From an uncultured Planctomycetota bacterium (GTDB lineage Bacteria > Planctomycetota > Phycisphaerae > Tepidisphaerales > Tepidisphaeraceae), in contig CAWJEN010000005.1 in assembly GCA_963841915.1 (NCBI GenBank), forward strand, positions 288,001-352,000: 64,000 nucleotides of DNA, written 5' to 3'. Each line of letters opens with the position of its first letter. Positions within the stretch are counted from its first letter, which is position 1. Positions 1 through 64,000 of the stretch are shown in pieces. The position numbers and the translations under genes are program-made. The notes beneath the pieces were generated by a model. That model was not told the DNA's origin. It did not search any database and saw only the letters and a list, made by a program, of their open reading frames with translations.

Positions 1-257
1 AGTCTTGCCTCGCCGACGACAACGCCGTCCTGGATCAGCCAACGCGTTGACTGTCGCACGAAGTCCTTCGGCAAATCGCGGCCGTGCGACCAATCGTCGA
101 GGACCTTCAGAAAACCTCGTCGGTTGTTCCGGACTGCGTCAGGCTCGATAAGGCGGAAGCCGTCGCCTGTCTCGTCAAGGGCGAGCGAGCGGTCGACCAT
201 CGCCAGATAGCTGTCAAACAACGCCAGTGTCGGCGGCAGGAGCTGTGGCGTCGACAT
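1..257 (-). CDS. GNAT-family acetyltransferase, partial (runs off the window start)
   Basis: Hand translation from ATG at 257: MSTPQLLPPTLALFDSYL...DLPKDFVRQSTRWLIQDGVVVGEAR, resembling the COG3981-type LPxxxVxxxxxWL..VG pattern; not in the ORF track. Confidence 0.6.
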   Translation of the reverse strand, partial: MSTPQLLPPTLALFDSYLAMVDRSLALDETGDGFRLIEPDAVRNNRRGFLKVLDDWSHGRDLPKDFVRQSTRWLIQDGVVVGEAR

Positions 258-282
258 CGGCCGCTCAGGCTACGGTCGCCAC

Positions 283-963
283 GTGTTCCCTCGCCGTCGC
301 AAGGTGCCGCCGGAGCTGATGCGTTCCTGGCGAGACCGTCAAGAGGAACTGGCCAAGCAGCTCCTCATCGAGCCACTCCGCGACATTCCACGGCTCGTCG
401 CTGGTGTCGATTGCGCGTTCGACGGCGACGACGTGTTGTGCGTGGCCGTCGTCTGGGACCGCAACGCCGGGCAGGTGGTCGAGGCACAAGGCATTCGACA
501 CTCCGGCGGCGTGCCGTACGTGCCCGGCTTCTTGAGTTTCCGCGAAGGGCCTGCCGTTCATGCCGCGCTCGATGCACTGACGACGCCGACCGGCCTCGTG
601 CTGATCGACGGCCAAGGCATCGCACACCCGCGGCGGTGCGGACTGGCGACGCATGTCGGCGTCGAACGCGACATCCCGACCGTCGGCGTCGCCAAGAGCC
701 GGCTCATCGGCGACTACGAAGAGCCCGGGCCTGCCAGCGGTGACACGTCGGTTCTGAGCCACAACGGTGACTGCATCGGCCGGGTGCTGCGCACGAGGCT
801 CAACGTCAAGCCCCTGTTCGTCAGCGTCGGCCATCGTGTCGATCTCCATTCGGCCGTCGCGGCGGTCATGGCCTGCTGGACGAAGTACCGCCTGCCGGAG
901 CCGACGCGGCAGGCGGATCGGCTCGTCGCCCGGTTCAAACGTGGGGAGGCTCTGGCGCTATAG
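283..963 (+). CDS. nfi: Endonuclease V
   Basis: VAGVD, PYVPGFLSFREGP, DGQGIAHPRRCGLA, GVAKS, YRLPEP motifs. Confidence 0.95.
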   Translation: MFPRRRKVPPELMRSWRDRQEELAKQLLIEPLRDIPRLVAGVDCAFDGDDVLCVAVVWDRNAGQVVEAQGIRHSGGVPYVPGFLSFREGPAVHAALDALTTPTGLVLIDGQGIAHPRRCGLATHVGVERDIPTVGVAKSRLIGDYEEPGPASGDTSVLSHNGDCIGRVLRTRLNVKPLFVSVGHRVDLHSAVAAVMACWTKYRLPEPTRQADRLVARFKRGEALAL

Positions 964-1026
964 ATCGGGGCAACGGCCAGGAACTTATCCGTTCCTGCGT
1001 TACGAACCGCGCCGTACTCTCTGCCC

Positions 1027-1539
1027 ATGCCCGACGCCCCGACGCAGGAACAGAAAATCAGCAAGCTCGACGAACTCGTCAAGGACATCAAGATCGCGAT
1101 GTTCACCACGACGGACGACACCTCCCCGCACCTCTACAGCCGCCCCATGGCTGCTCAGGGCGGCCTCGACAATGGCTCGCTCTTCTTCTTCACCTACAGC
1201 GACTCGAACAAGGTCGACGAGTTCAAGGCCGACCGCCAGGTCAACGTCGCCTTTGCCGACAACGCGAGCAGCAAGTACGCCTCGATCGCCGGCGTCGCCA
1301 AGCTCGTCCACGATCGCGGCATCATGGAGGACAAGTGGGACGAATCCCTCCGTGCCTGGTTCGCAGACGGCCTTGACACCAAGGGCATTGTCCTTATCCG
1401 CGTCGACGCGACAGAAGCTCAGTACTGGGACAGCCGCAACCAGATCATGCTCCACGTCTACGGGGCCATCAAGGCCTACGTCACCGGCGAGCCGGTGAAG
1501 GATTCGGGCGAGAACGAGACCGTCGCCTTCCCGCGGTAG
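1027..1539 (+). CDS. Pyridoxamine 5'-phosphate oxidase-like / general stress protein 26 family
   Basis: IAMFTT...SRPM, FFFT..S.KV.E, AQYWD pattern. Confidence 0.8.
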   Translation: MPDAPTQEQKISKLDELVKDIKIAMFTTTDDTSPHLYSRPMAAQGGLDNGSLFFFTYSDSNKVDEFKADRQVNVAFADNASSKYASIAGVAKLVHDRGIMEDKWDESLRAWFADGLDTKGIVLIRVDATEAQYWDSRNQIMLHVYGAIKAYVTGEPVKDSGENETVAFPR

Positions 1540-1586
1540 GCCTTTGCACATGCGCTTCTGACCGACGGCTGCCCCTACCTTCTGGC

Positions 1587-2903
1587 TTGAACCCCCGCGA
1601 CTACGCCGTTCTGGCCCTCGACGACCGACGCCTGCCCGGCTACCCGCGGCAGGCCTTCAAGCGAAGCAGCCCTGTTCTGCCCGACGACCCGCGTGACCGC
1701 GCCCTGGCAGAGCGGCTCGTGGTCGGCGTGCTGAAAAACCTGCGCCTGCTCGAACGACTTATCGAGCTCCACAGCCAACGCCCGATCGACAATATCGATC
1801 CGCGGGCCCGGCTGATCCTGCTCGTGGCGATGGCGCAGCTGTGGCTGTTCGATCGCGTGCCCGACCATGCCGTCGTCACCGAGGCGGTCCAGCAGACGCG
1901 CAACCTGCGCGAACCGGGCCTGAGCCGAGCCAGCGGGTTCATCAACGCGGTGCTGCGCAAGGCCGTGAGTCGACCCGATGTCAGCGACAAGCTGCCGACG
2001 CGGGCGAACGTCATGGGCTACTGCGAAATCAACCTGAGCCACCCCAAGTCGCTCGTCCGCCGCATGATCAAGCAGCTCGGCGAGGCCGACACGCTCAAGC
2101 TCTGCGAGCATGACAATGAGGAAGCACCGCTCATCGTGCGGCTGATCGGCCAAGACAAGGCAGCTGTTGCGACGCAGATCGCCGACCGGCCCGCCATCGA
2201 GGTCACGCCGCACGAACAGGCCGATCTCGTCGTCGTCGACGGTGCTAAGCAGTCGGACGTCGCCCGCTGGTCAGAGGCCGGCCTGGCGCAACCGCAGGAC
2301 GCGACCAGCGCTGCCATTGTTGCAGAGCTTGACGTGCAGCCCGACCTGACGGTGCTGGACCGTTGCTGCGGCGTCGGGACGAAGACGCAGCAGCTTTGTG
2401 AGCTTGTTGGTGAGAAGGGCAAAGTCTTTGCCGTCGACGCGGCCGGTTCTCGCATCAGCACGCTGCGTCGGCTGGCCGGTCAGCGGCCGATCATGGCGAA
2501 TCTGACAGCCAAGCGGGCCGAGTGGCAACGCGAGCTTCCCGAGGACTGGCCCGCTGCGTACGACCGCATCCTCATCGACGCGCCGTGCTCCAACAGCGGC
2601 GTGATGGCCAGGCGGCCCGAGGCGCGATACCAGCAGGACGACGCGGCCGTCCTCGATCTGCCCAGCCTGCAACGTCGGTTGCTCGACGACGCCTGGACCG
2701 CGCTCGCACCGGGCGGGCTGCTGGCGTACGCGACGTGCAGCATCTGGCCCGACGAAAACGGCGACGTCGTGCGGCAGTTCCTCGCCAACGAACGGTCGGC
2801 AGAGCTGGTCAAGGAGACGGCGTGGCTGCCGAGCTTCGACAGTGCCGAAGACGCGACGTACCGCGACGGCGGATACGTCGCCACGCTCCGCAAGAGGTCG
2901 TAA
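1587..2903 (+). CDS. rsmB: 16S rRNA m5C methyltransferase RsmB/Sun (NusB-like N-terminal domain)
   Basis: GFINAVLRK, QD, DRCCGVGTKT, DAPCSNSG and YATCS catalytic Cys motifs. Confidence 0.85.
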   Translation: MNPRDYAVLALDDRRLPGYPRQAFKRSSPVLPDDPRDRALAERLVVGVLKNLRLLERLIELHSQRPIDNIDPRARLILLVAMAQLWLFDRVPDHAVVTEAVQQTRNLREPGLSRASGFINAVLRKAVSRPDVSDKLPTRANVMGYCEINLSHPKSLVRRMIKQLGEADTLKLCEHDNEEAPLIVRLIGQDKAAVATQIADRPAIEVTPHEQADLVVVDGAKQSDVARWSEAGLAQPQDATSAAIVAELDVQPDLTVLDRCCGVGTKTQQLCELVGEKGKVFAVDAAGSRISTLRRLAGQRPIMANLTAKRAEWQRELPEDWPAAYDRILIDAPCSNSGVMARRPEARYQQDDAAVLDLPSLQRRLLDDAWTALAPGGLLAYATCSIWPDENGDVVRQFLANERSAELVKETAWLPSFDSAEDATYRDGGYVATLRKRS

Positions 2904-2915
2904 CGCCGGGTCTTC

Positions 2916-4379
2916 TCAACTGCCCGACGTTGTCGCCGGATCTCCCGGTGGCCGCCAGCCGCCGCCGAGGGCGCGGAACAGCTCGACGAGGTTTGTCGCG
3001 ATCGTCGACTCCGCGATCGCCAACGCGTCCTGCGTCACGAAGAGCGTCTGCTGCGCCTGCAACACACGGTCGAACTCGATAAGCCCTTCACGGTACTGCG
3101 CGTCGGCCAGCTCGAAGGCCCGCGTCGCCGCCGCCTGCGACTGCAGCAGCACGTCACGCCGGTCTCGATTCAGCGACAGAGACGTGACCGCATCGCTGGC
3201 CTCCCGAACGGCTACCAGCACAGTCCGCCGATAGTTTGCCAGCTCCTGCTCACGCCTCGCATCGGCGGCGGTGACCAGCGCACGCAGCGTGCCGCCCTGG
3301 AAGATCGGCCACATGACACTCGGCCCGACATCGAACGTGCGGCTGTCCCAATCGAAAAGGTCATCGAGATCACCGGCGGCCAAACCGAACGTGCCGGCGA
3401 GGCTGAGGCGTGGGTACAGGTCGGCCTCGGCAGCACCGACCTCGGCCACGGCGGCGGCAAGCTCACGCTCGGCTCGGCGAATGTCCGGACGACGACGCAG
3501 CAGATCGGCAGGCACGCCCACCGCAATGCTCAAGTCGGCCACCGGCAACGGCTGGGGCGGCGTGACGTCGTCGTCGGCGAATCCCGGCGCTTCACCGACC
3601 AGCACCGCCAGCCGATTCCTCGCAAGAGCAAGTTGCCGCTGAAGGTCGGGCAGACTCGCCCGCGTCTGTTGAAGGTCGGCGATGGCCTGGGCGACGTCGA
3701 GTTCGGTCGTCAGGCCGCCGTCAAACCGAGCCTGTGCCAGTTCGAGTGACCGTTGCTGAATACCGACGTTCTCGCGGGCGATGCCGAGACGGTTCTGCAA
3801 CTCACGAACGCTGATGTACGTTGTCGCCACATCGGCGGCGAGCGTTACGCGGATGTCGGCGAGGTCGAATTGCTCAGCCTCGAATTGCCGCCCCGCCGCT
3901 TGGACGCGACGCGTCAGGCGGCCGAAGACGTCAAGCTCCCACGCCGCCCCGAGGCCTGCCTGCCACAAATCCGTCTCGAAGGAGAAGCCGCCACCACCGC
4001 CGGCCCCGTCGGCACCTTCACCACCGGCCAGGCCGGCAAAGCCGTCAAGATTTTCACTCTGCCGACTGCGCGAGTAGCCGGCCGTCGCGTCGACCTGCGG
4101 CAACCGCTCGCCCCGGGCCGCCGCCAGCAAAGCCCGCGACTCGAGCACGCGAGCCAGCGCCTCCTCGACGTCCGGGCTGCGGAGCAACGCCTCTTCGACA
4201 AGGGCGGTCAGCTTCGGATCATTCAGGCGCGTCCACCACTGCGTCAGGTCGACAGGAGCGTCGGCCTCGATATCGGCGTAGGTGGTGGGCAGGCCGACGA
4301 CCTCTGGCACGACGTACTCGGGCCCAACCGCACAGCCCCCAACCGCAAGGCCGAGGGGAATCAAGAGAAAACGCTTCAA
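2916..4379 (-). CDS. RND outer-membrane factor lipoprotein (NodT/OprM type)
   Basis: Lipobox GGCAVGP, WELDVFG, LLRRRPDIRRAE, ALGGGW. Confidence 0.92.
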   Translation of the reverse strand: MKRFLLIPLGLAVGGCAVGPEYVVPEVVGLPTTYADIEADAPVDLTQWWTRLNDPKLTALVEEALLRSPDVEEALARVLESRALLAAARGERLPQVDATAGYSRSRQSENLDGFAGLAGGEGADGAGGGGGFSFETDLWQAGLGAAWELDVFGRLTRRVQAAGRQFEAEQFDLADIRVTLAADVATTYISVRELQNRLGIARENVGIQQRSLELAQARFDGGLTTELDVAQAIADLQQTRASLPDLQRQLALARNRLAVLVGEAPGFADDDVTPPQPLPVADLSIAVGVPADLLRRRPDIRRAERELAAAVAEVGAAEADLYPRLSLAGTFGLAAGDLDDLFDWDSRTFDVGPSVMWPIFQGGTLRALVTAADARREQELANYRRTVLVAVREASDAVTSLSLNRDRRDVLLQSQAAATRAFELADAQYREGLIEFDRVLQAQQTLFVTQDALAIAESTIATNLVELFRALGGGWRPPGDPATTSGS

Positions 4380-7300
4380 GCCGTCACCGCCTCTGCGTAG
4401 TGAACTTGCTGTGCTTCGGCCGTGAGGTCGACCTCGTCATCCGGATCAGGCCGAAGGCGGAAGCCGAATTTCTCTTTGGCGTCCATGACGAGACTGAGCA
4501 TTGCGGGCGTGACGAAGAGCGTGAAGACGGTCGAGACGAAAAGCCCACCGACGACGACGGCACCTAGGCCGCGGTACAGCTCGGTGCCGCTGCCGGGGAT
4601 GAGCACGAGCGGCAGCATGCCACCGACGCTGGTGAGCATCGACATGAAGATGGGCCGCACGCGGCTGCGGACTGCTTCGGTAATTGCACGACGCGGGCTG
4701 ACACCTGCGTCGTCCGTCTCGCCGTGGCAGTCGACGCAGGATTCGTCGAGTTCTTCAGGCGTCATGCGCAGGAAGCCGACCGCCTGCTCGACGATGAGGA
4801 TGGCATTGTTGACCACTGTGCCGGCGAGAATGATGAATCCGAGCATCGCCAGCACGTCGAGGTTCGTCGTCGGCAGGTAGCGGCTATTGCCCGTCCAGAG
4901 GTTGACCAGAAACAAGCCCAGGAAGCCGCCGAACGTGGCGAGCGGCACGGTGAGCATGATGACCAGCGGGTAGCTCCACGACTGGAACAACACGCACATC
5001 AGCAGGTAGACGACGAGCAGTGCGACGACGACGCTCGAGCCGAGCGTGCCGAAGAACGTGCCGTCACCGAGCAGCGTTTGCTGGATGTCAGTCAGGGCGT
5101 CCGCCGTTCCGCTGACGCCGACACTGACACTTTGCGGAATACGACCCTGGCTGCGAAGGTCGTCGACGATGCTGTTGATTTGCTCGACCGCCGCCGCCAA
5201 CGGCACGCCAGAACCGGCGGTGACTTCGAGCGTCACCGCCCGCTCTCCGGCTACGCGGCGGATCGTCGTCGGCGACACCTGTTCCTCAAAGGTCGCCACG
5301 TCACGCAGCGCGACCGTCGCGCCACTTGGCGTGGCAACGGGTGCTTCGGCTAACTGCGACAGCGAGTTGCCGTTGTCACTGCCGTCGGCGACGGATTGCG
5401 TCAGGATCGTGACGTCGCGTAGCTCGTCGGGAAACTGGTAGGCATCCCGAAGGATGATGCCGTCACCGAACGCCTGTGCGCTGAGGCCGACGTCGGCTTC
5501 GGTTAGTCCGACGTCGCTGGCACGAAGCGCGTCGGGCTTGATCGACAGCTCAGGGCCGTTGACGTTGAAGTTGGACGGCTTGGGAACGGTTGACTCGAAG
5601 TTGCCCAGGAGCGCCGGGAACATTGCGTCGGCGGCGGCTTGGACCTCCTCAAGGTTCTGCCCGGTGATGTCGATCCCGATCGCTGCGCCGCTGCCACCGC
5701 CTAGACTGAAGATCGGCAATTGGAAGGCGAACGAGAATGCGCCGGGCAGATCCTTCGTCGCTGTTGCGAACAACGGCTCCATGTCGACGACACGGTTTTG
5801 GTCGAGGCTGATGGCGCCGTGGAAAATCGTGTCCTGACCGGCGAGTCCGACGATGAAGTAGTTCTCCAGGGGCGGCGGCGTTACGGTGAGCATCGGCCCG
5901 CCCGGCTCCGACGGCACGGTGACCGAAGGCAACGAGGCACTGGCTTCGTCAAGCTCGCGTTCGCCCTTCATTACGTCGTAGCCGCTCGTGAAGTACGGCT
6001 CGAAGTTGTCGACCACTTCGTCGGCCATCGTGCCGAGCTTGTCGATGTTGTACCCGGGCGGCGGAATGATCAGCCCGAAGACGATGTTGCGGTTGCCCTT
6101 GGGCAGATAGTCGAACGGCGGCAAGAGCGCAAGCACACCGACGACCACCAGCACGAGCGAGACGGCGACGAGCCCGATGCGGGCGAAGATGGAGCCGTTG
6201 ATGGTGTGCGTCGTGTCGGCCACGAAGCTGGGGATGCGGCCGAAGACGTTGACCTTCTCGAACGCCGCCGCCGCTTTGGCGGTGAAGGCGTTGCGGCCTT
6301 GCGGCGTGCCGTTGTCGCTCTTGGGCTTGAGCAGGATTGCCGCCGCCGACGGAATGACGATCACACTGACGACGTAGCTGATGAGCACCGACGCACAGAT
6401 CGCGATGCCGAGGTCACGGAACAGCTGGCCGACCTGCTGCTCGATGAGCAGGATCGGCACGAAGACGACGACCGTCGTCAGCGTGCTGGCCAGCACCGCA
6501 AGGGCCACTTCCTTCGTGCCGTCGTATGCCGCCTTGGCGGGCTTCTTGCCCATCTCGAGGTGGCGATAGATGTTCTCCAGCACGACGATCGAGTTGTCGA
6601 CGACGAGCCCGATCGCAAATGCCGCCCCGGCCAGGCTGACGACGTTGACCGTCCGCCCGAGCGCGATCATGGCCAAACTCGCGCCGAGCACGCTTGTCGG
6701 GATGGCCAACGCGATGATGCCGACGCTGCGGATGCTCCGCAAGAACAAAAGCAGCACGAACACGGCCAAACCAGCACCGATGAACAGGTTGTCCCGCACC
6801 GTGCCGATCGCCTGCTCGACGTAGATCGTCTGGTCGTACACCTGGCGAAGCCGCACGGTGCCTTCGAGCCCTTGCCGCTCGGCGTAGCTGTCGAGCATCC
6901 CGCCCTCGGCGTTCATCTCGGCCATCGTCTGCTTCATTCGGCCCATGACGCTCAGCACGTTGCTGCCGAGCTCACGCTGGAAGTTCATCGCCAACACCGG
7001 CACCCCGCGACTGCGGATGAAGCTGCTCGCCTCGCGATAGTTCTCGACCACCTCTGCCACATCCGACAGGTAAACCGGGCCCGACGCATCCTGCCTCAGG
7101 ATCGTCCCGTTGGCCTCTTCGATCGAGTCCCACTGCGAAGGCACACGCAGCGCCACGTCGTAGCTGCCCCGCTGCAAAGCACCGGCGGAAAAGTCTCTAT
7201 TCGACGACTCGATGGCCCCGACGAGCTGCGACATTGTCATGCCGCGTCGGGCGAGCTTCTCGGGGTCGACGCGCACCTGCAGCTCGCGCTCCCGGCCACC

Positions 7301-7855
7301 GAGCACATTGACCTGGCTGACGCCTTCGAGTCGCTCGAGTCGCGGCGCGATGTTGTTCTCGACGAAGTCGAAGATCTGCTGAACGTCGCTGTTAGGAATG
7401 GGCGTGCCGTCGGCTTCTTCGCGCTCGACGACGACCCAGGCGATGTAGTCGTTGCTCTCCGGATCCTCGGCCTCGACGACCGGCTGGAGCACGTTGGGCG
7501 GATAACCCGGCACGCGGCTGATGAGCTGGTCAACCTCATACGTCGCCGCCTCGACGTCGACACCAATGCCGAGCTCGATGCGAATCTGCCCCTGACCGCG
7601 ATTGGCGGTAGAGGTCAATCGTTCGAGGCCCGAGAGCTCACGCAGAACGTCTTCCTGCTCGACGAGGATGTCGTTTTCCACCTGTGCCGGATCGGCGTTG
7701 GGGTAGATCGTCGTGACGCTGATGACGCCCTTCTGGATCTCCGGGGCCATCTCGACCGGCACGCCGGTGAAAGCGAGATAGCCAGCCAGGATCGTCAACA
7801 CGATGCCGACGGCGACCGTGATCGGTTGACGGATGGCAAGACTGATCGGATTCAT
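4376..7855 (-). CDS. RND efflux permease (AcrB/AcrD/AcrF family)
   Basis: 1159 aa; GLVVDNSIVVLENI, ASTLTT, RVRPIFMS; 4-bp overlaps with both neighbours. Confidence 0.93.
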   Translation of the reverse strand: MNPISLAIRQPITVAVGIVLTILAGYLAFTGVPVEMAPEIQKGVISVTTIYPNADPAQVENDILVEQEDVLRELSGLERLTSTANRGQGQIRIELGIGVDVEAATYEVDQLISRVPGYPPNVLQPVVEAEDPESNDYIAWVVVEREEADGTPIPNSDVQQIFDFVENNIAPRLERLEGVSQVNVLGGRERELQVRVDPEKLARRGMTMSQLVGAIESSNRDFSAGALQRGSYDVALRVPSQWDSIEEANGTILRQDASGPVYLSDVAEVVENYREASSFIRSRGVPVLAMNFQRELGSNVLSVMGRMKQTMAEMNAEGGMLDSYAERQGLEGTVRLRQVYDQTIYVEQAIGTVRDNLFIGAGLAVFVLLLFLRSIRSVGIIALAIPTSVLGASLAMIALGRTVNVVSLAGAAFAIGLVVDNSIVVLENIYRHLEMGKKPAKAAYDGTKEVALAVLASTLTTVVVFVPILLIEQQVGQLFRDLGIAICASVLISYVVSVIVIPSAAAILLKPKSDNGTPQGRNAFTAKAAAAFEKVNVFGRIPSFVADTTHTINGSIFARIGLVAVSLVLVVVGVLALLPPFDYLPKGNRNIVFGLIIPPPGYNIDKLGTMADEVVDNFEPYFTSGYDVMKGERELDEASASLPSVTVPSEPGGPMLTVTPPPLENYFIVGLAGQDTIFHGAISLDQNRVVDMEPLFATATKDLPGAFSFAFQLPIFSLGGGSGAAIGIDITGQNLEEVQAAADAMFPALLGNFESTVPKPSNFNVNGPELSIKPDALRASDVGLTEADVGLSAQAFGDGIILRDAYQFPDELRDVTILTQSVADGSDNGNSLSQLAEAPVATPSGATVALRDVATFEEQVSPTTIRRVAGERAVTLEVTAGSGVPLAAAVEQINSIVDDLRSQGRIPQSVSVGVSGTADALTDIQQTLLGDGTFFGTLGSSVVVALLVVYLLMCVLFQSWSYPLVIMLTVPLATFGGFLGLFLVNLWTGNSRYLPTTNLDVLAMLGFIILAGTVVNNAILIVEQAVGFLRMTPEELDESCVDCHGETDDAGVSPRRAITEAVRSRVRPIFMSMLTSVGGMLPLVLIPGSGTELYRGLGAVVVGGLFVSTVFTLFVTPAMLSLVMDAKEKFGFRLRPDPDDEVDLTAEAQQVHYAEAVTA

Positions 7856-9120
7856 TGAACACCGCCTTCAGGCTGCGTCGCAGGGGCGGCCGGCTGCATC
7901 TCCGAGGCGTCGCTTTCGCCGGTGGCAGGTGCTTCCTTGAGCGATTGCCCGGCGAATAACACGCGCTCGCCGCCTTGCACTACGAGCTGCGTGCCCGGCT
8001 GCAACGGTCCGGCCGGAGGTGTGGCAAGGACTGCCATCCCGTCTTGGACGTAGAGCACTTCGATAAACGACGGCACCGCCGCCGGCGGACCTTCGCCGTC
8101 ACCAAGGGCGAGGTAAATGAACGTGCCGTTGGTTCCGCGACGGATCGCGTCGTTCGGCACCACCAGCCGAGGCGCTTCAGCGCCCGCCGGCAGTCGGGCG
8201 GTCACGCTCGAGCCGGGCGTCAGATTCGTGCCCTCAGGTGGTGTCACATCTGCAATGACGAGATAGCGACGCGATCGCGGATCGACGTCTTCGACCACGC
8301 GAATCGAATCCGGAACGAGCACCTGACCGGTCGCGTCAACCGAAATCAGAAATGCCTCCGGCGACGCGTCACGGACGGCCGACGCTGAGAGCGATTCGGG
8401 CGCGTCGAGCACGGCCTCGTACGTGCCGGTACTGGCAAGAACGGCCACGGCGTCTCCCGACTGCAGGTACTCGCCAACCTCGACCATGCGCATCAGGATG
8501 CGGCCGTCGAAGGGCGCACGAATGGTCAGGTCATCCTCGCGAACGTCGAGACGGCCGAGCCGCGTCTGCACGGCGGCGACTTGCTTCTGAACAGCTTCGA
8601 CCTTGGCCTCTGCAACACTGACGGCCGTTCGGCCCTGGCGAAGATCGATCTCACTCACCGCACCGGCGGCACGACCGGCGGCGGCCTCGCGACTCTGCAG
8701 GTCCGACCGCACCCGCTCCAGCTCCGCCTGCTCCTCGGCCACCCTTGCCTCGGCCGTCGCCAAGTCGGCCTCGGCCTCTGCACGATCTTCAGACAAGCGA
8801 CGACCATCCAGCACGAGCAGCACGTCACCGGCAGTCACTTCCTGCGCTTCATCAAACGCGATGGACTGCACGCGACCGGGCTCAATGGTCGCCACCTGGC
8901 TCCGCTGCTTGGCCCGCAGGTTGCCGGTCACGCGACGCGTCTCGAGCACCGTCTGCATCTCGATTGCACCGGTCCGCACGAGCGCCATCGGCGGGCCACC
9001 ACCACCCGGAGGACCGCCGCCTTCACCTTCTGCAGAATCGGCCTCGTCGCCACATCCCGCCGCCAAAAGCGAGAGAGTGAGCATCAACACAGCCGACTGA
9101 CGAGGGCCTGGGAGCAACAT
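7852..9120 (-). CDS. RND periplasmic adaptor (membrane fusion protein)
   Basis: Lipobox LAAGC, GRV..I.FDE, IRAPFDG, coiled hairpin; start uncertain. Confidence 0.9.
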   Translation of the reverse strand: MLLPGPRQSAVLMLTLSLLAAGCGDEADSAEGEGGGPPGGGGPPMALVRTGAIEMQTVLETRRVTGNLRAKQRSQVATIEPGRVQSIAFDEAQEVTAGDVLLVLDGRRLSEDRAEAEADLATAEARVAEEQAELERVRSDLQSREAAAGRAAGAVSEIDLRQGRTAVSVAEAKVEAVQKQVAAVQTRLGRLDVREDDLTIRAPFDGRILMRMVEVGEYLQSGDAVAVLASTGTYEAVLDAPESLSASAVRDASPEAFLISVDATGQVLVPDSIRVVEDVDPRSRRYLVIADVTPPEGTNLTPGSSVTARLPAGAEAPRLVVPNDAIRRGTNGTFIYLALGDGEGPPAAVPSFIEVLYVQDGMAVLATPPAGPLQPGTQLVVQGGERVLFAGQSLKEAPATGESDASEMQPAAPATQPEGGVQ

Positions 9121-9233
9121 CACGTTGTCACCGTAGCGACTGTCGAACCCGGCAGACAACCCAAACTGTTAGATGATCGTGAAAGGTTAAAACAGTCGTT
9201 TGATTTCAGGAGAAGCCGGTCAAATTTTTCTCA

Positions 9234-10340
9234 TCACCGCACAACGCTCTTGCCTCGAAACAACGCATCGGCCAGCCGATCGGTCATGATCGGATTCCTG
9301 AACATGAGGGGCAGCAGGAACTTCATGTTCTGCTGCGGGCCCTGCAGGTACTCGCCCAGCGAGCCGCCCCACGCGCTGCGATAGTCGCCCAACGCATCCT
9401 GGACGTGCACAGCCTTGGCTGCCTTAGCGGCGGTCGCGGCGGCGTAGGTGCCGCTCCAGCACCCCGGGTAGACGTCCTCACCGACGGCCGTCACGAAACC
9501 ACCGGCCGGACCGCACAGCAGCGCGTGCCTCGCCACAACGTCAAATTCCAATGCACCGGCTGGGGTTACAGGTGCCGTCCGAATGCTGCGCCCGTCGACC
9601 GTGTCACTGCTCAACACGCCCCCGGCGGCGAGGCGACCGGCGAAGCTCCGCAGCACGTCTCGCGCCTCATCGGCTGCGGCAACCACTGTTATCTGTGCCG
9701 TCGTGCCTGTCGCGACGAGCATGCCCCAGGCCCCGGTCTCGTTAAGATCGAGGGCAGCGTGCGCGAGGCCCGCGTCGAGCGTCGCGTTGACATCGAGCAT
9801 TGCCATCACCCGCTGCTCGGTCGGCCGTGCGGTGCCGAGCAAAGCAGCCGATTCAGGCTCAAGCGTGTCCGACAGCACGCAGACGCGTGGCCTGATGGTC
9901 GTGCGACCGACAGTCAGTAAGATGCCGCTCTCGTCGACCTCGTTCACCGTCACACGTCCGGGCAGACGCCGAATGCCCGCGGCTTCGACCCGCTCACGAA
10001 GCAGCAATATCAGGTCGGCCAGCTTCAGGACCGCCGGTGCCTCACCGTCGGCAAAGGCGTCTGTCGTCTCTGCCACCTTGCCGTCGGCGGCGTGGAAGCG
10101 GACGCTCGTGATTCGGCCGACGCTGTCGCCTTGCAACACATCTGCAAGCGCGGGCAGCAGCTGAATCATGCTCGGATTAATCGTGACGAGCCGGCCTGCG
10201 TCGCTGAATGTGCTCGGGTCGGCGATAGCGGCGTCTGCCTTGAGGGCGTTGAGCTTCAGCGCTGCGACGAGGGCCGCCGGATGATTGCCGATGACCAACG
10301 TCGTCGGGCCTTCGGCCTTGCCTGCAGCTTTTTTCGCCAT
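9234..10340 (-). CDS. Degenerate FAD-dependent oxidoreductase, geranylgeranyl-reductase-like
   Basis: N-terminal VIGNHPAAL (degenerate GxGxxG); C-terminal LLCGPAGGFV..GEDVY...SGTYAA resembles the LVGDAAGF..GEGI..SG motif. Confidence 0.5.
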   Translation of the reverse strand: MAKKAAGKAEGPTTLVIGNHPAALVAALKLNALKADAAIADPSTFSDAGRLVTINPSMIQLLPALADVLQGDSVGRITSVRFHAADGKVAETTDAFADGEAPAVLKLADLILLLRERVEAAGIRRLPGRVTVNEVDESGILLTVGRTTIRPRVCVLSDTLEPESAALLGTARPTEQRVMAMLDVNATLDAGLAHAALDLNETGAWGMLVATGTTAQITVVAAADEARDVLRSFAGRLAAGGVLSSDTVDGRSIRTAPVTPAGALEFDVVARHALLCGPAGGFVTAVGEDVYPGCWSGTYAAATAAKAAKAVHVQDALGDYRSAWGGSLGEYLQGPQQNMKFLLPLMFRNPIMTDRLADALFRGKSVVR

Positions 10341-10363
10341 AGCGCAGCGTAGCGGCCGACCGC

Positions 10364-11260
10364 TCAGGTCGAACGCCGTGCGGCGAACCGGGCCAGCAAC
10401 TGCAGGCCAGAAGCCTTCTCACCGAGCGGATCAAGCTCGGCCACAGCCGCGTCTGCCGCTTCGTCGGCCATTCGTCGTGCTTCGTCAAGGCCGACGAGCG
10501 ACGGATACGTGTTCTTCCCGGCAGTCGCGTCCTTACCCGTCGCCTTTCCGGTCGCCTCGGCCGTGGCGGTGACGTCGAGCACGTCGTCGGCAATCTGAAA
10601 AGCGAGGCCCAGCTGCTGACCGAAGCGACGCAAGCGCCCGATCGTCGCGTCATCTGCCGCCACAGCCAGCCCGCCGAGGACGCAGGCACTGGCCAGCAAT
10701 GCACCAGTCTTGCGTGCGTGGATGTCGCGCAGGCTGTCCAGATCGAGTCGCCGGTTTTCACCGGCAATGTCGAGCGCCTGCCCGCCGATCATGCCGACGA
10801 CGCCCGTCGCGCGGGCGAGTTCACGCACCGTCGCAGCGGCGACGTTGGGCCGCTCCGCGTAGCCGATGGCGAGTACCTCGAAGGCCATCGCGCGAAGCGC
10901 GTCACCGGCGAGCACGGCTGCGGCTTCGTCGAACTGCTTGTGCACCGTCGGTCGGCCCCGCCGAAGGTCGTCGTCATCCATAGCCGGCAGGTCGTCGTGC
11001 ACAAGGCTGAACGTGTGCACCAGCTCTACCGCCGCCGCGGCAGGTAAAGCATCGTCGGCTCGCCCACCGCAGGCCATGGCAGCTTCGATCGTCAGCGTCG
11101 GCCGCAACCGCTTCCCGCGGCCGGCCAGCGCGTACTGCAACGGTTCGACCGCCGCCTTCGGAGCGTCAGACAGGCCGCACATCGACGGCACCGACTCGGC
11201 CAGAAACGTTTCGATCAGCCGTGCGTGGTCCACCAGCAAGCTCGGAACATCGCCCGTCAC
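10364..11260 (-). CDS. ispA: Polyprenyl (farnesyl/geranylgeranyl) diphosphate synthase
   Basis: GKRLRP, HDDLPAMDDDDLRRG, KTG, FQIADDVLD; GTG start overlaps the xseB stop. Confidence 0.93.
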   Translation of the reverse strand: MTGDVPSLLVDHARLIETFLAESVPSMCGLSDAPKAAVEPLQYALAGRGKRLRPTLTIEAAMACGGRADDALPAAAAVELVHTFSLVHDDLPAMDDDDLRRGRPTVHKQFDEAAAVLAGDALRAMAFEVLAIGYAERPNVAAATVRELARATGVVGMIGGQALDIAGENRRLDLDSLRDIHARKTGALLASACVLGGLAVAADDATIGRLRRFGQQLGLAFQIADDVLDVTATAEATGKATGKDATAGKNTYPSLVGLDEARRMADEAADAAVAELDPLGEKASGLQLLARFAARRST

Positions 11261-11514
11261 GAGTCGTCCCTCGTCGGCCGACTCGCCAGCTTGCCGGCGC
11301 TTGTCTTTGACAACTGCTCGATCTTCTCTTCGGCGGCGTTGAGCTGATCCTGACATTGCTGCACGAGCACGGTGCCGCGTTCGTAGAGCTTCAGCGACTC
11401 GTCGAGTGGAACGTCGCCCAACTCCATCTTGGCCGTGATGGCTTCAAGTTCCGCCAGCGCTTCCTCGAACGTAGATTGGGTGTCGCTCCCTTGTGCGTCG
11501 CTCCGCTTGGCCAT
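11257..11514 (-). CDS. xseB: Exodeoxyribonuclease VII small subunit
   Basis: TFEEALAELE...PLDESLKLYERG..L...C...L..AE; classic xseB-ispA order. Confidence 0.92.
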   Translation of the reverse strand: MAKRSDAQGSDTQSTFEEALAELEAITAKMELGDVPLDESLKLYERGTVLVQQCQDQLNAAEEKIEQLSKTSAGKLASRPTRDDS

Positions 11515-11622
11515 GGCCGCATTGTTAGGCGGCTGCGTTGCCCGAGGTTCGGAACTTGCGACAGCAGCCTTCTCAGGTTGCATGTGGGTTGATGTACGTC
11601 CGGCTGGTAAGCTGTGGTCGCT

Positions 11623-12957
11623 ATGTCCGCAACCGCCCTAGGCGAGCTCCATCGCCAGCACACCGAGTACATCGCTCCTGCCGCGTCACCACAGGCAGAG
11701 CGATGGATTCAACGATACAAAATCGTCCGCAGCGCGATGACCGATCTGGTCGCCCCGCTGGCACGCGAAGACACGGTCATCCAGACGATGCCGGACGTCT
11801 CGCCGACGAAGTGGCATCTGGGACACACGAGCTGGTTCTTTGAGCAGTTTCTTCTGGTCGATGGCCCGACTGCCGACGCGGGATACGAGCCGTTCCACGA
11901 CAGGTTCGCCTACATCTTTAACAGCTATTACGTCACGGTCGGTGATCGGCACTGTCGCATCAAGCGAGGCACGCTCAGCCGCCCGACCCTCGACGAGGTC
12001 ATACAGTACCGCCAGCACGTCGACCGGCACGTCGTCGAGCTCATCAGCAGGGCCGACGAAGCGGACCTTGCCCGGCTCACACCGCTCATCGAGATCGGGC
12101 TCAATCACGAGCAACAGCACGTCGAGCTTGCCTACACCGACATTAAGCACGTCTTCAGCTGCAACCCGCTTTACCCGGCGTACCGCCAGACACAGCCGAC
12201 GCCGTCGAAGGCGACGCCACTGAGTTTTCTGCGGGTCGCTGGAGGCCTCTGCGAGATCGGGTACGACGGTGCCGAGTTTGCCTACGACAATGAACAGCCA
12301 CGGCACAAGACGTGGCTCGAGCCCTTCGAGATCGCCGACCGACTCATCACCAACAGCGAGTGGATCGAGTTCATCGACGCCGGCGGGTACGACACCGCCG
12401 CCCATTGGCTCAGCTCCGGCTGGGCAACCATCTGCGGTGACAAGACCAACTGGGCCAGCCCGCTCTACTGGCACCGCGATGCTGACGGCACGTGGAGCGA
12501 GTTCACCCTCAGCGGGCTGAACCAGCTTGATCTTAACGCACCGGTGACGCACTTGAGCTACTTCGAGGCCGACGCTTTTGCCCGTTGGCGTGGTTGTCGC
12601 TTGCCAAGCGAGGCCGAGTGGGAAGTCGCAGCTGCAACGGTGCCGACCGACACAGGCAGCCACCTTGAAGGCGGACTGCTTCATCCCCAGCCCGCCGATG
12701 CCTCGCACGGTGGTCTGAGGCAAATGATGGGTGAGGCCTGGCAATGGACGAAAAGCCAATACGTCGCTTATCCGGGTTATGTCGCACCGGCGGGCGCGCT
12801 CGGCGAGTACAACGGCAAGTTCATGTGCAACCAGTTCGTCCTGCGCGGCTCATCGTGTGTGACGCAAGCGACGCACGCACGAGCGACGTATCGCAACTTC
12901 TTCCCGCCCGACGCGCGATGGCAGTTTACAAGCCTTCGCCTTGCACGAGACGTCTGA
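11623..12957 (+). CDS. egtB: Ergothioneine sulfoxide synthase
   Basis: SPTKWHLGHTSWFFE, FNSYY, HEQQH, FGE-sulfatase-like C-terminus, YNGKFM, YRNFF. Confidence 0.93.
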   Translation: MSATALGELHRQHTEYIAPAASPQAERWIQRYKIVRSAMTDLVAPLAREDTVIQTMPDVSPTKWHLGHTSWFFEQFLLVDGPTADAGYEPFHDRFAYIFNSYYVTVGDRHCRIKRGTLSRPTLDEVIQYRQHVDRHVVELISRADEADLARLTPLIEIGLNHEQQHVELAYTDIKHVFSCNPLYPAYRQTQPTPSKATPLSFLRVAGGLCEIGYDGAEFAYDNEQPRHKTWLEPFEIADRLITNSEWIEFIDAGGYDTAAHWLSSGWATICGDKTNWASPLYWHRDADGTWSEFTLSGLNQLDLNAPVTHLSYFEADAFARWRGCRLPSEAEWEVAAATVPTDTGSHLEGGLLHPQPADASHGGLRQMMGEAWQWTKSQYVAYPGYVAPAGALGEYNGKFMCNQFVLRGSSCVTQATHARATYRNFFPPDARWQFTSLRLARDV

Positions 12958-13006
12958 GGCGGTCGTTACCACGCTTCTCAAAGTCAATTTCTTAGATCTA
13001 CTATTA

Positions 13007-13972
13007 ATGTCAGACGCTTCAGCTGTACCGATCCTCGACCTGCACCCGCCGGCCGAGGATCTGGCGGCCGAAGTTATTGCCGGCCTCTCGCAGTCGCCGC
13101 AACCGACGTTGCCTGCCAAGTTGTTCTACGACGAGCGAGGGTCCAAGCTCTTTGAGCAGATTTGTGATCTACCGGAGTATTACCCGACGCGGACGGAGGT
13201 GTCGATCCTTGAATCTTGCCGTAATGAGCTGGCAAAGCAGGTCGGCACCGGTGTGACAATCGTCGAGTTCGGCAGCGGATCGACGCGCAAGGTGCGGCTG
13301 TTGCTCGACGCCCTCGATGTCGCGGCCTACGTGCCGGTCGACATCAGTCGTTGGTACCTGCAGGAGGCGGCCAGGGAGCTGACGGCCGACTATCCCGATC
13401 TGCTCGTTCGGCCGGTTCTGGCCGACTATTCGCAGGCGGTGCCGCTGCCTGAAGGTTTGCCAGATGGGCCTCACGTCGGCTTCTTTCCCGGTGGCACGCT
13501 CGGCAACTTTTTGCCTGACGAAGCGGTGGCCTTTCTGAAGCGCGTGGCCGACACGCTCGGCAGCGGTGGCACGCTCGTCATCGGGCACGACCTGCGAAAG
13601 GATCCGGCCGTCATTCACGCCGCGTACAACGACGCTGCAGGCGTAACAGCAGATTTCAACCGCAACGTGCTCGTCCGCCTGAACCGGACGGTGCACGCTG
13701 ATGCAGACGTCAGCCGGTGGCACCACTACGCACCATTTGTCCCGTCCAAGGGCCGCATTGAGATGCACCTGGTGGCCGACGATGATCAAGTGATCCGCGT
13801 TGCAGGCCGAACGTTTAAGTTTGAGCGTGGCGTGTCGATTCGGACCGAGCTGAGCCACAAGTTCACGCCGACGACGTTCGGAGCCCTCGCCGACGCGGCC
13901 GGTTATGACGTGGTGTCGGCATGGACGGACGCTGATCGGTTGTTCCGTGTGGTGGCGATGCGGGTGCGGTGA
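13007..13972 (+). CDS. egtD: L-histidine N-alpha-trimethyltransferase
   Basis: FYDERGS.LFEQIC.LPEYYPTRTE, EFGSG, AYND..GVT..FN. Confidence 0.93.
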   Translation: MSDASAVPILDLHPPAEDLAAEVIAGLSQSPQPTLPAKLFYDERGSKLFEQICDLPEYYPTRTEVSILESCRNELAKQVGTGVTIVEFGSGSTRKVRLLLDALDVAAYVPVDISRWYLQEAARELTADYPDLLVRPVLADYSQAVPLPEGLPDGPHVGFFPGGTLGNFLPDEAVAFLKRVADTLGSGGTLVIGHDLRKDPAVIHAAYNDAAGVTADFNRNVLVRLNRTVHADADVSRWHHYAPFVPSKGRIEMHLVADDDQVIRVAGRTFKFERGVSIRTELSHKFTPTTFGALADAAGYDVVSAWTDADRLFRVVAMRVR

Positions 13973-14082
13973 GCGACCGATGAAGTTGCAGCACCTTGCG
14001 ACGAGTGATAAAAGGCAGATCGGGCACCGTCGCAGTCACGCATCCGCGTGCCGATGTGGGCCTGTTTCTACCACCACACGCC

Positions 14083-15342
14083 ATGTCGCCTGCTCCCATT
14101 CGTTCGCGTTTCGTCCTTCTGTCCGCCGTCGCGGCAGTCGCCTCTCTACCCGCCTTTGCCGCCGCCCAGGACGTGACGGCCACCACGCAAGTTGCGCCCG
14201 ATAACGGTGCAGGTCGCCTCGCCGCCAATGACGTTCTCAAGTTCGGCGAGGACATGACCGGCGCATTCGACCTTGTGCCAAGCGAAGTCGGCGACGGCCC
14301 CCTCAGCAGCGTCACCGCCCGCGCCGGTGTCCTTGTTCAAGCTCGCGGCATCTTCAGCTACTTCGACACGCCCGGTGGTGATGACGAACTCGACTTCGGC
14401 TACGAGAACAGCCGCGTCAAGCCTTACATCTTCGGCACAATCGGTGACGAAGACGGCGCCGGCTTCCTGACCGGGCCCGTCGAGTATCGCGTGCAAGGCA
14501 CCTTCGTCCCCAACGGCGGTGACTTTGTCCTTGAAGACGCGTTCGGCGTCCTGCCCGTCGGTGAAGCGCTGTCGCTCCGCGTCGGTCAGTTCATCAACCC
14601 CGTCTCGGCTGAGGGCACGACGTTCGGCGGCTTCAACCTTGCCGTTGACCGCTCGCTTGCGGCCGCAACGCTCGGGTCGCCCGCACGCGTGCAGGGCGTC
14701 ACGGCTCTCATCAATCCCAAGAACAACGGCAGCCTTCGTGCAGAAATCGGCATCACCGACGGCAGTGGATCGGCCAACAGCGCCTTCTTCAGCGACGATG
14801 CAGACCTTGCCGTCGCAGGTCGCGCCGAGTTCCTGCTCGGCGGAGACTGGAAGGCCGTCGAGGACTTCACGGCCATCAACACGACCGAAGACACCAGCGT
14901 TGCCGGCGTCGGTGGTGAAGTGCTCTTCCAAGGCGACACCGTGCTCGTCATCGCAACCGGTGACTACCGCCAGGAGCAGACCAATGGCCTGACCATCTAC
15001 GGTGCCGGCTTTGCCACCTTCGGCCAGTTCGAGGGCGAAAGCACCTTCAACGTCGGCGGTGTCGGTCAAGTCGGCAAGGTGCTCGATAACGGCTACGAGC
15101 CCTTCGGCCGTGTCAGCGTGCTCGTGCTCGACGATGATCTGCCCACCGTCGCTGACGACTTCTCGCTGGAAATCACCGGCGGCGTCAACATCTACCTCGA
15201 TGAATCGATGCCGCACCGCGTTAAGGTCACTGCCGACGTCGGCTTCCTGCCCGTCGGCTCGCCCGACCAACCGCAGCTCGATTACTCGCTCAGCGACGAG
15301 TTCCAGTTCATCGTCCGCGGGCAGCTGCAGATTCTGCTCTGA
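14083..15342 (+). CDS. Outer-membrane porin-like beta-barrel (OprO/OprP-like)
   Basis: Signal peptide, LEDAF...LRVGQF..P, alternating beta-strand pattern, C-terminal RGQLQILL. Confidence 0.65.
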   Translation: MSPAPIRSRFVLLSAVAAVASLPAFAAAQDVTATTQVAPDNGAGRLAANDVLKFGEDMTGAFDLVPSEVGDGPLSSVTARAGVLVQARGIFSYFDTPGGDDELDFGYENSRVKPYIFGTIGDEDGAGFLTGPVEYRVQGTFVPNGGDFVLEDAFGVLPVGEALSLRVGQFINPVSAEGTTFGGFNLAVDRSLAAATLGSPARVQGVTALINPKNNGSLRAEIGITDGSGSANSAFFSDDADLAVAGRAEFLLGGDWKAVEDFTAINTTEDTSVAGVGGEVLFQGDTVLVIATGDYRQEQTNGLTIYGAGFATFGQFEGESTFNVGGVGQVGKVLDNGYEPFGRVSVLVLDDDLPTVADDFSLEITGGVNIYLDESMPHRVKVTADVGFLPVGSPDQPQLDYSLSDEFQFIVRGQLQILL

Positions 15343-15389
15343 GGCAAACTCTGTTGAAGCACGCAGCAACTTCCGATACAAGGAACACT

Positions 15390-16034
15390 ATGAACCACAT
15401 CACGATGGAGGAGCGTCCGATGATGGAAACGCTAGAATCCCGCCGGCTTCTGGCGGGGAACTTCGACTTCGGCGTCGGCCCGGCAACAAATGCAGTCCTC
15501 TGTGAGTTCGAAACCGGCTACAGGCGGACAGGCGTCGAAGAGGCCGTCGACTTCTGGATCGACTACTACGACCGGCTGTTCGAAGCCTTTGCAGATGATG
15601 TCGAAGACGGCTTCTTTACCCTCGGCCTGGATCCCGCAGATCGTAGCGATATTGCAGACTCGTTGCGGGACATCCTGCCCGATGACGACTTCGGGTTCGA
15701 AGATGGCCTTCGCGACGTGTTCACCAACTTCGGCGGCTTCGTGCTCGGTGGAGGCGGCGGGTTCTTCTTCGGAAGCGGCTCGGCCAACTTTGGCGAGGCC
15801 AATCGAGCCGGTGACGGCCAAGCCAAAGCCAGCCGCTACGAGGGCGGACTGTTTGCCGATAGTGCCGGTAGCTCCGGTGCCGTCAGCAGCGACGCCAGTG
15901 AAGCACTCACTTCATCGGCGGTCGGCTTTGCTCCCGTGGGTGACGTCAGCTTCAGCGACGTGCCTGCCGGTAATGGCGGCGGCGGCGGCGCAGCCGCCCG
16001 TGCTGGCGGCGTCTTCGGTGGTGGCTACGCGTAG
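15390..16034 (+). CDS. Hypothetical protein with planctomycete LExR-RLL N-terminal motif
   Basis: METLESRRLLA; AAGGA RBS; acidic then Gly/Ser-rich. Confidence 0.65.
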   Translation: MNHITMEERPMMETLESRRLLAGNFDFGVGPATNAVLCEFETGYRRTGVEEAVDFWIDYYDRLFEAFADDVEDGFFTLGLDPADRSDIADSLRDILPDDDFGFEDGLRDVFTNFGGFVLGGGGGFFFGSGSANFGEANRAGDGQAKASRYEGGLFADSAGSSGAVSSDASEALTSSAVGFAPVGDVSFSDVPAGNGGGGGAAARAGGVFGGGYA

Positions 16035-16051
16035 TCCAAGCCCTAGCTCTG

Positions 16052-16086
16052 GAAGAAGGCCCGGCAACACATGCCGGGCCTTCTTC
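16052..16086. terminator. Hairpin between convergent genes, likely bidirectional terminator
   Basis: Perfect 15-bp inverted repeat GAAGAAGGCCCGGCA-acaca-TGCCGGGCCTTCTTC. Confidence 0.8.
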
Positions 16087-16091
16087 TTGCG

Positions 16092-17036
16092 CTATTTCTG
16101 AGCGGCTTCGGCAAGTTGCTCGGCCTGCTTCGTTCGTGAACGCACGTAGCCGATGAGTGCCGCCGGTATACCCGCGCCGACCCACTCCAACGGCAACGGC
16201 AAAGCCAGCGGCCACAACGGTCCGCCCGGCTCGCCAAGCGCAAGCCTCGCCTCGCCCGTGAAGAAGAAGGCCGCGACGTAGCCCACGACGGCAGCCACGA
16301 TCGGCCCCGCCCAGGCCCACGCTGCAGGTCGCACCGGCACCGTCGCATAAGCAGCGATAGCTCCAAGCCACGCACCCAGCGCGACGCTCAGCGTCGTCTG
16401 CATCGGAGCGTCGTTGCGAGAGGCCATGAAAACGACCACGCCGCACACACCGGCCGAGACGCCCAGGTGCAGGAACTTCTGCTGCAGTGACTCGCCGGTC
16501 CGCGGGCGATCGACCTTTCGATCTGCCGCCCGTGGCAGCTCGAGCCACCGCTTAAGTGCAGGCGACGTCGCTCCCCGCTCTCGAACGATGTGCAGCCCCG
16601 CCCAGATGCCCGCCGCCACGCCTGCCAGCAGTAACAACTCGAGCAACATGAGCAGAAAGACGCCCGAAGAGCCGTCGTTGAGCGTGTAGTGCACTTCACC
16701 GCCGCGGAGCCGAAGGACGATGAGGCCGGTCAATGCCGCCCCCCAGGCGGCGTCGTAGCGGACGCGACCGGCAAAGAGCAGGCCGACGACCGTCGCCAGA
16801 ACTAGCGTGATCGCCGCAAGCAGCAAGACGGCCACACCGATCGGCTGATGAAGGACGAGGGCGTCGTAAGGGCCACCCGACGGAAAGCCGGCAACTCGCC
16901 CGACAACCGAGAACATGCCGGCCGCCACGAGCCCGGCCACAAGAACAAGCGGCGTCCGCAACGCCGCCGGCGGCTTGCCTAGCAGACGCGAGAACAGGCC
17001 GGGTTGCGGCTTGCCATGAAACGGGTCGGCAGGCAT
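16092..17036 (-). CDS. Hypothetical multi-pass membrane protein
   Basis: About 8 hydrophobic segments; no recognised motif. Confidence 0.7.
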   Translation of the reverse strand: MPADPFHGKPQPGLFSRLLGKPPAALRTPLVLVAGLVAAGMFSVVGRVAGFPSGGPYDALVLHQPIGVAVLLLAAITLVLATVVGLLFAGRVRYDAAWGAALTGLIVLRLRGGEVHYTLNDGSSGVFLLMLLELLLLAGVAAGIWAGLHIVRERGATSPALKRWLELPRAADRKVDRPRTGESLQQKFLHLGVSAGVCGVVVFMASRNDAPMQTTLSVALGAWLGAIAAYATVPVRPAAWAWAGPIVAAVVGYVAAFFFTGEARLALGEPGGPLWPLALPLPLEWVGAGIPAALIGYVRSRTKQAEQLAEAAQK

Positions 17037-17159
17037 GGTCACACCCGCAGCGTACGGACCAAGCACCGTCTTTGCCGCGTGAGGTTGGTGTCAACGTCGC
17101 GGACTGTCACAGGGTGGAAGTGTCGGGCGTGTCGGGTGCCGCCCTACCGTGCGACGCAC

Positions 17160-18569
17160 ATGGCCAAGAAGTACGACCTCATCGTCATCGGCGGCGGGCC
17201 CGCCGGCTACGCAGCCGCCATCCGCGCCGGCCAACTTGGCAAACGCGTCCTTTGCCTCGAGAAGGAAAATCTCGGCGGCACATGTCTTAATTGGGGCTGC
17301 ATTCCGACCAAAGCTCTGCTCGATGCCGGTGCGTTTGTTCGCCAGGCGCGCGACCACGCCGGTGAGTTCGGCGTGACGTTCGACAACATGACCGTCGACT
17401 TCCACAAGCCCATCGCCCGCAGCCGACAAATCGCCGGGAAGCTCAACAAGGGCATCGCTCACCTCTTCAGCAAGTACAAGGTCGACCACCACATGGCAAC
17501 GGCCAAGGTCATCGCCAACAACAAGGTCGAGTGGACTCTCGACGGCAAGACGGAGTCGAGCGAGTGCGGCAAGATCCTCATCGCCACCGGCGCCAAGCCC
17601 AAGAACCTGCCGGGCATCGAGATCGATCACGACAAGATCATCTCGTCGCGTGAGGCGATGAACCTGCCCGAGCAGCCCAAAAAGCTGGCCATCATTGGTG
17701 CCGGGGCGATCGGGTGTGAGTTTGCCGACTTCTACAACGCAATGGGGACCGACGTGACGATCGTCGAGTACTTGCCGCATTTGCTGCCAAATGAGGACAA
17801 AGACTGCTCGATCGTGCTCGAGCGGTCGTTCAAGAAGCGTGGCATTAACCTCATGCTCGGCAGCAAGACGACCAAAGTCATGAAGAGTGACGAGGGCGTT
17901 GTGCTGACGGTCACACCCGCCGACGAGAGCAAGGGCAAGGACGAGACGCACATTGAGGCCGACAAGGTGCTCCTGGCCGTTGGCGTGACCGGCAACATCG
18001 ACAACCTCTTCGACCCGAAGGTCGGCGTCGAGATCTTCAAGGAGCACATTAAGGTCGACACGTCGTACAAGACGAACGTCGACGGCATCTGGGCCGTCGG
18101 TGACGTGATCGGGCCGCCTTGGCTGGCTCACGTCGCGCATCACGAGGCCGTCTACTGCGTCGAGCGGATGTTCGACTTTGGCGACCACCACGTCGATTAC
18201 GACAACGTCCCCGGCTGCACGTACACGCACCCGCAGGTCGCCAGCATGGGCATGACCGAGGAGAAAGCCCGGGCCACGGGCAAGAAGCTCAAGGTCGGCA
18301 AGTTCCCGTTCAGCGTCTCCGGGCGAGCCCTTGCCGCCGGCGACACGGAAGGCTTTGTCAAACAGATCTTTGACGCCGACACCGGCGAATTGCTCGGCGT
18401 GCACATGGTCGGCGAGAACGTCACCGAGCTGCTTGCCGAGATGGTTGTCGCCAAGAAGCTCGAAGCGACGGAGGCCGAGATTATCGAGGCAATGCACCCG
18501 CACCCGACGCTGAGCGAAGCCGTCATGGAAGCCGCCGGCGTCGCCGACAGGCGTGCGATTCACTTGTGA
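17160..18569 (+). CDS. lpdA: Dihydrolipoyl dehydrogenase
   Basis: GGGPAG, GGTCLNWGCIPTK redox disulfide, GAGAIG, HPHPTLSE. Confidence 0.97.
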   Translation: MAKKYDLIVIGGGPAGYAAAIRAGQLGKRVLCLEKENLGGTCLNWGCIPTKALLDAGAFVRQARDHAGEFGVTFDNMTVDFHKPIARSRQIAGKLNKGIAHLFSKYKVDHHMATAKVIANNKVEWTLDGKTESSECGKILIATGAKPKNLPGIEIDHDKIISSREAMNLPEQPKKLAIIGAGAIGCEFADFYNAMGTDVTIVEYLPHLLPNEDKDCSIVLERSFKKRGINLMLGSKTTKVMKSDEGVVLTVTPADESKGKDETHIEADKVLLAVGVTGNIDNLFDPKVGVEIFKEHIKVDTSYKTNVDGIWAVGDVIGPPWLAHVAHHEAVYCVERMFDFGDHHVDYDNVPGCTYTHPQVASMGMTEEKARATGKKLKVGKFPFSVSGRALAAGDTEGFVKQIFDADTGELLGVHMVGENVTELLAEMVVAKKLEATEAEIIEAMHPHPTLSEAVMEAAGVADRRAIHL

Positions 18570-19306
18570 GACGGCACCTTCGCCGGCTTCTCGAAAAACA
18601 TCAGGTGCTGCGTCGGCAGCACATCGAGCGTCTCGACGTGCTCCAAGCCCGCTGCTTCCAGCTCCTTGATCGCCTGGGCCTCGGTCATCTTGTGCAGCGG
18701 CTTGATCGGCACCGTCGCGTCCTCGCCGCGGTACTCGACGAGGGCGATGCGGCCGCCTGGCTTGAGACCGGCGACGATGCCGAGCATCATCTCGCGCGGG
18801 TGGCTGAACTCGTGGTAGGCGTCAACGAGTAGTACAAGGTCGACCTCGCCCGCCGGCAGTTTCGGGTCGTCGATGTTGCCGAGGATCGGCTCGACGTTCG
18901 TCAGACCCCGCTCGGCCTCGCCTGCGTTGAGCAGGTCGAGCATCTCAGGCTGGATGTCGACGGCCAACACGCGCCCTTGTGGCACTTGCTCGGCCAGGCG
19001 GAACGTAAAGTAGCCGGTGCCGGCACCTATGTCAGCGACGGTGGCGTCCTCGGCCAATCCTAATGCGCTGATGAGCTCAGCGGGTTGTTCCTCGCGGTCA
19101 CGTTCAGGCCGCTCCAGCCAGCCGGCACCGAGGTGGCCCATCACCTGACTGATTTCGCGGCCCATGTACACCTTGCCGATGCCGTCCGGGGTCGGCTCGA
19201 TCTGGCTGTACACCCCGTCGGCAACAGGCGGTGGCTCAGTCGCGTCGCTGCAGCCGACGGCTGAAAGTGAAAGTAGAACGGCGAATACAGCGGGAAATCG
19301 ACGCAC
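18560..19306 (-). CDS. Class I SAM-dependent methyltransferase with lipoprotein signal
   Basis: DIGAGTG, AVDIQ, DAYHEF; N-terminal LSAVGC. Confidence 0.85.
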   Translation of the reverse strand: MRRFPAVFAVLLSLSAVGCSDATEPPPVADGVYSQIEPTPDGIGKVYMGREISQVMGHLGAGWLERPERDREEQPAELISALGLAEDATVADIGAGTGYFTFRLAEQVPQGRVLAVDIQPEMLDLLNAGEAERGLTNVEPILGNIDDPKLPAGEVDLVLLVDAYHEFSHPREMMLGIVAGLKPGGRIALVEYRGEDATVPIKPLHKMTEAQAIKELEAAGLEHVETLDVLPTQHLMFFEKPAKVPSHK

Positions 19307-19314
19307 CGCATAGT

Positions 19315-20190
19315 CTACACGCGCTCGACGATAATGACCGTCACGTCGTCGTCGGGCTTGCTGCCGATGGCTCGACGAATGTCGGCGGCCAAGTCGGTGG
19401 CGGACAGGCCGCGACGCTCGGCAATCGCGTCCCGCCAGATGTCAGGATCGCCTGCGCCTTCGTCGGCGAAGATAGCCTCAGCACCATCGGTGCAGAAGAT
19501 CAAGCGATCGCCGCGCGCCAGCTGAACGTGCTCGACGGTGAACACTTCGTCCGGAATGATGCCGAGCAGAGCACCGTCACCGCCGACGGTGAGGACGTCG
19601 TCGCCGCTGATGTGCAGGGCCATCGGGTGACCGCCGCGGGCGAACTCGACGCAGCCGTGCTCGGCGTTGAACTTGGCGTAGACGGCCGTTGCAAAGAAGC
19701 CGCTCGTCAGGCCTTGGCCACACAGCGATACGTTCATGCCGGCGAGCACCTCGCCGGCGGCGAGCAGCCGATAAGCATCGGCGTCGACCTGCTTTGGCCG
19801 AACCGCGTGGTGCAGGAACATCGCCAGCAGCGCCGCCGGCATGCCGTGACCGACGGCGTCGATCTGGTGGAGGCCCAGATGGTGCTCGTCGAGCCGGTCG
19901 ATCGCAAACATGTCACCGCTGACACCGGCTGCCGGTTGATGGACGACGTGGAACCGCAGGCTACCGACCTCGGGTAGCTTCCGCGGCAGGAAATCCCGCT
20001 GCAACCGGGCGGCCAGGGCAACTTCGCGATCGACTTGCTCCAGGTGATATTGCCGAGCGTCTGCCTGCTGACGCAGATTGCCCAGCTCAGCGTGCATCGC
20101 CTCTGCGGCAGCGAGCAGTCGCTCGACGTACGCGGGTGACGGCCGCTTGGGCGGATGGAGCTTCGAAGTGTTGGAGGGAAGCAGCGTCAT
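19315..20190 (-). CDS. PP2C/SpoIIE-family protein phosphatase
   Basis: VSGD, DAVGHG, GGH, TDG, DDVT. Confidence 0.88.
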   Translation of the reverse strand: MTLLPSNTSKLHPPKRPSPAYVERLLAAAEAMHAELGNLRQQADARQYHLEQVDREVALAARLQRDFLPRKLPEVGSLRFHVVHQPAAGVSGDMFAIDRLDEHHLGLHQIDAVGHGMPAALLAMFLHHAVRPKQVDADAYRLLAAGEVLAGMNVSLCGQGLTSGFFATAVYAKFNAEHGCVEFARGGHPMALHISGDDVLTVGGDGALLGIIPDEVFTVEHVQLARGDRLIFCTDGAEAIFADEGAGDPDIWRDAIAERRGLSATDLAADIRRAIGSKPDDDVTVIIVERV

Positions 20191-20260
20191 GACACGCCGG
20201 TCGCAACAACGCCGGCACCGCCAGCATCGTCCGCCAGGCCGTCTCGCTTGAGGCCGCGTG

Positions 20261-21124
20261 TCAGTTCATGTCGAGCGCAGGCGAAACGTCGATCTTCGTG
20301 CCGGCCTCGACACCGACCGCCGCTGCGCGGTCCTTGTTGATCTCGATAACAAACTGGGCCGGGCCGTCGCTACGCAGGTCGTTGACTTCTCGTAGCGGCC
20401 TGCCCTGCTCGATATTAAGGACAACGCCGCTCGCGTCGAGAAAGATCAGGTCGAGCGGCAGATAAGTGTTCTGCATCCAGAAACTCTTCTGCGTCGGCCC
20501 ATCGAAAACAAAGATCATGCCCTCGTCCGGCGCCATTTCTCGCCTGTACATCAGGCCAGTCTGTTGCTCGTTGGCATCATCGGCGACCATGAGCGTGAAC
20601 GGCGTATCGTTCAACATGATCTCGGCAGTCGGCAGATTCTGCGGTTGAGGCCGCTCTGCGGGCGTGGCCGGCGTCGACTGCTGTGCCTGCGTAGAGGCGG
20701 CCGGAGCAAGGACGGGCGTCGCTGTTTCCTCGCCGCAACCGACGAGCAGGAAGACGAGCAACACCATCGCCGAGCGAAGCGCGTCGCGGCCGATGCGGTT
20801 TTTGAGGTGTTTGGTCAGTCGCATATCGAGCCAGGCAAAGACGAGCATGAGCACGGTCACAGGCAACAGCATCAACGTCGCGATCGGCAACAGGACGCCG
20901 GCCGTGCCGCCCTCTTCGAGGCCTTGGATGCGACTGATGACGAAGTAGAGCAGCAGTCCGGCGAGCGTGATTGTGACGCCGTTCAGGCGGCGAAGCCGGA
21001 CGCGGATGCGGTTGGCCCGCTCGCCCTCACGCTCTGCAAGCCTCGCCGCCGAGCCTGCGTGCAGCATGTACCACGCCCCGACGAGGCAGGCCGGCAACGC
21101 GAAGAGGGCGGCAGTGACGGACAC
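20261..21124 (-). CDS. DUF192-domain protein with N-terminal membrane extension
   Basis: GLMYR...GMIFVF...FWMQNTYLPLDLIF, FVIEIN. Confidence 0.8.
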   Translation of the reverse strand: MSVTAALFALPACLVGAWYMLHAGSAARLAEREGERANRIRVRLRRLNGVTITLAGLLLYFVISRIQGLEEGGTAGVLLPIATLMLLPVTVLMLVFAWLDMRLTKHLKNRIGRDALRSAMVLLVFLLVGCGEETATPVLAPAASTQAQQSTPATPAERPQPQNLPTAEIMLNDTPFTLMVADDANEQQTGLMYRREMAPDEGMIFVFDGPTQKSFWMQNTYLPLDLIFLDASGVVLNIEQGRPLREVNDLRSDGPAQFVIEINKDRAAAVGVEAGTKIDVSPALDMN

Positions 21125-21224
21125 GCTCTAGCCTAGAACGGCAACCTTTGCAACGGAGACCGCCGCAACGCCGGGTCGGCACAAGGCTGAAAAGAAGCCG
21201 TGATTCACGCCGTAACGTCGTGCG

Positions 21225-22151
21225 ATGACTGCCCCTGCGATGATGAATGAGCCTGCAACCGGCCCTGCCGCGGTGCTAGCCTTTGCGGCGGATATCAAGC
21301 TGAGCCACAGTGTTTTTGCCCTGCCGTTTGCCATGCTGTCGGCGACACTGGCGGCCTTGTCGCCGGCATCGGTGTTCGGCCAGACGTGGGGCTATGCGAG
21401 CTTTGGCCTCATTCTCGTCTGCATGGTTGCCGCCCGTACCGCGGCCATGGGTGCCAACCGCTACCTCGATGCTAATCTCGACGCGCAGAACCCGCGCACG
21501 CGTAGCCGCGCCATCCCGGCCGGACGCGTCAGCGGTCGCTTTGTGCTGACAACCACGCTCGCGTCTGGCGCGATCTTCCTGCTCGGTTGCGTCGGGTTCG
21601 GCGTCTTCTACGGCAACTGGTTGCCCGCGCTACTCGGGTTGCCGGTGCTGGCCTTCATCTGCGGCTATCCGCTGCTCAAGCGATTTTCGAGCCTTTGCCA
21701 CTATTACCTTGGTGCCGCTCTTGCACTCGCACCGATCTGCGCTTGGATCGCCGTCAGCGGGACATTGGCCGTCGAGCCGCTGCTCATGGCCGGCAGCGTC
21801 TTGTGCTGGACTGCCGGTTTCGACGTCATCTACGCGACGGCCGATCGCGACAGCGACATTGCCACCGGCGTCCACTCCATGCCGGCCCGGCTCGGCATCG
21901 CAAAGTCGCTTTACGTCAGTCGCGCGACGCATGTCGTCTCTGCTGCCCTGCTGGTCCTGCTCGGGTTCGCCTCGCCGCAGCTGGGCATGCTGTGGTTCCT
22001 CGCCGTCGCGGTAACAGTCGTTCTGCTCATCATCGAGCACATAATCGTGCGGCCAGACGATCTTTCACGCGTCGGCATGGCCTTCTTCACCGTCAACGGC
22101 ATCATCAGCCTGCTCCTCGGGACGGCAGGCATCGTCGATGCATTGACCTGA
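21225..22151 (+). CDS. UbiA-family prenyltransferase (MqnP/4-HB type)
   Basis: HSVFALPFA, NRYLD..LDAQNPRT..R, GFDVIYA..D..D. Confidence 0.85.
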   Translation: MTAPAMMNEPATGPAAVLAFAADIKLSHSVFALPFAMLSATLAALSPASVFGQTWGYASFGLILVCMVAARTAAMGANRYLDANLDAQNPRTRSRAIPAGRVSGRFVLTTTLASGAIFLLGCVGFGVFYGNWLPALLGLPVLAFICGYPLLKRFSSLCHYYLGAALALAPICAWIAVSGTLAVEPLLMAGSVLCWTAGFDVIYATADRDSDIATGVHSMPARLGIAKSLYVSRATHVVSAALLVLLGFASPQLGMLWFLAVAVTVVLLIIEHIIVRPDDLSRVGMAFFTVNGIISLLLGTAGIVDALT

Positions 22152-22154
22152 GAC

Positions 22155-23018
22155 TCAATCTTCCAGCAGGGCCGCTTCGTAGCCGTCTGCCGCCTCGTCG
22201 TCGGTGTATGGCCCCTTGGCCAGGCCGTGCACGAACTGCCGAACGCGCGGGTCGTCGCTATCGCGGAACTCGTCCTTCGAGCCTTCGGCCACGAAGCGAC
22301 CTTTGTCAAGCAACACCATGCGGTCGGCGATGCGGAACGCGCTGTCCATCTCGTGCGTGACGACGACGCTCGTAACGCCGAGCAGGCGGTTGAGGTTGCA
22401 GATGAGTTCGTCGACCTGCACGCTCGTGATCGGGTCGAGGCCTGCACTCGGCTCGTCGTAGAACAAGATGTCGGGGTCGAGCGAAAGCGCCCGTGCCAGG
22501 CCGGCCCGCTTCTTCATGCCGCCGCTGATTTCACCCGGCAGGCGGTCGGATGCGTGGCGGATGCTGACCTGCTCGAGCTTCATTTTGACGCTGATCGCGA
22601 TCGTCTCCGGGTCCAGGTCGGCGTGCATACGCATCGGCAACGCGACATTGTCGGCCACCGTCATGCTGTTGAACAATGCCCCGCTCTGGAACAACACGCC
22701 GATCGTGCGGCGGTAGTTTTCGAGCTGCTCGTCGCTCATGGCACACACGTTGACCGGCCCACCGAGCTTTGCCGGCAGGTTGATGATGACGCGCCCACCG
22801 GTCGCCCGTAGCCCGCCCGTCATGCAGCGGAGCAGCGTGCTCTTACCGCTACCTGACCCGCCGAGAATGACAAGCACCTCGCCGCGACGCACGTCAAGAT
22901 TCACATCTTCCAGCACCGTTGTGTCGCCGAACGTCTTGGACAGCCCTTCGACGCGGATGATGACATCCTCGGGCAGCTTGTCCTCGACGTTCCCGCAGCG
23001 CTTGTGACGTCGAAGCAT
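22155..23018 (-). CDS. ABC transporter ATPase, MlaF/Ttg2A-like
   Basis: GGSGSGKST, FQSGALF, ISGGMKKR, YDEPSAGLDP, VTHE. Confidence 0.9.
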   Translation of the reverse strand: MLRRHKRCGNVEDKLPEDVIIRVEGLSKTFGDTTVLEDVNLDVRRGEVLVILGGSGSGKSTLLRCMTGGLRATGGRVIINLPAKLGGPVNVCAMSDEQLENYRRTIGVLFQSGALFNSMTVADNVALPMRMHADLDPETIAISVKMKLEQVSIRHASDRLPGEISGGMKKRAGLARALSLDPDILFYDEPSAGLDPITSVQVDELICNLNRLLGVTSVVVTHEMDSAFRIADRMVLLDKGRFVAEGSKDEFRDSDDPRVRQFVHGLAKGPYTDDEAADGYEAALLED

Positions 23019-23027
23019 GACAAGAGT

Positions 23028-23258
23028 CTATTGCGACACGCAAGGCCCACCAGGCACACCACATCGGCCGCACATCGGTGCGTCAGGCGACGCCTCGAAC
23101 GGGCGACCGCCGGTGCCGACTTGTACCTTCGAGAGGCCACGCTGCGTCTGCGAGCTGCCGCAGTGCGGACAGTCGGCTGCGACGTGCTTCGGCATCGAGC
23201 GGAAGAACTTGTCGAACGTCTTGCCGCAGGAACGGCAGGTGAAGTCGTGAATCGGCAT
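23028..23258 (-). CDS. FmdB-family zinc-ribbon protein
   Basis: MPI.DF.CRSCG...CPHCGS plus C-terminal CGRC..C. Confidence 0.85.
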   Translation of the reverse strand: MPIHDFTCRSCGKTFDKFFRSMPKHVAADCPHCGSSQTQRGLSKVQVGTGGRPFEASPDAPMCGRCGVPGGPCVSQ

Positions 23259-23275
23259 GAGCTTGCTTGTTCGAA

Positions 23276-26092
23276 TCAGCGCCTGGCGAAGATCGATTCT
23301 TCCTCAGCCTCGATGTCAAAGAAGCTTCGATCGCCGGTGAGCACGCTCGTCGGCGACTCGAACGGTGTCGGTACGGCGAACGTGCCCGAGGTCGCAGGCA
23401 GCTCGTCAACGATGACGTTGTCACCGAACGGCACCGTTCGTTGGCTGCCCACACGGCCTCCAAAATCGCCCGCTGGGCCATTGTTGAGGTTGGTCCCGAA
23501 GTCACGCCGCAAGATGGCGAAGTCGAGAAGGTTGACCCACCCGTCGCCGTTGAAGTCACCACCGGCTTGAGTCTGAGCGCTGTTCATGTTGCCACGCAGG
23601 ATGGCAAAGTCGCTGAGGTTCACCGTGCCGTCACCGTTGGCATCGGCCGGGTTGTACCCAATCTCTGCAAATCCCGGCACATTTCGGCCACGCGTCAGCG
23701 ACGGAGCGACGTAGCCATTTCCGGCGACGTCGGCAGCGCCACCTTCGACGGGATAGACACGCCAGTGCCCCGCCGGCAAGCGCAGGCGGTCGGCGGCGGC
23801 GAATTGCACCTGCGTGTTGCCACCGGCCAACGTCGTCACCGACAACAGCTCGGCAGAGGCCGTCAAGCCGTCGTCACGAACCAGCACGAAGTCGCTCGCC
23901 GTCAACGGACCGACTGTTTCGTCGAAAGTCAGGGTCGCACCGACGAATGCGGTCATGGTTCCCTCGGCTGACAGCAGCTCGGGCGCGGCAGTGTCGGTCG
24001 ACCATGCGGCCAGTGCAGCGGCGTGGGCGATGTTGCCCTCTTCAGTGGCCCAATCGAGGGCCGTCCGACCCGTCGCATCAACCTTGTTCACATCGGCACC
24101 GAGCGACAGCAGCATCGGCACGTTGTACGACTGGTGCTGGACCGTATCGGTCACGGCGAGACGCGGCGTCGTTGAAGCCCAATGCAAAGCCGTCCGACCG
24201 AGATCGTCTTTGGCGTGCAAGTCTGCGCCTCGCAGCACGTACTGCTCGACCCGGTCCGCCGCCGCCTGCGGATCCACAAGGACGTACTGGCCTTGGAACG
24301 CGTAATACAGGCCCGACATCTGCGTCGCCGACGCGACCATGAGCGGCGTCATACCGATCATGTCCTGGCGGTTGTAATCGAGGTTGAGCCGATCGGCGAC
24401 GTCGTAGACGTACGACATCGCGGTCGGCACGTCACCGATCATGACAGCACCTGCACCATGCAGCAGGCCACGGTTGGTCTCTCCCCAGACGAGGCTGGCC
24501 CGCTGATCAGAAATCTCATTCTGGATGCCCTCGATCCAGCCAACGGCGAGTACTTCGTGGAAGTAGCTCAAACGCTGCACGCCACGCGGCACGGCGACCG
24601 CCAGTGAGCGGCGGGCCGTCGTGGCTGTTTGTGCATCGTCGATCGTGTCGCTCTCCGCTGTCGACAGCGTCAGCATCGACCGGGCCGGTAGGGTCAATGT
24701 TACCGAGGAACCGTCGGGAGCAACCGTCAGCGGCACCTCGCCCGTGCCGGCGGCGTCGGCGCGACGCGTCCAGACGTCAGCGTTGTAGCCGTCGCTCTCG
24801 AGGCTCAGAAACGCCTTCCAGTTCGCCGCGGCACCGGGGCCGTCGTCGGTCGTGAAGTTAATGGTCACCTCGCGGCTGCCTGACGAGCGATTGGACAGCA
24901 CTGCGCCATAGTCACCATCGGGTGTGACGAAGCCGACACCGCGGCCGTAGCCGTTGTCGCTGCCGCGGCTGTTTTCAAGGCGAGTCTCGAGGATGTGACT
25001 GCCGGGCCTGATCCAGCGGGCGATGTGCTTCGTCGCGGCGTAGGTGCCGGTCTTGAACAAGCCGTCGTTGTTCCGCAGGTACCACGAGCTGCCGCCGTTA
25101 CCGTCGCTCTGCCAGACGATGTGCGAGCTGAGGCCGCCGCGCTCGAGGTACTCGATGGCCTCTTCGAGGAATGTCAGGCCGCCGGACATCGAGCTTGTGC
25201 CCTTACCGGCTGATTCGGTGCTCCAGACCTGTCGGTCCGTCTGCTTGGCCACGTCTTCCCAAACGTTGCCGTCATAGGCGTTGCTCCAGTGCGTGCCCCA
25301 CACCAGGCCCTCAGGCAGATCCCGGTTGCGGCGGGCGTAGGCGTCTTGCAGCGCATCGCTCCAAACCTCGAACCGGCGGTTAAAGTTCAAGTCCTCGGCC
25401 ACCATCAGCTTCGTCTCGCTCAACCCGACCGAGTCGAAGTGATCACGCACGGTGACGAAGGTCTCTGCGAGCTGGAAGGGCGAGTAGAGAGAGTTGCCGT
25501 AGGGCTCGGTGAGCAGCGGCTCGTTCTGCAGCGACACGACATCGATGGTCACGCCGAACTCACGCTGCGAGGCGATGACATACTCGGCGAGGTACTCGGC
25601 GAACTCGCCACGCATCTCTGGCCGCAGGTGCCCACCACCGCCGTGCGAGTCGAAGTTGGTCTTCATCCAGAAAGGCGGCGACCAGACCGAGGCCAGCACC
25701 GTGTGATCGACACGCTTTTCGAGCTCCTGCACATACTCCATCGACGTCGCCAGCTCTCGCGTCTGGAAGCCGTCGACGTTGGCCACGTTTGGGTCGTCGT
25801 TGTCGTTGTACCGCTCGAAGTCCTGCGGCACGGGCACGCGCACGACCGTCGCGCCGAGGTCGTTGGCGATATCGTTATAAAACTCCGGATCGGCGTACGA
25901 CTCGACGGAGTACCAGTCGATCATCGAGGAGCCGAAACCGACAATCTCCTGATTAAGATCGCTGGCGTTGATGTTGACCTCGAAGACCGGCAGGTCGCCG
26001 TTGAGCAGGCGGCGGGGCTCGAGCGTTTCAAAACGTGAATTGACAATCACAAGTGCTTTCAAAAGGTGTTGGTGCGGCGGCCGCGTTGGCAC
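23276..26092 (-). CDS. Secreted GH30-like glycoside hydrolase with ankyrin repeats and dockerin-like domain
   Basis: LEPRRLL; GFGSS, WSPP.WMK, QNEP, WSTE; GMTPLM/GRTALHW/GRTALDW; DANGDGTVNLSDF and GDFNGDGWVNLLDF. Confidence 0.8.
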   Translation of the reverse strand: MPTRPPHQHLLKALVIVNSRFETLEPRRLLNGDLPVFEVNINASDLNQEIVGFGSSMIDWYSVESYADPEFYNDIANDLGATVVRVPVPQDFERYNDNDDPNVANVDGFQTRELATSMEYVQELEKRVDHTVLASVWSPPFWMKTNFDSHGGGGHLRPEMRGEFAEYLAEYVIASQREFGVTIDVVSLQNEPLLTEPYGNSLYSPFQLAETFVTVRDHFDSVGLSETKLMVAEDLNFNRRFEVWSDALQDAYARRNRDLPEGLVWGTHWSNAYDGNVWEDVAKQTDRQVWSTESAGKGTSSMSGGLTFLEEAIEYLERGGLSSHIVWQSDGNGGSSWYLRNNDGLFKTGTYAATKHIARWIRPGSHILETRLENSRGSDNGYGRGVGFVTPDGDYGAVLSNRSSGSREVTINFTTDDGPGAAANWKAFLSLESDGYNADVWTRRADAAGTGEVPLTVAPDGSSVTLTLPARSMLTLSTAESDTIDDAQTATTARRSLAVAVPRGVQRLSYFHEVLAVGWIEGIQNEISDQRASLVWGETNRGLLHGAGAVMIGDVPTAMSYVYDVADRLNLDYNRQDMIGMTPLMVASATQMSGLYYAFQGQYVLVDPQAAADRVEQYVLRGADLHAKDDLGRTALHWASTTPRLAVTDTVQHQSYNVPMLLSLGADVNKVDATGRTALDWATEEGNIAHAAALAAWSTDTAAPELLSAEGTMTAFVGATLTFDETVGPLTASDFVLVRDDGLTASAELLSVTTLAGGNTQVQFAAADRLRLPAGHWRVYPVEGGAADVAGNGYVAPSLTRGRNVPGFAEIGYNPADANGDGTVNLSDFAILRGNMNSAQTQAGGDFNGDGWVNLLDFAILRRDFGTNLNNGPAGDFGGRVGSQRTVPFGDNVIVDELPATSGTFAVPTPFESPTSVLTGDRSFFDIEAEEESIFARR

Positions 26093-26171
26093 ACGCGGAC
26101 CCGTACATCTATGAACGAGGCTACCGCCCCCACGGTTTCCCCGAACTACAATTTTATCAGCATTCTCCGTC

Positions 26172-26402
26172 TCAAGTCAACGCATCGACGAAGAAGTAAA
26201 GCCCCACTGCTGCGGCAGAAAGGCCGAGTAGCAGGTAGCCGGCCAGTTTGGCGGCGTCGAGTGCAGCGGCGGCGGGTGTCGCCGATTTGGTCGCCTTGTA
26301 CGCGACAGCAATGCCCACCAGCAGCGGAATGATCAGAAACTGCCACGCGTCCCACATCGGGGCGGCAGTGACAAAGGGCACCCACGCGAGCGAACCCGTC
26401 AT
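26172..26402 (-). CDS. Small membrane protein
   Basis: Two TM segments, IAVAYKATK; ATGA overlap with the upstream gene. Confidence 0.65.
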   Translation of the reverse strand: MTGSLAWVPFVTAAPMWDAWQFLIIPLLVGIAVAYKATKSATPAAAALDAAKLAGYLLLGLSAAAVGLYFFVDALT

Positions 26403-26872
26403 GGCCGCCCACCCTTGGACCGGGCGCTGGCGTCGAGGATGAGCACGAGGTTGAGCATGCCGGCCGTTGCGCAGTAGAGCGTGCCGATGTCGGCAAGGCG
26501 TGCGGTCGGTTTCGGGTAGCCGTTGGCCGCAGCCTGGACCCCGGCAAAGCCGCTGACAAAGGCAATCGGGCCGCCGAGCGACTGGGCGACGAACCACGGG
26601 CGACTGACGAGGCTACCGACGGGGTTCGACGTCAGCGCCCATCTGCCGTCGCGTGTCGCAGAACGTTGGCCGTCGGCGTAGCCGGGAAGATCGACCACCC
26701 GCACGCCGCCGATGAGCAGCCCGGCAATGAACAGCGCGATGACGGCAGAGCCACCCATGATGCCACGCCATTTGTCACCGCCCAGCCAATAGCCAAGGCC
26801 CGGCAATGCCCAACCGGCCGCGGCAACCAGCCACGTCGGCGTCGGCTCAGGTTCGTCGTGAAAAGCGGCCAT
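26399..26872 (-). CDS. Membrane protein, DUF6677-like
   Basis: W.LPGLG.W, GTLY...AGMLN...DA. Confidence 0.65.
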   Translation of the reverse strand: MAAFHDEPEPTPTWLVAAAGWALPGLGYWLGGDKWRGIMGGSAVIALFIAGLLIGGVRVVDLPGYADGQRSATRDGRWALTSNPVGSLVSRPWFVAQSLGGPIAFVSGFAGVQAAANGYPKPTARLADIGTLYCATAGMLNLVLILDASARSKGGRP

Positions 26873-26887
26873 GCAAGCTAAACCGGC

Positions 26888-27238
26888 TCAGGCCGACGCG
26901 GCCTCGGCCTCGGGGGCGGCTTCGGTGAGAATCTCGACGTGCGAGTACTCGTCGAGGTTGAACGTAAAGATTTCGCCGTCGCTCTTCTTCAGCACAAGTC
27001 GATCAAGCCACAGCTTGTCACCGCGGCTGTGGGCGTACCACGAGCCGGTCTGCTTCTGCTCATAGCTAAGGACAGTGCCGACATGTTCCGTCCCCCACGC
27101 GTAGTCGCGGGCGGCAATCTGTTGAACCACTCGGACCGTCGCACCGGCCCGCAGGCGGGTGCGGATCGTCGGATCCATCACGGGACGCAAGCCCGTCACG
27201 GCGGAAGGACTCGAAGACGTATCGGCGGTATCTGCCAT
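26888..27238 (-). CDS. Hypothetical protein
   Basis: Globular-looking ORF containing TGSWYAHSRGDKLWLDRL; start uncertain. Confidence 0.65.
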   Translation of the reverse strand: MADTADTSSSPSAVTGLRPVMDPTIRTRLRAGATVRVVQQIAARDYAWGTEHVGTVLSYEQKQTGSWYAHSRGDKLWLDRLVLKKSDGEIFTFNLDEYSHVEILTEAAPEAEAASA

Positions 27239-27342
27239 CGGGACGAGCAGCGTAGCAGCCTCGCGACCGCCACGCACATCCATCCTGATCATCCACCACC
27301 AATCCGGGCCCACGTCAACCCGATGTTACGCGCAAAGCTACT

Positions 27343-28929
27343 TCAGTGGCTCGGTCTCGATTCGATGAGTCGCACCCTCAAACCGACGCCACGCACGACA
27401 GCGAAGTAGCTCCCACCCCCGATCATCATAAAGGCCAGCAACCGCCCCACCGACGGCTCCCATGCCCGAAGTGGCAGGCACACCAGCACCATCACCGTCG
27501 TCGCCAGCAACATCACCCCGATCGGCCGCACGCTTTGCCTAAGCCCGAGTCCGCCGATGCGTCGGCTCAGCAACCACGTCATGACGATCGCCTGGATGCT
27601 GAAACTCATGAGCGTGCCAACGGCCAGACCGACCTCGCCCCAAGGCCGCGGCAGCAGCCAGATCAACGGCAGCTCGACAGCCAAATTGATTGCCAGATTC
27701 ACGCCCGCCCACACCAACGGCACGCGTGTCTCCTGCAGCGCGTAGTAGGCCCGGTTGAGAATCTGCTGGACGCTGAACGCCCAGATTGCAGCCGCATAGA
27801 TGGTCACGCTCATCGCCACCAGCCGCGTGTCGTCGGGCGTAAAGCGGCCACGCTCGAAAAGCACCTTGGTCGCATCGAGGCTCACCAGGACAAGGCCAGC
27901 ACTGGCGGGCAGGCCGATGTAGAGGGCCGTTTCGATGCCGCGTCGTACGCCGTCGCGGAACACGTCGTTGCGACCCGCACCTGCGGATGCGACGCGCGAC
28001 AGCGTCGGGAAAATGGCCGTCGCCAGAGCGATGGCAAAGACGCCGAGCGGGAACTGGTAGAGAAATTGCGCCCAATTCAGCCGTGCCGCCGCGCCCGTGG
28101 CCAGAGGCGTCCACGTGCTCAACGTCGCACCGTCAGCGGCGGCAAGAAAGAAGGCGATGCTCTTGTCGAGCAGCACGCTGATCTGCAGCACCGCTGCCGA
28201 CAAGGCGACGGGAATGCCGAGCATCACCATCTGCCGCGTCAGCGAAGATCGCACGCCGGCCGACGGCAGAAACTGAAACCCGCCCGCCTTGAGGCCCGGC
28301 AGCAGCAACGCCACCTGCAACACGCCGCTGACCAGCACCGCGACGGCGACAACGACGGTCGCCTGAGCCCGGCCTGCTTCGCCCGAAAGGTCGATGACCC
28401 ACCAGACGCCGCCGATCGCCAGGAGCAGGCAGACGTTGAGCAGGACACTCGCCGCCGCCGGTGCGGCAAATCGGCCGTGAACGTTGAGGATGCCGCCCAG
28501 GAACGCTGCCCCGCAGATGAGCACGACGTACGGCAGCATGATCATCGTCAGCACAGCCGCCAACCGGTAGTCGAATCGCTCGACGCCGATCAGCAACCAC
28601 GCCGCCAACGCCACCTCGCCGACGAGCACGATGACGGCCAGCACCGTGACGAGCAGGTTGACGCCCTGGGCCGCGAATCGTTCTGCGTTCGGGTCGCGTG
28701 CCTCGGTCAGCCGTGCGTAGATCGGAATGAACGCCGCCGAAATCGCCCCTTCGCCGAAGAGCTTGCGGAAGAGGTTCGGGATCGTGAAGGCCAGCGTGAA
28801 GGCCGACCAGACCGGCCCGGCACCGAACGCCGCGGCGGCGACGACTTCGCGGGCCATGCCCAGAATCCGGCTGCCGAACGTGATCGCCCCGATGACCTTG
28901 GCGTCACTGACAAAGGAGCGCGGCACCAC
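27343..28929 (-). CDS. murJ: Lipid II flippase MurJ (MviN)
   Basis: SRILGMARE, AFTIPNLFRKLFGEGA, QFPLGVF, LFERG.F; start re-picked just after the ctaB stop. Confidence 0.93.
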   Translation of the reverse strand: MVPRSFVSDAKVIGAITFGSRILGMAREVVAAAAFGAGPVWSAFTLAFTIPNLFRKLFGEGAISAAFIPIYARLTEARDPNAERFAAQGVNLLVTVLAVIVLVGEVALAAWLLIGVERFDYRLAAVLTMIMLPYVVLICGAAFLGGILNVHGRFAAPAAASVLLNVCLLLAIGGVWWVIDLSGEAGRAQATVVVAVAVLVSGVLQVALLLPGLKAGGFQFLPSAGVRSSLTRQMVMLGIPVALSAAVLQISVLLDKSIAFFLAAADGATLSTWTPLATGAAARLNWAQFLYQFPLGVFAIALATAIFPTLSRVASAGAGRNDVFRDGVRRGIETALYIGLPASAGLVLVSLDATKVLFERGRFTPDDTRLVAMSVTIYAAAIWAFSVQQILNRAYYALQETRVPLVWAGVNLAINLAVELPLIWLLPRPWGEVGLAVGTLMSFSIQAIVMTWLLSRRIGGLGLRQSVRPIGVMLLATTVMVLVCLPLRAWEPSVGRLLAFMMIGGGSYFAVVRGVGLRVRLIESRPSH

Positions 28930-28946
28930 CGGTTGTAGGGCCGGCG

Positions 28947-29861
28947 CTACGTCAAGCGGTCGATCACGAGCACGAGCAGCACGGCCGGCAGGTACGTGAT
29001 CGACACGAGGAACAATCGCCTCGCCGCCGACCGTTCGCCAGATTTGGCCATGCCGATCGCGGCCCACAGGTACCACACGCCCAAAGCCACCGCCGCCACG
29101 CCGTACAACCAGCCTGCTACGGGCGTCAGCGTCGGCACGAGCGACAGCGGAATAAGTGCAGCACACCAGCCGACGACCTGCCGGGCCGTCCGCCGCGTGC
29201 CGTCGGGTTCGCTCGGCAGCATGCGGAATCCGCCGGCGGCGTAATCGTCCTTGAATAGCGTCGCCAGGCCGAAGAAGTGCGGCATCTGCCACGCGAAGAG
29301 CAGCCCAAAGAGCCCGACGGCCAACAGGTCGATCCGCCCCGTCGCCGCCGCCACACCGATGGCGGGCGGTATCGCACCGGGCACTGCTCCGACAATCGTG
29401 CACCAAGGCGTCCGCGTCTTGAGCGGCGTGTAGATCGCCACGTAGCTCACGATCGTTGCCAGTGACAAGCCGGCTGCCAGACCGTTGACGAACAGCGCCA
29501 GGTACGCCACGCCCAGGACGCAAAGCACGACGCCGAGGGCGAGTGCGAACCCGGGCGTCAAGGTCTTTGTCGGCAACGGTCGGCCACGCGTGCGTTTCAT
29601 GCGGCCGTCGGCAATGCGCTCGACGTGCTGGTTCAACACGCCCGCGCCCGCCGCCGACAAGGCCGTGCCCAGCAGCGTGTGGGCCAGCAACGGCAAGTCT
29701 CTGAACCCGGCCGCGGCGAGATAGCCCACGAGGGTCGTGATAAGGACCAGCAGATTCAGCCGCGGCTTTGTCAACTCGTAGACCGCCGCCAGCTTGTCCG
29801 TCTTCGACGCGCCCGACAACTCATGCCCCACGTCGGCAGTCAGGGCAGAAGGTCGGCTCAC
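28947..29861 (-). CDS. ctaB: Protoheme IX farnesyltransferase (heme o synthase)
   Basis: LTKPR, NQ..E..D..M.RT..RPLP, YTPLK, WQMPHF, DYA.GG. Confidence 0.93.
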   Translation of the reverse strand: MSRPSALTADVGHELSGASKTDKLAAVYELTKPRLNLLVLITTLVGYLAAAGFRDLPLLAHTLLGTALSAAGAGVLNQHVERIADGRMKRTRGRPLPTKTLTPGFALALGVVLCVLGVAYLALFVNGLAAGLSLATIVSYVAIYTPLKTRTPWCTIVGAVPGAIPPAIGVAAATGRIDLLAVGLFGLLFAWQMPHFFGLATLFKDDYAAGGFRMLPSEPDGTRRTARQVVGWCAALIPLSLVPTLTPVAGWLYGVAAVALGVWYLWAAIGMAKSGERSAARRLFLVSITYLPAVLLVLVIDRLT

Positions 29862-31105
29862 GTGAGGGCAGCGTACGGCGACGGGGAAGCGGCCTCGGCA
29901 ACATCTTTGGCATAGCCGGCCGGGGCGGGAAGCAGACCGTATTGCCGAATCAGCCGCGCCGCCAGCATCGACACCGTCAGGAGCAGCAACGCACCTGTTG
30001 CCACGTGCAGCGTCGCGATGTCGGCCGGCTTGCCGAGCCACACCGTCGCCACGCCCAGAGTCACCTGCACACCGACCAGGCCGAGCACCAGAAGCACGTG
30101 ACCGCGCGCGACGTTCCAAAGCCGCCACGTCACCCACAGCACCACCCCGCAGATGAGATAGGCACCGAGCCGGTGCGCCACGTGCAACCAGACCTGAGCC
30201 AGCGATACGGCTGGCAGGTGGTAGTCGAACCGTCGCTCGACGTTGACGGCCTGCAACGCAGACGCGTCGGTCGGCGGAACGATCTGCCCGTAGTGCGTCG
30301 GCCAGTCCGGCACCGCCAGGCCGGCTCCGTTGTGCCTCATCGCTGCGGCAATCACGAGCTGGCCCACGCACAGCACCAGCAACGTCACCGCAGGCCACGA
30401 CACGCTCGGCTGCCGGACAGCCTCGACGCCCTGCCACCATCGGCTCGTGGCGATGACGGCCAGCCCGCCGACGCAGAGCGTGAGTTGGCCGAAGATGCCG
30501 TGGACCATGGCCAGGTCGGTCGAGTCGAAGACGACACGCAAGCCGCCGAGCAGGCCTTGCAGGCAGACGGCCGTGAGCAGTCCCACCGCCAGTCGGCGGA
30601 CCCAGACACGCTCGTCACGTTGATTGCGGATCAGCCAGGCGACGAGCGACGTGACGCCGACCGCCCCGCCGAGGCCGACGAGGTGGCCGATATTCTTGTT
30701 CGTTTCGTAGGCGAACGGGCTGACGGCCTTGATGAAGACGTAACTGCCGATGGCCACCGCGAAGCCGACGACAGCGGCGATACCCCATCGGCGGCGGGCC
30801 TTGGCATGATGCGACGCCCCAAAGGCCGCCAGAACGGTTCCGACGGCGGCGAAGCCGGCGACGGTGCCGAGCAGGCGGTGGAAGTGTTCGTGAAAGACGC
30901 CCCCCGCATCGCCGCCGAGCCAGTGGCTCCACGGAACGGCCCACATGTTGTAACCGAACGTGTTGGGCCAATCGGGCACCGCCATGCCGACGCCCTTGCT
31001 GGTCACAAGCCCGCCCATCCAGATCAGCGGAAACATCGCCAGCACCGTCGCGCACGCCCAGGCAAAGACGGCTCGGGATGGAGGCGGCGTTGACACGGTC
31101 TGCAC
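29858..31105 (-). CDS. ctaA: Heme A synthase (COX15/CtaA)
   Basis: GGLVTS..GMAVPDWP, EHFHR, MVHG, AHR, LHV heme-ligand His pattern. Confidence 0.88.
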   Translation of the reverse strand: MQTVSTPPPSRAVFAWACATVLAMFPLIWMGGLVTSKGVGMAVPDWPNTFGYNMWAVPWSHWLGGDAGGVFHEHFHRLLGTVAGFAAVGTVLAAFGASHHAKARRRWGIAAVVGFAVAIGSYVFIKAVSPFAYETNKNIGHLVGLGGAVGVTSLVAWLIRNQRDERVWVRRLAVGLLTAVCLQGLLGGLRVVFDSTDLAMVHGIFGQLTLCVGGLAVIATSRWWQGVEAVRQPSVSWPAVTLLVLCVGQLVIAAAMRHNGAGLAVPDWPTHYGQIVPPTDASALQAVNVERRFDYHLPAVSLAQVWLHVAHRLGAYLICGVVLWVTWRLWNVARGHVLLVLGLVGVQVTLGVATVWLGKPADIATLHVATGALLLLTVSMLAARLIRQYGLLPAPAGYAKDVAEAASPSPYAALT

Positions 31106-31173
31106 AATATGACGAGTCGGCCGTTGCCGCGGATCGCATTGCGGCGGATGGTCGCACACGACGGCGGAACCCC

Positions 31174-31283
31174 AACGGGCGAAGAGGCAAAGGGTCGCGA
31201 AGGAAGAGAAGAAGGAACAAAGGCCAACCTACTCGACCCCTTCTGCACCTTTGCGGACTCTCGCCCCTTCGCGTCTTCGCGTT
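31174..31283. repeat. Imperfect palindromic REP-like element overlapping the coxA 3' end
   Basis: GCGAAG/GCAAAG units on the left, CTTTGC/CTTCGC units on the right, purine-rich spacer. Confidence 0.45.
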
Positions 31284-32965
31284 CCTCGGATCGAGCTGAA
31301 AAGCATGTTCATCATCAGAAGCAGCTGAGCTGCCCCGAGCACGATGGCCGACACCGTCATCGCCTGTTGAGCCCATGCGAGATGCTCAAACATGTCGATC
31401 TTCGTCGGTTCGGCATAGCGGCGAGGCATGCCGAGAATGCCGAGCAGGTGCATCAGGCCGAAGGTGCCGTTGAAGGCGAGGTACGTCAGGGCGATGTGGA
31501 GCTTGCCGAGTGTGGCGTTCAGGTGGCGGCCGTTCGTCAGGCGTGGCCAGAGCCAGTAGAGCCCGGCGAACAGGGCAAAGACGCTACCGCCGAAGAGCGT
31601 GTAGTGCAGATGGGCGACGACGAAGTAGGTGTCGTGAAGCTGAACGTTGATGGCCGGTGCGGCGAGGATGAGACCGCTCAGGCCGCCGATGACAAAGCAG
31701 CTGACAAACGCGTAGGCCGCCCAGGTGGCCGGCGTGGACCGTGGCCTGCCGCGGGCGACCGTGGCGATCCAGGTGACAACGAGGACTGCCGACGGCGTGC
31801 CGATGAGCATCGTCGCGGCCGAGAAGACGAGTGCCCCGCCGGGGTCGAGGCCGCTCTGATACATGTGGTGCGCCCAGACGCCGAAGCCGAGAACACTGAC
31901 GGCGACGATACTAAGTGCCGCGGCCTTGTAACCGACGTACCCGCGGCCGTGTCTTGCGAGTACGTCGCTGACGATGCCGTACGCCGGCAGGATCATCAGA
32001 TACACGAGCGGATGGCCATAGAACCAGAACAGGTGCTGGTGCAACAGCGGCTGGCCGTCGCGGAGGGGGTTGAAGAAACCGGTGATGCCGTGCGCGTCGA
32101 GCAGGTTCATGACCATCGCGATGACGATCACCGGGCCGGCCAGCAGCCCGACAGATGCAGCGCTGGCCCAGCCCCAGACGGCCAGCGGCAGCCGAGGACG
32201 ACGCCGCGTCGCCACCGTGGCGACGAGCGATGCACCCGCCAAACAACCGGCAACCGCCCACATCCCGACAGCGGCGAACCATGCGGTTTGACCATCGAAG
32301 GCAACACGCTCCAAACCGCGCAGTACGACACAACCCATCACCGGCGAGATCATCACAAGGCCGATGAACCGCATAGCGGTGTCACCTCGATCACCGATGA
32401 TGACACGAAGAAGCTGCGCAACGAGCATCGTGGCTGTGGCCAACGTCGTCGCGAGCGCAAGTGGCGACCATCCCGACTGCACCTGATCGAAGCCCTCGCC
32501 ACGCGACAGGCGCAGCCAGCTCAACGCGTCGTGCTTGTACGGGTACCACTTTGCCCCGACTTCGTAGCCGCTCGACAAGGGCGCATAGGCCGTCCAGCCG
32601 GAGCCGGCCCAGCCGACGAGCAGGACGCTCGCTCCGAGCATCGTCAACCACCAACTGAACCATGCCACACCCGGCAGCGCCAGCGTTGTCCGGCACATCC
32701 GAGGCACGACCGCCAAACCCAGGCCCCACGTGATCGCCGGGACGACGACCAGCCAGATCATGATCGTGCCGTGCAGCGTGAACGTCTTCGCGTAGGTGTC
32801 GAGCGGCATCGCACCGCTTGGCCAGTCATGCAGCCACGACAGAATCGGCACGGGTGCGTCCGGCCACGCCAGCTTCCACCGCATGCCAAGCGCCAGCAAG
32901 CCGCCGAAGCCGAACATGAAGCCGGCCAACACCAGGTAGGCGCGACCGACGCCGAGGCCCTTCAT
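31229..32965 (-). CDS. coxA: Heme-copper oxidase subunit I, A-family-like, divergent
   Basis: LHGTIM, GWTAYAPL, WFYGHPLVY, WAHHM, HDTY..AHLHY, GMPRRY. Confidence 0.9.
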   Translation of the reverse strand: MKGLGVGRAYLVLAGFMFGFGGLLALGMRWKLAWPDAPVPILSWLHDWPSGAMPLDTYAKTFTLHGTIMIWLVVVPAITWGLGLAVVPRMCRTTLALPGVAWFSWWLTMLGASVLLVGWAGSGWTAYAPLSSGYEVGAKWYPYKHDALSWLRLSRGEGFDQVQSGWSPLALATTLATATMLVAQLLRVIIGDRGDTAMRFIGLVMISPVMGCVVLRGLERVAFDGQTAWFAAVGMWAVAGCLAGASLVATVATRRRPRLPLAVWGWASAASVGLLAGPVIVIAMVMNLLDAHGITGFFNPLRDGQPLLHQHLFWFYGHPLVYLMILPAYGIVSDVLARHGRGYVGYKAAALSIVAVSVLGFGVWAHHMYQSGLDPGGALVFSAATMLIGTPSAVLVVTWIATVARGRPRSTPATWAAYAFVSCFVIGGLSGLILAAPAINVQLHDTYFVVAHLHYTLFGGSVFALFAGLYWLWPRLTNGRHLNATLGKLHIALTYLAFNGTFGLMHLLGILGMPRRYAEPTKIDMFEHLAWAQQAMTVSAIVLGAAQLLLMMNMLFSSIRGTRRREGARVRKGAEGVE

Positions 32966-33750
32966 GGTGAAGCCTCGACAATCAGCTCGGCGACCATCGT
33001 CGTGTGCCCCCAGCCGCAGAACTCGGCACACAGGATCTGATACGTCCCCGGCGTCGTCGGCGTGAACCGCAACACGCCCTTCATGCCCGGCACGACGTCC
33101 ATCTTCGTCCGCATGGCAGGTACGAAGAAGTCGTGGATGACGTCTTTGCTCTGGAGTGTCACCTCGACCGGACGGCCGGCGGTGACGACAACGGAGCGGC
33201 TCAGGGCCGACTGGTAGACGTCGTCGCGGCCGAGCGGGTCGGCAAAGTCCTTGCCGATCGGGTCGACGACTTCGCGGTAACGGGCGATGGTGTCGTCGCG
33301 ACGGCCAGGTGGCAGGTCGATGGGCCCAGGGACGCCCGCAAAGGATTTGCCGTCGGGCCAGGTTTGATCGGTCGGTTGCGGCCAGACGAGGTAACTGCCG
33401 AGTTGGCCGTCCGGGCCGGGTTCGATGACGCTCCAGGCGAACTGTTCGCCGATGACGAGCACGCGTTGCACCTCAGCGTCGGCGTCGCCAAGGCGGCCGG
33501 CTTTGAGATCTTCCCACGCGTATTCGCTGATGATGAAGAGCCCGAGCAGGCCCAGTGCCGCGGCGACGGACCAGGCGACGGGCTTGCCGAATCGCGACCG
33601 CCTGCCGAGCCAGGCGACGAAGCCGCCGACGTGGACGATGACGAGGGCAACGCAGCAAACGGTGGCGAAGAGCCAGAGCAACGCATCGACCTCGCCGCCG
33701 CGTTTGGAGGCGGCCTCGGCGAGGTAGAGGGTCGTGGTCGAGGGCAGCAC
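32962..33750 (-). CDS. coxB: Heme-copper oxidase subunit II with CuA site
   Basis: Two TM helices, QFAW, DVIH, CAEFCGWGHTTM. Confidence 0.9.
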   Translation of the reverse strand: MLPSTTTLYLAEAASKRGGEVDALLWLFATVCCVALVIVHVGGFVAWLGRRSRFGKPVAWSVAAALGLLGLFIISEYAWEDLKAGRLGDADAEVQRVLVIGEQFAWSVIEPGPDGQLGSYLVWPQPTDQTWPDGKSFAGVPGPIDLPPGRRDDTIARYREVVDPIGKDFADPLGRDDVYQSALSRSVVVTAGRPVEVTLQSKDVIHDFFVPAMRTKMDVVPGMKGVLRFTPTTPGTYQILCAEFCGWGHTTMVAELIVEASP

Positions 33751-33816
33751 GCGTGCCCATTGATACGTTGCGGCGCGGCCCGGGTTGGGCGGCCTATTGC
33801 CACAGCGCGCAGCGGC

Positions 33817-34593
33817 CTAAGCCGAGCGACGACGCAGGGCGATCAGACTTGCCATGGCCAAGACACCTGCGACGGCCGGTTCAGGCACGCTTCTCGCCGC
33901 CAGGACGCTGGCGTTGTCGAAGCCGGCGTCGAGCCATGAACCGTCGACGAGGTGCCCGGTGGCGCGGAAGGTAAAGTGCGTTGCCGTGTCGGGAATGGTC
34001 AGGACGGTCGAGATGTTGTCGCTCGACGTCGTCGGCACGGCACCACTCATGGCGATGTCGTCGACGCTGAGCGTCTGCAGGATGCCGCCGAGGTCGACGA
34101 GCCATTCGATTTCGACATCGAGCCGGTCGAAGAACGAGAACGCGTCGAGCGAAACCTTCACCTGCGGGGCGATGTCTGCCGGTAAGGCGGCGGTCTGCTG
34201 CAGGACGCTGGTCGTGCCCTTGTCCCATGAGCCGCTGGTGAGTGCGGTGGCAAAGGCGTCGTTGGTCCTACCCAGGCCCCCCTGACCGACGGGGTTGGTG
34301 CGGACTTGCCACTGCGGACCAGCGGTGGCGGGCGAGTTCCAGTACTGCGTATCACCCGTGTCGAAGGTGCCGTTGATGAGCAGCTCGTGGTACTCCCATG
34401 AAGGCTCGACTGGTGGCTGCGGGGTGTCGGGTTGGTCGACGGGTGGCTCGTCGGGGCCGTCGTTGTTACCGAAGGGGTCACCGTCGCCTCCACCGCCGAT
34501 GACGATGGCAGCCGAGGATGTTGCCGCGGCGACGCCGAAGGCGACGGTGGCCAATGCCGTCAGAGCGGCCAGGGGTGCAAGTTCTCGCTTCAC
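33817..34593 (-). CDS. PEP-CTERM protein
   Basis: Signal peptide; LLINGTFD beta-sandwich-like start; VPEP-hydrophobic-RRR tail. Confidence 0.85.
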   Translation of the reverse strand: MKRELAPLAALTALATVAFGVAAATSSAAIVIGGGGDGDPFGNNDGPDEPPVDQPDTPQPPVEPSWEYHELLINGTFDTGDTQYWNSPATAGPQWQVRTNPVGQGGLGRTNDAFATALTSGSWDKGTTSVLQQTAALPADIAPQVKVSLDAFSFFDRLDVEIEWLVDLGGILQTLSVDDIAMSGAVPTTSSDNISTVLTIPDTATHFTFRATGHLVDGSWLDAGFDNASVLAARSVPEPAVAGVLAMASLIALRRRSA

Positions 34594-34702
34594 CCCTTTG
34601 ACATGCCATCTCCGTCGTCATCAGGCAAGGTGATCACACCATTTCGTCGCCCGGGCCCTTTCGATTCTTCAGCGACTGCGATTTTACGTCGATGGTGTCT
34701 AT

Positions 34703-37633
<2,931 letters not shown>

Positions 37634-37686
37634 GCTCCGGCGACGACCGGTGGCGTCAGAACCCGACTAGCGTCGACACGTCTCTC

Positions 37687-38421
37687 ATGAACTTCACGCA
37701 GCTACGCAGCAAAGCCAAACTCTGGAGTGTCTCGACGTGGCTCATCGGCGCGTGCGTCGTCGTCTTTGTCCTCCAGAGCATCTCGCCGATGGTCACCAGA
37801 GCGGGCGCGCTCACCATCGGTGACGGCATCGCCGGTGGGCAGATCTGGCGACTGATCACGTTCCAGTTCCTCCACGGCGGATTGCTTCACCTGGCCTTCA
37901 ACTGCTACGGCTTGTTCCTCTTCGGCCAGATGGCCGAACGCAAGATCGGCCGCGCCAGGTTCCTCGCCTACTACCTGCTGTGCGGCATCGGTGGCGGGCT
38001 CGGCTTCGTGCTGCTGTGGGCCAGCGGCATCGTCGACGCCACACAGCAAACGCCGCTCGTCGGTGCGTCGGCGGGCCTCTTCGGCTGCATTGCAGCGGCC
38101 ATGACGCTTGTGCCCAATCGCATCCTGCAACTCGCCCTGCCACCGATCGACATCACGATCTTCCGCTTCGGTGCCGTCTACCTCGTCCTGGCTGCCTTCA
38201 TCGTCATCTTTCACGGCGACACGACCGGCAGCAACGCGGGTGGCGAAGCGGCACACCTCGGCGGTGCGGCCGTCGGTTTCCTGCTGGCTCGACACCTCGG
38301 CTGGCTGTCGTGGGTCGACCGATTCGTGCCCCGCCAACTCCGCTCGCCCGGTCAACGCCAAGGCGGCAGCACGTCAGACGTCAAGACGCCCAAGTTCATG
38401 AAATATCACGGCTGGCGATAA
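37687..38421 (+). CDS. Rhomboid intramembrane serine protease
   Basis: WRLIT, HLAFN, GASAG, AHLGG. Confidence 0.9.
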   Translation: MNFTQLRSKAKLWSVSTWLIGACVVVFVLQSISPMVTRAGALTIGDGIAGGQIWRLITFQFLHGGLLHLAFNCYGLFLFGQMAERKIGRARFLAYYLLCGIGGGLGFVLLWASGIVDATQQTPLVGASAGLFGCIAAAMTLVPNRILQLALPPIDITIFRFGAVYLVLAAFIVIFHGDTTGSNAGGEAAHLGGAAVGFLLARHLGWLSWVDRFVPRQLRSPGQRQGGSTSDVKTPKFMKYHGWR

Positions 38422-38436
38422 ACGCCGGTACCTGCG

Positions 38437-41370
38437 TCATTCCGCAGGTGGTCGCTCGGCGAGGAGCTGCAGCGTGGCCTTGGCCATGCGTCGCACCGTC
38501 GCATCCTCGTCATCGACGAGCGGTTGCGTCATCGCCTCGGCCGCTTCATTGATGAACGCGCCCGTGCCCAGCAACCCGATCAGCCGCACCGCCGGGTCGG
38601 GAGCGACCAGCAGGCGACGCATAAGCGGTTCACGCTGTTCGGCCGGCGCGACGATGGCTGCGTTGTACGTCAGCCACGCAGCGGCGACGGCGCTTTCGCC
38701 GACAGAGCCAGTTTCTGCCGTAAACGCCGCCCGTTGCAGCGATTCGTTCATCTCACCGCCGAGCTGCTGCCACGCCTGCATGCGGTCGGCGGCGGCGTTT
38801 TGCTGCTGTAGCGACTGCAAGTGTCCGCCGAGCCAGCGCAGCTGCGCGACGGTCGCGTCTGCCGACCTGACCTGCTGTAAGGGTGTGCCGTCGCGAAGCT
38901 GCGTGAGTCGCTGCTGCAACCCTTCCCGAAGACTCACGTCGCTGATGTCCAGCGGCATGCCACGACGATCCATGACACGCGTGAACGGCACCGCCTGCCC
39001 GGCGGCGCTGACGGCGTACGCCTCTGTCAATTGGCCCTCTTCGTTCGGGTTCGGCACGAGCGCCGTCGTCGGATTGGTAACGGCCTCGCCGAAGACGGTG
39101 AGCGACAAATGCGGATTTCCGGCCAGTATCGCGTTGAGTCGTGGCCCGTCGACGCGGATCGTCTGTTCGAGGCGTTCGCTCGGGTTCAGCACGGTGCGGC
39201 CGGCCCACCGGTCCGTAGCCGCCGACGGGACACGTTCCTGAATGATGCCACGAACCTGACTGTCGATACGAATGTTGCTCGACAGCACGCCACCCGGCCC
39301 GACGGTGATGGGGTCACTGCCGACGTTGCGGATGGTGATGATGGCCTCGAGCGGCTCGCCGTACGCGTGACCGACCTTCGCCGGCCGGGCCGCCAGCGTG
39401 TAGAAGGACCGCGCCTTGGACGGGTCGATGAGGTCGAGCAGCCGCTCCGGAAATTGCGAGAGCGCCTCACTCACCTGCGCCGCCTCCTCGGCACCGGGGC
39501 TCAGGCGCACGCCGTCGTCGACAAAGGCATCAGCGATGGTCGCCCCGACCACGCCGCTGGGGTTCTCACGCAGCAGTGCAGTCGCGTCGGCGGCAACGTC
39601 TTGGCCCTCCTGCTTGCGGATCAGCAAAACGCCCAGTTTCGCCAGCGGGTCGATGTCTGCGATGGCTTCGAGTTTTTCGCGGGCCGTCTTCAGATCGCCT
39701 TGGCGGAAGGCTTGCCAGCCGTTGAGCCGGGCCGGCAGCGACGACCGTTCACCGGCGAGCTTCTCGATAGCATCGAGAATGGCCGCGTCCGTCGGCTGCC
39801 CGCTCAGGTACAAGTCCATCCAAGCCCGCGACGTCAGTGTCGTGACGATCGGCCGCCGTGTGACAGGATTGTCCGTCGCCACCGCGACGAGCGCGTTCAT
39901 GTCTGGTAGCTCGACATTGCCTGCCTCGACGGACGTGGCAAGCTCCTTGACAGCGGCGTCGAGCGTTTCGGCTGTCATGTCAGCCTTCACCACGCTTAGC
40001 AGGCGCAGCGACGTGTTGGACGCCGACACAAGATCACTGAGCTGCGCCTCGAGCGACGTGAGCCGCTTGAGGCCAAGCGCCGCCACGAGTGGCGAGGTCA
40101 CGGCTGCGTCGTAGTTCGCGTCGTCGAATCGGTTGGTCCGAACCGCCTGCTGCGTGACGGCTGTCGCGCCCTGCGTCATCGGGGTCAGGAGCTGCGACGC
40201 CTCCCGCGGCCGGTTGTCGATGAGCAAGGCAGCCGTCTGATCGACGAGCTGGGCGACGGGTGGCTGCGTGCCGGTGGCGGCGTAGGCGCGGCTGGCGGCC
40301 TGGAAGTAGGTGCCGGCCTCGTCAACAAGGCCAACCGCCGCCAGTTCCCCGGCCAGGGCGGCCAGCGCTTCCGGCTGCACGACATTGGCCCGCAGCAACG
40401 CGACCAGCGAGGCCACCCGCTCCGGCCGCGACGCGTCGGTCGACAGCTTGCGGAAGTAGTCGAGCCGAAGCGCCGTCGGGTTGAACGGGTCGAGTTCCTT
40501 GGCCCGGTCGATCCGCTCGTCGGCGAAAGCGTCTTCGAGCCGCTCGCGGAGCATGACCGCCGACGACAAGGCGGCGTGGGCACGCACCTCGTCCGGCAGG
40601 GAGTCGGTCTCGACGAGGCGGCCGAAGTAATCGAGCCGCTCGTCAACGCTTTGTAGCGTCTCGGCAGACAAATCAACGTAGCGGATCTGCGCCAGCCGAT
40701 CATCGGGCTCGAGACGGCGGTAGTGGTCAAGGGCCTCGATGGCCGAGTCGATGCCGGTGACGGCGAGCCGGGCTTCGACGAGCTGCCGGGCGAGCCGGGC
40801 GTCTCGGGGGGCGAGTCGAACAGCGAGCGTTGCGACGGCCTCTGCCTGACGAGCGGCGGCCGGTGACACCGCCGGCTGCGAGAGCGTGCCGGCGGCAAAC
40901 TGAGCTAGGGCGGCGGCGACGGAACCCGTCGCGTCGGTGCCCGGTGACAAATTGGACAAGTCGCCGAAGTCACTCGGGGCCGGTTCAAGATCGGCAGGAT
41001 CGACCGGCTCGGTCGTCGGCTGCGTCGCCGGCACGTCGGGGGACTCGACAACCTGGGTCGGTGGCGGAACGTTCGTCGGCAGGTCCGAAGGCTGGGTCGT
41101 CGTGGCGACCGACGGCTGCGACGCGACCGGTTGTGTGGCCGCGTCGGGTGCGTCGGGCATCGTCGGCAGGTCGAGCTCGCCGAGCTGCGTCGCCGGCGCT
41201 GGCGAAGGCGTGGTGGTCGGCGTGGCCGGTAGCGTGGCGGGTTCGACCGGCCGATCGGCGGGCGGTGGTGAGCCGTCACCGCCACATCCGGCGACGAGAC
41301 CGGCCGCAGTCACGGCGGCGGCGAGGAACAGGCGGCGGTGCGGCAACGTCACGGGGCGGCAAACAGTCAC
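38437..41370 (-). CDS. Large helical-repeat (TPR-like) lipoprotein
   Basis: HRRLFL plus VAGC lipobox; Pro/Thr ATQP linker; helical repeats such as RAKELDPFN. Confidence 0.7.
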   Translation of the reverse strand: MTVCRPVTLPHRRLFLAAAVTAAGLVAGCGGDGSPPPADRPVEPATLPATPTTTPSPAPATQLGELDLPTMPDAPDAATQPVASQPSVATTTQPSDLPTNVPPPTQVVESPDVPATQPTTEPVDPADLEPAPSDFGDLSNLSPGTDATGSVAAALAQFAAGTLSQPAVSPAAARQAEAVATLAVRLAPRDARLARQLVEARLAVTGIDSAIEALDHYRRLEPDDRLAQIRYVDLSAETLQSVDERLDYFGRLVETDSLPDEVRAHAALSSAVMLRERLEDAFADERIDRAKELDPFNPTALRLDYFRKLSTDASRPERVASLVALLRANVVQPEALAALAGELAAVGLVDEAGTYFQAASRAYAATGTQPPVAQLVDQTAALLIDNRPREASQLLTPMTQGATAVTQQAVRTNRFDDANYDAAVTSPLVAALGLKRLTSLEAQLSDLVSASNTSLRLLSVVKADMTAETLDAAVKELATSVEAGNVELPDMNALVAVATDNPVTRRPIVTTLTSRAWMDLYLSGQPTDAAILDAIEKLAGERSSLPARLNGWQAFRQGDLKTAREKLEAIADIDPLAKLGVLLIRKQEGQDVAADATALLRENPSGVVGATIADAFVDDGVRLSPGAEEAAQVSEALSQFPERLLDLIDPSKARSFYTLAARPAKVGHAYGEPLEAIITIRNVGSDPITVGPGGVLSSNIRIDSQVRGIIQERVPSAATDRWAGRTVLNPSERLEQTIRVDGPRLNAILAGNPHLSLTVFGEAVTNPTTALVPNPNEEGQLTEAYAVSAAGQAVPFTRVMDRRGMPLDISDVSLREGLQQRLTQLRDGTPLQQVRSADATVAQLRWLGGHLQSLQQQNAAADRMQAWQQLGGEMNESLQRAAFTAETGSVGESAVAAAWLTYNAAIVAPAEQREPLMRRLLVAPDPAVRLIGLLGTGAFINEAAEAMTQPLVDDEDATVRRMAKATLQLLAERPPAE

Positions 41371-41575
41371 GGCGGCAGCTTACCGCGGCTATGCGACGTT
41401 GCGAATCGACGACACCTCCACACGCCAAAGGCGGCCGCCGCGGCGCACATGCAAATCGTCCGCAATGTGCCCAAACCCGCACGACACAGGGTCAAAAGCT
41501 GCTGCAAAAACTTCCGTGAGGCGATCGTTTCACCCACGGCCACAAACGACCCGCCGACGCACTGCCGCGGCCGAA

Positions 41576-41591
41576 TGTTCCACGTGGAACA
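41576..41591. promoter_or_regulatory. parS site
   Basis: Perfect palindrome TGTTCCACGTGGAACA matching the bacterial chromosomal parS consensus. Confidence 0.88.
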
Positions 41592-41633
41592 TTGGCCAAC
41601 CCTCCGCCGAGCCTCTGGCGAGGGTCAAAGCTG

Positions 41634-41649
41634 TGTTCCACGTGGAACA
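41634..41649. promoter_or_regulatory. parS site
   Basis: Second identical TGTTCCACGTGGAACA. Confidence 0.88.
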
Positions 41650-41714
41650 TCAGCTCCAAACAGCTCGGCGGCCGCGGTCGATGCCCGTTTGGCCGCCGCG
41701 GCGCAGCGCATGAA

Positions 41715-42020
41715 TCACCAGGCCGACGCCGCCAATAGTCCTGCGGCAACGCCTGAGATGACGGCGAAGAGTCCGTTGACGACGCCGTAAATGGCCTCTG
41801 CTTTACCGGGGCGGAAGAACATGGGGATGGACCCGAACGCGAGCGTCGCCTGAGCCAGCGTGATGCTCGCAACGCCTGCCAATCGCACGGATCGTTCTGC
41901 GGCGACGGGCTGCCTGGCCTGCTGTGCCCAGACACCGCCGCTTTGCCAGAGATAAAGCGCAAGCATGACGAGCCCGACGGCCAGCATCATGGCCGTGGTG
42001 CCGACGAGGAACCGCCTCAT
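41715..42020 (-). CDS. Small membrane protein
   Basis: Three hydrophobic segments; ATGA overlap. Confidence 0.6.
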   Translation of the reverse strand: MRRFLVGTTAMMLAVGLVMLALYLWQSGGVWAQQARQPVAAERSVRLAGVASITLAQATLAFGSIPMFFRPGKAEAIYGVVNGLFAVISGVAAGLLAASAW

Positions 42021-42886
42021 GCCACCCGCTCCAGCAGGCCGGCCAAGCGTCCCGCCAAGGCTGGCTCGTCGGCTTCGATGGCATCGACATCGCCCAGCAA
42101 GCGGACGCGGTGAGCCAGGAACGATGCCCACGCCTCGTCACCCGCTTCGTCGACCGCCCGGAGCAGCAACGCCGTCGACCGCACCATGTCGGCAGATGGC
42201 ATCAGCTCCACCATCGGCAGCGACGACGCCAGCCGGCTGTAGATCGCCTGCCATTGATCCAACGCCGCCTCGACGCGAAGCTGCAGGTAGAGCAACCGAA
42301 GCGCGTCGGCCAACGCAAGCCGCTCGTCACCCGAAGCCGGCTGGTACAGCGGCAACAGGGCAAGCCGTGCCTGCTCGGCGTTGCCGAGGCTGATCAACGA
42401 ATCGGCGAGCAGCAGGCGAAGCCCGCGCTTCTCACCAGTGAGCGCTTTTTCAGGGCGATCAAGCACAAATGCAGCCAATCTCGCCGCGTCATCGTGGCGG
42501 CCTTGCGAAGCGCGAACGCGTGCCAACACGGCTGCGGCGCCGAGCGTCACAGGTCGCAACAGACAGAACGAGTCGAGCGTCTCCCGCGCACGCCCTTCGG
42601 CAAGATCAGCCCGGCCGACGCTGGCAAGGGCCGAGGCTTCGCGGACACGCCTGCCCAGCTTGGCCGCCGAGACACCGAGAAAGACCCACACGACCGCCGC
42701 GGCGATGCCGGCGAAGCCCAGCACGTCGCCAAACCGCTCGACACCAAGGAAAGGCGGCAAAAACAGCGAACTGACGACCAGCATCGCAAGCGACACCGCT
42801 GCGACACGAGCCGTGAGCAGGCGACCCGTCGCCGACCGGACGAGCTTGGCAGCATCGTCGAACGTCTCAGGCGTCGCGGCGGTCAT
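42017..42886 (-). CDS. Two-TM protein with TPR-like helical domain
   Basis: Two N-terminal TM helices, then QGRHDDAARLA-type repeats. Confidence 0.6.
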   Translation of the reverse strand: MTAATPETFDDAAKLVRSATGRLLTARVAAVSLAMLVVSSLFLPPFLGVERFGDVLGFAGIAAAVVWVFLGVSAAKLGRRVREASALASVGRADLAEGRARETLDSFCLLRPVTLGAAAVLARVRASQGRHDDAARLAAFVLDRPEKALTGEKRGLRLLLADSLISLGNAEQARLALLPLYQPASGDERLALADALRLLYLQLRVEAALDQWQAIYSRLASSLPMVELMPSADMVRSTALLLRAVDEAGDEAWASFLAHRVRLLGDVDAIEADEPALAGRLAGLLERVA

Positions 42887-43914
42887 GCGGCCCCCGTCGT
42901 CGGCTGATGCGTCGTCTCGTACAGCTGTTCCACGTGGGACAATTCCGGGAACCGACGCAGCAGCTCAGCTGCCTCGCCGAGTGCTGTGGCGTCATGCCAG
43001 AACGTGCGGGCGTCGTCGGTGCGACCGAGCCGCTCGCTGGCCAAAGCTGCCATCGCCAGGACGTCGCCGAAGCGAAGGCCGAGCTGCTTGCGGAAGCTGT
43101 CGCGGTGCGTCTCGAAGAGCTCGATCGCCTCGTCGTGGTGGTTCGTCTGCACGTCGCGATACAGCTCGGCAAACAGCAGCGCCGCCGGCTCCAGGTCGGC
43201 TGTTGCCGGTGACACAGGCTTGGCCGACGGGGCATCGTCGGCATCGAGCAGGGCCTCGGCAGGCAGGTCGATCGAGTCTTCTTCGACCGTTTCTTCCTCA
43301 CCGGCGTCGCGTTGACGGTTGGCGCGGGTGACGGCATGCTGGACTTGGCGGACCTCGCGACGCAGCCCGGCAATGGCGTCGTTGGCGTCGCCGAGCCTGC
43401 CACCCTGAAGCAGCAACAGTGCCCGGCCGCACCCGACGGAAAAGCGGGTCGAGGCGTCGGTGCGGCTGTCGTTGAGCACCTCGTCGGCGACGTCGATGGC
43501 CTCGTCGTGCCGGCCGTAGCGGGCAAGGGTTTTGGCGAGCGCGACCAAGGCCGGCCTCCGATTGACATCCAGCCGCATCGGGCGATCCATGAGCGCCTTC
43601 AGCGACGTCACAGCCTCAGGCCAACGCCGCAGCGTTACCAACTCGTCAGCGTCCCGCACCCGCTTTCGCTCATCACGAGCAGCACCGGCCATACGGGCGA
43701 CCGTGATCGTGCAGGCGATGCTCGCCAGCAGCAGACCAACGGCCAATGGCGTGCCGAACTTGACGGGAAGGAACGTTGCACACAAAAGCGACCCGGCCAG
43801 CGCGAGCATGCCCAAGGGTGGCAGTAGAAACAACGGCCCTCGCGGCTCGGGCCGGCTGACATCCAGCAGGGTCGCCACGTTGAGTGGTGAAGATTCGGGT
43901 GGAGGGCTCGACAT
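42883..43914 (-). CDS. Two-TM protein with TPR-like helical domain
   Basis: Two TM helices; YGRHDEAIDVA, GGRLGDANDAI, LGRTDDARTFW. Confidence 0.65.
   Translation of the reverse strand: MSSPPPESSPLNVATLLDVSRPEPRGPLFLLPPLGMLALAGSLLCATFLPVKFGTPLAVGLLLASIACTITVARMAGAARDERKRVRDADELVTLRRWPEAVTSLKALMDRPMRLDVNRRPALVALAKTLARYGRHDEAIDVADEVLNDSRTDASTRFSVGCGRALLLLQGGRLGDANDAIAGLRREVRQVQHAVTRANRQRDAGEEETVEEDSIDLPAEALLDADDAPSAKPVSPATADLEPAALLFAELYRDVQTNHHDEAIELFETHRDSFRKQLGLRFGDVLAMAALASERLGRTDDARTFWHDATALGEAAELLRRFPELSHVEQLYETTHQPTTGAA
42926..42941. promoter_or_regulatory. parS-like site (1 mismatch) inside a CDS
   Basis: TGTTCCACGTGGGACA. Confidence 0.65.
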
Positions 43915-44119
43915 GCGGACGGCGTGGTCCATGCTACACAAGCCACCGGCCAAACCCGACAGGCGACGAAGGGCCGTTGTTGCGACGGTTTTAGACGCCG
44001 GGCCTTGCTTCCGCTAAGCTGCGACCGAACCCACTGCCCGGTCCGACGTTACCGCGTCGGTCACCGCGCCCGAGCACAGAAGATACCAAAGCGCAACACG
44101 CACCAGCAGGAGCACGCAC

Positions 44120-44458
44120 ATGCAAATGATCGAGGCCATCGTCAAGCCGGACAAGCTTCCCGCCGTCCAGGCCGCACTTAAAGCAATCGGCGTCAGTGGG
44201 CTGACCGCCTTCGACGTCAAGGGCTACGGCCGCCAACTCGGCGAGACCGAGAGCTACCGCGGCGCCAAGGTCGAGGCCAGCTTCCTGCCCAAGGTCATGA
44301 TTCGGGCCGTCGTGCCCGCCACGGCGACCGATCAGGTCGTCGAGGCCATCACCAACGCAGCCCGCAGCGGCACCGTCGGTGACGGCAAGATCTTCATCTA
44401 CCCCGTCGCCAGCGTCGTCCGTATCCGGACCGGCGAACGCGACAATGACGCGCTGTAA
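44120..44458 (+). CDS. glnB: P-II nitrogen regulatory protein (GlnB/GlnK)
   Basis: GYGRQ.G..E.YRG, FLPK, GDGKIF, RIRTGE; AGGAG RBS; no amtB adjacent. Confidence 0.92.
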   Translation: MQMIEAIVKPDKLPAVQAALKAIGVSGLTAFDVKGYGRQLGETESYRGAKVEASFLPKVMIRAVVPATATDQVVEAITNAARSGTVGDGKIFIYPVASVVRIRTGERDNDAL

Positions 44459-44478
44459 GCACGTCTTGCACCTTTTAC

Positions 44479-44508
44479 GGGGCCGGGCTTTATCGCCCGG
44501 CCCCTTCT
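44479..44508 (+). terminator. Probable intrinsic terminator hairpin
   Basis: GGGGCCGGGC-tttatc-GCCCGGCCCC followed by a short TTCT tail. Confidence 0.6.
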
Positions 44509-44532
44509 CGTGCGCCTCCGCTACCCTGCCGT

Positions 44533-45693
44533 GTGCCCGCAATCGACCACTACATCGGCAACAGTGACGTCTTCCCGGTCTTGGCCAGACGCGACTACTT
44601 CAACCACGCCGGCGTCAGCCCGATGCCCCGACCCGTCGGCGACGCGGTGCGGGCGTTCCTGGACCACTTCCACACCGACGCCTTTGTCGGCTTCGACTTT
44701 GCGGGCCCGATGGACAAGCTCCGCAACGCCGCCGCGACGGCCATCGGTGCTCACGGCGACGACATTGCCATCGTGACCAACACGAGCGAGGCTATCAGCC
44801 TCGTCGCGCTCGGGCTGGACCTGTCGCCCGGCGACCGCATCGTCATCAACGAAGGCGAATACCCGGCGAACGTTTATCCGTGGCAAGAAGCCTGTAATCG
44901 CGCAGGCGCAACCCTCGTCGTCGTTCCTGAGTCAACGACCGACGACGGCCAGACGCTCATTCGCGAGGACGACCTGATCGAGGCCTGCGACCATCCGCAC
45001 ACAAAGCTGCTGGCTGTCTCGCACGTGCAATGGGGTACGGGCCAGCTGGCCGACATCGTCAAGCTCGGCACCTTCTGCAAGTCGCGCGACATCCGCTTCA
45101 GCGTCGACGCCATCCAGTCGCTGGGCGTCATTCCAATCGATGTAGAGGCGGCTCATATCGACTTTCTGCAGGCCGGCGGGCACAAGTGGATGCTCGGCAC
45201 CATGGGGGCCGGCGTCTTGTACGTCCGCCGAGAGCGAATCGAGACGCTGCGGCCGGCGACCGTCGGCTGGGGCAGCGTGGTCGACCCGTTCGCGTGGGAG
45301 AAGATCGACTACACGCTCCGCCCGACTGCCCATCGATACGAGTACGGCTCGCCCGCGTTCGCCCCGCTCATCGCAGTCGGCGCAGGCCTGTCAATGCTGA
45401 CCGACATCGGCATCGACAACGTGCATGGCCTTGTCATGGCATTGGGTGAACGATTTGCTCAAGGCGTCGAGTCGCTCGGCTGCACCATCGCCGCCCGGCG
45501 ACGCGGCGGCGCGGTCTGCTTCACGCCGCCGGGTGACGAAGGTGCTGCTAAGACGCTGTACGAGTCGCTGAGCAAGCAGGACGACACGGAGCTAGCCAGT
45601 CGGTGTGGCCGCGTGCGGTTTGCCCCGCACTTCTACAACACCGAGTCACAAGTGGATCGCGTGCTCAATCGCATCGAGCATCGGCTCACTTGA
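44533..45693 (+). CDS. PLP-dependent class V aminotransferase / C-S lyase-like
   Basis: YFNHAGVSP, NTSEA, DAIQSLG, GHKWMLG, PHFYN. Confidence 0.88.
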   Translation: MPAIDHYIGNSDVFPVLARRDYFNHAGVSPMPRPVGDAVRAFLDHFHTDAFVGFDFAGPMDKLRNAAATAIGAHGDDIAIVTNTSEAISLVALGLDLSPGDRIVINEGEYPANVYPWQEACNRAGATLVVVPESTTDDGQTLIREDDLIEACDHPHTKLLAVSHVQWGTGQLADIVKLGTFCKSRDIRFSVDAIQSLGVIPIDVEAAHIDFLQAGGHKWMLGTMGAGVLYVRRERIETLRPATVGWGSVVDPFAWEKIDYTLRPTAHRYEYGSPAFAPLIAVGAGLSMLTDIGIDNVHGLVMALGERFAQGVESLGCTIAARRRGGAVCFTPPGDEGAAKTLYESLSKQDDTELASRCGRVRFAPHFYNTESQVDRVLNRIEHRLT

Positions 45694-46819
45694 GCCGCTC
45701 AAGCTCCTCGCGGGCAAAGGCGGCGTGGTCGTCGTCACCAATCTGCTCGAGCTCCTGGGCGGCACCGGTAAGGGTCACGACCGCCTCGGGCTTCTTGTCG
45801 AGGTAGCGGCTCTGCAGGAGGCCGAGCATGAGTCGCGCCTGGGCCGACTCTGCGTCACGTGGACGACCGTACCGCTCGAGATACCGCTCAAACGCCGTCG
45901 CCGCCGGGGCGTGCTTGCCATCGCGGTACAGGCTTTCGGCGATCGTGATCTGGTCAGGAGCAGGTAGAACCTGACGCTCATCAAGGGTGATAAGCCGGAC
46001 ATACTCCGCTGCGGCAAGGTGGATGTGCTTGGCGTCGAGGTGCTCGCGAATCTTGCCCTTAAGGTCTTGCGTTTGCTGGGCGACAGGGTCGGCCAGCTCC
46101 TTGGGCAAAATATCCGTGGCCGAGCTGTGGGCTTGATTGGTGTTACGGCGAGCCTTCTTTTCGCGTCGTTGTGCGAGTAGACCGAAAACAGTGGGCGTGG
46201 TGACGGGGACAAGCTTTGCCTTGTCGAGCAGCAGCCCGACGCCGAAGCCGTAGACCGCCCCACCGACGTGGGCCCAACGGGCGACGCCGGAGCTGTTACC
46301 GAGCAGCAGGCTGTCGAGGCCGCCGAGCAGGTCGATGACAAAGTAGATTCCGATGAACCAGACGGCCGGCACGGAAATCATCGTGATAATGAAGAACAAG
46401 AAGAGCAATTGCACGCGTGCCCGCGGGAACATCGCCAGGTACAGGCCGGTCACCGCCGTCACGCCACCCGAGGCACCGAGGGCCGGATTGTCTGCCAGCA
46501 GGCTGTGCACGAGGCTCGCCGCGACGACACCGCCCAGGAAGAAGGCGATGTAGCCGACATGCCCCAGCAGGTCGTCAAGGTCGTTTCCGAAGATGTAGAG
46601 AAACAGCAGGTTGCTCAGCAGATGCATCCACCCGCCGTGCAGGAAACCGCTGCCGACCATGCCCCACAGCGACGGCTCGTACGGCCGAAGCAGCAGTGTC
46701 GACTCGACCACCGGCATCCATGTCTGAATGAGAAACATGACCGCAATGACACCAATGAGCCCGGTGTTGGCCCACGGCGTCCGCCGGTGCATGCGATCTG
46801 TCCGGAGCGGGAGAAGCAC
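45686..46819 (-). CDS. Rhomboid protease with C-terminal TPR-like domain
   Basis: FLHGGWMHL..N, GASGG, WAHVGG; AFERYLERY tail. Confidence 0.88.
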   Translation of the reverse strand: MLLPLRTDRMHRRTPWANTGLIGVIAVMFLIQTWMPVVESTLLLRPYEPSLWGMVGSGFLHGGWMHLLSNLLFLYIFGNDLDDLLGHVGYIAFFLGGVVAASLVHSLLADNPALGASGGVTAVTGLYLAMFPRARVQLLFLFFIITMISVPAVWFIGIYFVIDLLGGLDSLLLGNSSGVARWAHVGGAVYGFGVGLLLDKAKLVPVTTPTVFGLLAQRREKKARRNTNQAHSSATDILPKELADPVAQQTQDLKGKIREHLDAKHIHLAAAEYVRLITLDERQVLPAPDQITIAESLYRDGKHAPAATAFERYLERYGRPRDAESAQARLMLGLLQSRYLDKKPEAVVTLTGAAQELEQIGDDDHAAFAREELERLK

Positions 46820-46899
46820 GCGGAAGCTTAGAGACGAGTAACAAGCAATGAGCAACGAGAGCCGGATCGGCGTCTTCTACTCGCTCATGAATTGCTTCG

Positions 46900-48444
46900 T
46901 TAGCCGCGCGTCATCCAGCGAAGCATTTCACCCATGCCTGCCGCCTTCTCGCTTCGGAGCATGCCGTGGCGGAAGATGCGGCCTGCGAGCCAGACGAGGA
47001 AGATCGTCGTCAGCACGCTCAGCCCGGCGGCGAGGAACCGTTCGGCCGTCGGCATGCCGTCCCGTACGCCGATCCGCATCACGCTCGTGATCGGCGTCGT
47101 CAGCGGGAACCACGTGAAAATGTGTGCCAGCGGCCCTTGCGGGTTCTGTGCCACGTTAATGGCCACCAGGGCTGGCAGCATCGGCAAGAGCACGACCGGC
47201 GTCTGCAGGTTTTGAGCTTCTTTCAGGTTCGTCACGGCCGCACCGACGGCGACGCTCATCGCGCCGACCATCAGCGTCGCCAGGCTGGCAAAGATGGCGA
47301 ACCAAATCAAGACGTCGAAGCCGAGCTGCTGCAGGACGCCGAATTGCAGCGCCACAATGAGCCCGCCGGCACCGTAGATGGCGGCCAGGGTGAGGCTGAT
47401 CGCCACGCCACCCAGCAGCTTGCCGAGCATGAGCTCGAATGGCCGCACGCTGCCGAGCAACACTTCGGCGATGCGCATCTGCTTTTCTTCGATGATGTTC
47501 GTCGTCAGCGGGAAGGCGGCGGTGCCGATGAGGCCGAAGAGCAGAAATACACTCATCACCGGGACGAGAATCGAGGCCAGCAGGTTGGGCTCGGCCTCGT
47601 AGCTGACGCCGCCGTCGCTGGCCTTTGTCGCCAGTGGTCGCTGGTTGACCGCCATCGGCTGCATGATGTCGGCGAACTGCTCGCGCGGGATCTCGATGCC
47701 GTCGATACCTTTCAGTTTCCGGTACTGGACGGCCGGCGTGAGGGTGCCACGAATCCAGTTGCTCACGTCGAGATTCGTCGTGCTTTTTGACGAATAGCGA
47801 ATGCTGTAGAGGTCCTGCAACGCCTGCACCTCCGGTGGCAGCGTCGCTGTGAGCATGCTCACCATGCTTGTCGTGTCGACGTCGATATCCTCAGCGGCTT
47901 CCTTGGCCTTGGCAGCGGCGAGCGCAAGGTTGATGAGGTCTTCGGGCTTCGTCGCTACGACGTTGGGACCGATCTCGACGAAGGCGAACAAGTCGCCGTC
48001 ACGCACGCGATCACTTAGCTCGAGTCGAAGCTGCTCCAGGGCATCGGCGTCGTCAGTCTCCGGCAGGATCGGGACGACCTCGTAAGGCGCCGCATCGAAC
48101 TTGCCGTCGTCGCCGGTGATCTCTTCGTTGCGATTTTGAGCCGCCTCGATGAGAAGCTGGTACAGAGGTCTCTGATCTTCGGGCACAGTCAGACCAGCAC
48201 CCTGCAGCGCTCGATCAACTAAGCCAGGCGTTGCTGGTTCCGTCGTGTCCCCCTCTTGATTCAACGCAGCGCGGTCGATGACTGCGATTTTCTTCGGCGT
48301 CGTGTCGACCACATCGCGCGACAGTTTACCGACGAGCATGCCGCCCCCGACGAGGACCGGCATCAGGGCGATTGAGACGACAAAGCTCTTGGTCTTGACG
48401 GCCGCGAGATAGTCGCGAAGAGCGATGACAAAGGTTTTCCGCAT
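46900..48444 (-). CDS. ABC-2 permease (NatB-like)
   Basis: R.Y...VKTKSF, EEK..RI.EVLL, LM.GK. Confidence 0.87.
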   Translation of the reverse strand: MRKTFVIALRDYLAAVKTKSFVVSIALMPVLVGGGMLVGKLSRDVVDTTPKKIAVIDRAALNQEGDTTEPATPGLVDRALQGAGLTVPEDQRPLYQLLIEAAQNRNEEITGDDGKFDAAPYEVVPILPETDDADALEQLRLELSDRVRDGDLFAFVEIGPNVVATKPEDLINLALAAAKAKEAAEDIDVDTTSMVSMLTATLPPEVQALQDLYSIRYSSKSTTNLDVSNWIRGTLTPAVQYRKLKGIDGIEIPREQFADIMQPMAVNQRPLATKASDGGVSYEAEPNLLASILVPVMSVFLLFGLIGTAAFPLTTNIIEEKQMRIAEVLLGSVRPFELMLGKLLGGVAISLTLAAIYGAGGLIVALQFGVLQQLGFDVLIWFAIFASLATLMVGAMSVAVGAAVTNLKEAQNLQTPVVLLPMLPALVAINVAQNPQGPLAHIFTWFPLTTPITSVMRIGVRDGMPTAERFLAAGLSVLTTIFLVWLAGRIFRHGMLRSEKAAGMGEMLRWMTRG

Positions 48445-48476
48445 AAAGGTCGAGCTGGTTGTCTAGGAGGTGCGGA

Positions 48477-49412
48477 TTACTGCGCTACTGCCACAGAGGC
48501 GGGCGTTATGTCTTCGCTGGGCCGGGCGATGCGGACAAAGATGTCGTGCAGGTTCGGCTGCGTGACCTCGAAGTGCTTGACGCGGCCCAGCAGCATCAAA
48601 TTGGCCAGCGCCTGCTGCTCATCGGCCATGGGTTCAAGCGTCAGTTCCTGCGTCTGGCCCAGATCACGGACGCGGGCGATGCCGGGCAGCTTCTCCATTT
48701 TCGAGCCGTCGACCCCCTCGACGTCGACGCGAATCGTGTCGGTGCCGTACTCGCGGCGGATGTCGGCCAGGCTGCCGTCCAGCACCTTGTCGCCCTTGTA
48801 GATCATGAAGATGCGGTCACACATCTGCTCGGCCGTGGCCATGTCATGGGTCGAGAAAATGACCGTCGTGCCACCGCGGCGGAGGTCGTTGATCTGATCG
48901 GTCATGATGTCCCGGTTGACCGGGTCCAGGCCGCTGAACACCTCGTCGAGCAGAACCAGCTTGGGCTTGCTGATGACGGTTGCTATGAATTGCACCTTCT
49001 GGCTCATGCCCTTGGACAACTGCTCGACCTTGCTGTCCCGCCATTTGCCCAGATCGAGCTTTTCGAGCCATTCGTCGATGCTTTGCTTCGACGCGTCGGC
49101 CCCCTTGATCTGCGCGTAGAACCGCAGGACCTCGCGGACCTTCATCTGCTTGTACAGCCCGCGCTCTTCGGGCAGGTAGGCGACACGGTCATCGGGGCGG
49201 TCGCTGTTGGTGCGCTCCAGCACGGTGACATCGCCCCGATCCTGCTCGTGGATCCGCATGATCATGCGGAGGGTCGTCGTCTTGCCCGAGCCGTTGGGCC
49301 CGATGAAGCCGTAGCACGACCCGGCTGGTACGGCCAGCGTCAGATCGTTGACGGCCGTGTGTTTGCCGTAGGTCTTGGTGACGTTGCTGAGGGTAACTGC
49401 GTCGACTGGCAT
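48477..49412 (-). CDS. ABC-2 ATPase (NatA-like)
   Basis: GPNGSGKTT, YLPEERGLY, LSKGM, LDEVFSGLDP. Confidence 0.92.
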   Translation of the reverse strand: MPVDAVTLSNVTKTYGKHTAVNDLTLAVPAGSCYGFIGPNGSGKTTTLRMIMRIHEQDRGDVTVLERTNSDRPDDRVAYLPEERGLYKQMKVREVLRFYAQIKGADASKQSIDEWLEKLDLGKWRDSKVEQLSKGMSQKVQFIATVISKPKLVLLDEVFSGLDPVNRDIMTDQINDLRRGGTTVIFSTHDMATAEQMCDRIFMIYKGDKVLDGSLADIRREYGTDTIRVDVEGVDGSKMEKLPGIARVRDLGQTQELTLEPMADEQQALANLMLLGRVKHFEVTQPNLHDIFVRIARPSEDITPASVAVAQ

Positions 49413-49609
49413 GAGCGTCCGGGCTAAAACGACGCCAATTCTGGCGACGCGGCGGGCGACTGTAGCCGTCAACCCGTCGACTGCGACTGTGCCACACGTC
49501 CCATACCCACCGCACCGGTCGCGGTGACAGCCGTTCCTGACGGCTCACGACGCAGGCAAACAACATCTCAGCAGCCGGTGCTGCTTCCAACCTGCTCCTA
49601 CGTTGCTGC

Positions 49610-50605
49610 ATGGAAGCGCCCGCCGACGCCGTCGAACGACTTGTTGCCATGGGCCATGAAGTGAGGCGACGCGTGATGCAAAGCCGAATGACACCCGACG
49701 CCATGGCCAGCGTCGAACGATCCGACGAGGCCGACACGATCTACGCCATCGACGCGGTCGTCGAGCCGGCCATCGAGGCCGCGTGCGAGGCGTGGGGCCA
49801 GGAGACGTCGCTCGTGCTCATTGCCGAGGGCGTCCTGGACGAGAACGGCAACGAGGCTGCAAGCGTCTTTCCGCGTGGAACGTCTGCTGACGACGCCGAA
49901 ATTCGCGTCATCATCGACCCGATCGACGGCACGCGTGGCCTTATGTACGACAAACGCCCCGCGTGGTTCCTCGCGGCCGTCGCGCCGAACAACGGCGACG
50001 CAACGCGGCTGCGGGACTGCGTGGCGAGCGTCATGATCGAGCTGCCGACGACGAAGATGGGCTGGGCCGACACCGCCACCGCCACTAAAGGCGGCGGCGC
50101 GACCGTCACCCGCACCGACCTTCGCGACGGCAGCGTCACCACATTGACGCCGCAACCGAGCCGGGCGACGAGGATCGACCATGGCTTTGCGCAGATCAGC
50201 GACTTCTTCCCCGGCACCAAGGTGCTTGCCGGTGAGATGATGGAGCACATCGTCGAGCAGCTCATCGGCAAGGCGGACGTCACGCGGGCGACGGTGTTCG
50301 AAGATCAGTACATCTCGACAGGCGGGCAGTGGTACGAGCTCATCAGCGGCCGCGACCGCTTCAACGCTGACCTACGCCCCGTCTTTTACAAGATGCAGGG
50401 CCAGCCCGAGGGCCTGTGCTGCCACCCGTACGACTGTGCCGGCCTGCTCATCGCCGAAGAGGCGGGCGCGGTCATCACCGACGCCGACGGCCAGCCGCTC
50501 GACTGCCCGCTCGACGTGACAACGGGTGTGAGTTGGGTCGGCTATGCGAATGACCAGCTGCGCGACTCGATCGAGCCGATCGTGCGGTCGTTCCTGAGCC
50601 GGTGA
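49610..50605 (+). CDS. Inositol monophosphatase-family protein
   Basis: IIDPIDGTRG, YDCAGLLIAEEAGAVITD. Confidence 0.85.
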   Translation: MEAPADAVERLVAMGHEVRRRVMQSRMTPDAMASVERSDEADTIYAIDAVVEPAIEAACEAWGQETSLVLIAEGVLDENGNEAASVFPRGTSADDAEIRVIIDPIDGTRGLMYDKRPAWFLAAVAPNNGDATRLRDCVASVMIELPTTKMGWADTATATKGGGATVTRTDLRDGSVTTLTPQPSRATRIDHGFAQISDFFPGTKVLAGEMMEHIVEQLIGKADVTRATVFEDQYISTGGQWYELISGRDRFNADLRPVFYKMQGQPEGLCCHPYDCAGLLIAEEAGAVITDADGQPLDCPLDVTTGVSWVGYANDQLRDSIEPIVRSFLSR

Positions 50606-50627
50606 GTCGAGGCTCCTAAAGTGCCCC

Positions 50628-53108
50628 ATGCGCACTTTGGCCTTTGCAGCGCTGCTTGCCGTTTCCGTCGTTTCACCGGCCGTCGCGCACGACGCGACCG
50701 GCCGGATGATCTCTCGGCTGCTCCCCGAACCACGACCCGAGGGCCAAGAGCCGCCGGCCTATCTGGACGAGGCCGACATCGCCGCCTTCGACCTCGCGGG
50801 CAGCCGGTACAAGCGCGTCATCTGGAGCAAGCAAGCCGATCCGCTTGTTCGTGCCGAAGCGTTGGCAGCGTTGGGGAATTACGACGCAGCCGTTGCGCTT
50901 CTTGACGATGAAGAGAGCGTTACGTCGCTCGTCCTGCTCGGCAAGATCGAGCGGAATCGGCTGCACTTTGCAGCGTCTGCCGATGCTTTTCAGCGGGCGA
51001 TCGAACAGGACAGTCGCTCGTTTGCCGCGCGCAGCGGGCTGGGTATGACGCTCGAAGCGGCCGGCGACGTCGAGGCGGCTGTCGAGGCTTATCGATGGTT
51101 TGACGACAACGACGTTCTGCGGAACTTCTACGCGAATCAGGAAGCCTACGAAGACGCCGACGAACTCGTCGCCGCGGCGGTTGCAATGGATCGGTTGGCG
51201 ACCATCACCTTTGCCTACCGCGACGTGCCGGACCTGCACGACGACGTGCTCGGCATGCTCGTCTATGCCTACGACACCATCGACCGCGGCAATGCCGACG
51301 CCCGCACGGCCGCGGCGTCTTTCCTGTACAGCCGCAGCGATCTGGCCGCCGCGTTGGAAGAGCTGCAGGTCGCGGCAACGGCACGGCCGTTCGACCACGA
51401 TTCGCTCGCCCTTTTCGGCCGCATCCACCTCGACCGCTACGGCTTCGACAAGGCGGCGGCCGTCATCGACCAGCTTCGCCGCGTCGATCCCGCGTCGCGC
51501 ACAGCCAACCTCCTCGAAGCTCGTTCGCTCCTGCTCCAACGGCAACCCGAGCGAGCCCGGCCGGCCATCGATCGACTGCTGGCTGTCAATCCGAATGACA
51601 TCGAAGCGCTTGGATCACTGGCGGCGGTGCATGCAATGCGGCTGGATTTTGAAGCGTCCGATGCCGTCCTGGCTCAAGTCGAAGCGCTGGATTCCGACGA
51701 CACGCGAGCCCACTTCATCGTCGGTGAGCAACTGGCCATCCGTCGGCAGTACGACCGGGCGGCAGACGTGCTCGGGCTCGTCGTTCAGCGTGCGCCGTGG
51801 TGGACGCAAGGGCGGAACGAGTTGGGGAAGCTGCTCGTGCAGGCCGGTCGAGAGGCCGAAGCCATCGCGCAGCTGACGGCTGCGGCGCAGCTCGATCCGT
51901 TCGATGCCAACATCGCCAACTATCTTGCGCTGCTGAACGAGCTGTCCGCATTCGAGCGACGGGCGACGGAGCATTTTGTCGTCCGCCACGACGCCGATCA
52001 TCCGGCCGACGGTCTCGTCGGTGAGGTCATGGCGGGCTGGCTCGACGGCATGCACGCCGACGTCGCAGGCGAATACGGATGGGAGCCCGACATTCCGACC
52101 GACATCCAGATCTTCCCGACGCACGACCGATTCAGCGTCCGCGTTGCTGGCGATCCGTACGTCGGCACGGTCGGAGCTTGCACCGGTCCCGTCATCGCGC
52201 TCGTCGCACCGGCCGACCGGTCGGAAACGCTCGGCAGCTTCGACTGGGCCCGCGTCATGCGGCACGAATACGTGCACACGATTACGCTCGGTGCGACGGG
52301 TAATCGCGTGTGGCACTGGCTGACCGAAGGTCTTGCCGTCCGCGGCGAACTGAGTCCGCCGTCGCAGGAACAGCTCTCGCTCCTCAGCACTGCGACGTTG
52401 ACCGGCGGCTTGTTCGGCATCGAAGACCTGACGTGGGGCTTCGTCCGGCCGCAGAAGCCGACGGACCGTTCGCAGGCCTATGCACAGTCATGGATGGTGA
52501 CGGAGTACCTGGCCGAGCGGTACGGCGAGCGGGCGCCATACGACGTGCTGGAGGCCAGCGGCCGCGGGCTGACGGAGCGTGAGGCGCTGGCCGAGCTGTA
52601 CGACCTGACGCCCGCCGATTTCGATGCGGCCTTCGCGGTCTGGATGAGCGACAAGGTCGCCGCCTGGGGTCACGACGCGGCGTCGTCGATCAACTACAAG
52701 AAGCACGTCACGGCCGGCGAGGCGGCGGTGCGGCAGCGCGATTGGCCGGCCGCCATCGAGGCCTACGAAGCTGCCCAGCAAGACCGCCCGCTCGATGAGG
52801 GGCCGATGCGTCGATTGGCAGCATTGTACTCGCTGACCGAGCGCAAAGCAGACGCGGCTGAGCTGTTTTGGGAACTGTCGGCGCGCACGACCTCCGACGC
52901 CCGCTTTGCCATGCAGGCGGCGAAGTTGTGGCTGGAACTCGGCGACAAGCGCGCCCTCGATGCCGCAACGCGTGCCATGCACGGCAACACGTACGACCGC
53001 GAAACGCACGAGCTTCTCCTGCAAGCCGCCGAAGCGGTCGGCGACGACGCTCTGGTCGAGAGGCAACAGGCCGTGCTGCGCACGCTCGATGGGCTTGCCG
53101 TCGAGTAA
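50628..53108 (+). CDS. Secreted TPR protein with gluzincin (peptidase MA-like) domain
   Basis: Signal peptide, TPR repeats, RHEYVH...WLTEGLA, AYAQS. Confidence 0.8.
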   Translation: MRTLAFAALLAVSVVSPAVAHDATGRMISRLLPEPRPEGQEPPAYLDEADIAAFDLAGSRYKRVIWSKQADPLVRAEALAALGNYDAAVALLDDEESVTSLVLLGKIERNRLHFAASADAFQRAIEQDSRSFAARSGLGMTLEAAGDVEAAVEAYRWFDDNDVLRNFYANQEAYEDADELVAAAVAMDRLATITFAYRDVPDLHDDVLGMLVYAYDTIDRGNADARTAAASFLYSRSDLAAALEELQVAATARPFDHDSLALFGRIHLDRYGFDKAAAVIDQLRRVDPASRTANLLEARSLLLQRQPERARPAIDRLLAVNPNDIEALGSLAAVHAMRLDFEASDAVLAQVEALDSDDTRAHFIVGEQLAIRRQYDRAADVLGLVVQRAPWWTQGRNELGKLLVQAGREAEAIAQLTAAAQLDPFDANIANYLALLNELSAFERRATEHFVVRHDADHPADGLVGEVMAGWLDGMHADVAGEYGWEPDIPTDIQIFPTHDRFSVRVAGDPYVGTVGACTGPVIALVAPADRSETLGSFDWARVMRHEYVHTITLGATGNRVWHWLTEGLAVRGELSPPSQEQLSLLSTATLTGGLFGIEDLTWGFVRPQKPTDRSQAYAQSWMVTEYLAERYGERAPYDVLEASGRGLTEREALAELYDLTPADFDAAFAVWMSDKVAAWGHDAASSINYKKHVTAGEAAVRQRDWPAAIEAYEAAQQDRPLDEGPMRRLAALYSLTERKADAAELFWELSARTTSDARFAMQAAKLWLELGDKRALDAATRAMHGNTYDRETHELLLQAAEAVGDDALVERQQAVLRTLDGLAVE

Positions 53109-53178
53109 GCAGCAACGGAACCGCGATCCCACGGACCGCGTCTCAACAGAGGATGGGCGATCCGATACAGTCCGCCGC

Positions 53179-54126
53179 ATGTCTGACGCGTCCGAGATCG
53201 GCGGAACCTGCATGCGGTGCGGCTACGACCTGACGGGCCTCGACGACCGGCGGCCCTGTCCAGAGTGCGGCCTGCTCGCGGGTATCAGCCGCAAGAGCGG
53301 CGATGCGTTGCGTGACAATCACCCGCGTTGGCTGGGCCGCCTGACGCTGGGCGTCTGTTGCCTTGCCGTGGCGGTGCTGACGCTGCCGCTCATCGGAGTC
53401 GGCGTCGCGCTGCTCGACCGAGTCATCATGGCCCTCACGATGCAGGCGACAGGCCCTCGATTTTGGGTATTTCGAGCTCCGTCAATTCTTACTCTCGCAA
53501 CACCTGTAGACTGGGTGCTCATCGCGACGGGCTGCCTTCTGGCGCTGCTGCCCGTCTTGCTCTTGCCGATCGGCCTGTTCCTCATCGGCAACCGATCGAG
53601 CTACACGGGCGGGCCGGGTCACCGCTTCCGACACCTCGGCGTGCGACTGCTGCCGATCGTGCCGCTCGTCGCGGTGCTGATGAGCCTCGCGGACACCTTG
53701 GATCTCCTGGACAGCCTGGGCACTGGGGCGGCCCGAATCGCTTCTCAACTCGGCCCCTATGCGGCCATTCTCTCCTTCGCGGCAGTCGGGTGGATCAGCA
53801 TCGTCGTTTCCCTTCGCCTCCGCCGACTCGCCGAACGAGCACCGGCACCGCTACTGGCAGCCGACAGCCCGATCATCGGCGTCGTGGTCGGCGTCATCCT
53901 CATCGTCGGCTCCGCCTTCATGCTGTCGCTCTACAGCGAGCTGTTCCGCGTGCCAGGGCAGGGCCTGCTGATGTCGATTGTCTTCACAACCGTCGTCGTT
54001 TTTGTAAGCGTGCTCATCGCTGCGTTGATCTGGTCGGTCTACCTGCTCATCCGCTACGCCATCGCCTTTGCGTCGACGCGGCGGCAAGCGCTTCAGGCTT
54101 TCGCCGAGGCCGACCGATCGGGTTAG
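53179..54126 (+). CDS. Zinc-ribbon multi-pass membrane protein
   Basis: CMRCGYDLTGL...CPECG followed by about 6 TM segments. Confidence 0.75.
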   Translation: MSDASEIGGTCMRCGYDLTGLDDRRPCPECGLLAGISRKSGDALRDNHPRWLGRLTLGVCCLAVAVLTLPLIGVGVALLDRVIMALTMQATGPRFWVFRAPSILTLATPVDWVLIATGCLLALLPVLLLPIGLFLIGNRSSYTGGPGHRFRHLGVRLLPIVPLVAVLMSLADTLDLLDSLGTGAARIASQLGPYAAILSFAAVGWISIVVSLRLRRLAERAPAPLLAADSPIIGVVVGVILIVGSAFMLSLYSELFRVPGQGLLMSIVFTTVVVFVSVLIAALIWSVYLLIRYAIAFASTRRQALQAFAEADRSG

Positions 54127-54136
54127 ACTCAGGTCC

Positions 54137-55402
54137 ATGAAGATTGCTGTACCCGCTGCACTGCTCCTCGCCACCGTCGCCTCCGCAAACGGGCCGCAGT
54201 CGGTCTACGAGCAGGACCTGCACGGCCTCGACGAGAAGTTCCTCGGCACCCTTGGCGAAGGCGTGCCCGAAGGCATGCGAGTGCGGGCCGGGTATCGCGT
54301 CGATCTCGTTGCCGACGAACTCGGCGAGGCCCGCTTCATGCAGTTCGGCGACGACGGCACGCTCTACCTCAGCCAGCCCGGTGCCGGAAAGATCATGAGC
54401 CTTCACGACGAAGACGGCGACGGGACCTACGAGACCCGCAAGACGTTTCTCGAAGATGCCGACACCAATCCGCACTCGATGGATTGGCACGACGGTCGTC
54501 TCTGGTACACCGCCAGCAACCCCGGTTATCTTAAAACCGCCCGCGACACAGACGGTGACGGCGTGGCAGACGAAGTCAATGTCATCATCGCCGGTGATCA
54601 GGAGAACGGCATTCCCGGTGGTGGCGGACACGCTTATCGCGGCGTCGTCGTCCAGCCCGATCACGGGCGCGTGCTGATCATGGTGACCGACCCGAGCAAC
54701 ATGACCGTCGAGCTCGATTCGGATCGCAAAACTGTCTACGCCTTCGACCTCGACGGCAAGAACCGTCGTGTCTTTGCGACCGGCCTACGCAATACAGAGA
54801 AGCTTCGCCATCGCATCGACGGCGAAGGCAACCTCGTTGACGAGGTCTGGGGAGCCGATCACGGCAGCGACTGGATCGGAAAGCCCTACGGCGAGAGCGC
54901 GGGCAACCAAAACATCACAGACCTCGGCCCGCCCGACGAATTTAACCGCATCGACGAAGGCAGCTTCTACGGCCACCCGTACCTCATGGCCGACCGCCGC
55001 CCGCGGCCTGAGTACACCGAACGCGAGGACCTGCTCGAACTGGCCGCCAAGACCGTTCCGGCCATGTGGTCCTACGGCGCGCACACGGCCAACAACGGCT
55101 TCTGCTTCCTGCCGACTCAGAGCGGCGAACGCTTCGGCGACGACTTCGTCGGTGACGTCTTCCAAGCCCAGCATGGCAGCTGGAACAGCTCAATCCCGGT
55201 TGGCTACGCAGTCGTGCGGCTGATGTTCGACGATGCCACCGGCCGACCTATGGGCGAGCAGAAGATCGTCGACACGCACACTGGCGAGGACGGCCGCGAG
55301 GGGTTCGTCGCGAGGCCGGTCGATTGCGTCGTCGCCCCCGACGGAACAATCCTGTTCTCGAGCAACGCGACCAAGCAGATCTTCCGCATCTCGCCCGAAT
55401 GA
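54137..55402 (+). CDS. Glucose/sorbosone dehydrogenase-family beta-propeller
   Basis: D.DGDG motifs, ATGLRN, FYGHPY, HGSWN, RPVD. Confidence 0.85.
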   Translation: MKIAVPAALLLATVASANGPQSVYEQDLHGLDEKFLGTLGEGVPEGMRVRAGYRVDLVADELGEARFMQFGDDGTLYLSQPGAGKIMSLHDEDGDGTYETRKTFLEDADTNPHSMDWHDGRLWYTASNPGYLKTARDTDGDGVADEVNVIIAGDQENGIPGGGGHAYRGVVVQPDHGRVLIMVTDPSNMTVELDSDRKTVYAFDLDGKNRRVFATGLRNTEKLRHRIDGEGNLVDEVWGADHGSDWIGKPYGESAGNQNITDLGPPDEFNRIDEGSFYGHPYLMADRRPRPEYTEREDLLELAAKTVPAMWSYGAHTANNGFCFLPTQSGERFGDDFVGDVFQAQHGSWNSSIPVGYAVVRLMFDDATGRPMGEQKIVDTHTGEDGREGFVARPVDCVVAPDGTILFSSNATKQIFRISPE

Positions 55403-56445
55403 AGATTGTGGTCCCGGTAATGGCCGGTATCGGCAACGCGGTCATGACCGTGCCGATGGTCAGGCGACTGGCGGCGGCGGGTGATGATGTCGTCGTCGAA
55501 GCCGGCTCGGCCGCGATAGCTGACGTTTTTCAGCGGCTTGATGAAGTCACGCAAGTCCTCACGCTCCCGAAAGACGCTGCCAAGCGCCTTGAGGTGCACC
55601 GCAGCTTGTCCGGCGACGTCTACGTCGTGCCGTTCCCGAGCAACCGCTGGCAGTACACGCTGCTGGCGGCAACGGCACGCTGCGAGCGTGTTGTGATGCA
55701 CAGCTACCCCTGCGGGCGATGGCGGACCGGCCGGGCGATGTTGAGGCGGGCTGACTTCGTCCCGGCGCTTCGCGGCATCCACGATGTGCACCAGAATCTT
55801 CGTCTCACCGCTCAGGTCAGCGCGCCGCTGCACTGGGACGATGCGGCCGATCATGCGGCAGACACGCCGATCTTCCGCGAGACCGAGGGCGTCGACACAT
55901 TGCCTGGTAACACCATCGTGGTGCAGGCCGGATGCGGAAACACCACCGTCGGCCGCGTTAAGCGACTTCCCGACGACACGTGGTGCAGCATTATTGCAGG
56001 ACTTCAGAAGCGAGGCTTGAACGTCTGCGTCGTCGAAGGACCCGACGAGCAAGGCGTTGGCGAGCGAATAGCTTCAGGCTGCTCGACGCCCCCGGCCGTG
56101 TGGCCATTGCTGGGCACGCTCGGCGAGTCGGCTGCGTTGTTGAAGCAGGCGATGATGTTCATCGGAACCGACTCCGGCCTCGCCCATGTCGCCGCAGCTG
56201 TGGGCAGGCCGGCAGTGACTGTGTTCGCCGCTGCCGATCCCGATCGTGTCTGCCCTTTCGGATGCCGTGACCTCGTCGTCACGCCTCCACCTGTCGACGG
56301 CAAAACGTGGTCGCCACGTCTGCTGTACCCGATGGATTACCCGGCGCCAAAGCTGCGGCAGGACGGCATCGACTGGGCAAAGCACATTCGCTCGCAAGAC
56401 GTCCTTGCGAAAGTTGACGTAGCGATGAAGCGGTCAGCGTCCTGA
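55399..56445 (+). CDS. Glycosyltransferase family 9 (heptosyltransferase-like)
   Basis: GIGNAVM..P, GTDSGLAHVAAAVG.P.V.VF. Confidence 0.88.
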   Translation: MKIVVPVMAGIGNAVMTVPMVRRLAAAGDDVVVEAGSAAIADVFQRLDEVTQVLTLPKDAAKRLEVHRSLSGDVYVVPFPSNRWQYTLLAATARCERVVMHSYPCGRWRTGRAMLRRADFVPALRGIHDVHQNLRLTAQVSAPLHWDDAADHAADTPIFRETEGVDTLPGNTIVVQAGCGNTTVGRVKRLPDDTWCSIIAGLQKRGLNVCVVEGPDEQGVGERIASGCSTPPAVWPLLGTLGESAALLKQAMMFIGTDSGLAHVAAAVGRPAVTVFAAADPDRVCPFGCRDLVVTPPPVDGKTWSPRLLYPMDYPAPKLRQDGIDWAKHIRSQDVLAKVDVAMKRSAS

Positions 56446-56484
56446 AGACTGTGTCGCTTCCGCCGCAACCGGACGCGAGCCAGT

Positions 56485-57528
<1,044 letters not shown>

Positions 57529-57749
57529 CCGTCACGGTACGCGGCTCGTGAAGACAACCAAGATCAGCCTGCGAAGATCGCCTCGTGCCTTTGGCCTGTT
57601 GCGGCGACGCGCCCGCCCGATAGTGGTAGAAACCCGCCTACAACAGCGAAATCCTGTCCGGCTGGTGCGGGAACTTCGCAAGGGATTGAAAAATGTTCCT
57701 TGTTGTGACGTCCCACATTTGCGGGGTGTAAGCTGTGGTCCCCCCACCC

Positions 57750-57789
57750 GGCCGGGTCTTTGCATTCGTGCGAAGGCCCGGTCTTTTTT
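57750..57789 (+). terminator. Plus-strand intrinsic terminator
   Basis: GGCCGGGTCTTTGCA-TTCG-TGCGAAGGCCCGGTC followed by T6. Confidence 0.75.
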
Positions 57790-57794
57790 GGGGC

Positions 57795-58619
57795 TTAGTC
57801 CGGAGCTTCGAGCTCCGTCCTAATCCGAGCGATCCTGTCATGCTCGTCCACCGGATTTTCGGCCAGCATGGACGTCGGTCCCATGTCGATCCAGTAGACC
57901 TTTGTCACCTGGTCGCCGGTCGGACGGACCTCAACGATCGTGCCCCTCATATTATGAATCACCTTTTCGCCCTCCACTTTCTGGACCGTGGCGAATTCCT
58001 TCAGCTCGACCTCATGAGTCGGCCTTACGAAGTACGACCGGCCGGCGTGCGTCTGAGCCAGCGGTGTCCACCTACCCGGCTGGACGGTCAATGTGATGTC
58101 GGTCGAGAAGTACGGTGCCACGCCAGACTGAGCGTCCTCATCCTCAGCATCCGTCCGGCCGAGCCCACCGAGAAGAAGCAACGCGACAAGCGTCAACGAC
58201 GCCATTCCACCCCCCACTGCCGCGGCCCCGCGAACGCTTGACACCCGCTGCACTTGCGCCGCCAGCCACTTCGACAATCCGGGGCCAGAGATGTTCGTGA
58301 CGTACAGATGTTCGACCGACATGTGCGACGCTGTCGACTCTAATGCACCTTTGACTTCTGCACCGTTTGACACGGTGCGAGACGAAGATCGCGGCGTGAT
58401 ATATAAGGCCATCAGCTCACCTCTCGAGCCGACACCGTGGAGCTTGTACACCTCCTTGATGTGGTCATTGGCCGTGTAGTAGCTGATGTTTAGAGCTTTG
58501 GCCGCCTCACGGCGACTGTCGCCAAGCAGAAGGCGGTCCAGCACCTCCTCCTGGCGAGGCGTCATTTGAGGTGCCTCCTCACCGTCTAGCTGCACTGAAC
58601 CGTTCTTCTGGCTACTCAT
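57795..58619 (-). CDS. LuxR-type HTH protein with TM helix and C-terminal extracytoplasmic domain
   Basis: TPRQEEVL..L..G....AA..LNIS..T...H...VY...GV.SR; LTLVALLLLGG. Confidence 0.78.
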   Translation of the reverse strand: MSSQKNGSVQLDGEEAPQMTPRQEEVLDRLLLGDSRREAAKALNISYYTANDHIKEVYKLHGVGSRGELMALYITPRSSSRTVSNGAEVKGALESTASHMSVEHLYVTNISGPGLSKWLAAQVQRVSSVRGAAAVGGGMASLTLVALLLLGGLGRTDAEDEDAQSGVAPYFSTDITLTVQPGRWTPLAQTHAGRSYFVRPTHEVELKEFATVQKVEGEKVIHNMRGTIVEVRPTGDQVTKVYWIDMGPTSMLAENPVDEHDRIARIRTELEAPD

Positions 58620-58674
58620 AGATGCATCAAATTGCAGCGATGATTCTTCGATGCAAGCGTTCGACAGGCGGCTT

Positions 58675-59601
58675 CTAAAACGCCGGGAACTTAATCTTGA
58701 GCATTTCTCTTCTGAACTCGGAATCGTAAAGTTCGTCGTTCTGCAGCCGCCCCTTCTTTAGTGCCACGACGCCTCCGTCGGCACGGGCGACATTACACCG
58801 GCCGTTTCGAAACCGGGCGGGCATGAGCAGGGCTAGGTCCGTTTGAGCCGTCAGCGGCGTTGCAAAGTCCCGGTCGTTGCTCCTGCCCCAAATCTCATCG
58901 TCAAAAATTCGGATCGAGAGCCTCGACGCCAGGAGAGGATCAGCGGCGACAGGATCATCCCTGTCGCGATCCCGATACCGAGCATGCACCGTGTTTCGCC
59001 CGGAGTACGCGCCGAAGGCCAAGCCATCATCAACGCCGGACAAGCTGACCGCCGTCGCCATGGAAGCCCCGAGTTCAAGCTTTTCGTTCGCATACGAGGC
59101 ACTCGACCAGAACAACGCATTGTCCGGGTAAAGTCGCGTAAACTTTGCTGGTATCTTCTCGACCTCACGGTGCTGCGTGTTCCGGACTTTGAAGAGTAGC
59201 GGCGCGGGCATGGCAATCGGGTTGGCCCCGTAGCCGGGCGTGCTGGCGTCGTCACTGCCAGGTGCGCGAAACAAGTCATTTGTCCCGTTGTCATTCCCTT
59301 GCCACCGCGCGAGAAGGTCTGCCCAACTGCCGGCGATGACATCGAGGTACAGAAACTCGTCGGTCATGCGACCATTGGCATCGAGAGCGACAAGACCAAA
59401 GGGGAGCGAGTTGCGGTTCTCACTTGCATAACCGGCAGCAGTTGCATTGATCTGCCGAAGGTTGAAGGCATCGGCGGTGGCACGCGCAGCAGCTATTGCT
59501 CGCGAGAGCGTCGGCAACAGAATCCCGACCAGCAACGCGATCATGCCGACGACCACGAGGAGCTCGACGAGCGTGAACGCTCGAGGGGTGTGACGACGCA
59601 T
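58675..59601 (-). CDS. Prepilin-type N-terminal cleavage/methylation protein (planctomycete DUF1559-like)
   Basis: RAFTLVELLVVVGMIALLVGILLP.L..A, NLRQI, NVARADG. Confidence 0.85.
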   Translation of the reverse strand: MRRHTPRAFTLVELLVVVGMIALLVGILLPTLSRAIAAARATADAFNLRQINATAAGYASENRNSLPFGLVALDANGRMTDEFLYLDVIAGSWADLLARWQGNDNGTNDLFRAPGSDDASTPGYGANPIAMPAPLLFKVRNTQHREVEKIPAKFTRLYPDNALFWSSASYANEKLELGASMATAVSLSGVDDGLAFGAYSGRNTVHARYRDRDRDDPVAADPLLASRLSIRIFDDEIWGRSNDRDFATPLTAQTDLALLMPARFRNGRCNVARADGGVVALKKGRLQNDELYDSEFRREMLKIKFPAF

Positions 59602-59603
59602 GC

Positions 59604-60148
59604 TCAGATTCTGCGGCGACGAAGGAGCAACCCGCCAGCGACGGCCGCTGCGGTGGCCGTTGCTGGTTCGGGAACGATGCCGACCTGTGCTTGGCCCGGG
59701 CCGCTGATCGAGCCGTCGTAGGTGCCGTTGTCGATAGGTGTCACCCCTGCCTGCACCAGCACGTACTGCGTGTCCGCCGCAAGCATGACGTCGGTCTGAC
59801 TGGGCCCAATGACGCTGTCGTTTGTCACGCCCGTGTACGCGATGAGGCCGCTGTCGGGCATTACCGCGTCGGATACCTCCTCGTAGAGGGCAACGCGCCG
59901 TCCCAAGGAAAGCTGGCCGAAGGAACGTCTGTGACAGTCAGTACATTGTACACCCCATCGACATTCACGAAGAATGGCTGCACGTCGTAGCCGACATCTT
60001 GATTGCTCGGCCCAACGTCAAAGCCGGTGACGAATGGTCGATCAAAAGTTGGCCCGAACGCTGAAACGCTGCCGCTGAACTCCAGCACTCCTGCAATGGA
60101 AGTGGCCGCGGTGGCGAGAATGATGGCTGAGATGAGGGTGGGCTTCCA
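59604..60148 (-). pseudogene. Frameshifted PEP-CTERM gene (or sequencing error)
   Basis: Signal peptide KPTLISAIILA..SFPWDG in one frame; ALYEE...VPEP..RRRR in another; shift near 59890-59898. Confidence 0.75.
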
Positions 60149-60226
60149 GGGATGAATTATGCAATGGTCGAAGAGGTGGCAGAGACCATAACGATTCACC
60201 TCTACGAATGCCAGTGTGATTCAGCC

Positions 60227-61192
60227 TTATGGCCTTGACTCGTCGGTTACATCTTTCACGGTCACTGCCGGGTGCAGCGTTTCATGCACGCGTTCGCCGA
60301 ACAGCGTCCCGTGGACGGGGCTCGTGTCACGCCAGAATCGCCCCACTGCCAGCCGCACGTGATCGAGTCGCGGCAGGACGCCGTTGGTCGGGTCGAAGCT
60401 CTTCCAGCCGACGTTGGGCAGATACAACTGGACCCAGGCGTGCGTTGCGTCACTAGGCGCACGACTGGCCGCTGCCCCAGTTGCCAAGCCTGCCTGCTCG
60501 CTGTTGCCGGTGTACAAGTAGCCACACACGTACCGGGCTGGCACCCGGATCAGACGGGCGAGGCTGATGAACAACCCTGCAAAGTCCTGACAGACGCCTC
60601 GCTTACTTTCAAACACCTCGTACGGCGTTGTCGCGTTGCTCGTCGAACCGGTGACGTACTCAAAGTCGTTGAAGATCGCCAGATTTATGGCGAACAGCGC
60701 CTCGACAAGATCAGCCTTGGCGTTGCTTACAAAGCTCATCGCGTACTCGAAAAGCTCCTCAATCTGTGTGTCGGGCAGCTCTAGGCTTTGCAGGTAAGAC
60801 GACAATGCCAACCGCTCACGCGGCATCCAGTTCAACGGCACCGTCGGCCGCTTTGGGACGAGCTGCATCTCGAACGGGTCGTAATCCGGCAGCGAGACTC
60901 GGCTGGCCGAGGCGATCTCGAGCTTTTGGTATGGCCCCTCGACCTCGAACCGCAAAGCGTTGTTGCCAAACGCATCCTCGTACTCGATGACGTCAATCGT
61001 TCGAGCGTCGTCTGCCGTCACCGTGAGGCGGTGGGCAAGTAGCGTCTGGAACCGATCATGGATTGGACGGAGGTGGCCTTGGTGAACGCTTCGCTCGACT
61101 GGCTTGTCGTACTCGTAGGTGGTGGCGTGCGTGACGGAGAGGACGCGGTCTTGTTGCATGGGTGGGACCGCGGAGTATGGCACCGTCGCCAC
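60227..61192 (-). CDS. Transglutaminase-like protein
   Basis: HATTYEY, DAFGN, GVCQDF, HAWVQ, FDPTN, GR..RD..P. Confidence 0.92.
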   Translation of the reverse strand: MATVPYSAVPPMQQDRVLSVTHATTYEYDKPVERSVHQGHLRPIHDRFQTLLAHRLTVTADDARTIDVIEYEDAFGNNALRFEVEGPYQKLEIASASRVSLPDYDPFEMQLVPKRPTVPLNWMPRERLALSSYLQSLELPDTQIEELFEYAMSFVSNAKADLVEALFAINLAIFNDFEYVTGSTSNATTPYEVFESKRGVCQDFAGLFISLARLIRVPARYVCGYLYTGNSEQAGLATGAAASRAPSDATHAWVQLYLPNVGWKSFDPTNGVLPRLDHVRLAVGRFWRDTSPVHGTLFGERVHETLHPAVTVKDVTDESRP

Positions 61193-61224
61193 CTGGTGCG
61201 AAGCAGCAAAACAATCGATTCACC

Positions 61225-62241
61225 TCAGCCGGCGAAGTAGCGACGCTGCAAGGCAGCGTTGACCTGCGCGACCATGTGCCGAATGTCGGTAACGAACGTG
61301 TCGATCCCGATGGCTGCCACGTCGGCCGGTTCGGTATATTCGAGCCGGGCCGACATCTGACCGAGCAACCGCTCTGCGGGATCGATCGCCCCGCCGGCCA
61401 CGCTGCCGCTGCTTCGTCGGATCCGCTTCACCGCCCGCGTCGCGCCGTCAATGCTGTACCGCACCGTTCGCGGGTGCTCACTGCGCAGCAACAGGAACGC
61501 CGTCACCTGGCGCAGGTCGAGGTCGGTTGGGTGTTGCTGCCGGTAAGCCTCGATGCTGCAGCACATCCGAAGCGCCGCCATCAGCTGAATGTTGCGTAAC
61601 GGCGTCTCGAGCCTGTTACCCGCCTCCTCGAGGAACTTCGACCGGGCCGACACGATGCGGCACGTTGCATCCGCCCGCTCGAGTTGCCGACCGACAAGCG
61701 CGAAATCCCAACGCTGCCCGTGTGCCAGCGTTTGATCGGTCATGCCCTGGAACAGCATCGACCCGCGGATGACGTGGTCGAAAAGACTCTCCGTCGAGTC
61801 GCTCAGCATCGTCTCGGCCCCCTTGCCGTGGAGAGACCAGTAGAGCTCATTGATGAGCTGCCACATCTCTTCGCTGATTTCGCCGCGAACGCTGCGGGCA
61901 TTCTCGCGGGCCTTGGCGATGCTGGCGACGATGCCGGTGTCGGGCTCGAAGATGAGCTGCTGAATGCACGCATCGCCCGCGTTGCCGACCTCGAACTCCT
62001 CGGGTTCGGGCACGTCGAACGCCTCGAGCAATCCGAGCCACAAGCGGTCGCGGAGGTCGTCACCCATGTCGCCAGCGTCGAATGTCATGTCACCGGTCGC
62101 CATAGCGACGCGGGCCAGGTGCTCGGCCCGCTCGACGTATCTGGCGCACCAGAAAACGCTTTCAGCCACGCGCGAGAGCAACGGCCTTCCGGCAAGATTC
62201 ACAGGATCAATCGAGCCGTTTCTGGGCATGAGCAAAGTCAT
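61225..62241 (-). CDS. Alpha-E domain protein (DUF403)
   Basis: LLSRVAESVFW.ARYVERAE, ARENAR..R..IS.E.W, GRQLERAD, PRTV. Confidence 0.92.
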   Translation of the reverse strand: MTLLMPRNGSIDPVNLAGRPLLSRVAESVFWCARYVERAEHLARVAMATGDMTFDAGDMGDDLRDRLWLGLLEAFDVPEPEEFEVGNAGDACIQQLIFEPDTGIVASIAKARENARSVRGEISEEMWQLINELYWSLHGKGAETMLSDSTESLFDHVIRGSMLFQGMTDQTLAHGQRWDFALVGRQLERADATCRIVSARSKFLEEAGNRLETPLRNIQLMAALRMCCSIEAYRQQHPTDLDLRQVTAFLLLRSEHPRTVRYSIDGATRAVKRIRRSSGSVAGGAIDPAERLLGQMSARLEYTEPADVAAIGIDTFVTDIRHMVAQVNAALQRRYFAG

Positions 62242-63782
62242 TGCAGTACCTCCTTGGCTGCGACGTCAAGGTCGTCAGCTGCGTTGTCATCGTCGAGGAC
62301 CCACGTGTCCTTGCTCCCGCCGCCCTGACTGGAGTTGACGACGAGGCTGCCTTCGCGAAGCGCCACACGCGTCAGCCCGCCGGGCATGATCTTGACGTTA
62401 AAGCCACCCGAGCCGTCGGGGCTCGTGAGGATGTAAGGCCTCAAGTCGACCCGCCTCCCACGCCACTGTCCTTCGGGCGTCAGCGACGGGTGTTGACTCA
62501 GCTGCACGACCGGTTGGGCGATGAAGTTGCGCGGGTCGTCCTTGATCTTCTCGGCGTAGATCTCGCACTCCTCCTTCGTCGCCTGAAAGCCCATGTGCAG
62601 GCCGTAACCACCCGCCTCGTTAGTCGGCTTGACAACAAGCTCGTGCAGGTGCTCCAGGACGTACTTCCGATCGTCTTCGCGGCCGCACAGGTAGGTTGGC
62701 ACGTTGTCCAGAATCGGCTCCTGATCAAGGTAGAACCTGATCATCTCCGGCACAAATGGGTACACCGCCTTGTCGTCAGCGACACCTGCACCGGGCGCGT
62801 TGACGATGTTGACGTGGCCTGTTCGCAGGCAGTTCATGATGCCCGGCACGCCCAGCGAGCTGTCGGGCCTGAAGCAAAGTGGGTCGAGATAATCGTCGTC
62901 GATCCGCCGATAGATGACATCGACGCGACGCAGACCTGCAACCGTTCGCATGTAGACAAAATTGTCTCTGACGACCAGGTCGCGACCCTCGACGAGCTCG
63001 ACGCCCATCTGCCGAGCCAGGAAGCCGTGCTCGAAGTAGGCACTGTTGTAGATGCCGGGCGTCAGCACGACGACCGTCGGATCGTCTGCACCGTCAGGTG
63101 CACTGGCCCGAAGTGTCGCCCGCAGGTCGTACGGATAGTTCTCGACGGATCGCACGCGGTGACGCCCGAACAGCGTCGGCAGCACGCGCTTCATGACCGC
63201 GCGATTCTCCAGGACATAGCTCACGCCGCTGGGGCTTCGGCAGTTGTCTTCGAGGACTTTGTATCCGTCGGCATCGCGGATGAGGTCGCTGCCGCAAATG
63301 TGCACGTAGACGTCGCCCGGCATCCTGACGCCGAGCATCTCACGGCGGAACAGCTTGGCGGCGAGGATCAGCTTCGGCGGAACCTTGCGCTCTTTGAGGA
63401 TCTTCTGCTCGCCGTACACGTCGGCAATGAACAGGTTGAGCGCGATGATGCGCTGCTCGAGGCCCTTCTCGATGTGAGCCCACTCGCGACCGGGAATGAG
63501 CCGCGGCGCGAGGTCGAAGGGCATCGTCCGTTCGATGCCGCCGGTCCCCTTGGCCTCGTCGTAGACGGTGAATGTGATGCCCTGGTTGCGGAAGGACATC
63601 TCTGCCATCCGCTGGCGGCGTTCCAGCGACGGACCATCAAGTTGGAGCAAGCGATCGTAAACTTGCTCGTAGTGTGGCCGTGGGACTGGGCCACCGTCCT
63701 GCTCGTCGAACATCTCGTCGTAGATGCCGTCCGTCGCGTAACCGGAGAAACTGGGAGATGGTGAAGCGGTCGTGTCTGACAT
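62238..63782 (-). CDS. Circularly permuted type 2 ATP-grasp protein
   Basis: YDEMF, GITF.VY, VLEDN.R.PSG.SY, IYRRIDD, DLRPY, VVNSSQGGGSKDTWV. Confidence 0.94.
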   Translation of the reverse strand: MSDTTASPSPSFSGYATDGIYDEMFDEQDGGPVPRPHYEQVYDRLLQLDGPSLERRQRMAEMSFRNQGITFTVYDEAKGTGGIERTMPFDLAPRLIPGREWAHIEKGLEQRIIALNLFIADVYGEQKILKERKVPPKLILAAKLFRREMLGVRMPGDVYVHICGSDLIRDADGYKVLEDNCRSPSGVSYVLENRAVMKRVLPTLFGRHRVRSVENYPYDLRATLRASAPDGADDPTVVVLTPGIYNSAYFEHGFLARQMGVELVEGRDLVVRDNFVYMRTVAGLRRVDVIYRRIDDDYLDPLCFRPDSSLGVPGIMNCLRTGHVNIVNAPGAGVADDKAVYPFVPEMIRFYLDQEPILDNVPTYLCGREDDRKYVLEHLHELVVKPTNEAGGYGLHMGFQATKEECEIYAEKIKDDPRNFIAQPVVQLSQHPSLTPEGQWRGRRVDLRPYILTSPDGSGGFNVKIMPGGLTRVALREGSLVVNSSQGGGSKDTWVLDDDNAADDLDVAAKEVLQ

Positions 63783-63858
63783 GCGGCGGCGAACCGTAGG
63801 GCAGGTCAGGCCTCTCCTCCGAATTCACCACGCATCTGCATCGGGACACTTGCCCTTG

Positions 63859-64000
63859 TTAAAGCTCTGCCAGCTTCGCGTACAACGCGGCGGCGGTTCG
63901 GCGACCGGCGTGGAAGGCGCTGAGGTCCATCTTCTCGTTGGGTGCATGAAGGTTGTCGTCCGGCAGGCCGAAGCCGACGAAAAGCGTGTCGAGCCCGAGC
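63859..64000 (-). CDS. M20-family dipeptidase, C-terminal part (partial)
   Basis: Hand translation LGLDTLFVGFGLPDDNLHAPNEKMDL...AKLAEL*. Confidence 0.8.
   Translation of the reverse strand, partial: LGLDTLFVGFGLPDDNLHAPNEKMDLSAFHAGRRTAAALYAKLAEL

Follow-up and report, generated by a model that had tools for sequence, protein, structure and literature searches.

The window, i.e. the whole 64,000-nucleotide stretch of DNA analysed here, contains an operon on the minus strand with the gene order subunit II, subunit I, ctaA and ctaB. The subunit II gene (32962..33750) codes for a protein of 262 aa with two membrane helices, a family-specific periplasmic insert and a CuA domain but no cytochrome c domain (TIGR02866 3e-28, below the cut-off). 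It overlaps at ATGA with the gene coding for subunit I, an A2-derived heme-copper oxidase catalytic subunit (31229..32965, 578 aa, TIGR02891 with 381 bits against a cut-off of 671). The oxidase pair is located directly upstream of the only ctaA gene found in the genome (heme A synthase, 29858..31096) and of ctaB (heme O synthase, 28947..29831, TIGR01473 with 249 bits, over the cut-off), both with inferred start codons. The coordinates given in the initial annotation for the two subunits, for L395 (31781-31783) and for the WFYGHPLVY stretch (32000-32026) are right. Genes for subunits III and IV are absent from the operon in the clade to which this locus belongs, and a promoter scan returned 0 sites, which is uninformative at this GC content.

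As was originally noted, all the metal-binding and catalytic residues of subunit I are kept, namely H65, H318, H366, H367, H452 and H454, the cross-link tyrosine Y322, the H444-D445 pair and the R515-R516 pair. The CuA motif of His, Cys, Glu, Cys, His and Met is intact in subunit II, with Cys-x-Glu-x-Cys-x3-His-x2-Met at 32995..33030 and the upstream His in 33127-33141, all on the minus strand like every other feature described below.

The loss of both proton channels, also claimed in the initial annotation, was borne out. HMMER alignments to plant and bovine COX1 place L84 at N121, T94 at D132 and A101 at N139 of the D channel, all within the region of the channel mouth (32663..32728), where W80 has been gained. 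The phmmer range to R. sphaeroides 1M56 (query 302-403 to 268-370) equates H318, L320, Y322 and L395 with H284, E286, Y288 and K362, thus confirming Leu at both the E286 and the K362 site; the R. sphaeroides labels beyond those anchored on 1M56 follow the usual numbering as transferred through the HMMER COX1 alignments. The helix VI stretch YG-H-P-L-V-Y (32000..32020) keeps the CuB His and the cross-link Tyr but has Leu at the E286 site, and its Tyr-Gly pair lacks the Ser of the A2-type Tyr-Ser (YS) pair. Residues S201 and N207 of the D channel, not covered by the initial annotation, are lost as well throughout the clade. Y33, S142, S299 and a Ser at T359 are still present in this copy, and out of these four sites only the Ser/Thr at T359 is conserved across the clade. 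In subunit II the LExxW motif with the K-channel entry Glu is replaced, according to sequence comparison, at 33571..33582, and the loop preceding it is shorter by about 14 residues than in the family orthologues; LExxW is found in none of the nine proteins with the clade motif (two of which are partial or start past the site) versus 52 of 59 others. With Leu fixed at K362, S299 variable and the entry Glu gone together with the loop, the lower K path looks sealed. Misalignment as the cause of the apparent losses was ruled out by HMMER, MAFFT and the range mapping to 1M56, a proper alignment restoring no Lys, Asp or Glu equivalents.

The clade includes five of the 141 family genomes according to a motif scan, four of which (G000, G001, G003 and G004) represent one genus and the fifth is G060, as well as metagenome proteins. 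Searching with the protein recovered six homologues of 57-68% identity plus a partial sequence, after which identity drops to 45%, and a profile run against 1.84 billion representatives yielded one more fragment. The gene pair is dispensable, as this type of subunit II was found in only 49 of the 141 family genomes (92 are without it) and the pair was not found in G002, a member of the same genus with 89% completeness. The unpublished genome G006 counts only in the 141-genome tally and in the 24-genome tally given below.

All the close homologues share the substitutions, which are thus not due to chance: Leu occupies the K362 site in 10/10 clade rows, and Leu at the E286 site and a Tyr-Gly or Tyr-Ala pair are present in every row, so the loss is indeed concerted, as had been proposed. 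In 6/6 clade genes there is no variation at the ligands, the cross-link Tyr, the Mg site or the Arg pair, even though synonymous sites are nearly saturated. Among 243 intact homologues 68 columns are at least 95% invariant, 45 of which are kept in at least 90% of the clade rows, those that have disappeared altogether being mainly channel residues, the loop at the D mouth, D407 and two positions following helix X.

Omega values estimated with IQ-TREE (MGK+F3X4) are 0.11-0.12 for subunit I of the clade and 0.08 for its catalytic core, compared to 0.117 for five intact orthologues and 0.06-0.08 for the ACIII-linked paralogue; the operon partners show 0.19 (subunit II), 0.21 (ctaA) and 0.14 (ctaB). 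Fixing omega at 1 worsens the fit by about 267 log-likelihood units (three genes). The GY+F3X4 omegas of 0.01-0.13 were set aside in favour of MGK owing to inflated tree lengths, both sets being far below 1, and the NG86 ratios of 0.21-0.52 exceed the maximum-likelihood values because synonymous sites are close to saturation. A pseudogene or relaxed selection is therefore ruled out, omega being far below 1 and equal to that of the intact orthologues. Against this, the protein diverges some 2.5-fold faster than the canonical paralogue in terms of dN, and the members of the genus share 69-77% identity versus 86-92% for the canonical copy. The subunit II gene of G001 is frameshifted in the assembly, and since the cupredoxin gene of the same genome is split too, an assembly error is likely to be behind the frameshift.

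In the PMSF tree, which contained no B sequence, the clade (SH-aLRT 100, stem 1.02) nests inside the second A2 oxidase of the family (support 100), and its nearest kin are without D132 but retain YS and K362 (supports 93 and 93). This tree, obtained by a quick search with no bootstrap, comprised 49 rows; ten trait columns had been taken out, and P0124 was omitted for its long branch. A further analysis gave a similar placement. The long stem of the clade is followed by renewed constraint. The second-oxidase relatives in named records are Tepidisphaeraceae, the closest named locus being that of an uncultured Planctomycetota MAG, which suggests a Tepidisphaeraceae-like planctomycete as the host. 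A FastTree had joined the clade to P0135, P0140 and P0243, but this apparent case of long-branch attraction vanished under the mixture model.

The intact operon of the family has the order II-I-ctaA-ctaB-cupredoxin-III-IV-ABC. G071 and G072 have altered residues at D132, N139 and D407 but retain K362 and the Glu of subunit II, and their loci are without III/IV except for a 40-bit remnant in G072; such intermediates are predicted to be electrogenic but not to pump. At the clade step K362, YS and the subunit II Glu are lost as well. The cupredoxin gene is still in the operon in G060 and has moved elsewhere in the genus. Tree and gene order together trace the clade back to the second A2 oxidase in a Tepidisphaeraceae-like family, via kin without D132 and III/IV but with K362. 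Subunit III is reported to support D-path proton uptake (PMC8361435), so it makes sense that both were lost together. An orphan 240-residue COX3-like gene is present in all five clade genomes; BLAST does not support the G000 copy (C3:118239-118961) as the relocated subunit III of this operon, and its product could be a partner of subunits I and II.

All five clade genomes also possess a canonical-scoring A-type oxidase, which lies within an ACIII operon in G000, G001, G003 and G004. The ACIII-linked A2 copy of G000 keeps YS, D132 and K362, and no other COX1-family gene was found in that genome. In the five genomes, which are 80-98% complete, no bd oxidase, nirS or SURF1, no nirK above the family cut-off and no NOR or intact cbb3 subunit I were found. 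A CcoN/CcoO-like fusion occurs in G003 and G004, and G060 has a third oxidase with the K to Gln change. The ctaA gene beside the oxidase is the only copy found in each of the five genomes. Out of 24 genomes sampled from the 92 without this type of subunit II, 23 have ctaA, and in 15/15 loci fetched from them ctaA-ctaB are without adjacent subunit I/II genes, one having a canonical oxidase about 12 kb off and two ending within 2 kb upstream; in five of these loci the flanking TPR gene directly adjoins ctaA. The extra periplasmic gene of the operon encodes a plastocyanin-like cupredoxin, in which the His, Cys, His and Met residues do not vary, a cytochrome c label being wrong for this sequence. 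As the cupredoxin persists where subunits I and II are gone, it is not a dedicated electron donor. A PAS kinase gene near the operon is not a conserved neighbour.

The AlphaFold2 model of subunit I, built with seven sequences, has a pLDDT of 73, a pTM of 0.79 and 14 long helices, two above the usual number, and its Foldseek TM to R. sphaeroides and bovine subunit I is about 0.7. Subunit I carries about 90 inserted residues, including two additional membrane helices predicted from the model and hydropathy (residues 167-221, 32303..32467) between helices III and IV. Tyr329 (31979..31981) is gained in 10/11 clade rows (L141 and P0008 among them are probably one gene) versus 0/356 other rows, from which those with the clade helix VI motif plus Tyr329 were excluded as clade duplicates. 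According to the phmmer range to 1EHK with no helix VI gap assumed, Y329 equals ba3 Y244, S392 equals S309 and L395 equals T312, while T398 aligns with T315 (ba3 K-path residues as given in PMC3141039). The upper end of a B-like path is, judging from these alignments, present, and its middle and mouth are missing.

Other residues fixed in the clade are W80, Y495, N440 (D407N) and T456 (V423T), the latter two in the region 31598..31648, which also contains the His-Asp Mg site and the heme ligands His452 and His454. At the periplasmic end of subunit II helix 2 there is Glu76 (33523..33525), a clade gain at a position usually occupied by Lys in the family. An acid (E/D) is found there in 6/6 clade loci versus 1/23 family loci (two loci dropped, as their anchor motif is missing) and in 8/9 clade versus 2/59 other subunit II proteins from the database (two dropped). 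D407N and the subunit II Lys to Glu/Asp change are fixed changes on the periplasmic side. Subunit I offered no newly acquired series of acidic residues leading from the periplasm to the binuclear site, a point against periplasmic proton supply.

The six His and the helix VI cross-link Tyr place the protein among the heme-copper O2 reductases, and an A-type subunit I with a CuA subunit II speaks for A-family descent, A-type matches having E-values of about 1e-60 versus 1e-19 for ba3. Based on the defining residues of the A and B families described in PMC3084760, Asp124, Asn199, Asn113, Asn131 and Ser193 of the D channel (Paracoccus numbering) are all replaced, with the Tyr35 and Ser134 sites alone kept in this copy and neither conserved in the clade. 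The A1-type Glu278 is represented by Leu and the A2-type Tyr-Ser by Tyr-Gly or Tyr-Ala. As for the A-family K channel, Lys354 is Leu in 10/10 rows, the Ser/Thr at 351 is kept, position 291 is variable and the entry Glu is absent. Tyr322 is kept and no Glu motif is present, unlike in the NO reductases (cNOR, qNOR, bNOR, eNOR, sNOR, gNOR and nNOR). Judged by defining residues, the enzyme is therefore not A1, A2, B or any NOR family.

The fold, the ligands, the Tyr, the Mg site and CuA of the clade are those of A2 aa3/caa3 oxidases (YSHPxVY), a group to which both the family's intact second oxidase and the ACIII-linked paralogue belong, and orthology and synteny with ctaA-ctaB are shared as well. 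It differs from them in being without the D channel, YS, K362, the entry Glu and operon III/IV and in having D407N, V423T and Tyr329. The ba3 oxidase of Thermus thermophilus (1EHK) likewise has no D channel and no Lys, with Tyr at the 244 site and Ser at the 309 site, but its Thr312, Tyr248 and subunit II Glu15 have no equivalents in the clade. The E286 site is aliphatic in ba3 as well, and B-family enzymes are not known to possess a subunit III. K-channel loss with the D channel kept was described in acidophilic iron oxidisers, Thioclava and others by Degli Esposti et al. (bioRxiv 2020.03.01.968255; PMC8239418). Such A2 oxidases also have a hydrophobic residue in place of K354/K362 and no COX2 entry Glu, but keep the D channel and are described as deep-branching, whereas the present clade is a recent twig in a K-bearing planctomycete family and has lost the D channel too. 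The K-channel table of PMC8239418 includes no planctomycete. Nothing on this clade or on the loss of both channels in a bacterial A-type enzyme was found in the literature covered; subscription journals (including Degli Esposti 2020, BBA) and bioRxiv supplements lay outside this scope and may bear on the point.

To our knowledge, all characterised heme-copper O2 reductases take up cytoplasmic protons via at least one conserved channel. The locus described here holds a real, selected and traceably derived variant of the A2 oxidase, and a selected enzyme without either channel would show that O2 chemistry fed from outside is possible or that some other path exists. Since both cytoplasmic channels are closed, pumping is very unlikely, while the kept Tyr, CuB ligands and CuA suggest O2 reduction with periplasmic electrons, the cross-link Tyr being retained only by O2 reductases according to PMC11214002. 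It is tentatively suggested, with somewhat less than even confidence, that this conserved two-subunit A2-derived oxidase with its ligands kept and both channels replaced is a slow, non-pumping O2 reductase taking its chemical protons from the periplasm; a non-pumping enzyme fed by outside protons was also among the options offered in the initial annotation. A shade more cautiously, it can be proposed that an A-fold O2 reductase has evolved in traceable steps to work with no cytoplasmic channel, as a non-electrogenic, uncoupled respiratory valve replacing bd oxidase. Electrons would pass from a periplasmic carrier, with the plastocyanin-like protein and the ACIII cytochromes as candidate donors, via CuA and heme a to heme a3-CuB, where O2 would be split in the ordinary way by the His-Tyr cofactor, and protons would enter on the same side as the electrons via the Mg/water region above the heme propionates. 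As such a reaction would conserve no energy, the enzyme may act as an accessory outlet for surplus electrons, or as a scavenger of O2, alongside the pumping oxidase linked to ACIII.

This reading is supported by the location of D407N and the subunit II Lys to Glu/Asp change on the periplasmic side, as well as by the coexistence of a canonical ACIII-linked oxidase with no bd oxidase found in the five genomes. Reportedly, turnover supported by back-flow in D132A mutants provides a precedent. In the same fold, protons are described as coming from the periplasm in cNOR and, during NO reduction, in cbb3 (PMC3431322). The non-electrogenic cNOR, likewise without a cytoplasmic channel, is a proposed functional analogue, but it differs in belonging to the C branch and in lacking the Tyr, and it has a cytochrome c subunit as well as an FeB held by Glu ligands. 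Removal of the D-path Asp/Glu in canonical A enzymes is reported to block proton uptake and impair activity (PMC8361435), so turnover in the clade may be very low.

What also counts against this reading is the dispensability of the gene pair, the faster divergence of the protein, the frameshift in G001 and the gain of the ba3-type Tyr, which could instead reflect a rebuilt cytoplasmic path. An O2 reductase using cytoplasmic protons by such a route, either a B-family-like path (Tyr329, Ser392 and waters) or the H-pathway region, would be electrogenic with little or no pumping and represent A to B convergence; this we consider unlikely. The match of Y329, S392 and T398 to ba3 Y244, S309 and T315, together with the near-exclusive presence of Y329 in the clade, speaks for it, as does the order of losses, with the D channel and subunit III going first and K362 kept, which fits the A-to-B route proposed in PMC11214002. 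However, the T312 site is Leu in 10/10 rows, the Y248 site is S/G/T, the T315 site is variable and the subunit II entry Glu is absent. The equivalents of H456 and Y437 are invariant (H-pathway residues as listed in PMC12901375), but H-pathway residues are conserved in the intact relatives as well and the bacterial H pathway is reported as not carrying protons (PMC8361435). Rather improbable is an intact O2 site kept for work that needs few or no channel protons, such as removing peroxide or NO, or binding O2/CO/NO slowly in a redox-buffering or sensing role. The loss of both channels with CuA and the electron path kept speaks for it, and K362M mutants reportedly show peroxidase activity. The NO or N-oxide chemistry that the initial annotation had considered finds no backing in a protein with the Tyr kept and no NOR Glu motif or in the five genomes, where no nirK over the cut-off, nirS or NOR was found; nor was any supporting evidence found for the sensory role it had offered, there being no fused signalling domain and no conserved PAS kinase beside the operon.

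The position directly upstream of the only ctaA and of ctaB, the failure to find SURF1 in the five genomes and the published precedent of a deranged COX1 beside ctaB in Acetobacter (PMC10715153) would fit a non-catalytic heme a/copper store or a scaffold for ctaA/ctaB. This is very doubtful: the Acetobacter protein, which is likewise an altered subunit I kept next to heme synthesis genes, is described as having lost all metal ligands, whereas the clade keeps all of them plus CuA, the Tyr and the Arg pair, and ctaA-ctaB standing without subunits I/II in 15/15 loci from genomes without this type of subunit II indicate that no such scaffold is needed. Highly improbable, and already largely refuted by the omega tests, is a redundant oxidase slowly decaying toward deletion. 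About two thirds of the family are without the gene pair by the subunit II query and none was found in G002, the G001 subunit II gene is frameshifted and identity within the genus is lower than for the canonical copy; despite that, omega equals that of the intact orthologues and is below the values for ctaA and ctaB of the same operon, the replacement residues are themselves fixed, and the split G001 cupredoxin gene points to an assembly error.

The family thus presents a living series from an intact oxidase via one without the D channel and subunit III to one with neither the D nor the K channel. With this series, the A-to-B route that has been proposed, the part played by subunit III and the exit path's direction become open to direct tests. 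The clade is rare and uncultured, and its ecological weight is limited. Annotating its members as proton-pumping cytochrome c oxidases would overstate energy conservation.

As regards the undescribed heme-copper oxidase subfamily suggested in the initial annotation, the clade fits none of the defined families tested, but it is only a small derived twig of the A2 oxidase of one family, and channel loss, judging from the alignments, recurs in other A-family lineages. In a profile-biased set of 284 non-redundant rows, K362 is missing in 63 rows from 11 FastTree groups, and nine rows outside the clade are without all three key sites. A metagenome scan with the helix VI motif yielded nine loci, one of which belongs to this clade and the other eight to unrelated K-less oxidases.

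Directly upstream of the subunit II gene of the channel-less oxidase, and on the same strand, lies a gene coding for a PEP-CTERM protein (window 33817-34593), which is not conserved as an operon neighbour among the relatives. A hybrid histidine kinase with a GAF-PAS-PAS-PAS domain arrangement is encoded at 34703-37633 of the window, and related kinases are found near the operon in two genomes of the clade, G001 and G004, at differing positions. In G004, an ORF of 583 residues with no Pfam match is inserted between the genes for subunit I and ctaA (locus L114:10533-12284).

Across the family, ctaA-ctaB is accompanied by a cupredoxin gene, including at loci lacking subunits I and II. In the clade genome G000 it is located on contig C6 (748644-749402, corresponding to L172:5645-6403), is annotated only as hypothetical, and codes for a plastocyanin-like protein with a CarboxypepD_reg-like domain at the C-terminus and a likely lipoprotein signal.

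All five clade genomes possess a second COX3-family match of an orphan kind, represented in G000 by a COX3-like gene of 240 residues (C3:118239-118961, L165) which is divergent from an hflX-like gene. G003 (C136:1122-3050) and G004 (L144:2282-4312) also encode a fusion protein of 676 residues, in which a degenerate membrane domain resembling CcoN is joined to a CcoO-like heme c domain; this fusion was not found in G000, G001, G060 or G002, the last being a genome of the same genus as G000 that was not found to carry the clade oxidase.

With regard to the canonical ACIII-linked A2 oxidase, G004 contains two operons, on C61 and C79 (L123, L125), which may reflect duplication or contamination (3%). 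In G000, the SCO1 and subunit II genes form a single 733-residue frame (C6, about 1513126-1515327; L003:13127-15328), the cytochrome c domain end of which appears frameshifted compared to G001 and G004; both features are possibly an assembly error.

Altered channel residues also occur in other oxidases. A widespread A1-type lineage has Gln at K362 while retaining E286, with mostly Asn at the D132 site and mostly Val or Leu at N121; its hosts include Acidobacteriota, Microvirga, Opitutus, Gemmatimonadaceae and others (loci L023, L034, L036, L038, L039, L042, L048-L051, L053, L059, L060, L064, L066, L075, L076 and L079, together with L142). A I+III fusion oxidase of G060 is related to this lineage. 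In the metagenome oxidases L128, L130 and L132-L135 the helix VI motif reads HPLVY, K362 is replaced by Glu, and the second Arg of the subunit I RR pair by Gln or Glu. The K362 site is occupied by His in L129 and L131.
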